From a virus (lineage: Duplodnaviria > Caudoviricetes): a stretch of DNA of 43,463 bases. Positions within the stretch are counted from its first letter, which is position 1. The number at the start of each line of letters is the position of its first letter. Location: IMG/VR virus record IMGVR_UViG_3300031519_000051, positions 1-43,463 of that record; one strand, given 5' to 3'. The position numbers and the translations under genes were made by a program. The notes below the pieces were generated by a model. It worked only from the letters and a program-made list of their open reading frames with translations, searched no databases and had not been told where the DNA came from. This document shows positions 1-43,463 of the stretch, in pieces.

Positions 1-977
1 CCTGTTGCCGATGGGATTCGTCTTTGATGAATTTCCGTTTTAACACGTTCAACAAATTGCATAGCAAGGTGTGATGGCATGTTACCCACATCAACGTAGA
101 ATACTCTGCGCTCTGGCGCACGTTGTACTCGATAAATGATAATAGCATCTTCGAGTAATTCTTTTTGTTTGAATACTTTAAAAATTGTTTCTAGTAACGA
201 GTTACCAAATGGATAGTTATTATCAAGTCCTTCACTTAAACTTAAATGAACAACATGGTCTGCATTAACTGCAACTTCACCTTCTTCAATTGAAAAACGA
301 GAACCTGGAGGAACATTAACACCGCCGACCATGCCTCTTGCGCCGCCGGTTTGATAACTTGCACCTGGCAAACTTGCACCTGGTGTTCCCATCTGTCCAC
401 CTGTAATGTGCGGAGTAGTTGCTATCATTTCTTTAAAGTTTAAATTAACATCTTTAATAATATATTGTTCTGGCTTTTTGCCTTCGCTTTCGTTAACAAT
501 AATACGTGTAAGTTTTGCAGGATCAACATGAAACATCTTTTTAGTTTCTGGATCTCTTAAAAATATTGCATCTCCGTATTTAAATACATTACGGAATGTT
601 CTAAACATACGTGTTTCAAAGTTATTAATTTTGCACCATTGTCTTAGGTACTGTCCTAAAATATTAACTTCGTTGTTTGTTGCTGCTTTATTAAAATGGA
701 AATTAAAATTTGTTCCATTTTCGTCATTTTTTTGTGTACAAAATTCTGCAAGAATATCAAGTGCAGCATTAACTTCACTGTCGTTGTCCATAGTGTTGTA
801 CTGTCCATAACGTTCAACTCTGTTAGGCGAGCCAACGTACACATCCGGTAAGTAGCTTGAATAATTTGACCTTGCTGGTCCTGGACGGCCAGCTGCACCA
901 CCTCCGCTAATAGGACTATAGCTTCCTGTGATATTATCTCCGGTTTGTACCGGAGTAAAGTATTTTTTCCAACTCAT
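1..977 (-). CDS. gp20: Portal vertex protein, T4 gp20-like (5' part; runs off the left edge)
   Basis: Not in the ORF track; translated by hand from ATG at 977: MSWKKYFTPVQ...RVERYGQYNTMDNDSEVNAALDILAEFC...LLEDAIIIYRVQRAPERRVFYVDVGNMPSHLAMQFVERVK. EDAxxIYRxxRAPERRVFYxDVGNxP is the gp20 signature. The ATG overlaps the upstream TAA (TAATG). Confidence 0.93.
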   Translation of the reverse strand, partial: MSWKKYFTPVQTGDNITGSYSPISGGGAAGRPGPARSNYSSYLPDVYVGSPNRVERYGQYNTMDNDSEVNAALDILAEFCTQKNDENGTNFNFHFNKAATNNEVNILGQYLRQWCKINNFETRMFRTFRNVFKYGDAIFLRDPETKKMFHVDPAKLTRIIVNESEGKKPEQYIIKDVNLNFKEMIATTPHITGGQMGTPGASLPGASYQTGGARGMVGGVNVPPGSRFSIEEGEVAVNADHVVHLSLSEGLDNNYPFGNSLLETIFKVFKQKELLEDAIIIYRVQRAPERRVFYVDVGNMPSHLAMQFVERVKTEIHQRRIPSAT

Positions 978-3364
978 TATGCTCTACCTATTCCTTGCAT
1001 GAGATTCCCAGTACTTCTCATTGTTTTAATTTGTTTGTTACTGATTTCGTTCTGTATGTTATTTATTCCTACTAATTGTAACATAGTTTGGTTCAGAATG
1101 TCAAGTTTTTCTTCTACCGAACTTGCACTTTGCATTTGCCCAGCAGTAGCTTTTGCTAAACTGTCTGCATTAGGTGATGAACTTTCTTGCATATTATTAG
1201 TAGGTTCGTTTCTTTTTAGTATTGAATTCATATTTGGAGCAACATTGTTAGCTTGCATTGCTTGTGTTTGAGACGACAATGCACTATACATTTTTTCGTT
1301 ATTTGCAGCAAAACTCTTAGTTGCATCTGTTATCGGTGCACCAAACGCAAGCATTTCGTTATGTAAATCTTTCAGTACTTTGTTTTCATCACTCATAGGC
1401 GCACTAAACATTTTCATTTCTTTTTGTAAATCGTTCATTACATTGTTATTAGAATTATCAGGCATTTTTACTGTTGCTAGTAAACCTTTAAACATATTAC
1501 TAAGATCGTTAGATATATCTGGTAAATCGCTACTTAGTAATGATGATGTAGATTTACTATCAATTATGTCACCAAATGAATCGGGTATCATTAATTCAGG
1601 ACCGTCTTCGCCTACAATATACGGCATATCTTTGACTACAGGACCGCCCTCTTCTCGCAAGCCAAGTATCCTCAGTAAAGAATCTACAGCACCGCCTGTT
1701 GCTTCACTAGGGTCGCCACCTTCTTCTGTAGGTTTTCTAAGATTTTTAATATCTTCAATTCTTTTACTAATTATTCTAGTGTTATAGTCGTCAGTTGCTA
1801 GACCGCCTGGACCACTCACTAATACCTTCTGTAAATGTTTTAACGCTGCAGCTATTTCTGCTTGACTAGAAGTTGGGTCATTGACAATATCTATAGCCTG
1901 GTTGGTCTCTGCTGAATTATCTTCGCTTTTTTGAAGTTGGGGTCCTCCTAATAGTGCTGTTAATGTTGCTACCCCTTTTGATAGTCCAGAAGTAGCTGTG
2001 GTTAACATATCCACGCCTTCTTTAAAAATCTTATTGGCCCCTTCGCCGTTCCGAATTAATCCGCCAATTGATTCATTAGCTTTACTAGCTGCATTTGCTA
2101 ACGCTAATTGTCCTTTTTGAATAGATTGTTGTGCATCTTGGTTAGAATTGTTTCCTGCCATTTGATTGCCTGAGTTTTCAGTAAGACCTTTAAGCATATT
2201 ATTAAACGCAACAATATAATCACCAGTATTACCAATAGCGTTACCAATCTTTTCACTGTGTTCAGCCATCGCATCAATAAGAGGAGCCATTGCTTCTAAT
2301 CTATCAGCCTGACCTTGTGCTATTTCGCTCACTTGTGCCAGTGTAGCAATCGTTAACCCTTGTCTACTGTTTGCAAAAGAAGCAGTGGCTGCTGCGGCAT
2401 CTTTTGCATATTTTTCTGCGGCTACTGTATCACCTTGTTTGGTTGCGTTTGCGGCTTGTTGTAATAGTGCATACGCTTCTTTGTTGGTTGCTGCAAAGTT
2501 TTTAGTTGCTGCTGTCATTGGCACGCCTGTTTGTACTAAGTCTGCCATTAAGTCGCCAACAACTTTAGGAGCACTTGCTAGAGATGCTTGTGCCATTTTA
2601 TAAGATTGGCTTGCACCTGTTACTCCGTCCATTTCAAGTAAACGTATCTTTGCTTGGGTTGCTCCGTCACGCATTCTATCTTTTAATTGGTCCTGTTGTT
2701 CTTTTGCACTCTTACCTGTAAGTTTAGCCATTGCGTCCATTGACTGTGCTAATTCTAACGTACTTTCTACTTGCTGTGCTTCCGTCATACCAGTTAAACG
2801 AGCCCGACGTCTATCTATATTCATTTGGTCTATTAGGAATTCATTAGTTTCTCCAAGAGTCATTCCTAAGTTCATAAATCCATCAACCGCACCACCTTCA
2901 AACATAGCATTTGATAGTTGAGTAAAGCGACGAGTACCGCCGTTAACACCGCCTGCAAAACCTGCAAGTTCGGTTGAATTTTTTGCTATTAATCCAGCAA
3001 ATTGGTCTAATGGCATCCTAGTCTGGGCTGCCATCATTCTAAGAGCTCCTAGGTCTGCATCAAGTCCTGCTCCAACTTTACTTAATGACTGAAATGCTGA
3101 ATTAGTATCTTCAACATATCCAACCAATTGTCCTAAAGTAGTGCTTACTGCTCCAGTAGCATCAGCTATTCGGCCGCCGCCTGAATCTAAGACTTTGCCA
3201 TAACCTTTCACGATATCCCCAAGTTTACTTGTTGATGCCTCAAAGGCTTTATTGAACTTACCCATAGCTTGCGTATTACCGCCACTATTACCGCCGCCTT
3301 GCGACGCAAATCCGGCTTGTATAGCATTTACTATTGCGTTTCTATCTTCTATGTCTATCGGCAT
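977..3364 (-). CDS. Tail tape-measure-like protein (functional analogue of T4 gp29)
   Basis: 795 aa, Ala/Gln/Met-rich and helical. Contains REEGGPVVKDMPYIVGEDGPELMIP, the GGPV..Y.VGE.GPE motif seen near tape-measure C-termini. Lies next to the gp26-like gene, with a TAAATA promoter upstream. Confidence 0.7.
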   Translation of the reverse strand: MPIDIEDRNAIVNAIQAGFASQGGGNSGGNTQAMGKFNKAFEASTSKLGDIVKGYGKVLDSGGGRIADATGAVSTTLGQLVGYVEDTNSAFQSLSKVGAGLDADLGALRMMAAQTRMPLDQFAGLIAKNSTELAGFAGGVNGGTRRFTQLSNAMFEGGAVDGFMNLGMTLGETNEFLIDQMNIDRRRARLTGMTEAQQVESTLELAQSMDAMAKLTGKSAKEQQDQLKDRMRDGATQAKIRLLEMDGVTGASQSYKMAQASLASAPKVVGDLMADLVQTGVPMTAATKNFAATNKEAYALLQQAANATKQGDTVAAEKYAKDAAAATASFANSRQGLTIATLAQVSEIAQGQADRLEAMAPLIDAMAEHSEKIGNAIGNTGDYIVAFNNMLKGLTENSGNQMAGNNSNQDAQQSIQKGQLALANAASKANESIGGLIRNGEGANKIFKEGVDMLTTATSGLSKGVATLTALLGGPQLQKSEDNSAETNQAIDIVNDPTSSQAEIAAALKHLQKVLVSGPGGLATDDYNTRIISKRIEDIKNLRKPTEEGGDPSEATGGAVDSLLRILGLREEGGPVVKDMPYIVGEDGPELMIPDSFGDIIDSKSTSSLLSSDLPDISNDLSNMFKGLLATVKMPDNSNNNVMNDLQKEMKMFSAPMSDENKVLKDLHNEMLAFGAPITDATKSFAANNEKMYSALSSQTQAMQANNVAPNMNSILKRNEPTNNMQESSSPNADSLAKATAGQMQSASSVEEKLDILNQTMLQLVGINNIQNEISNKQIKTMRSTGNLMQGIGRA

Positions 3365-3403
3365 ATATCTCTCACAATTATAACCCTATATTATTAAAGT
3401 CAC

Positions 3404-3426
3404 TAAATATCTTATATAACTATTTA
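3404..3426. promoter_or_regulatory. Overlapping pair of late promoters: TAAATA on + at 3404-3409 and on - at 3421-3426
   Basis: T4-type late -10 core on each strand in the 76-bp gap between the divergent tape-measure-like and gp26-like genes. Confidence 0.65.
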
Positions 3427-3440
3427 TCGTTAGGAATTAT

Positions 3441-4304
3441 ATGAGCAGTTTTTTACAAAAGTATCAAAGACAACCTAAACTCTATGTTGACTTGCCTAGT
3501 CAAGGTGCATTTTATAATGAAGACACGATCCAAGACAACACAGTAACAAAGATGCCAGTATTTGGCATGAATGCAATGGACGAAATTATTTTTAAAACTC
3601 CAGATGCATTACTAACCGGCGAAGCTACAGCATCAGTTATGCAAAGTTGTATACCTTATATTAAAGATCCGTGGCAGTTGGTTGGCTACGATATAGATTT
3701 TATATTAATTGCTATGCGTATTGCAACATATGGTGACGGACTTCCAATATCAACAAGATGCCCACATTGTAGTACTGAGCAAGACAGTGAAGTTTCATTA
3801 ACTAAAATGTTAGATAATTTTGTAGACTATCCAATTAAATTCCAGTTTCATTTAGATAACTTAACTGTCCATTTACGACCGTTAACTTATAGAGAAACTA
3901 CAGATTTTAGTATGGAAAATTTTGCACTTGAACGCAGACTTGTAGCAATTAAAACTTTAGATAGTGATGAAAAAACTAAAGATGAACAAGTTAAAACTAT
4001 TTTTTCTGAATCATCAAAATTAAATTTAAGACTTGCTGTTGCACACATTGAAAGCATTAGTGAAGGTGATGATATTGAAGCTGATAACAGTGTTGTTTTA
4101 GAATTTATACAAAATAGTGATCAAGAGTTTTATAAAAAACTTAGAGAAGGTATTAAAGATCTTACTGAAAAATGGAACTTACCTAATATAAAAATTAAAT
4201 GTGTTAATGAAGAATGTGACGCAGATGAGTATTCTACAAATATAGATTTGGACTACTCAAATTTTTTCGGAGCACGATCGTTACACTCGAGGAATCTGAT
4301 ATAA
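3441..4304 (+). CDS. Baseplate hub assembly protein, T4 gp26-like
   Basis: YVDLPSQG, DEIIFKTPDALL, DIDFILIAMRIATYG, CPHC and CxxxxC motifs, LRPLTY, C-terminal ..SNFF. SD AGGA upstream. Confidence 0.75.
   Translation: MSSFLQKYQRQPKLYVDLPSQGAFYNEDTIQDNTVTKMPVFGMNAMDEIIFKTPDALLTGEATASVMQSCIPYIKDPWQLVGYDIDFILIAMRIATYGDGLPISTRCPHCSTEQDSEVSLTKMLDNFVDYPIKFQFHLDNLTVHLRPLTYRETTDFSMENFALERRLVAIKTLDSDEKTKDEQVKTIFSESSKLNLRLAVAHIESISEGDDIEADNSVVLEFIQNSDQEFYKKLREGIKDLTEKWNLPNIKIKCVNEECDADEYSTNIDLDYSNFFGARSLHSRNLI
4259..4268 (+). promoter_or_regulatory. Putative -1 programmed ribosomal frameshift site (A-AAT-TTT / T-TTT-TTC)
   Basis: Two overlapping X-XXY-YYZ heptamers in the correct phase (TCA AAT TTT TTC GGA). 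The -1 frame stays open from here to TAG at 4499-4501. Confidence 0.6.
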
Positions 4305-4327
4305 TATCTCTTACTAAAGACTTTGAG

Positions 4328-4501
4328 ATGCAGATCAAACAATTAAAAGATACAATATATAGACTTGGTTGGTATATGCGTGGTAGTTTTAGTTATGAAA
4401 ATTTAATGTTTCATACTTCGGTTGAAGATAGAGAAATTTTAAATAAAATTATAAAAGATAATATTGAAACTACTGAAAAAACTAGGATGCCGTTGATTTA
4501 G
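4328..4501 (+). CDS. Baseplate hub assembly catalyst-like ORF (T4 gp51-like), possibly expressed as a frameshift extension of the gp26-like gene
   Basis: Below the ORF-track cutoff: MQIKQLKDTIYRLGWYMRGSFSYENLMFHTSVEDREILNKIIKDNIETTEKTRMPLI*. It sits directly after gp26, the frame is open back to the slippery site, and there is no clear SD before the ATG. Confidence 0.6.
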   Translation: MQIKQLKDTIYRLGWYMRGSFSYENLMFHTSVEDREILNKIIKDNIETTEKTRMPLI

Positions 4502-5528
4502 CTTTTTGTTGCTTTGCTATTTTAAATGCTTTCATCATCTTAGGATCAGACTTAATTAAGTTTAACATATTAGATTTAATTTCTGTTTTTGCAGCGGTTG
4601 CATTGTCTTCATTAACACTACTTTCACCTATGGTTTCAATCCATTCATCAGTAAGTCTTGTTATAGCAAATTCACTTAAAGAATTTACTAGTGCAGCATC
4701 TTTTGCCAAAGCATTAAATGCATGACCAATCAACCAGCCAACTCCGCCAGCAAGTAATGGTATTAACCAACCAAGTCCAGGAAAAACAACTAAAATTCTA
4801 GTTGCTGCACCAGCTGCTACGGCTCCTGTTGCAATACTTCCCATTAATGCAATTATTGCTCCGGTAAATGCATCGTGTACTGCTGCTCTTGCAGTTATAA
4901 CCTTTGGATTTGCTATGTTGCCGTCGTGTCTGTCGAGAACTTTTACATAATTGTCAGCTCGGTCCGCAACGTCCATTATACCAGTTATTGTTGACAGCAC
5001 TCCCATAATGCCGCCCCATTTGCCCATTTTTTTAAGTACCGACCCACCTTTTGATAAGGCACTCTTTTTATTCCAGTCTGCTCGTTTTTGATCTCTCTTA
5101 CTAAGAGGTGCTGTAGATTTTGGTGTAGTATCAGTCTTTGGTGCTGTACCGGCTCGGTCACTTGGATCAGCTGAAAAAGACTTAGTAGCAGTTTTTGTAG
5201 TACTTGTACTTGTACCAGAGTTAATATTTAGAGGAGTTAATTTTTTTGGATCTAATAATTTTTTAACTGAAACGTTAAATGTTTTGCCTTTAGAATCTTT
5301 AAAGCTAACCTGATTTGGATTACCATTTGCTGCAGGACCAACTATTGTTCCTTTACTAACGCCGCCATTTTTATTTGCAAAAGCTGCCTTTGTGCCAGTA
5401 ACTCCTGTTAATTTAGGACTTGTTGATACTTTAGGTTCTGAATTTGATCCACCTAATGCTCTGAGCATATCTCTAGTATTAGCATTTGGTTCAATCCTAG
5501 GTGCTTCGGTTATGTGATGTATTTTCAT
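4482..5528 (-). CDS. Hypothetical late protein with C-terminal hydrophobic segments (possible internal head or ejection protein)
   Basis: 348 aa. N-terminal MKIHHITE, a Lys/Thr/Ser-rich middle, and Gly/Ala-rich hydrophobic stretches (GGIMGVLSTITGI; ILVVFPGLGWLIPLLAGGVGWLIG). SD AAGGA and TAAATA at 5560-5565 (-). Confidence 0.5.
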   Translation of the reverse strand: MKIHHITEAPRIEPNANTRDMLRALGGSNSEPKVSTSPKLTGVTGTKAAFANKNGGVSKGTIVGPAANGNPNQVSFKDSKGKTFNVSVKKLLDPKKLTPLNINSGTSTSTTKTATKSFSADPSDRAGTAPKTDTTPKSTAPLSKRDQKRADWNKKSALSKGGSVLKKMGKWGGIMGVLSTITGIMDVADRADNYVKVLDRHDGNIANPKVITARAAVHDAFTGAIIALMGSIATGAVAAGAATRILVVFPGLGWLIPLLAGGVGWLIGHAFNALAKDAALVNSLSEFAITRLTDEWIETIGESSVNEDNATAAKTEIKSNMLNLIKSDPKMMKAFKIAKQQKAKSTAS

Positions 5529-5559
5529 TTCGATGTATCCTTAAACATTAACTTGTATG

Positions 5560-5565
5560 TATTTA
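5560..5565 (-). promoter_or_regulatory. Late promoter TAAATA for 4482..5528
   Basis: TAAATA core about 30 nt upstream of the ATG. Confidence 0.55.
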
Positions 5566-5692
5566 TGTATTAACTTCGTTAATACAAGTTTTCGTTAGCA
5601 CTCAAACTGTTTACTTCGTAATTAGTTATGTCTAACTAATTGAATTAATATGAATATGAATATTAATATGCATTATTACGAATGTAATAATG
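5566..5692. repeat. Tandem cluster of five short perfect inverted repeats in very AT-rich DNA
   Basis: TGTATTAAC-TTC-GTTAATACA (5566-5586); TTAC-TTC-GTAA (5611-5621); AATTAGTTA-TGTC-TAACTAATT (5620-5641); ATTAATA-N10-TATTAAT (5644-5667); CATTATTAC-GAAT-GTAATAATG (5671-5692). Confidence 0.85.
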
Positions 5693-5699
5693 TTTAAGT

Positions 5700-6108
5700 T
5701 TCATGTAGATTGTTTCAGTCAGACGGAACCTGTTACGGTCCCATCTAATCTCAAAATGCGCTTCATGTGAGTCTGCACCAGCCGAGACTTGGAAGTAGGT
5801 AATTGTTTATACACTTAGTTCAATGGGCTCTGACCTTACCCAACCTACGTCGACATTATGTAACATAAAGGATACATTAAGCTAGTTAATGCAATCTCTA
5901 TAGTACAATATTCCCTCGCTTCGTTCCTAGTGCTAAAGGGTTTTTATGAACTGTGTCGTGTTTTTTGACCGCCAACAATGCAATCTATATCAACAAGTGA
6001 GCCCAATTTGTTTGGTGGCTTCCGCACTCAGGTGCGTCAATCAATATGTACGTGTGCTTCTATACGAGAGCTTTTTCCACAGCGGTATTATAATCTGGCC
6101 CGCCAACC
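5700..6108 (-). ncRNA. Putative large structured non-coding RNA of unrecognised family, directly downstream of the GIY-YIG gene
   Basis: No credible ORF. About 42% GC by hand count versus about 24% in the adjacent spacer. Several stems have mismatches that are G-U pairs only on the minus strand (5721-5746, 5865-5901, 6081-6104), plus long-range complementary blocks. Confidence 0.6.
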
Positions 6109-6558
6109 TTATGTGTTGGAATGTTTTGCCTGTATGTGATGTTCTAGCAATGCCTGTTTGAGTTTGTCTGATCCGCCGACTCTAACATTTATAATACCAT
6201 TATAGTATTCATCTGTTTCAAGTACTCTGCGATCAAACTGTTCTCTTGCCTCTATGTAGGACATTTCGCCTCTACCTTTACATAGGTATAGTATTTCTCT
6301 TGTAAACTTATCTTCGCCTAGTGTTGCAACGTCTGCGTTCAGTCTATCACTGGAGCCATAGTATTCTCTCCAGTCACTTTCTTTAGTTCCGCGACGTTTA
6401 TTTTTCTTGCCTTTAAGTGGTGGCTTAGTAGTTTTAAACTTTGCTAGTTTTTTACCTATATATTTTTGGCCTGTAGTGGTGTTAGTAATAAGATATACAA
6501 ATCCTTCGTAGTCGTCTGGTATTTGGTCAATCTTGTTGCCTTCGTAAGTCCACTGCAT
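6109..6558 (-). CDS. Stand-alone GIY-YIG family endonuclease
   Basis: GFVYLITN...KYIGKK (GIY-YIG motif), ESDWREYYGSS, FTREIL, E-x-x-EQF, YYN. 149 aa with no appended DNA-binding domain. Confidence 0.85.
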   Translation of the reverse strand: MQWTYEGNKIDQIPDDYEGFVYLITNTTTGQKYIGKKLAKFKTTKPPLKGKKNKRRGTKESDWREYYGSSDRLNADVATLGEDKFTREILYLCKGRGEMSYIEAREQFDRRVLETDEYYNGIINVRVGGSDKLKQALLEHHIQAKHSNT

Positions 6559-6575
6559 AGTGATACTTACCGTGC

Positions 6576-6779
6576 CTATTGTTTTTTTGCCTCGATCTTG
6601 GTTTTAAACTTTTCGTGTATCTCGTCGCCTCTAATTTTGCTTAGTCTCCGTATCTCTCTAAGCCACTTACGGCTTGCTCGATGCGTTCTAAAGCTCAATC
6701 TCTTTTCAAAGTTTTCATTTGCTTTAAAATATTCTAAGTATGCTTTTACTAATTGATCGTGTATGTCATCATCAATCAT
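6576..6779 (-). CDS. Small basic helical protein, histone H1-like Hc1-type (tentative)
   Basis: 67 aa; ENFEK...HRASRKWLREIRRLSKIR resembles the Hc1 helical-hairpin pattern (RARKxxxE). Start overlaps the hemC stop. Confidence 0.45.
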   Translation of the reverse strand: MIDDDIHDQLVKAYLEYFKANENFEKRLSFRTHRASRKWLREIRRLSKIRGDEIHEKFKTKIEAKKQ

Positions 6780-7515
6780 AATACATTGCCTTTAATGTAA
6801 TAGGATTACTACCTGTTGCATGTGCAGCTAATTTTGTATGACAATCGCCACCAATGCCTTTTAAAAATGCACGTTCAACTTGTGCCTGGGCATATGTTTT
6901 GGCATGATTTATTTTTGCAACCACATCAATAGTAGCATTGTCGTCTTTTCTAGTTTGTAATGCAATCACTCCTTGACCAACAGCCGGAATAGTTGGAATT
7001 TTAATCCATGTACGTCTAATATCTAACGCTTGTAGCCCAGCTTCTGCTAATACTATAGCATCATATTCTTTATTGTCAAGTTTTTTTAGACGTGTGTCTA
7101 TATTTCCACGTATTGGTTTAAGTTTAATGTCTAAATTTTTGTATAATTCTTTTAGTTGAGCAGTTCTTCTTGGACTGCTAGTACCAATCGTACAACCGTA
7201 ACCAACACTACCTAAAATAACATCATGCGGGCTATTTCTTTTAAGCATAGCACTAACAACTAGTTCTGGATGTTCTTCTCCAGGCATATCTTTTAAACTA
7301 TGAACAGCAACATCAATATCACTGTTTAATAAACTTGTTTCAATTGTACTGGTAAAAACTCCCTTGCCACCTATTTCGTAAATAGGTACATCAGGATTTA
7401 AATCACCAACAGTTTTTATAATTACAATTTCTGTTTCACAAGACAGTTCAGCACATACCCTTTCAGCGTATGCAAGTGCTAGTTTACTTCCTCGTACTCC
7501 AATTCTAAGTTTCAT
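6772..7515 (-). CDS. hemC: Hydroxymethylbilane synthase (porphobilinogen deaminase), C-terminally shortened
   Basis: IGVRGSKLAL, KTVGD, GGKGVF, AVHSLKDMP (catalytic Asp), IGTSSPRRTAQL, IRGNIDTRLKKL, PAVGQG, ERAFL..IGGDC (cofactor-binding Cys). Confidence 0.95.
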   Translation of the reverse strand: MKLRIGVRGSKLALAYAERVCAELSCETEIVIIKTVGDLNPDVPIYEIGGKGVFTSTIETSLLNSDIDVAVHSLKDMPGEEHPELVVSAMLKRNSPHDVILGSVGYGCTIGTSSPRRTAQLKELYKNLDIKLKPIRGNIDTRLKKLDNKEYDAIVLAEAGLQALDIRRTWIKIPTIPAVGQGVIALQTRKDDNATIDVVAKINHAKTYAQAQVERAFLKGIGGDCHTKLAAHATGSNPITLKAMYYD

Positions 7516-9283
7516 CTATAATGTCAATGTCATTCTCGTATGATGTAAAGCCGTTTTCTTTAACAACTCTCATCACATAGTTGACCCTTCCTATAAGTTC
7601 GTCTTTATGTGAGATTAGATAAACATTCTTATCTCCATCTCTTCCCATTTTCTTAAGAACACCTAATGAACTTTCAACACCTGCTGTATCCATGCCGCTG
7701 TCAATAAGCTCGTCAATGAACATTAAGTTAATCTTTTGGTATAAACTTTCCCAAACATCTCGGAATGCAAAGCTCATACCAAGTATAAGTCTATTACGTT
7801 CGCCTCTTGACAAGTTATCAAAGTCTAAGTCTTGACCTAATTGTGTAATTTCAACTGCAAGATCGTTTTGGAATACAACACTATGCGGAAGTCCTAGCTT
7901 GTCTAAGTAGTATGTTAATCTATTATTAAGATACATTAAGTTTTGATCAATAATCTTCTTACGAATAAAGCTATCTTTGTTTGTAAGTAGTTTTAATAAA
8001 AAGTCTTGATGTTCTTTAAATGTTGTTAGGTCGTTTACAGAAGACCAATCAATTTGTTGCATAGCAGTGTCATTTAATTCATCAATTTGAGCCTGATACG
8101 GATCAGCTTCGTTCTTTTTAGCTTCCCATGATTGCTTTAATCCCTCAACATTTTGTCTATGGTCGTATGCTTCCTTAGCACTTTCATAAAACGTAGTAGG
8201 TTTACCATTAATATCACCAATTTCTTGCAAGCCTTTAGCAACATCAGTAACCTTACCTGCAATCTCTGTTTGATATGCAATAGCATCAGCAAGTTCTTTA
8301 TTTTTACGCTCTGCAATCTCTGTTTTTTTGTCTGCATGTAGTTCTTGCCCACATGTATAGCACGTAGCATCGTCTAAATCTGCGATATCTTTAGTAGCTT
8401 TATCTACAGACTTGTCAGCACGTACTAATGCAGGTTCTAATGTGCTTAATTCCTTTTTAAGAGCCAAAATAGCATTATTATGTTTAGACCAATTTGATAA
8501 TTTTTCATGACTATCTAGTTCAATGTCAATATCTAAATGTTCTAGTTCGTTGATTGCGTCTTTTAGTTTTATAACATCAGATGTGCGTTTTCCAAGCCAG
8601 GCTTTTTGAGTACTTCTTAGACTAGTAATAGTAGTTTCAATTTTACTGTTAGCAGTCTGAATTGCTTCAATTTTAAGAGTCTCTTCTTGTATTAAATCCT
8701 TAGTTTGTTTAGTTTGATCTTTAAGTGCATCAGCTTTTTCACTAAGAATAGTAATACCTAGTAATTGTTCAATGATAGCACGTTGATCATTCTGTCGCAT
8801 ACTTAAAAACGGCTCAGTATAGGTGTTTAGAGCAACAATATGTTTAAACATGTCATGACTCATGTCAAGTAAGTCACCGATTGCTTCCTGAGTCTTTCGA
8901 CTATCGCCTTGTGACTCGTCTACTTGCTCCTGCTCACGTTCATTAACAAAGAATTTCAGTACATTAGGCGATCTGCCTCTTTCAATCCTGTAATCAACAC
9001 CGTTCTTTTCAAAATGTAGTGTGACTAACATGCCTTTGCTGTTAGTCTTGTTGATTAAGTTGTTTCTTTTAATATTTGTAAGTGCTTGCCCGTATAATGC
9101 ATAGCTTAATGCATTAATAATAGTAGTTTTACCAGTACCATTACGTGATCCAGTATCGTCACCACCTTGGTCTAAGTTTTCACCTAGTACAAGGGTTAAT
9201 TGTTCTCGGTTAAAGTTTACGGCCTGAGTCTGGTTACCAACACTCATAAAGTTTTTAACGGTTAAATCTTTGATTTGTATCAT
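7505..9283 (-). CDS. gp46: Recombination endonuclease ATPase subunit, T4 gp46 / SbcC-Rad50-like
   Basis: KNFMSVGN, Walker A NGTGKTT, coiled coils with a CYTC zinc hook, signature LSRGE, Walker B FIDE, ISH. Confidence 0.95.
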   Translation of the reverse strand: MIQIKDLTVKNFMSVGNQTQAVNFNREQLTLVLGENLDQGGDDTGSRNGTGKTTIINALSYALYGQALTNIKRNNLINKTNSKGMLVTLHFEKNGVDYRIERGRSPNVLKFFVNEREQEQVDESQGDSRKTQEAIGDLLDMSHDMFKHIVALNTYTEPFLSMRQNDQRAIIEQLLGITILSEKADALKDQTKQTKDLIQEETLKIEAIQTANSKIETTITSLRSTQKAWLGKRTSDVIKLKDAINELEHLDIDIELDSHEKLSNWSKHNNAILALKKELSTLEPALVRADKSVDKATKDIADLDDATCYTCGQELHADKKTEIAERKNKELADAIAYQTEIAGKVTDVAKGLQEIGDINGKPTTFYESAKEAYDHRQNVEGLKQSWEAKKNEADPYQAQIDELNDTAMQQIDWSSVNDLTTFKEHQDFLLKLLTNKDSFIRKKIIDQNLMYLNNRLTYYLDKLGLPHSVVFQNDLAVEITQLGQDLDFDNLSRGERNRLILGMSFAFRDVWESLYQKINLMFIDELIDSGMDTAGVESSLGVLKKMGRDGDKNVYLISHKDELIGRVNYVMRVVKENGFTSYENDIDIIDET

Positions 9284-10290
9284 AGTTCGTTATAAATGTC
9301 CAATAGCATTTTCTTATTGAAGTTTTCACTGTCAATAGCATTAATTTCACCAGCAACAATTTGATCAACACTTTCAAATTGTTGTATGTCGAGTTCTGTA
9401 GTAATTTCATCTAACTGTTTTTGCGGAATAAGACTTATTTCTCTACATTTGTAGTTGTTAATAAATGTTTCCTTAACAAAACTAGCTTCTTCATAGCTAA
9501 TAGGCAAGTCTAAGTTTACTCGTAAATACATATTAGGTTTAATTAGCGTTGCTTGTTCGTCAATTAACTGACTTAACTTAATTGTACGGTACTTAGGACA
9601 ATCTGGCCAGTTAAGATACACTGGTTCGGCATCGTTTTCTCTATCAAGTATCATCATGCCACGATCATCGTCCCATGCATCAGCATAGTTATGCGGAAAC
9701 GCATTACCTAAGTAGTGTACAACACCTTGCTGTTGTCGTTTATGGAAATGACCACTAAAAACGTATGATTGGTGTTTAAAGTCTTCTGCTTTAAGTTCAC
9801 CGTGGTCGGGCATCTGTACCATAGCATTCATATAGAAACTAGGTAACTCAAAATGACCAAACACGTACTTACTTTTAAGTGATCTAAGTTGTTTCCATTC
9901 GTCTCCAACCAGCCAAGGTACAATAGTTACATCTTCAATTGTAGTAATTTCATCTACAAAAGTAATACCTGGAATATGTTTAGCAAATGCTGTACTGTTA
10001 ACATCACGTTTGTCTTTATAATACAAGTCGTGATTACCATCAAAGAAGAAAAACTGTTCAAATGCAGAACCTAGCTTCTCCATACAACGAATAGTAGCAT
10101 CCATAGTAGTTAAGTTAAGACTGTTTCTATTATGATGCCAGTCTCCACAGAAGATACCAGTTTCGCAACCGGCGTCTTTTGCTTGCTCTATATACCAATC
10201 AACAAAGTTTTCGCAATCTTGATTGTGTACTTTACTGTTACCTTTTAGGCCAAAATGAATGTCTGTGAAGACTGCCGCTTTTCTAAACAA
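9280..10290 (-). CDS. gp47: Recombination endonuclease nuclease subunit, T4 gp47 / SbcD-Mre11-like
   Basis: Phosphoesterase motifs DIHFG, GDWHH, GNHD, GHFE, SGHFH. TTG start with SD GGAG. Adjacent to gp46. Confidence 0.95.
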   Translation of the reverse strand: MFRKAAVFTDIHFGLKGNSKVHNQDCENFVDWYIEQAKDAGCETGIFCGDWHHNRNSLNLTTMDATIRCMEKLGSAFEQFFFFDGNHDLYYKDKRDVNSTAFAKHIPGITFVDEITTIEDVTIVPWLVGDEWKQLRSLKSKYVFGHFELPSFYMNAMVQMPDHGELKAEDFKHQSYVFSGHFHKRQQQGVVHYLGNAFPHNYADAWDDDRGMMILDRENDAEPVYLNWPDCPKYRTIKLSQLIDEQATLIKPNMYLRVNLDLPISYEEASFVKETFINNYKCREISLIPQKQLDEITTELDIQQFESVDQIVAGEINAIDSENFNKKMLLDIYNEL

Positions 10291-10321
10291 ATTTTACTTC
10301 TCCAAGTGTTATATTGCTTTA

Positions 10322-10350
10322 ATTATACTGTCTTAATAACAAGAAGTCAA
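10322..10350 (-). promoter_or_regulatory. Sigma70-type early promoter for the gp47-gp46-hemC operon
   Basis: TTGACT (10350-10345), 17-nt spacer, TATAAT (10327-10322). Confidence 0.8.
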
Positions 10351-11186
10351 GACTTCTTTAAGGCTTTTTGAGCAGCCATCTCTCTTTTTTGTGAAGCTTC
10401 CCAATCTCCTTGAGACTGTCGTGTATAACTAGGATTCATGTCGTTCATTTCAAGAATATCGTCTCTAATGTTTTGATTCCGCTTCTCAATGTTAATAACA
10501 CGTACAAAACTGTTAGTTACTGCCGCAGTATAGTATGCAAACGGATTAGCAGACTTAGATTCGTCAAATTGTAAGCCAATTTGTGCTAGTTGTAGTATTG
10601 CTTGGCCACGCATTTCGTCATTGTATGTGTATCCACGTACATTTCCTCTTGTTGCGTATCGATCACACAGTTTCATCCACATCATAGCAAGTTTATTTGT
10701 TGCTTTGCCACCACCTAAATCAAAATTACCATTTTCCATGCCACCGGTCCAGTGACTTTTACCTACACACACAAGTTCTTCATTTTCGTCAAACTTATAA
10801 TGCTGGAATGGTGGAAAATTAAGTTTTACTTTGTGGTCTGCAACAGTTTTTGGTGTCTTTTTACGTCCGGGTTCGTCCGGAACATGGTCAAACGACATAA
10901 TTCTAAAAATTAACTCTGTTTTTTGTATTGTTCGGTAGTCAACTTCAAACTCTGCTTGTTTAACTTTCTTACCTGCTAGTTTTGACGCATCAAATGCAGT
11001 AACTTGCAGTCGTTTGGCTTTATTTCGCTTTGCTTCTGCTATTGTTCGTATGTTTATCTTATCTGTACTAGGTAATATAATATCAAATTGATGATACTCT
11101 TGGTCAACATAGCTACAAAATGTTGATTTTGACTTATGTATCTCTTTTAGTATATCTTTGTTGTTTAAATAATTAACTCTTTTCAT
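10347..11186 (-). CDS. gp55: Late transcription sigma factor, T4 gp55-like
   Basis: NYLNNKD at the N-terminus and YTYNDEM...QFDESKSANPFAYYT...SFVRVINIEK, the gp55 core motif. Start moved from 11342 to ATG 11186 (MKRVNY; SD GGAG; promoter just upstream). Retains T4 synteny 55-47-46. Confidence 0.88.
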   Translation of the reverse strand: MKRVNYLNNKDILKEIHKSKSTFCSYVDQEYHQFDIILPSTDKINIRTIAEAKRNKAKRLQVTAFDASKLAGKKVKQAEFEVDYRTIQKTELIFRIMSFDHVPDEPGRKKTPKTVADHKVKLNFPPFQHYKFDENEELVCVGKSHWTGGMENGNFDLGGGKATNKLAMMWMKLCDRYATRGNVRGYTYNDEMRGQAILQLAQIGLQFDESKSANPFAYYTAAVTNSFVRVINIEKRNQNIRDDILEMNDMNPSYTRQSQGDWEASQKREMAAQKALKKS

Positions 11187-11207
11187 GTTTTCTCCAGTTG
11201 TTAATAC

Positions 11208-11236
11208 ATTATAATATACATACATTAAAAAGTCAA
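11208..11236 (-). promoter_or_regulatory. Sigma70-type early promoter for the gp55-like gene
   Basis: TTGACT (11236-11231), 17-nt spacer, TATAAT (11213-11208). Confidence 0.8.
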
Positions 11237-11237
11237 C

Positions 11238-11243
11238 TAAATA
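11238..11243 (+). promoter_or_regulatory. Late promoter TAAATA for the baseplate operon
   Basis: TAAATA followed by SD AGGAG (11252-11256) and ATG at 11267. Confidence 0.65.
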
Positions 11244-11266
11244 ATGTATATAGGAGTAAAATAAAT

Positions 11267-12130
11267 ATGATAGGCAGCTTTGCAAAATCAGCAGTGAAAA
11301 ATTTATCACAAGCATCACAAATGAGAAACGGGCAATCCCCACAACAATCTGTTTCAGATTTAGTAGGCAGTAGCATTAGCTTTGGAGAAAGTGTTATGCA
11401 GAACGGCTTCAAAAATACTGTTGAAGATGTGTTTTCAAATGGTGCTTCAGGGCTAATGAGTCTATTAAGAGGCAAAGGCATTCCTATTGATGGTTTAGCT
11501 GGTGGGCTATTCGGCGGCAATACGGCAAGCTGGGCACGTAATGACGATGAAGATTGGCGTGTGAAACTTTCTATACCTACAGGGTTTTCATTAGATCCAC
11601 TTTTACAAAATAAATTAAATGAAACTAACGGAATGATTTTTCCATATACTCCAACAGTTATATTTTCGCATAGTGCCTCTTACTCACAAATTAAACCTAC
11701 TCATAGTAATTATCCTTTCCCTATATATCAAAGTAGCCAACCTGACAATTTACAAATTACAGGCGAATTTTACATCGAAGGCGCTGATGAAGGAATGTAT
11801 TGGGTAGCATGTGTACATTATTTAAGATCTATTACAAAAATGGCATACGGACAAACTAGTAATGCAGGAACACCTCCTCCAATTGTATTAATCAATGGAT
11901 ATGGAGATTATGTTTTTAAAAATGTTCCAGTAGTATTAGCACAATTTTCTATAGATTTACCAACAGACGTTGATTACATATATGTACCTGAAGCAAACAC
12001 ATATGCACCAACAAGAAGTACTATAACAATACAAGCAATTCCAACATACTCTAGAAAAGAAGTACACAACTTTAGTTTAGATACTTTTGTAAAAGGTGGT
12101 TATGCTAAAGGTAAGGGAGGATTTATTTAA
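11267..12130 (+). CDS. Baseplate tail-tube initiator/cap-like protein (gp48/gp54-type)
   Basis: DWRVKL, GMIFPYTP, G..PPIVLINGYG.YVFKNVPVV..FSIDLP is typical of tube-fold initiator proteins. First gene of the baseplate operon. Start reassigned to 11267 using SD AGGAG. Confidence 0.6.
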   Translation: MIGSFAKSAVKNLSQASQMRNGQSPQQSVSDLVGSSISFGESVMQNGFKNTVEDVFSNGASGLMSLLRGKGIPIDGLAGGLFGGNTASWARNDDEDWRVKLSIPTGFSLDPLLQNKLNETNGMIFPYTPTVIFSHSASYSQIKPTHSNYPFPIYQSSQPDNLQITGEFYIEGADEGMYWVACVHYLRSITKMAYGQTSNAGTPPPIVLINGYGDYVFKNVPVVLAQFSIDLPTDVDYIYVPEANTYAPTRSTITIQAIPTYSRKEVHNFSLDTFVKGGYAKGKGGFI

Positions 12131-12426
12131 TGTATAGCGAAAGTAGTCCTTATTTTAAAACTCAAGTAGTATCAGGACAGTACTTAGATATTTTACAAAT
12201 ACGTCCAGTACCTGCAGAACCAGATGATGTTCTTTATACTATTGAAGTACAGTACACACATCGTCCTGACTTACTAGCATTTGATATGTACGGTGATAAA
12301 GATCTATGGTGGGTATTTGCACAAAGAAATATTGAAAAATTAAAAGATCCTGTTTATGACTTTGAAGCAGGCACAGAAATTTTTGTTCCAAAAGGCCCAA
12401 CATTAAAACAGTTATTAGGATTATAA
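12130..12426 (+). CDS. Baseplate wedge LysM-type protein, T4 gp53-like
   Basis: RPDLLAFDMYGDKDLWWVF..N..DP, the gp53/LysM-like motif. Confidence 0.8.
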   Translation: MYSESSPYFKTQVVSGQYLDILQIRPVPAEPDDVLYTIEVQYTHRPDLLAFDMYGDKDLWWVFAQRNIEKLKDPVYDFEAGTEIFVPKGPTLKQLLGL

Positions 12427-12427
12427 T

Positions 12428-15130
12428 ATGAATCCACAAAATTTATTAGATCGATTAAAAGCTAAAGGAACTGATTTAGCAGCTAAATCAGAAATTGCAG
12501 CAAATTCTGTTGCAAATAATTTAAAAACATCAGGAAACATTTCCGTTGGCGGTGTTGCAAGTGCGGTTGAAGGTGCGTTATCAGAAATTCGAGGATCCAC
12601 AGTTGATTTAACAAATTCTGTTAATGGCATAACTGGTCCTGCACTAGGGCAATTAGATTTAGCACAAGGCGGAATTTCACAAGTACTACAAAGTAAAATG
12701 TCTCAATCTCCTTTTATGAAAGGGTTAACTGGATTTGCTTCGGGAATATCTGCGTTATCAGGATCAGGACTAAGCGGCAAACAGCCAAACATGTTAGAAA
12801 GTTTTGCCAGTTATAATTATATTTTTACACTTGGTTGCTTAACTGATACAGAATTAAACTTTCCGGATTTAACATATCGATATAGAGATCCATTAATTAC
12901 AATTATTAAATCCGGCGGTGGCGATCTAAGAGGCAGTAGAACAATTTACGAACGCAACGGCAAAACCGAATATTTTATAGATGATATTGAAATAGAAACT
13001 ATTGTTGCTGGTAACCCTGGATCACGATCAACAAATGCCACAAGCATTAACTTTCAAGTATCAGAACCTTATAGTATGGGACTGTTTTTACAAGCATTAC
13101 AAATTGCAGCATTAAGTGCAGGACATAAAAACTATATTGAAGCACCATACGTTTTATCTGTAGAATTTAAAGGGTATAACGATGCAGGCAGGCCTATGAC
13201 TGCAAGACAAGGACGAAGGATATTTCCTTTAAAGTTTGTTAATATTGAATTTGAAGTAACAGAAGGCGGTAGTGTGTATGCAGTACAAGCAATTCCGTTT
13301 CACGAAGAAGCACTTAAAGATCAAGTACAAACTACAAGAAATGATATTACGTTTCACGGAAGAACTGTAGCAGAAATGTTACAATGGGGATTTCAAAGTT
13401 TAACTGCAAATGTTAATGAAAAATTACTTGAAGGTCAAAAAGTAGGAAACGCAGATAGATCAGATCAGTATATAATTATGTTTCCAACAGAAAAGTCTAG
13501 TGCGCTCGAGTCAGCAACGTTTGCTGCAGGCCAAGAAGCAGGTAACGATTCTGCAACAACTGCAGGTAACGGCGGAGCAAGTGCTCAAGGCGAATTAAGA
13601 GAATTAACAGACGAACAATTACAACGATTATATGAATCGGCTACAGGTGTACTTAACGGTAAAATGAATATGGCAGATTTTGAAGCTTCATTGGGCGAAG
13701 AAAGAGGAATTATCTTAAAACGTTCAAATCTTGGCGAGTCAATTAGAGAGTATGCTGATAAAGACGAAAATATTAATAATATTGGACAATCTATAATTGT
13801 TAAAAGCCGGTTAGATTCAGGCAAAAAGCCTATGGGTAAAGCTAAAGATTGTGAAAGCGAAGATACTCCAGGTAAAATTGATAGATGTAAAGTACAACCG
13901 TCTGATGATGCAAGAGTTATGACAGTAAGTTCTGGAAAAAAGTTTCAAGATATTATCGAAGAAGTTGTACTACTAAGTGACTTTGGTAGAAATATAGCCT
14001 CAGCAAAACCCGACGACAATGGTATGCTAGATTGGTTTAGAATAGAAACAAATGTTTATCAATCTAGTAGTTATAAGAACGTAGATCAAACTGGTAAGCC
14101 ACCAAGAATATTTGTATTTAGAGTCGTACCATATCTAGTTCATCACAGTAAGTTTAGAGCTCCAACAGAAAAAAGTAAAGGTATTGAGCAACTAAAGTAT
14201 ATTGCTTGCAAAGAATATAATTACATTTACACTGGTAAAAATAAAGATATTATTAACTTTGATATTAATTTTAATCATGCATTTTTTACAAGTATTGCAG
14301 GAGACTATGGACAAAAAACTGCTGATTCTTTAACTGCTGCAAGTGGAGCAAAAGTTGCTGGCAACAAGGTTGCTTCTCCTGGCGCTGCAGAAGCTGATAG
14401 TAATACTACTGAAATGACAAAACAAAATGCTAGTATAAATGCAGGAAACCCTGCAGATGCTGCAGGTCCAATGGTGCATCCGGAATCGGTAATAGCACGT
14501 AATTTTAATGAAGCATTAATGAATAGTCCTGTAGATTTAGTTACTTTAGATTTAGAAATTTGGGGAGATCCTTTTTACATTGCTGATAGCGGAATGGGAA
14601 ACTATAGTGCGCCAGCAGGGCCTACTCCTAATATAAATTCAGACGGTACTATGGATTATCAAACCGGTGAAGTTGATATTGAGATTAATTTTAGAACACC
14701 AATAGATTACGCAGGCAGTTATATGGAATTTCCAGGAGGCGGGTATGGCCCAGTAGGACAATTTAGCGGATTGTATCAAGTATTATTTTGTGCAAACAAA
14801 TTTAGTAAAGGACAATTTACTCAAACATTACAAACAATACGTAGACCAAAACAAGATAGTGATTCAAAACAAGTAGCTACAGATGCAACAGGAGCAGTAA
14901 CAATAGATAATCCAGAAAAGCAATTTGTTGCAACTGAAACTAATTCACTAACAGGTAATCCTGAAGGATCAACGGGATCAACAGGTGGTACATCTTCTGG
15001 TAACAGTGCTAATAAAAATAACGGATATGGAACTTCAAAATACGGTGAATTTGGACCAAGTAAGGCGACAAGCGCCGGTACAGTTAAAAAACCACCAGTG
15101 TATAATACTGATAAAGGCGGAGCACAATAA
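12428..15130 (+). CDS. Baseplate hub protein (gp27-like / phage late control D-like)
   Basis: 900 aa between the gp53-like and gp5-like genes; SYNYIFTL, FQVSEPYS, LEIWGDP, FSGLYQV....KFSKGQFTQTL. Confidence 0.6.
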   Translation: MNPQNLLDRLKAKGTDLAAKSEIAANSVANNLKTSGNISVGGVASAVEGALSEIRGSTVDLTNSVNGITGPALGQLDLAQGGISQVLQSKMSQSPFMKGLTGFASGISALSGSGLSGKQPNMLESFASYNYIFTLGCLTDTELNFPDLTYRYRDPLITIIKSGGGDLRGSRTIYERNGKTEYFIDDIEIETIVAGNPGSRSTNATSINFQVSEPYSMGLFLQALQIAALSAGHKNYIEAPYVLSVEFKGYNDAGRPMTARQGRRIFPLKFVNIEFEVTEGGSVYAVQAIPFHEEALKDQVQTTRNDITFHGRTVAEMLQWGFQSLTANVNEKLLEGQKVGNADRSDQYIIMFPTEKSSALESATFAAGQEAGNDSATTAGNGGASAQGELRELTDEQLQRLYESATGVLNGKMNMADFEASLGEERGIILKRSNLGESIREYADKDENINNIGQSIIVKSRLDSGKKPMGKAKDCESEDTPGKIDRCKVQPSDDARVMTVSSGKKFQDIIEEVVLLSDFGRNIASAKPDDNGMLDWFRIETNVYQSSSYKNVDQTGKPPRIFVFRVVPYLVHHSKFRAPTEKSKGIEQLKYIACKEYNYIYTGKNKDIINFDINFNHAFFTSIAGDYGQKTADSLTAASGAKVAGNKVASPGAAEADSNTTEMTKQNASINAGNPADAAGPMVHPESVIARNFNEALMNSPVDLVTLDLEIWGDPFYIADSGMGNYSAPAGPTPNINSDGTMDYQTGEVDIEINFRTPIDYAGSYMEFPGGGYGPVGQFSGLYQVLFCANKFSKGQFTQTLQTIRRPKQDSDSKQVATDATGAVTIDNPEKQFVATETNSLTGNPEGSTGSTGGTSSGNSANKNNGYGTSKYGEFGPSKATSAGTVKKPPVYNTDKGGAQ

Positions 15131-16797
15131 TGTCAACAGAAACACGTAGTCCAGCTGCTAAACCTGAAATTTCTAAAAAAGTTGAAGGTCCAGGACCGTA
15201 TATGGCTATAGTAAGAAATCATCTAGATTCTGAATATATGGGTGCAATTGAAGTAGAACTATTAAAGTCAAATTCAGAAGGTAATACTCCTGATGCTACA
15301 GGAGAAGTAGTTCCTGTAAGTTATTTAAGTCCGTTTTACGGTGTTACTCCATACAAGGCTGTAACTGAAAACGAAGGATTTGATCATACCCAAAAAAGTT
15401 ATGGGTTTTGGGCAGTACCACCCGATGTAGGAACTAAAGTATTAGTAATATTTGCTGAAGGTAATAGAGGCAAAGGTTTTTGGATTGGATGTATTCAAGA
15501 CGAAAATATGAACTTTATGGTTCCGGGAAATGCGTCAACAACATATAACAGTGAAGATCAAACTAAAGCAAAACCTGTCGGTGAATATAATAAAAAAACT
15601 GAAGAAGGTGTAGGCAAAGATAGCACTCAGTATTTAAAACCTTGTAATATGGATGCTTGCACAGTATTAACAAATAATGGGTTAGAAAACGATCCAACTA
15701 GAGGAACAACTTCGTCGAGTGCTAGAAGAGATTTACCTAGTATGGTATTTGGTTGGAGTAGTCCGGGTCCTTTAGATAGAAGACCGGATAAACCTACAGT
15801 TAAAGTAGGCGAAAAATTAAATCAAATAGATAGTCCGTCCAGCAGATTAACTGGTACTACTTTAGTTATGGATGACGGAGATAGTACATTATTTAGAAAA
15901 GGCCCTGCTGCAACTACACCAAGCGAATATGTAAGTCTTGCAGACGGCGGCGATCCTATGATACCGCATAATGAATTATTTAGAGTACGTACTAGAACCG
16001 GCCATCAAATATTATTACACAATTCAGAAGATTTAGTTTATATTGCACACGGTAGTGGAAAAAGTTATATTGAAATGACAGCCGGTGGTAAAATTGATAT
16101 CTACTCAGAAGATAGTGTTAGTATACATTCATTACAAGATTTAAATTTTAAAGCAGGTAGAAATATTAATTTAGAAGCAGGCCAAAATGTTAATATAAAA
16201 GTTGCTAATCAAATGTTAACAGAAACGGGTGCAAATTACGAAGTTAAAGTAGGCGCAGATGGAAAAATTACTTGTGCAGGAACTAGTAATATTAAGTCAA
16301 AGCATCATTACGAAACAGCTGATAGGATTGACATGAATGGACCAGCTGCAGCAGAAGCAGCTGCGGCTCATAGTGTTACTAGAACACCTGCTAAAGGTTC
16401 AGGACCAGAAAAAGAAAATAAAAATCCTGAAGAACACACTCCTGAAAAGCAAGATAATGAACCAACAAAGAAAAATACAAAAGCTGAAAAAAAAGTAAGT
16501 AAAGAAGTTACTCCAGCTGATACATTTAAAAAGTGTACAACGGAAAATTCAACAGGACAACAAGCTGCAGATGAGTTTGCAGGTGGTGATGTAGAAGGCG
16601 GCGAGTTTGGAACCGCAAAGGTCGTTGAAGACGGCCAACAACAATCAACAGGACAACAGGCAGCAAATACGTTTGCAGGCGGAGATGTACAAGGTGGAGA
16701 GTTTGGCGGCATATCATCAACAGCTACTAACTTAACCAACTCTGCCAAAGAATCAGCATCAAGCGGCACAGCTAAATTAGTTGGTAATGCAACTTAG
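15130..16797 (+). CDS. Baseplate central spike, T4 gp5/VgrG-like (OB fold plus beta-helix, no lysozyme domain)
   Basis: DSEYMGAIEV, PPDVGTKVLVIF.EG...GFWIG (gp5 OB fold), RTRTGHQI, beta-helix repeats, then a low-complexity tail. Confidence 0.8.
   Translation: MSTETRSPAAKPEISKKVEGPGPYMAIVRNHLDSEYMGAIEVELLKSNSEGNTPDATGEVVPVSYLSPFYGVTPYKAVTENEGFDHTQKSYGFWAVPPDVGTKVLVIFAEGNRGKGFWIGCIQDENMNFMVPGNASTTYNSEDQTKAKPVGEYNKKTEEGVGKDSTQYLKPCNMDACTVLTNNGLENDPTRGTTSSSARRDLPSMVFGWSSPGPLDRRPDKPTVKVGEKLNQIDSPSSRLTGTTLVMDDGDSTLFRKGPAATTPSEYVSLADGGDPMIPHNELFRVRTRTGHQILLHNSEDLVYIAHGSGKSYIEMTAGGKIDIYSEDSVSIHSLQDLNFKAGRNINLEAGQNVNIKVANQMLTETGANYEVKVGADGKITCAGTSNIKSKHHYETADRIDMNGPAAAEAAAAHSVTRTPAKGSGPEKENKNPEEHTPEKQDNEPTKKNTKAEKKVSKEVTPADTFKKCTTENSTGQQAADEFAGGDVEGGEFGTAKVVEDGQQQSTGQQAANTFAGGDVQGGEFGGISSTATNLTNSAKESASSGTAKLVGNAT
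16549..16707 (+). repeat. Two-copy 63-nt (21-aa) repeat in the spike C-terminal tail
   Basis: STGQQAADEFAGGDVEGGEFG (16549-16611) and STGQQAANTFAGGDVQGGEFG (16645-16707); period 96 nt. Confidence 0.9.
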
Positions 16798-16804
16798 GAC
16801 AAGG

Positions 16805-16810
16805 TAAATA
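16805..16810 (+). promoter_or_regulatory. Late promoter TAAATA
   Basis: In the intergenic gap, 4 nt before the gp25-like ATG. Confidence 0.55.
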
Positions 16811-16814
16811 CGTT

Positions 16815-17264
16815 ATGAGCACAGAAGAAAAAAGACTTTATCAAGAAATAACTGTAAAAGGTAATACTAGACCAGATTACGGATTAGGTTCAAAAACGTA
16901 CAAAGGATTTAGTACAGTTGATCCTGATCAATCAGGGTTTAATCTATACGATTTTTCAATTATTAAACAAGATATAATAAATCACTTTCATATAAGACAA
17001 GGTGAAAATTTAAGTAATCCAAATTTTGGAACAATCATCTGGGATGTTTTGTATGAACCCCTTACTGAACGACTAAAACAAATTATTGTTGACAACGTGA
17101 CTCAAATAGTTAATTATGATCCAAGAGTGAACGCAGTTAATGTTACGGTTGATCAGTATGAAAGTGGTTTGCAAGTTGAAGCAGAACTTGTCTTCTTACC
17201 GTACAATATTGTAGAACAAATGCGGTTTACTTTCGATCAAAGTAATGGATTTTTGACAACGTAA
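16815..17264 (+). CDS. gp25: Baseplate wedge / sheath initiator, T4 gp25-like
   Basis: IKQDIINHF.IRQGE...PNFGTIIWDVLYEPL...YDPRV, the GPW_gp25 motif. Confidence 0.9.
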   Translation: MSTEEKRLYQEITVKGNTRPDYGLGSKTYKGFSTVDPDQSGFNLYDFSIIKQDIINHFHIRQGENLSNPNFGTIIWDVLYEPLTERLKQIIVDNVTQIVNYDPRVNAVNVTVDQYESGLQVEAELVFLPYNIVEQMRFTFDQSNGFLTT

Positions 17265-17291
17265 ATAATATACGTAGTTTACTAAAACCAC

Positions 17292-17297
17292 TAAATA
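17292..17297 (+). promoter_or_regulatory. Late promoter TAAATA
   Basis: Intergenic, upstream of SD AAGGG and the gp6-like ATG. Confidence 0.6.
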
Positions 17298-17322
17298 CTG
17301 TTATACAATAAGGGAAAGCCAT

Positions 17323-20861
<3,539 letters not shown>

Positions 20862-20862
<1 letters not shown>

Positions 20863-23800
20863 TGGCATATAATAACGATCAATCAGAACAGCCACTACCG
20901 GCAGGAGACGACGGTAGAAAACGCAAAAGTTCATCTCACTTACCTCGTTACTTTAGAACACAACCTAATAAAAAGTTCCTAAATAGTACGTTAGATCAAT
21001 TAATACAACCAGGCGTAGTTGAAAAACTAAATGCATATGTTGGCAGAGAAACTGCAAAAGCATATAAGTCTACAGACAATTATGTTTCAGATGTGTCAAC
21101 TGATAGAATTAATTACCAATTAGAACCTGCTAGTGTTATTAAAGACAATCTTGGCAATGTAAGTTTTTATAAAGATTATAATGACTATGTTAACCAGTTA
21201 AATATTTTTAACAAAGGCACAGCTGATCACAGTATTTTTAATCAGCAAGAATATTATGCATGGGATCCCCATGTAGATTGGGACAAGTTAACTAACTTCC
21301 GTGAATATTATTGGTTGCCTAATGGCCCACAAAGTTTTGGAGTTCCGGGTAATACTATAGATGTAGAAAGCACTTATACTGTACGTATCGGTGACAATGT
21401 CGATAACGAGACATATATCTTTAGTCCTGATGGATTAACAAATAACCCTACAATTACATTGTATCGAGGTATGACGTATAAGTTTGATATAGATACACCA
21501 AACTTACCCTTTACAATTAAAACAAAGAAAACTTTAGAAAGTGGATTTGATTTAGACAGTTCTAGTATACTAGTATTAGAAGGAGTTAGTGTGCAAGGTC
21601 TAGAAAAGGGCGTAAGCACATTACAGTTAGGAACAGATACACCTGACATACTTTATTACATGGCATCTAATGATCTGCAAGCAAGCGGAACTATTGTTGT
21701 AAAAGATATTACTGAAGCAACGTTTATTGATGTTGAAAAAGAAATATTAGGTAAGAAAACTTACAAAGCTAGTAACGGAGTAAATCTGTCAAACGGAATG
21801 AAAGTATATTTTACTGGGCAAGTACAACCTACAACATATGCTGAAGGTGCATTTTATATAGAAGGTGTTGGAGATAAAATACGTCTTATTCCGGAAGTAG
21901 ATTTAAATGTTCCAACAGAATTTACTGATGATATTGATATAGCATTTGATGCAAACGGGTTTGACAGGATGCCTTTTGGTAAAGCAATTGGTTATCCTAA
22001 AGAAAAAGATTACATTGTAATTAATAGATCTGCAACAGATGGTAATTTATGGTCAAGATATAACAGATGGTATCATAAATCAGTAATAGAAACTAGTGCT
22101 GCACAAAATAACGAGCCAGTTGAAATTGATCAATTACAACGTGCTAAACGTCCTATTATTGAATTTGAAGCAGATTTAAAATTACATAATTTTGGTACAA
22201 AGTCAAAACAAGACGTTGACTTAGTTGACGACTATACAACAGACGTGTTTAGTACTATTGAAGGTAGTGTAGGATATAACGTTGACGGCATTGATATTGT
22301 TAAAGGCATGCGTATATTATTTACAGCTGACCCTGATATACTTGTAAAAGGTAGAATCTTTGAAGTTGATATTATTAAGTTTGCTAATGGGGGATCAACT
22401 AATAGTCAAATTTCATTAAAAGAAGTTACTGACAGTATACCTCAAACAAATGAAGTAGTATTGTCATTAGGCGGAACGTCTTATAAAGGTAAAATGTTAT
22501 ATTATGCTAACAATAAATGGAATGTAACACAAGAAAAATCTAGTCGCAATCAGGCTCCGTTATTTGATATTTTTGACAGCCTTGGAAACAGTTATGCAGA
22601 TACAACTACATACGAAGCATCAACATTTTCTGGTACAAAGTTGTTTAGTTATAAACCTGGCACAGGTACTAATGACACCGAATTAGGAATTCCTATTAGT
22701 TATAGAAGTATTTCAAATGTTGGTGATATAGTATTTAATTATGATATTTCGCAAGATAGTATGACACATACTGTTGATAATGATATTATTACAAAAGGTA
22801 CTGATATAGGTTTTTTAAGAAAGTATTCTAGTTTAACTAGTTTTACTTCTGTAACTGGATGGAAAAAAGTACCAACTAAAAGCGAGCAAGTTGTTATTAG
22901 ACAATATACTTTTGATAATACAACAGCAGGATTTAAAATAGATGTATATGAACAAAGTGGATTATTAACAGATCTTTGGACAAGAGTATATCTTAATAAT
23001 AAATTACAATTTAAAGATGTTAACTATACTATTACTAATGATGTAAACAATAATGCAGTTATTAACTTTATTAAAACACCAACAATAAATGATGTTGTCA
23101 CAATTAGAACTAAATCGGCAACAATAAAAAATAAAAATGGGTATTATGAAATACCAGCATCATTAGAACGCAACCCAAAAAATGAAAGTTTAAAAACATT
23201 TACTTTAGGCGAAGTTAATGATCATGTTTCATCTATAGTAGAAAATTTAGATAATTTTAATGGTGTATTTCCAGGAGTAGGTAATTTAAGAGATATTAGT
23301 GACCTTTCAGTTTATGGTAGACGATTCTTACAACATAGTGCTCCAATGAATTTAACACTATATCATATTACTAATAAAGATTCAAATATTGTTAAAAGCC
23401 TTGATTATTCAAGACAAGAGTATAATAAATTTAAACGTTTGTTTATGCAAAACGCTGAAGAGTCAGAATTCCAAGGTAATACTAAACAGCATGTTGATTA
23501 TATTTTACAAACATTGAATTTAAATAAATCAAAAGATATGCCGTTTTATTTTACTGATATGGTTGCAATTGGTGCTTCTATAAAAACAGAACATATTATT
23601 TTAGATATTAAAGAAACATTTTTTCCGCTATCGGCAACATTTTCCTTAACAACTCCTAGTAAAAAAGCAGTGCATGTTTATAATAACGGAGTTCAGTTAG
23701 TACACGGTAGAGATTATACATTTAATACAGACGGCTTTGCTATTATAACATCAACAAAAGCACAAGACGATGTTATTGAAATATACGAATATGAAACTAC

Positions 23801-26800
23801 TAACGGTAGTTATATCCCAGCAACTCCGACTAAGTTAGGTTTATATCCGGCATATGTACCTGAGCTATATACTGACACTACTTACCGAGTGCCACAACAA
23901 GTAATACAAGGACATGACGGAAGTAGATTTATTGCTTATGGCGATTACAGAGACGATCTATTATTAGAATTAGAAAGAAGAATTTATAATAATATTAAAG
24001 TAAGCTACAATACTGAAATGTTAGATATTCATGATCTTGTTCCAAGCGAATATAGAAAAACTGGAGTTTTACATAGCGAAATTAATAAATCAATGCTAGG
24101 TGGATTTATACAATGGAGTAGACTTGTAGATCAAGATTACACATTGCATAACTTTTTTGAACGTACAGATAGATTTACATTTAATTATAATCAAGCTAGT
24201 ACACCAAATAATAATAGTCTTCCAGGATTTTGGAGACAGATTTATAAACAAGCATTTGATACAGATAGGCCACATTCTCATCCTTGGGAAATGTTAGGAT
24301 TAAGTGTAATGCCAAGTTGGTGGATTACACAATACGGACCTGCTCCTTACACTAAAGATAACTTATTAATGTGGACAGATATACAGGATGGGATATTAAG
24401 AGAACCAAATGTAAAATATAAAGTACTTAATAATTACAAACGCCCAGGATTTATTAATCATATTCCGGTAGATGAAAGTGGAAATCTTTTACCTCCGCTA
24501 GATGCAGGTTGGATAACAAATTATCAACCTGATACAATTAAAAGTAGTTTTGTATTTGGTGACGGTGCTCCAGTAGAAACAGCCTGGAGGAACAGTTCTG
24601 ATTATGCATTCTCGCTTATTAAAGCATTCATATTAAACAAACCAAGTGTAATATTTGCAACAGGATTTGATAGAATTAATCAAATTAGAAACACAGCAAA
24701 TGAAATAGTTTATAAACCAACTAATAAGCGTATTACTCTTTCTGATATTATTTTTCCAAGTATGATAACAGATACTACTCAAACATTTACAAGCGGACTT
24801 GTAAACTATGTTGCAGATTACTTAACTAGTGATGTATTAAAATTTTATAAAACTTATAAAAATGATATTAAAACAATTAATAATCAAATTGGATTCAAGT
24901 TAGCTGGATTTACTGACAAAGACAAATTTAAATTAATACTTGATAGTAGAACACCGACTAATGAAGGTAATGTTTTTATACCTGATGAAAACTATAAAAT
25001 ATTTTTAAATACTAGTTCGCCTGTTGTAAAAACAGATTATAGCGGTGTAATAATTGAACGTAGAACTGACGGGTATGTTATGAAAGGTTACAGTCAAGAT
25101 TCTGCAACTTTTAAATATTTTGTACCACTAAAAAAACAAAGCGATCCTAGTATTAATATTGGCGGAATAAGCGAATCTTATGTTGTATGGTCTCCAGAAA
25201 ATACATATATTATAGGACAAAATGTAGAGCATCAAGGAACTTTTTATCGCACAAAAACACAACATGTAAGTACTACTACATTTGTAGATGAAAATTTTGC
25301 TAAATTACCAAACTTACCATTAATAGGCGGCAGAGATGCATTTTTACGTAAGGAATACCAAACAACAACCGTAGGCGAAATTAATTACGGTCACTTGTTT
25401 ACAGAAATACAAGAAGTAATTGATTTCTTGTTAGGTTACGGTGAATATTTAAAATCACAAGGATTTGTTTTTGATTACTTTGAAGGTAATGAAAAGGTTG
25501 TTCTTGATTGGAGACATTCAGTAAGAGAATTTTTGTTTTGGACAACTCAAAAATGGGCTGAAAATTCAGTTATTACTCTTAGCCCAGCAAGTTCACAAGT
25601 CAAATTAACATCATCTTATTCAATGGTAGATAATATATTTGATGGATTTTACGGATATAGTTTATACAAAGCCGATGGTGCAAAATTAAGTGAAGACTTT
25701 GCTTCGTTAGGTAGAGAGCCTAACGAATTTGTTTTACGTCCTAAGAATACTGCTGACGGAATATATCACATTAGTTTACCATTAATACAAAAAGAACATG
25801 TTGTATTAATTGATAACAATACAGTATTTGGAGATGTAATATTTGATCAGCAACCGGGATACAGACAAGAAAGAATTAAAGTATTAGGTTACAGAACTAG
25901 TGAATGGGACGGTAGTTTAAATATACCAGGATTTATATATGATGATGCAGAAGTGCATGATTGGGAATCTTGGACAGACTATGACATTGGCGTAGTTATT
26001 AAAAATAAAGAATTTTATTACAGTGCTCCTAACAAAGTTCCAGGAACAGAAACATTTAATTCAAAAGATTGGAATATACTTTTAGAAAAACCTAAAGGCG
26101 GCTTGTATGCAAACTTCGAATATAAAACAAATCAGTTTGCTGATTTCTATGATCTAGATAGTGATAATTTTGATGTTGAGCAACAGCGATTAGCACAGCA
26201 TTTAATAGGTTATCAAAAACGTCAATATTTAGAAAATATTGTTAATGATGATGTAAGTCAATATAAGTTTTATCAAGGATTTATTCAAGACAAAGGAACT
26301 AAAAATGCATTAACTAAACTTTTTGATGCACTAGCAAGTGATGATAAAGATAGTTTAGATTTTTATGAAGAGTGGGCAGTAAAAGACGGTCAGTATGGAG
26401 CCAGCGAAGGGTTTGATGATGTAATCTTTAGACTTGATGAATCAAAATTTAGATTAACGCCACAACCGATTGAATTAGTAACTTCAACTACTGGAGAAGA
26501 AACTGACTTAATTTATAGAATTAAACCTTACGAAGTTTATCAGAAGTCTAAAAATTATGATCATTCGCCCTTTCCTGAAAAGTATGTCTTTGATAGTTAT
26601 ACACGAAATGCAGGATATGTTAATCAGCAAGATGTTAGAGGCATTGTAACAAACTATAATAATATTATTGATTTTAATTTTAGTGATGTTGGTGAAGGAA
26701 GTTACATATGGGTTGGTAATGAACAAAGAGATTGGAATGTTTATAAACATATTGATACTCCACACGTAATTGAAAATATTTCTAAGTCAACAACATCTGC

Positions 26801-29800
26801 AACAGGTACAGAGTTAGTTGAAGTTAGACTACGATCAAATCCAACTGATATTACAGCAGATCAAATAATTGGAATAAGTCAAGTTTATCATCCTGATAGT
26901 TCAAAAGAAACATTTGAAGGATTTTTTGTTGTAGATTCTGTTGTTAACAATATTATAACAATACAAGTTACAACTAAGCTAACACAAGAGATTGTAGACA
27001 TTGTTGGAAATGTTACAACTTTTACATCAGTAAGAGCAGCAAATGTTGTCGAAGCAAACAGCATTGCACAAAAAGATTTACAAAAAGATGATTTACTATG
27101 GGTTGATAGTGTTACAGCAAATAATGAATGGGCAGTTTACAAAAATACTAATCACTTTGCTGAACAACATAGGGTTTATAATCCTCAATCAGGTAGTGAC
27201 CATTTATATGGAACTGAGTTAGCAGTTGATGATAGAAATACAACATTAATTATTGGGTCACCTGATAATGCTGATGGTAAAGTTTTTGTATATCATCGTC
27301 CATCAAATAGACTTACATATACATTAACACAAATTCTTGAGCCAACAAAATATGGAAACGATTTAGAACGATTTGGTAAAGCAGTAGCAATAAGTCCAGA
27401 TGCAAAATATCTTGTAATTGGATCTCCTAATGCATCAAATATTAAAACAAAATATCAAGGTTCGTTTATAAACACTAATGATTATTCTAAAGGAAGTATT
27501 GTTTTAAAAGACGACCAGTTATGGAAATCGTTGGTAGATATTGAAGGTCAAGAAGGCAACATACAGTTTAATAGTTTTTCAAGTACAACAGAAACAATAT
27601 CATCTTTAGGATTAGAAAATAATAATACTGACGCAGTTAAAGTACTATTGGTAGGAAACTATGCAATTGATCCGGCAACTAGTGCGTTAGCATTTCCAAA
27701 TATAGCTGTAAATCACATGTTAGTTAGAGCTCCTAAAGACTTGTACGAAGGAAGCGGTATTAATGATCAAATATTGCTTAATTGGAATAGCATAACTTAT
27801 ACTAATCAAGACTTAGCACCTCTTACTGTAAGAGCGCCTTTTGCTGGTGAACATGCTGTAATTACTGATACATTTTTAAGTCAAGAACATACAATACAAC
27901 ATAAAGTTGATACTATATTATTTGTTGATACTGCATCAAATGCTGTTATAGACGGTAATATATTACAAACAGCTAATGCATCAGGAACAGTTAGTTATGT
28001 GTATGCAACAGGCGGCGACTTATTAATATACTTAAAAAATGTTAACGGAACATTTAATCAAGAAGATAGTTTGTTTAGAGATGACGGCGATTTTATTGGA
28101 CAGTATGTTAAACAAGGACCAATAGATACAATTGATACTTCTGCAGTCTGGGGCGGCTATTGGTGGATTGATACACCGAGCTATACTCCGTCAACAACTA
28201 CAAGTAATACAGACAAAGCTACTGGATTAGTATACTACGATGTAGTTACAGATAGCACTCCTACAGGAAGATACTATTATAATAGTTTAGATTATGCAAC
28301 TACTGACGTTAGTAGTTTAAATGTTATAAATTCTGAAATGCGTACTTTAACTTATAGAGGAACGCCGGGCGCAGGTGGTTCAAATAGTACAATACCAAGT
28401 GATTTGTATATAATGAGAGCTCCAAAAGCATTAACTGATGTATTGTCTCCGGGTAATAATGTAAGCATGTTTGTTAACCAGTTACCGCAGTATACAACAG
28501 GAAACTTTAAAGATTTAACAACAATTGGACTATCAACAACAGTTACAAATACTACAAAACCAATTTACGACATATGGGACGGATACATTAATCTAAACTT
28601 TACTAAATTTGATGTTGACGGTAATCCATTTGAACCTCGTATTGGAGATACAGTAGTTGATACTAATACTGGTGCAACAGCAGAAGTAATATTTTATCAA
28701 AGGAACTCGTTGGCAGTTACAGTATTTGTAAAAAATATTACAGGTAATTGGTCGGTAGGAGATGACTACGGTCAAAATGCTGAAATTAAATTTATTGGCA
28801 CACCTGCAGATCCGCTTGTTTCATATCAAGTTGATCGTATTATGGGAGAGATACAATCTGTGTCTCTTGGATATGCAACTTCGGGCATTGGTAAACTATT
28901 AGTATTCCAAGCGCCAAGTAACATTAATTTAAATTCTGAAGACACATTAATTGATATAGAATATTGGTTCTATATTCAAGGCAACGTTCAAGGTATTCCT
29001 CGTCCTGCAAATGCACCTTCTTCGATTAACAACGAATGGCAACAAGTATTTAAAATACCTGCAGAATCTACAGGAACCGCAAGTGGACTTACTAACGAAG
29101 GTGTTTACACAGTTTATCAGCAAGCAGCATCTGGAAGATACGATCCTATAGACACATATACAGTTCCTGAAAAACAAGGAAACTTTAAATTAGGTTCTAG
29201 TATAAAAATTACAAAGCATAATGATTTATACAGAACTATGATACATGCGGAAGGTGAGCAAACACAAAGTCTTCCAGGGCGTATATATTTCTTAAAAACT
29301 GGTATTGAAAACAACTTAACTTATACTTGGGAATATGCAAAAAACAAAAAGTTTAAAGGAACATTTAGTGACAGTATAAATTATTTTACTGGTGATATAG
29401 TATATAGAGAAAATCCAGCTGTATCAGGAACTGGTGTATTATATATTGCAAAAACAAATATTGCATCAGGCACATTTACCACAACTGATTGGACAAGTAC
29501 TGACGACTTAGTTGACTATATAGGATATATTCCTAATACAACTGGCACTAGTGTTGTTAATGATAGTACAGATGGAAGCACAGTATTAGATTCTACTTTA
29601 CTTTCAGCATTTGGACAAGAATTTGACACAAGTAAAAACGGCGATGTAATAGTTGCTTCAGCAACCTATGATAATTCTAAACCAAATCAAATAGTTGTTT
29701 ATAGACTTGATAATGGATTCTTTTATAGAGGACAAGAAATACAGGCACCGGATAAAACTAGTGCGTTTGGACATGCACTAGCAGTATCGGATGACGGCAT

Positions 29801-32800
29801 GTATATTGCAGTAAGTGCTCCTTATAATGATGATTATAAATTATATCAAGGTAAAGTTTATATCTATCATCAAGTAAATGGCGTGTTTACATTATTGCAA
29901 GAATTACAGAGTCCTAATAACGAACGTGCAGAACGATTTGGTTGGAGACTCCAATACGATGGCGAAAAATTACATGTCACTTCACGTAATGCAGATGCAA
30001 CAGATCATACTACATTTGACACTAAGAACACAGTATTTGATAATTCGTTTACAAAAATCATCGAAACACGACATGACACCGGAGTTGTTTTTGTATATGA
30101 AAAAACACCTAACGGAATGTTGTATGCACAATCAATACAAATTACAGATCAAGATATAAATGCATTTGGTAGAAATATTTTAGCAAAAAATAATCATTTT
30201 TATGTTGGGTTACCTAGTAAAGTTGTAAGTGCTAAAGAAGGTGCAATAGTAGACTTTGTAATTGACGATAGTGCTAAAATGTGGACAACACATAGATCAT
30301 CAAATATAACTGTTGATGTTAATAAAATTAAAAAGATATTCTTATATAATATTGTAGAAGGCGAGTTACTAACTTATCTAGATTATATTGATCCTATTCA
30401 AGGAAAAGTTGCAGGCCCTGCAGAACAAGAATTAACATATAAAACATATAACGACCCGGCAACATATAGCGTTTCAACTAACACTAGTGCAATATTAGAT
30501 GCAACTAGTTCTTGGGGACCTGAACAAGTTGGCGAAGTTTGGTGGAATTTAAATAATGCTAAGTTTTATAACCCTTATCAAGGATCAATAGAATATGCCA
30601 CACAAAATTGGAATTCAGTATTTGAAGGAAATTCTATTAATGTATATGAATGGGTAGAATCAGATGTAGTGCCAAGTGCATGGGACCTACAAGCCGATAC
30701 TGAAAAAGGATTTGCAAAAGGATATAGCGGAACAAGTATATACCAAGATACGGCATATGCAACTAGACGTATTTACAACGATGTTTCTAAAACGTTTAAA
30801 ACAATGTACTATTTTTGGGTACAGAATAAAACTATTGTACCTGATGCTGAATTTAGATCTATTAGTATTCAAGACATTGTAGCGTATATTACAGATCCTG
30901 CAGGAAAAGGACATAAATTTATTGCACTAATTGGTCCAAGCAAGTTTGTATTATATAACTGTCAGTCATTGATTAGAGGAACTGATGTAGGATTAAATGT
31001 ACAATTTTGGACTATTGATAATCAAGATCAAAATATACATAATCAATACCAAATTATTAGTGAAGGACTTGAAACAAGTCAACCAAATACTGATGTAGTT
31101 AAAAAATGGTATGACAGTTTAATTGGTTATGACGCCCAAGGAAGAGTAGTTCCAGATCCAACACTGAGTGAAAAAGAAAAATACGGAGCACTTTATAGAC
31201 CTAGACAAGGATGGTTTAAAAATAAAAGTGAAGCTCTAAAACAGTTTATAGAACGTACAAATACTGTATTAAAAGAAAATATTATTGTTGGTGATAAAGA
31301 TATTAGCGATTTAAGTTTGTCAGAACCTGCAATATCTTTAACTAGCGGGATGTATGATGTTGCAATTGATACGTATGCAGATATTTCTACTGTAGGAACC
31401 TCAGATGTTAAAACAGCAACACTAGCATTAACTATAGTAAACGGAAAAATTACTCAAGTTACTGTTACTGACGCAGGTAAAGGATATCGTGTTGTTCCAA
31501 ATATTACAATTAACGGCGCAGGCTTAGGTGCTATATTAACACCAACGATAGACGGCCAAGGCAGAGTTTCTAATGTTGTAATAACTAATCCAGGTAATAA
31601 TTATAATGCTAGTACTACAGCAACAGTTCGCAACTTTAGTGTATTTGTTAAAGCAGACGAAACATTAACAGGTAAATGGGCATTATATGAGAGAATTATA
31701 TCAGCTAGTTCTTGGAACAGAACACGTAGTCAATCCTATAATGTTTCACTTTATTGGAATTATGTTGATTGGTATGCAACTGATTATAATGAATCAACAG
31801 AAATAGACTACTTAATTGACTATAGTTATCAGTTAACTAGTTTAAATAATCCTCTTGGAAGTATAGTTAAAATTGCTAACATTGGTACAGGCGGATGGCT
31901 ACTATTAGAAAAAACATCGTTAATTGATACTGAAGATTATACACAAAATTATAAAACAATTGGTAGACAAAATGGAACACTTGCATTTAAAGATACATTA
32001 TATAATGCTGTAGCAGCAAATACTGGATTTGATACTATAAGTTTTGATACAAAAATTTATGATAGCGAACCAACAACTGAGCTACGCATTATCTTAGAAG
32101 CAATCCGAGATGATATTTTAATTGACGAATTACTAGTTGAATTTAATAAACTGTTCTTTGCAGGATTACGATATGTGTTTTCTGAACAAACATATGTTGA
32201 TTGGGCATTTAAAACTAGCTTTATTAAAGCCAAACATAATGTTGGACAACTACGTGAAGATATTACGTTTAATAATGATAATTTACCAAGTTACGAAGCA
32301 TATGTAAAAGAAGTTAAACCATTCTCTACAAAAATTAGAGAATATTTAAGTGCGTATGAAAGATTAGAAGCTACACAAACAGTTACAACTGACTTTGATT
32401 TACCTGCATCTTATAGTGCTATAGAAGGTAAGATTATACCAAATAATGTAAAAGTTATTAATAGCGTATTAATTGGCACAGATGCAGACTTAGAAACTTA
32501 TCCTAATAAAAATTGGTTAGATAATAGTAGCTATAGTATAACAAGCGTTATGCCAGTTGACCAAGGTAGTGGTTATACTAATCCACCGTCCTTAACAGTT
32601 ACAGGTGGCGGCGGCTCTGGTGTTACTTTAAAATCATATTTAGGATCAAACGGTAATGTTACTAAAGTTGATATCATAACACCCGGAACAGGATTTTATT
32701 CAGCTCCGGTAATAGCAGTTAATGGCAACTTAGTTGAAGGCGGCAGACATGCTACGTTTAGTGTTAAGTTAGGAAACAATCCTGTAAGAGGAATTACTAC

Positions 32801-35759
32801 TACAGTTAGATTTGATAGAACAACAGGCACATACGTATATGTTAAAACAGCCCAAACAGAAACATTTACTGCATCGGGTTCACAGTTTGCGTTTAATTTA
32901 AATTGGCCAATTGATTTAAAGATTACTGATGTCACAGTTACGAAAAATAACTTAGAAATGTTAAGTAATGAATATACATATACTAATAAATTAGATGCTA
33001 CTGCTAGTTACGAAAGATACTACGGTCAAATTGAATTTATTACAAAACCATTAAAAGATGATATTATTATTGTTAATTATAACTTATCACCTGACTTATA
33101 TCAAGCACAAGATCGAATTGCAAAATTATATACTCCACAAGAAGGCCAACTAGGTAAAGAATTAAGTCAACTTATGACTGGTATTGATTATGGCGGAGTT
33201 GAAGTTAAGAGCTTTGGATTTGCTCAAGGACAGGGTTGGGATTCAGATGCATGGTTTGGTTCAACTTGGGATAGTTACGATAATACATTTAATGATGAAA
33301 TATTTAAATTAGGCGATAGTACTACATTGTTTAATTTTAGTGCGCCTTTGGTAACTGGTGTAGAATATCATGTTTATAAAAATGGTGTTAGGATTGATGA
33401 TCCAAACTTTGGTACAGGAAATCCTGTAACAAACGTAAATGCCGTTATGCAAAGTATTACTGGTGCAGGACAAACAGCTTGGTCTAGAACAGATGATGAT
33501 TATGATGTTTCAAACTATGTAGCATTTAATGAAGAAGTTGTTGCATTTGGAAATACTGATGTTGTAATATTTAGAAAATCAACAAGTGACGGAACATTCC
33601 TACCAAATGAGCAGACATACGATAGTATTATACAAGGTGGTAACTTAAACTATTCAACAGCAACTGGTTTAGAAAGTGCTGATATTACAATAGATGGCGA
33701 CGGATTTGTAACACCTACTACAAGTGCAGGTCCTGAAGAACAAGTTCCAGGACAATTACTTGATACTGTAGATATTAAAGTGTTTGAACGTCCGTCAGGC
33801 GGCGGTAGTCCTATAACTTCAGCTGTATATACCGGCGACGGTGCAACTACTGAATATGCAATTGAAACATCTCCGATTACAGAAGAATCATTATTTGTTA
33901 AAATTAATAATGCAATACAAACAGCATATACAATAGACTACACAACAAATAAAATTACGTTTACAACAGCACCAGCAATAGGTGATACTATAAACTTAGT
34001 TACACTAGGTGTAAGTGGATCAAAGGTAATTGATATTGATACTATTACAACTGACGGTAGTACTGTGTCGTTCTTAACTAATGTACGTTATGCAGCAAAT
34101 CTACAATATATTATTACACTAAACGGTAAAAACATTGATAATGTTATTAGTAAAAGTAAAGCATCGGATGGAATATCTGGTAATGCATTAATTAAATTTG
34201 CTACTCCGCCTGCAGCAGGACAAGAAATACGCTATGCGTTCTTTGAAGGTGCAGTTGATGTTAAAAATTACAGTCAAGTTAATATAGAAACAATAGTTGC
34301 AGACGGTAGTACTACAGCATACAGTTTAACAAATACTCCTGGCGCTCAAGAACCTGCAAGTTTTAAAACTATTGTAAAAGTAGGTAACAGTGTATTAGAA
34401 GCAGGATACTCAAAACGTTATATTACTACAATAACTAAATTAGAATACGCTATTGAAGACTTCCAATTTCCACCAGGCACACTTACTAGACGACAACTAA
34501 AAGTTTATTTAAATGGTATTGAATTAACTGATACTCAATGGTCATTAGTTGTTGGAAACACATCAGTAATAAGATTAAAAACTGACGTACAACAACAAAA
34601 CGATGATATTCTTGATATATTTGTAGTAACAGATGGTGAATATAGATTTGGTTATATAGATAGTGCATCTGGATTATGGGTATCAACACCTAGTATGATT
34701 TATCTTGATACAGTGTACCCTGAAAATACTCAAATTACAGTTTATCAATTTACTAATCATAATTCACAAGATATACAGAGAATAGAATATGATGTAGTTG
34801 ATAGAATTACGTTAACACCGGGTACAGCTGATTATCAAAAGTACTTGCATTTACAAGCTGGATTAATTGCCCTTAACAAGGAAGCAGTAGATGCCCAGTA
34901 TGTTTGGGTAACTGTTAATAACGAATTATTAATACCAAGTGTACATTACTTTGTTACTGATAATCGTTTGTATGTTAAAATTACAAAACAAATTAATCAA
35001 AATGATACAATACAAGTAATACATTTTGCAGCTCCGACTACACAAAATAAACTAGGCTGGTCGCAATTTAAAGATATGCTTAATAAAACACATTATAAGA
35101 GATTGTCAGATAAAGAAAATGTAACTTTAGCTTTAGATTTATATCAATATGATCAAAGTATTTCAGTTATTAATGGCGAAAATTTACCTGCACCAGTTCC
35201 GGGCTCACGTTCACCAGCAGTACTGTTTATTGAAAGTGAGCGTATAGAATATTTTGTACGTAATGGTAACGTAATTAGTCAGTTTAGACGCGGTACATTA
35301 GGTACTGGAGTTAAAGATGTATATCCCGCAGATACTAGGGTATTAAACTCAGGTGCTGAAAACACAATGCCATACAAAGATGAAACTTTTACAACAGTAT
35401 TCACAGCAGACGGTACAGCAGCAACATATACTTTAGACTTTACGCCAGGTAATATTAACGAATTTGAAGTTTTTGTAGCAGGTACACGTTTACGTAAAAA
35501 TGCTATACAAAGTTATAAGTTTGATAACGTTAACGGCCCTATTGCACAAGATAGTCCCGAAGGTGACGAAACATTACCAGCAGAATTTAGTATAAATGGT
35601 ACTGAATTACAACTACTAAACATTCCAACACAAAATACAAAGGTAATTGTTGTTAGGAAACAAGGAAAAATATGGAAAGATACAGGAGTTGCACTAGCAA
35701 ACAGTGATTCTGATATTGCTAAATTCTTACGTGACGCAACAGTTGACTTGCCGCGATAA
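20862..35759 (+). CDS. Giant virion structural protein (gp7-like baseplate wedge position) with FG-GAP propeller and repeated beta modules
   Basis: 4965-aa uninterrupted ORF coupled to gp6 (TAATG). N-terminal HLPRYF; FIQDKGT..AL..LF (gp7-like); FG-GAP blades; DAGKGY/DQGSGY repeats; several GDG.TT.Y/F modules. Confidence 0.7.
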
Positions 35760-35762
35760 ATA
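35757..35762 (+). promoter_or_regulatory. Late promoter TAAATA
   Basis: Overlaps the stop codon of the giant gene, upstream of 35785. Confidence 0.5.
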
Positions 35763-35784
35763 CAACAGCAGGATGGTATAAACT

Positions 35785-36399
35785 ATGACAGATAAAATAA
35801 ACGAAAACAGCGGTGTTCTATTACAAGGACACATTAAAATACATAATCCAGAAACTGGAGAAGTTATTGTAGACAAACGCAATGCTATTCATTATGAAAA
35901 TATGAGTATTAGCCTTGCAGAAAGTTTAGGTAATGCCGGTACTGGTTGGATTTACGAAATGGGATTTGGAAACGGCGGAACAAGCGTTGACCCTACAGGT
36001 ATTATTACATACTTGACACCAAATTCAACTGGCACAAATGCAAGTTTGTACAACGAAACATTTACAAAAATAGTAGATGATAGAAGTGTTAACAATTTAG
36101 ATCCTGCACGTAATAAAATTGAAACACGTCACGTAAGTGGAACAAATTATACTGATATTTTGGTAACATGTTTGTTAGACTACGGCGAGCCAAGTGGACA
36201 AGATGCTTTTGACACAGCAAGTGACACAAACAGTTTATACGTTTTTGATGAATTAGGTCTTAAGGCTTATAATTCAGCAGGCACAGGAAGATTATTAACA
36301 CATGTTATTTTTCATCCTGTACAGAAGAGTCTTAATAGACTTATACAGATTGATTATACAGTTAGAGTACAAAGTTTAACTGGATTTAACGAAGGGTAA
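35785..36399 (+). CDS. Virion structural protein (baseplate or fibre attachment)
   Basis: GHIKI......VIVDKRNAI, MGFGNGG, FDELGL, HVIFHPVQKS...IDYT pattern; lies between the wedge and fibre genes. Confidence 0.55.
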   Translation: MTDKINENSGVLLQGHIKIHNPETGEVIVDKRNAIHYENMSISLAESLGNAGTGWIYEMGFGNGGTSVDPTGIITYLTPNSTGTNASLYNETFTKIVDDRSVNNLDPARNKIETRHVSGTNYTDILVTCLLDYGEPSGQDAFDTASDTNSLYVFDELGLKAYNSAGTGRLLTHVIFHPVQKSLNRLIQIDYTVRVQSLTGFNEG

Positions 36400-36404
36400 T
36401 TTAG

Positions 36405-38495
36405 ATGGCATATACAATACAATTTACTAATAGTGCTAACAAAGACCCTATTACTATCGAAGACGGTACAATTAACAATACAACTAGTTTATCGTTTCCG
36501 GGAAGAAATAGTACAGGTTACGGTGCTGTAATTGCAGAAGATTTACTACGTTTATTAGAAAACTTTGCAAATACTACAGAACCTAGTAATGCAGTTGAAG
36601 GTCAGTTATGGTATAACAGCACAAGCGGACAGTTATTAGTTTATGATGGAACAACTTGGGTACCAAGTGGTGGACTAAAGAAAAGTACATCACAACCTGA
36701 CCCAACAGAAGCTACTGATGGTGATCTTTGGGTTGATACAGACTCACAACAGTTATATTTGTTTTCAGGATCAACTTGGGTACTTGTAGGACCAGAATTT
36801 AGTCAAGGATTAACTACTGGTGCATCACCAAGTACTATTGTTGGTCAAGATAATATTGAATATACAGTAATTGAAATACAAGTATCAGCAAATATTGTTG
36901 CTATTGTTGCATTTAATGAGTTTACTCCTAAAGCAACAGTTTCGGGATTTACAATTATAAAACCTGGCATTAACTTAGCAAATAGAGATACAAATGCAGA
37001 CGGATTTAATGACGTTAAGCTATATGGTGTTGTTGAACGAGCCGAAAATCTTATTGTAAATAGTTTACCTATACCAGCAGCAAACTTTTTAAGAGGCGAT
37101 GCAGAATCAACAACGACATTTCCTTTAAACATTCAAAACAATACCGGTATAGCCTACGGCATTAACGGCGAAATGGGCATCGGCATTGAAGGCAGTGCTG
37201 GAATAATTCAACATAATATTGAAGGTTCAAACATTGACATGCGTGTTAGGAACGCAGGCTCTAGTAAAACAGTCCTTAGAGTTGATAGTAGTTTACGTAT
37301 TGGGGTTAACAATGAGGCACCTGACGAGGCATTAGATGTTACAGGTAATTTGTTAACAAGTGGAACAATTAAAACTAATGATGTAACCGAAAGTACAACA
37401 ATAAGCAATGGTAGTATAATTGCAAAGGGCGGAGTTGGTATAGCAAAGACGTTAAATGTAGGCGAAAATGTTGTAATACAAAAAGGGTTAACTTTAGGTA
37501 ACAACGATCTTGTAGTTGATACAACTGCTTCAGATCTTATTATGCCTGATTTAAATAACACTCGTAATATTGGTAGTTCTATAAATAAATGGCGTAAAAT
37601 TTATGCAACAACATTCATTGGCGCATTACAAGGTACTGTACAAGGTAGTGTAAGTGGTAAATCTGGTAGTTCGGACAAACTAGTTACTGCTACTACTTTT
37701 AGGTTATCAGGAGATGTTGAAACTGTTGAAAATGTGTTTGATGGTCAAACAGGCGGCGCAGTTAAAGACTTTAACATTTCAATTAAAAACACAATTATAT
37801 CAGGCAAGACACAAGTTACAGATAGTTTATCTAACGATGAATTTATTATTGATAGAGTTAGCGGAACTAGTACTGGATTAAGACGTATTTCAAGACAAAC
37901 ATTGTTTCAAAATATTGCAGGGTTATCTCCAATTGGTAGTATAATGCCATACGCTGGTAATTCAGAACCCCAAGGTTGGAAGTTTTGTAATGGCCAAGAA
38001 CTAGGCACTGGTACATTTAACACATTGTTCCAACTAGTTGGCTATACATATAAAGCACAAGGACTTGTATCAGCAGGATATTTTGCAGTTCCTGACTTAA
38101 GAGGCAGGCTCCCATTAGGTAACTTATATATGGGCGGGACTAATCCAGCAGTAGAATCTCCAGATACACGATCAAGAGATTCTAATTCATCTGTGTTAGG
38201 TGCAGTAGATGGCACAGATACAGTAACTATTGGTATTGATAATCTACCGGAACACGAGCATGATTTACGTGCTGATAATGGAGTACAATTTACAGCAATA
38301 AGAGCTGTAGACGGAAGAGGCGGAGATAAGCCAGACGATGCTACGTTAAGTAAAATACAAACCGGTGCAGATGATTTATCACAGACTATTAACAAGAGTG
38401 GCGGCGTTCTCAATAACACAACAGGCGAAGCTCTTAATGTTATGAATCCTTATCAAACTATTAATTACATTATATACACAGGAGTCGTAGCATGA
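36405..38495 (+). CDS. Tail fibre / baseplate protein with a C-terminal phage tail collar domain
   Basis: PIGSIMPYAG..EPQGWKFCNGQ....LF..VG..Y...FAVPDLRGR, NLPEHEH, MNPYQTINYII (collar and tip, as in gp12-like proteins). N-terminal module shared with the next two genes. Confidence 0.8.
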   Translation: MAYTIQFTNSANKDPITIEDGTINNTTSLSFPGRNSTGYGAVIAEDLLRLLENFANTTEPSNAVEGQLWYNSTSGQLLVYDGTTWVPSGGLKKSTSQPDPTEATDGDLWVDTDSQQLYLFSGSTWVLVGPEFSQGLTTGASPSTIVGQDNIEYTVIEIQVSANIVAIVAFNEFTPKATVSGFTIIKPGINLANRDTNADGFNDVKLYGVVERAENLIVNSLPIPAANFLRGDAESTTTFPLNIQNNTGIAYGINGEMGIGIEGSAGIIQHNIEGSNIDMRVRNAGSSKTVLRVDSSLRIGVNNEAPDEALDVTGNLLTSGTIKTNDVTESTTISNGSIIAKGGVGIAKTLNVGENVVIQKGLTLGNNDLVVDTTASDLIMPDLNNTRNIGSSINKWRKIYATTFIGALQGTVQGSVSGKSGSSDKLVTATTFRLSGDVETVENVFDGQTGGAVKDFNISIKNTIISGKTQVTDSLSNDEFIIDRVSGTSTGLRRISRQTLFQNIAGLSPIGSIMPYAGNSEPQGWKFCNGQELGTGTFNTLFQLVGYTYKAQGLVSAGYFAVPDLRGRLPLGNLYMGGTNPAVESPDTRSRDSNSSVLGAVDGTDTVTIGIDNLPEHEHDLRADNGVQFTAIRAVDGRGGDKPDDATLSKIQTGADDLSQTINKSGGVLNNTTGEALNVMNPYQTINYIIYTGVVA

Positions 38496-40414
38496 GTTAT
38501 AAGCTAAACAGAACTGACGGGTCGTTATTAGTTGAATTGCAAGACGGTGTAATTGATACAACTAGTTCGGATATAACCTTAGTTGGAAGAAACTATAAAG
38601 GATTTGGAGAGTACTTAAATGAAAATTATATTTCGTTATTAGAAAACTTTGCAAGCACAAGTGCTCCTAGCAATCCTATATCAGGACAATTATGGTATGA
38701 TCTGTCAGATCAAAGATTAAAAATTTATAATGGAACGACATTTAGGACAGCAGGCGGCCCTATTGTTAGTTCAACACAACCTAGTATGATTGCTGGCGAC
38801 CTCTGGATTAATAACGATGAAAATAAACTTTATTTTTATGATGGTACTGACCTCGTTGCAGTAGGACCAAGTTATACTGCAACACAAGGAAAAACCACAC
38901 TAGAAGCAATCACAATGATTGACACTTCTGGACAAACACGAGCAGTACTTGTACAATATATACAAGGAAACTTAGTTGGTATTTTTAGTAAAAATGAGTT
39001 TACTCCTAGAACAGAAGATGTATTGTTACCATATGTTGCAGGTAGAGTAATTAAAGTTGGATTTAACCCGTTACACGAAATAGACAATGGTGATAACATT
39101 GCATTTAGATGGAACGGCATTGCAAAAACAGCAGAAAACCTTGTTGATAGTGCAGGAACAAGTTATAGTTCTGCAGATTTTGTAAGAACTAGTGAAAGAG
39201 ATAGTAGTAATGTTATTGTTGATCAAACTATGTCCGGCGGATTATTTGTAAAAGGCGAAACAGGGTTAAAAGTAGGGTATGGTGATACACAATACGGGAT
39301 ATTTAAAACTCTAGCAACAGATACTAAAACAGTAATTGATATTGTTCAACAAAATAAAGATTTTGCTATAAGACGTAAAGTTGGAAACGATCAAGTTGAC
39401 GCATTAACTTTAGATACAAGCACTGGAAGATTTGGGTTATTTAATAGCACACCTACAACACAGTTAGATGTCACAGGCGATGGAAAATTTAGCGGTAATT
39501 TAACAGTTGGTGGTAACCTTTCAATTACAGGCACAACGTTTGCTGTTGATACAGTAAATATGAGAATTAAAGATCCGCAAATTAATTTAGGTGTTAGTGA
39601 AGATTCTACAGAACTTACAGATGCTCAAGTTGATGGTGGCGGATTTATAGTTAATAGTTTAAACGGAAGCAAAGACTTTATATGGCGTGTAGCTACAGGC
39701 AACTTTACTTCAAATCAAAATATTGATTTAGAACTCGGAAAACAATTTAGGATAAACAATACACCAGTGTTGTCAGGAAACACACTTGGTACTAGCATTG
39801 TTAATTCGTCGTTAACTAGTTTAGGAACATTATCATCATTGTCGGTTAGTGGCAATGCAGCAGTAGGTAGTATTAGTTCTCCTGGAGCATTAAATATTAG
39901 TTCTACTGGCGATATTACAATAAACACACAAAAAATTACAGGAGTAGCAACTCCTACAGGTAGTACAGATGTTGCTACTAAAGGTTATGTTGATTCAACA
40001 GTTTCAACAGATACGCTTGCATTTTCTTTAGATATTACAGGATTTACAAATCCAAATGCTATTGGAGTTTCCGCAGGTCCTATTACAGATGTTAAAGCTG
40101 TATTAGACAGCATTTATACAGCATCAGCAGCGGCAAATGGAAAAGTTGCTAAAATACATACTACATCGTATGCTGCAGCAACAGTTTCCGGTATCAATAT
40201 TACAGTTGGTGCTTCGCCTGATGCAACAAAAGTTTTACAAAAATCTAGTATTGCAGTAGATGCAGCAGGAACACAAAATCAAACAGTTATACAAGACATA
40301 GCTGCAACTAACACAGCATCGGGTACAGTATCGTTGACACCAACGAGAAACACGATGACTTTTACAATTACAGCGGGCGTTTGGGCGCACAACAGCACAG
40401 TAGCATATCCGTAA
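38492..40414 (+). CDS. Tail fibre-like protein
   Basis: Shared N-terminal LLENFA/GQLWYD module; NSSLTSLGTLSSLSV; KITGVATPT...DVATKGYVD trimeric fibre motif. Confidence 0.75.
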   Translation: MSYKLNRTDGSLLVELQDGVIDTTSSDITLVGRNYKGFGEYLNENYISLLENFASTSAPSNPISGQLWYDLSDQRLKIYNGTTFRTAGGPIVSSTQPSMIAGDLWINNDENKLYFYDGTDLVAVGPSYTATQGKTTLEAITMIDTSGQTRAVLVQYIQGNLVGIFSKNEFTPRTEDVLLPYVAGRVIKVGFNPLHEIDNGDNIAFRWNGIAKTAENLVDSAGTSYSSADFVRTSERDSSNVIVDQTMSGGLFVKGETGLKVGYGDTQYGIFKTLATDTKTVIDIVQQNKDFAIRRKVGNDQVDALTLDTSTGRFGLFNSTPTTQLDVTGDGKFSGNLTVGGNLSITGTTFAVDTVNMRIKDPQINLGVSEDSTELTDAQVDGGGFIVNSLNGSKDFIWRVATGNFTSNQNIDLELGKQFRINNTPVLSGNTLGTSIVNSSLTSLGTLSSLSVSGNAAVGSISSPGALNISSTGDITINTQKITGVATPTGSTDVATKGYVDSTVSTDTLAFSLDITGFTNPNAIGVSAGPITDVKAVLDSIYTASAAANGKVAKIHTTSYAAATVSGINITVGASPDATKVLQKSSIAVDAAGTQNQTVIQDIAATNTASGTVSLTPTRNTMTFTITAGVWAHNSTVAYP

Positions 40415-40422
40415 GGATCTGA

Positions 40423-40428
40423 TAAATA
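40423..40428 (+). promoter_or_regulatory. Late promoter TAAATA
   Basis: Intergenic, upstream of SD AAGGGG and ATG 40451. Confidence 0.6.
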
Positions 40429-40450
40429 CTTGCAACAAGGGGTTATATAA

Positions 40451-41959
40451 ATGGCGTATACAATTAACAAATATGATACTACCCAGCTTACAGTAGTACA
40501 AGACGGTACTATTGATCAAACTACTGACATAAAGTTAGTTGGTAAGAACTATGCAGGGTACGGCGAGATACAAAACGAAAATTTTGTGTTTCTTTTAGAA
40601 AATTTTGCTGGAGCAAATCAACCACCTAGGGCGGTTAAAGGCCAAATTTGGTTTGATACAGCAAACAGTAAGTTAAAATTTAATGACGGAGCAAAATGGC
40701 GTACAACAGGTGGCGCTGAAATTAGTGCTACTGCTCCTGCAGGATTAGCTACTGGTGATTTTTGGTGGGATACAGTAAACGAACAGTTATATTCGTATAA
40801 TGGTACAGACTTTGTATTAATTGGCCCACAAGATGCTGGTTCTGGAATTACACAAATGCAAAGTAAAACAGTACTTGATACTGGATCAATTAGTAGAAGT
40901 GTAATTGCAGCTACAGTAAACGACGAAGTAATTTTTATAATTAGCCCTTTACAATTTACAATTGACTCAACTGATGCTGAAAACGCCATTTCAGGATTTG
41001 ATGTAGTACGCCAAGGTGTAACATTAAAGAATACACAAAATGCTACAGCAGGTGTTACAAGTACATCACATAGATTTTGGGGAACAGCATCTAACTCTTT
41101 AAAGTTAAATGGTGTTGATGCAAGTAACTATGTTACTGCAACACCAGGTGTAGCCAGTGTATTTACAGAGCTTACAAATTTCCAGACTGATGCAGGTATT
41201 GCAATAGGTGCTGGACTAGATTTAAAGATTTTTATTGAAAATGATAACGAAGGCGTTATACAAAATTCACAAGGCGATGAAATTAAATTTAGAGTAAAAG
41301 AGTCAGGCGGAAGCTCAGTTAACGTAATTGATATTAGACCAGGACAAATTTTACCAGGTATACAAAGCACTAGCCCAACAGTTTATAAATCTATTGATAT
41401 CGGATCAACGGCTGCACCATTTGATGATATGTATGCTGGAAACTTTTGGGGATTATCAGAAAAAGCAAGTGGTCTTATTGTAGGAGGAACTTCTAGAACT
41501 GGTTCTGTTGATTCAATAGGAACTGGAACTGGAAATAGTGTTGCAGTAAGAGATGCAGCAGGAAACTTAAATGCAGTATTGTTCCAAGGAACAGCTACAA
41601 GTGCAAGATATGCTGACTTAGCTGAAATTTACACAACTGATAAAGAATACCCAACTGGCACAGCAATGGCTGTTGGCGGAGAAGAGGAGACAACGGCTGC
41701 ACACGCAAGTGATCATGCAATTGGTGTTATATCTGCAGAACCAGCTTACTTAATGAATAGTGAATGTGACGGCCAGGCAATTGGCTTAAAAGGTCGTGTT
41801 CCTGTAAGAGTAACGGGACCTGTTAAGAAAGGACAAGCAGTATACGCATGGCAACATGGAGTATGCTCAACACTTGCAACTACAGGTTTAGTAGGTGTTG
41901 CACTGGAATCAAATGATAGTGCAGAAGAAAAATTAATAGAGTGCGTATTAAAAGTATAA
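40451..41959 (+). CDS. Tail fibre-like protein with a C-terminal intramolecular chaperone / autocleavage (peptidase G2-like) domain
   Basis: Shared N-terminal module; C-terminal ARYADLAEIY...IGVIS..PAYLMN...IGLKGRVPVRV.GPVKKG. Confidence 0.75.
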   Translation: MAYTINKYDTTQLTVVQDGTIDQTTDIKLVGKNYAGYGEIQNENFVFLLENFAGANQPPRAVKGQIWFDTANSKLKFNDGAKWRTTGGAEISATAPAGLATGDFWWDTVNEQLYSYNGTDFVLIGPQDAGSGITQMQSKTVLDTGSISRSVIAATVNDEVIFIISPLQFTIDSTDAENAISGFDVVRQGVTLKNTQNATAGVTSTSHRFWGTASNSLKLNGVDASNYVTATPGVASVFTELTNFQTDAGIAIGAGLDLKIFIENDNEGVIQNSQGDEIKFRVKESGGSSVNVIDIRPGQILPGIQSTSPTVYKSIDIGSTAAPFDDMYAGNFWGLSEKASGLIVGGTSRTGSVDSIGTGTGNSVAVRDAAGNLNAVLFQGTATSARYADLAEIYTTDKEYPTGTAMAVGGEEETTAAHASDHAIGVISAEPAYLMNSECDGQAIGLKGRVPVRVTGPVKKGQAVYAWQHGVCSTLATTGLVGVALESNDSAEEKLIECVLKV

Positions 41960-41962
41960 ATA
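41955..41962 (+). promoter_or_regulatory. Late promoter TATAAATA (full T4 consensus)
   Basis: Exact T4 late consensus, upstream of SD GAGGA and ATG 41986. Confidence 0.7.
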
Positions 41963-41985
41963 TACGTAGTTAAAGAGGATCAAAA

Positions 41986-42894
41986 ATGGCAGTATCAATT
42001 GGAACAACTATTGGAGAAACTGAGTACACTACTCTACGAAGTGGCATTAACACTGTTATGGGAACTCCAGCAGGTTCAGGCGATGGTTCGACAGGGTACA
42101 ATCAAACAATCTCAGCACCTAGTATTACGGTTGGTACTAAAGTTTTAGCTACTCAATGGAATAGCTTACGCGGCGATATTAGAAAAGCCAGCGCACACCA
42201 AACTAATAGTGCAGTAGCATTAACAACTGTAAATACTGATACTGGAATTACATCTACAATACATAATGAATTTGAAACAGCACTGGCAACAGTAACAGCA
42301 AACAGATTTTCTATGGCAACAGCTCAAAGTACATTAACAACAGCAGCAAGTGCAAATAAAACTAATTGGAATGCTGTACAACAGCATGATGTGCAACTTA
42401 GTTGGCCAACCTTAAACGATTTTAAAGCATTTTGGAACGCAGGTGGTACAATTAAAGTAGCATCATCGTTAGCTTATACAGGAGGTGAAGCAAAAACACT
42501 TGACTGGAAAAGTATGATAGATAATTCCAAGCATATTTTAATAAACTATACAAGTGCAGTAGCCGACGGCGGCGGAGCAAGTGGTACAATTACTAATACA
42601 GGTATGTATGATTTAAGCACAGCTGGCACCGAAGTACAAATATTCTCAGCAGGTGGTACAACTCCTTACGCTGAGAACGATTATCAAGTATTCATAAGAT
42701 ATATTTCAAATGGTATTAGAATCAGGGTTGTATTTAGAGACGACGATGTAGGCGATCAAACAGGCACAGGCCCAGCAGTAGACGAAAACGTACAAGGTAC
42801 ACTTACAAGTGCTATCTATTATAGACGTGCTACTGGATCAAATGTAGCAGTTTTAGCACCTGCAGTATCAAATGGCGCATCAAATACTTTTTAA
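41986..42894 (+). CDS. Virion structural protein (fibre- or collar-associated)
   Basis: Thr/Gly/Ala-rich; GYNQT...VLATQWNSLR.DI...HQ; FWNAGGTI; late promoter. Confidence 0.55.
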   Translation: MAVSIGTTIGETEYTTLRSGINTVMGTPAGSGDGSTGYNQTISAPSITVGTKVLATQWNSLRGDIRKASAHQTNSAVALTTVNTDTGITSTIHNEFETALATVTANRFSMATAQSTLTTAASANKTNWNAVQQHDVQLSWPTLNDFKAFWNAGGTIKVASSLAYTGGEAKTLDWKSMIDNSKHILINYTSAVADGGGASGTITNTGMYDLSTAGTEVQIFSAGGTTPYAENDYQVFIRYISNGIRIRVVFRDDDVGDQTGTGPAVDENVQGTLTSAIYYRRATGSNVAVLAPAVSNGASNTF

Positions 42895-42900
42895 TTTTAC

Positions 42901-42929
42901 TTGACATTGGGGGCAAATTAGTGTATACT
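42901..42929 (+). promoter_or_regulatory. Sigma70-type promoter
   Basis: TTGACA (42901-42906), 17-nt spacer, TATACT (42924-42929). Confidence 0.75.
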
Positions 42930-42955
42930 TTACAAGTATATAATAAGGAGTACCT

Positions 42956-43303
42956 ATGGACGAGAGACTTTCAAAAGCATTAGATTTTTCTAATTTTCTT
43001 GAAACACAGAATAATCAAAAACAAATTTTTTTAAAGCAATTTAAAGAGAATTGTGTATTCTATGTTAATGGGCATAAATTTACAGCATCACAGCAACTAA
43101 TATCTTTTTTAAATTCTTTAACTGTGCTTAATGAAGAATCAATTGTTATTTTAGATGACAATAACACTCCGTTAGTTATTACTGATTTAGACGAATTTAT
43201 AAACCAAACTATTGGTACATATCTTGTAGCGTCACGCAAGTATGCATATGATTATCATGACATAGAAACAAACAGATCAGTTGAAGGTCTTACTAACGTA
43301 TGA
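42956..43303 (+). CDS. Hypothetical protein
   Basis: 115-aa ORF with a strong SD (TAAGGAG). Confidence 0.7.
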   Translation: MDERLSKALDFSNFLETQNNQKQIFLKQFKENCVFYVNGHKFTASQQLISFLNSLTVLNEESIVILDDNNTPLVITDLDEFINQTIGTYLVASRKYAYDYHDIETNRSVEGLTNV

Positions 43304-43463
43304 ATAAAGGTGTAGTTTTATTTGCTTTTAATAACGATACAGTAGACTATATAAAACAAGCTGTGTATTGTGCAAAAAGAGTCAAGCAATATTTAAATTT
43401 GCCTGTGCAATTAATCACAGACGGAGTTGACCACCTTGAAGAAAACTATAAGTTTTATAAAAA
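43300..43463 (+). CDS. Probable glycosyltransferase-like protein (5' part; runs off the right edge)
   Basis: Not in the ORF track. ATGA overlap with the previous gene; MNKGVVLFAFNNDTVDYIKQAVYCAKRVKQYLNLPVQLITD resembles a GT-A fold N-terminus. Confidence 0.5.
   Translation, partial: MNKGVVLFAFNNDTVDYIKQAVYCAKRVKQYLNLPVQLITDGVDHLEENYKFYK

Follow-up and report, generated by a model that had tools for sequence, protein, structure and literature searches.

The stretch of DNA analysed here (the window; 43,463 nt, IMG/VR record IMGVR_UViG_3300031519_000051) is part of a large T4-like phage with portal, baseplate, late sigma factor, gp46/gp47 and hemC genes, and relatives of this phage measure at least 335 kb. 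The hemC gene (porphobilinogen deaminase; 6772-7515, minus strand) is a shortened, phage-borne version directly behind gp46, and a 4965-aa open reading frame (20862-35759, plus strand) gave a weak FG-GAP hit as its sole match. A SegE-like GIY-YIG gene, whose product has no sequence match in the PDB, is followed directly by a structured element of ~420 bases (Table 1). The 5' end of the element overlaps the final codons of this gene. At many loci in jumbo and small phages, a GGCA/AGGCAAA motif, often repeated, lies 5' of the 5' pseudoknot strand (at 6132-6125 in the window). ARAGORN found no tRNA or tmRNA in the window.

Table 1. Features at the locus, in window coordinates and in the order of minus-strand transcription.
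Feature	Position	Strand	Remarks
SegE-like GIY-YIG gene (PF19835, phrog_447)	6558-6109	minus	149 aa; element directly 3' of it
Whole structured element (likely RNA)	5698..6119	minus	approximate extent, 5' pseudoknot strand to end of R2; conserved in homologues
PK1 5' strand, CCAACA	6114..6119	minus	pairs with P7 loop, 5972-5977; 592/594 cells paired
P2, P3, P4	6052..6104	minus	P2 6104-6100 with 6081-6085; P3 6080-6078 with 6052-6054; P4 6071-6069 with 6056-6058
P5	5987..6047	minus	6047-6039 with 5987-5995; conserved tandem U-G/G-U; encloses variable domain with CGCAC/GUGCG hairpin
P7 hairpin	5967..5985	minus	loop closes PK1
B and B2 strands	5947..5961	minus	pair with 5817-5822 and 5811-5814; cross helix C
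P8 hairpin	5913..5940	minus	conserved GGAACGA loop
P9	5858..5909	minus	variable arm
Conserved core	5781..5854	minus	GUC/GGC 5854-5852 with 5781-5783; C/C' 5848-5843 with 5795-5800
Core local hairpin, UGGG/CCCA	5842-5839 with 5824-5827	minus	
R1, inferred guide	5760..5771	minus	CU, one extra C, ACAUGAA (5768-5762), GC
P10 hairpin, then near-invariant UCUGAC	5718..5746	minus	between R1 and R2
R2, inferred target site	5698..5708	minus	11 bp predicted between its plus-strand complement and R1, one a G-T
Template-strand DNA hairpin	5671..5692	plus	immediately follows R2; 9 bp; GAAT loop (many relatives have GAA)
DNA-type mini-hairpin cluster, non-template strand	5566..5621	minus	C(GAA)G at 5621-5611 and 5586-5566
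GAGYG-NN-ARCGA motif	5603-5592	minus	within mini-hairpin cluster
T4-type late-promoter-like ATAAATA	5560..5566	minus	precedes downstream 348-aa gene

A first-pass annotation of the sequence had proposed a pseudoknotted RNA on the minus strand, and all the sequences and coordinates that it quoted, including five G-U positions, were found in the window. Comparing folding energy with shuffled sequence, as it had suggested, gave values at chance level for the window alone (MFE z-scores of -0.92 on the minus and +1.94 on the plus strand), and long-range helices numbered 11 against 14.2 in shuffled sequence at a length of at least 6 bp, and 2 against 3.3 at a length of at least 7 bp. Relatives were gathered by protein (80 loci kept of 599) and by DNA pattern, and the first 200 loci yielded 143 with a full-length element and, below 97% identity, 100 sequences. 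In these 100 non-redundant homologues the 85 proposed pairs were paired in 96.1% of cases, compared to 32-40% when slid by 1-3 bases, and on the minus strand there were 710 G-U cells against 41 A-C cells. Mean folding z for 13 homologues was -2.0 on the sense and -0.4 on the antisense strand. The compensatory changes that were asked of the homologues were present, with tree-based counts of, for example, 21 double changes for PK1, 67 for P5 and 30 for B/B' (AGUUCA/UGAACU). I accept the fold as real because the homologues settle what the single sequence leaves at chance level, and a minus-strand structured nucleic acid with multiple pseudoknots is supported by these comparisons.

PK1 co-varies in all classes of the element and was, like P5, absent from the helices listed in the first-pass annotation. 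That list contained three long-range helices which were taken to cross as pseudoknots, and two of them, B and C, do hold and cross each other: C/C' (GUAGGU/ACCUAC) showed 1 double and 11 wobble changes, and distant classes have GCAGGU/ACCUGC in its place. The third, A/A' (UGGGCUC/GAGCCCA), was wrong: it showed no double change, A-C and G-G mismatches were frequent in it, and each half has a local partner. By this comparative evidence, at least two pseudoknots are real, namely PK1 and B crossing C. The local helices GGCGG/CCGCU (P2; 6 double and 22 wobble changes on the tree) and the 3' hairpin at 5746-5721 (P10; 1 double and 52 wobble changes) were borne out as well. The CGCAC/GUGCG hairpin (6036-6023) carries 37 double changes but is present in only ~63/100 homologues, and the long irregular hairpin at 5901-5865 exists in the window but forms a variable arm that is often swapped for a short GNRA-capped stem in relatives. 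Some core pairs are invariant and thus yield no covariation information.

A candidate helix, GGUCAGA/UCUGACU, is compatible with jumbo-type copies and incompatible with the L226 and L240 classes. A second class of the element (L086, L088, L092, L105, L108, L206 and others) keeps the 3' core, with a different, shorter 5' half that has its own helices. Dispersed palindromic repeats in GC-rich bacterial DNA (L389, L350, L407 and others) share the P10 arm and the CUGAC after it; this may be chance, since the search pattern selected for them.

The element is found in many marine phages and ranges from 282 to 483 nt, with a median of 381 nt (109 elements). Rfam gave no match in the window at the gathering threshold, three chance hits in E-value mode, none of which were at the element, and no match in 10 relatives. 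Of two BLAST searches against cultured phages, one returned only chance matches of 29-46 nt and the other none. A scan of genome contigs gave 7 hits; the 3 real ones are on contigs that look like phage and were binned into metagenome-assembled genomes. L206 and L207, large phage-like contigs whose elements are nearly identical, are both filed in one bacterial metagenome-assembled genome and are probably mis-binned, and this binning was not used as host evidence. Many viral contigs terminate within the element, which most likely reflects assembly breaks at shared sequence. The accessible parts of the literature searched, including PMC5737381, PMC12990946, PMC10690425 and PMC7029224, do not describe the element. 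The Fremin 2023 catalogue contains IMG/VR candidates of up to 151 nt (PMC10690425); in six files of its supplement five motifs and one contig identifier had no match, and fragments of this RNA may be listed in the rest. The element is uncatalogued in the sources searched, and it probably acts in cis.

The heptamer ACAUGAA had been noted to occur twice, flanking the last hairpin; this is real, and turned out to be the most informative feature of the element. It lies within two copies of a longer segment, R1 and, ~60 bases downstream, R2, which are spaced 48-68 nt apart across elements with no frame preference. Comparison at fixed anchors, which is the non-circular test of their identity, showed that R1 equals R2 at core positions 1-6 in 111/111 jumbo-type elements, with all 24 variant cells matching. 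Wider tests placed the repeats by best match, so that identity is partly by construction: among 137 distinct elements of all classes the repeat took 33 forms, the longest shared R1/R2 run was at least 7 nt in 134/137 same-locus versus 49/1390 cross-locus pairs, and positions -2, -1 and +1 to +6 matched in 137/137 given one extra base in R1, while on a parsimony tree of the 122 sequences with enough flank 58/58 events at these eight positions altered both copies, a count somewhat inflated by optimising the register per sequence. The extra R1 base, a one-base bulge, is kept in almost all elements.

Pairing of R1 with R2 through the CAUG palindrome was ruled out, as variants break the palindrome, and so was a third partner on their own strand, as neither the 111 nor the 137 elements showed a consistent same-strand complement. 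The spacing, the lack of a frame preference and the lack of a reverse transcriptase make it unlikely that the repeats flank a Neo-like rolling template: RVT_1 was absent from 5/5 genomes or records searched, two of them complete, and so no enzyme was found in them that could provide a cDNA. Mismatches beyond the core are directional. At +8, R1/R2 reads G/A 58 times and A/G never, and an R1 G stands opposite an R2 G or A in 117/121; at +9, T/C occurs 26 times and C/T never, with R1 C accompanying R2 C in 37/38 and R1 T accompanying T or C in 60/62. Forward-compatible combinations were seen in 112/122 (+8) and 101/122 (+9), reverse ones in 59/122 and 70/122, and +10 gave no signal of wobble direction (122 sequences). 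The direction at +8 and +9 is the one that the wobble rule predicts for R1 paired with the strand complementary to R2, and in the window such pairing would give 11 bp with one bulge and one G-T; most simply, I infer this partner to be the template DNA strand at R2.

The annotation had read the G-U positions as favouring RNA over a DNA cruciform. They do confirm the minus strand, but G-U pairs alone cannot separate RNA from single-stranded DNA; G-T wobbles in DNA behave like G-U. The element might act as single-stranded DNA, in which case the top strand would fold and the top-strand R1 would slip onto the bottom strand at R2. The G-U asymmetry and the wobble direction fit DNA equally, and comparative methods find single-stranded DNA motifs too (parts of PMC5737381). 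Against this, a duplex of ~420 nt would have to open first, and the hairpin loops switch from RNA type to DNA type at R2. Within the element, GNRA loops numbered 41 on the sense strand against 8.4 in shuffled sequence, and 3 on the antisense strand; in the 150 nt 3' of R2, C(GNA)G triloops numbered 64 on the sense and 45 on the antisense strand against at most 1 in shuffled sequence (121 sequences each), with all antisense ones within 20 nt of R2. Sigma-70-like promoters are inserted directly upstream of the element at L006, L007, L117 and L131. RNA is favoured because GNRA loops are confined to the minus strand and because promoter-like motifs lie upstream in some relatives, and a single-stranded DNA element is improbable.

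A promoter search came up empty for the copy in the window, and a scan for an antisense promoter of the RNA I type gave 4 against 5.0 expected, which is chance level; no RNA I equivalent was found. In 7/7 RNA runs, metatranscriptome contigs of relatives extended over the nuclease gene and, for the most part, the element's 5' half; they are unstranded, so that strand, ends and level are not readable from them, and they weakly support expression of the element. Several of these contigs stop near 5817-5848, where a run of unrecorded type breaks too, and the stops were disregarded.

According to parts of PMC13037366, C(GNA)G-type mini-hairpins are far more stable as DNA and are present at the origins of G4, St-1 and alpha3; the one at the St-1 and alpha3 origins is GCGTTAGC, which is also the most frequent form here. 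Generic mini-hairpins follow R2 in 64/97 loci and, on the sense strand, in 16/24 small-phage loci. A GAGYG-N1-2-ARCGA motif, most commonly GAGCGTTAGCGA, lies 39-96 nt past R2 in 72/84 GIY-YIG-linked loci. The region downstream of the element is A+T-rich.

The GIY-YIG gene is the usual upstream neighbour of the element in jumbo phages, without being obligatory. A homologue on the same strand was present at 86/137 elements; 22 lacked it despite 900 nt or more of upstream sequence, and the flanks of 29 were too short to tell. An RNA-guided nuclease, with the RNA directing the upstream protein to R2 as in OMEGA-like pairs, would explain why 86 of the 108 elements with enough flank have this gene and why the RNA begins within its last codons. 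However, the other 22 elements are without it (in L252 a more distant GIY-YIG-like gene takes its place), a complete 34-kb genome carries the element without such a gene, and Melnitz phage encodes a 70% identical GIY-YIG protein with no element in its 141 kb, which makes this pairing highly improbable. Flanking genes vary among loci and no protein partner is common to all. Small ORFs of ~70-95 aa, which fall into two or more unrelated types, one of them bearing a CxxC motif, are inserted between nuclease gene and element at L094, L096, L100, L103, L120, L138, L140 and L160. Relatives of 335, 169 and 168 kb have one element per contig.

Many nuclease-free copies are found in phages of 25-35 kb, often just 5' of the terminase genes and near the head of a long structural operon. 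A late-promoter-like motif, which was defined after viewing the data, lies upstream of 16/19 small-phage copies. In five small genomes ATAAATA was the most intergenic of 21 permutations (17/27; next 0.43), and in the jumbo phage 65/83 were intergenic; this hints that the small phages depend on a T4-like helper. In the tailed phages G005-G009 (L293-L303; 25-35 kb) the element occurs together with T4-type late-promoter motifs, and no polymerase, primase, helicase or sigma factor was recognised; they may be satellites of the jumbo phages. The start of the 47.9-kb G005 record recurs at 27,696, as if one and a half related genomes had been joined in it. An Atlas search with one small-phage neighbour gave weak HTH leads only. 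G006 is a circular, complete phage of 34.3 kb with the element and without a GIY-YIG gene. Those of its 23 ORFs of at least 100 aa that were recognised are structural, except for one acetyltransferase-like ORF and two families of unknown function, and searches for PolB, RNase H, 5'-3' exonuclease and reverse transcriptase in it were empty.

The arrangement in small phages could also mean that an R-loop does form but acts in transcription or packaging, through clamp loading, pausing/antitermination or a start mark for terminase. T4-type late transcription requires the sliding clamp, and both the late-promoter-like motif and the position ahead of the terminase genes and the structural operon agree with this. 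Both adjoining genes in L280 lie on the opposite strand, the window's next gene has its own late-promoter motif and origin-type mini-hairpins come after the element, all of which argue against such a role, and I regard it as distinctly unlikely.

The reading that I favour, by a little better than even judgement, is that of a ColE1-like primer RNA which nucleates an R-loop at a putative origin. The annotation had suggested a ribozyme-like or scaffold RNA of complex fold; the complex fold stands, but the evidence points instead to action in cis through a guide segment. The RNA would fold while attached to RNA polymerase, and when the polymerase moves past R2 the core would position R1 at the transcription bubble's upstream edge. 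R1 could then capture the template strand and block re-annealing, so that the downstream RNA would stay hybridised; an RNase H-type cut or a pause would provide a 3'-OH primer, and mini-hairpins on the displaced strand would load helicase and primase. From hybrid formation onward I infer these steps, and the later ones (hybrid and primer) are established in ColE1 and T4 in the accessible parts of PMC5043065, PMC6317783, PMC3016281 and PMC5778457.

This origin reading is supported by the shared changes of R1 and R2 and their wobble direction, by the mini-hairpins downstream, by the single element on each large contig and by the complete 34-kb circular phage, which carries the element and no recognised replication gene. 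It is weakened by the restriction of downstream motifs to certain classes, with the ColE1-like motif in 1/19 loci without a GIY-YIG gene and the template-strand hairpin in 1/24 small-phage loci, and by the upstream motif in small phages, which looks like a late promoter, while T4 starts its origin transcripts at middle promoters. No switch at the element was seen in the GC skew at the fourfold-degenerate sites of a 335-kb relative, a point against it that carries little information. Nor does it explain the ornate fold, as T4 R-loops need no special sequence, or the bulge, the invariant core and the invariant UCUGAC.

The bulge and the core keep a self-targeting catalytic RNA alive as a rival. 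Here, the core would be an active site and the bulged R1:DNA duplex its substrate, with putative nicking of the template strand or of the RNA itself and a 3'-OH for replication or a genome end as the product. Core letters are near-invariant even where paired, the bulge is kept in almost all elements, no protein partner is shared, and HYER ribozymes cut DNA with a 6-nt recognition site (parts of PMC12990946). On the other hand, none of the Rfam models for group I and group II introns, RNase P and small ribozymes was matched, and the primase-type mini-hairpins would be on the strand displaced by an R-loop, not on the one displaced by a template nick. I consider such catalysis unlikely. Doubtful as well is the wider proposal of a new class of large self-targeting ribozymes that, with a rewritable bulged guide of 9-11 nt, would cut their own DNA or themselves and start phage replication without an initiator protein, in jumbo T4-like phages and in small, possibly parasitic ones alike.

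Among bacterial RNAs, large ornate ones are rare and few have an assigned function, and in this one guide and target have been rewritten together dozens of times in nature. If it is an origin, it would be RNA-guided and initiator-free, in an abundant group of marine jumbo phages, and a second, independent solution to the ColE1 problem; the trigger of the persistent hybrid in ColE1 'remains speculative' in the accessible text of PMC5043065. The favoured reading would add a variant of RNA-primed origins, and a catalytic RNA would be categorically new. That small phages with T4-type late-promoter motifs and no recognised replication genes also carry the element suggests possible satellite-helper pairs. 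A compact DNA-invading RNA with a short, changeable guide could also serve as a tool.

Several known systems were set against the element. A group I intron was rejected on the lack of an Rfam match and on flanking genes that differ among loci, a group II intron or HYER on the lack of an Rfam match (domain V, six-domain fold), and a retron, DGR or DRT2-type RT RNA on the absence of RVT_1 from the five genomes or records searched. RNase P, tmRNA, GOLLD, ROOL, ARRPOF, GEBRO and PAGEV gave no covariance-model match in whole-library scans. HYER and group IIC intron ribozymes are likewise large RNAs with short base-pairing recognition of DNA, whereas the element has no detected group II domains, its target is its own template strand and its catalysis is putative. 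OMEGA and HEARO also place a structured RNA beside a nuclease gene, but here RNA and nuclease occur apart, which led to the rejection of an OMEGA-like pair, the short guide is internal, and nothing points to a transposon. ARRPOF, with its four pseudoknots, GEBRO and PAGEV (Weinberg 2017) are large structured motifs proposed for replication (PMC5737381, PMC12990946); in contrast to the element they are plasmid-borne, and the accessible parts of their descriptions contain no guide-target repeat.

T4 oriF and oriG are close in setting, since the element's host is T4-like, the region downstream is A+T-rich and a 335-kb relative encodes PolB and a T4-RNase-H-like 5'-3' exonuclease. T4 origins use R-loop primers, but they are ~100 bp long and their R-loops form independently of sequence (parts of PMC3016281), while the element is a conserved fold of 280-480 nt with a guide. 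ColE1 RNA II is a long, folded, non-coding RNA that works in cis and leads to a persistent hybrid and a primer (parts of PMC5043065 and PMC6317783), as predicted for the element. The RNA II family was rejected, as BLAST with 5690-5960 against plasmids gave no match and Rfam none either. ColE1 has twin identical segments (G6 at 928 and 1175 in NC_001371), like R1 and R2, and one copy of the element's downstream motif, as GAGCG-N-AGCGA, downstream on the RNA-like strand, at 1332, which I take to lie within the ColE1 primosome site. Masukata and Tomizawa reportedly found in 1990 that the upstream G-run of ColE1 pairs with the template C-run; in the element, by comparative evidence, an upstream segment is identical to a downstream non-template segment and is able to pair with the template strand. 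Judged from sequence, the element appears to work like ColE1 RNA II and is outside that family and every Rfam family tested. It differs from ColE1 in being phage-borne with a pseudoknot-rich fold, and in having a mixed-sequence, bulged and freely co-varying guide 48-68 nt from its target, whereas the ColE1 G-run lies ~250 nt away.
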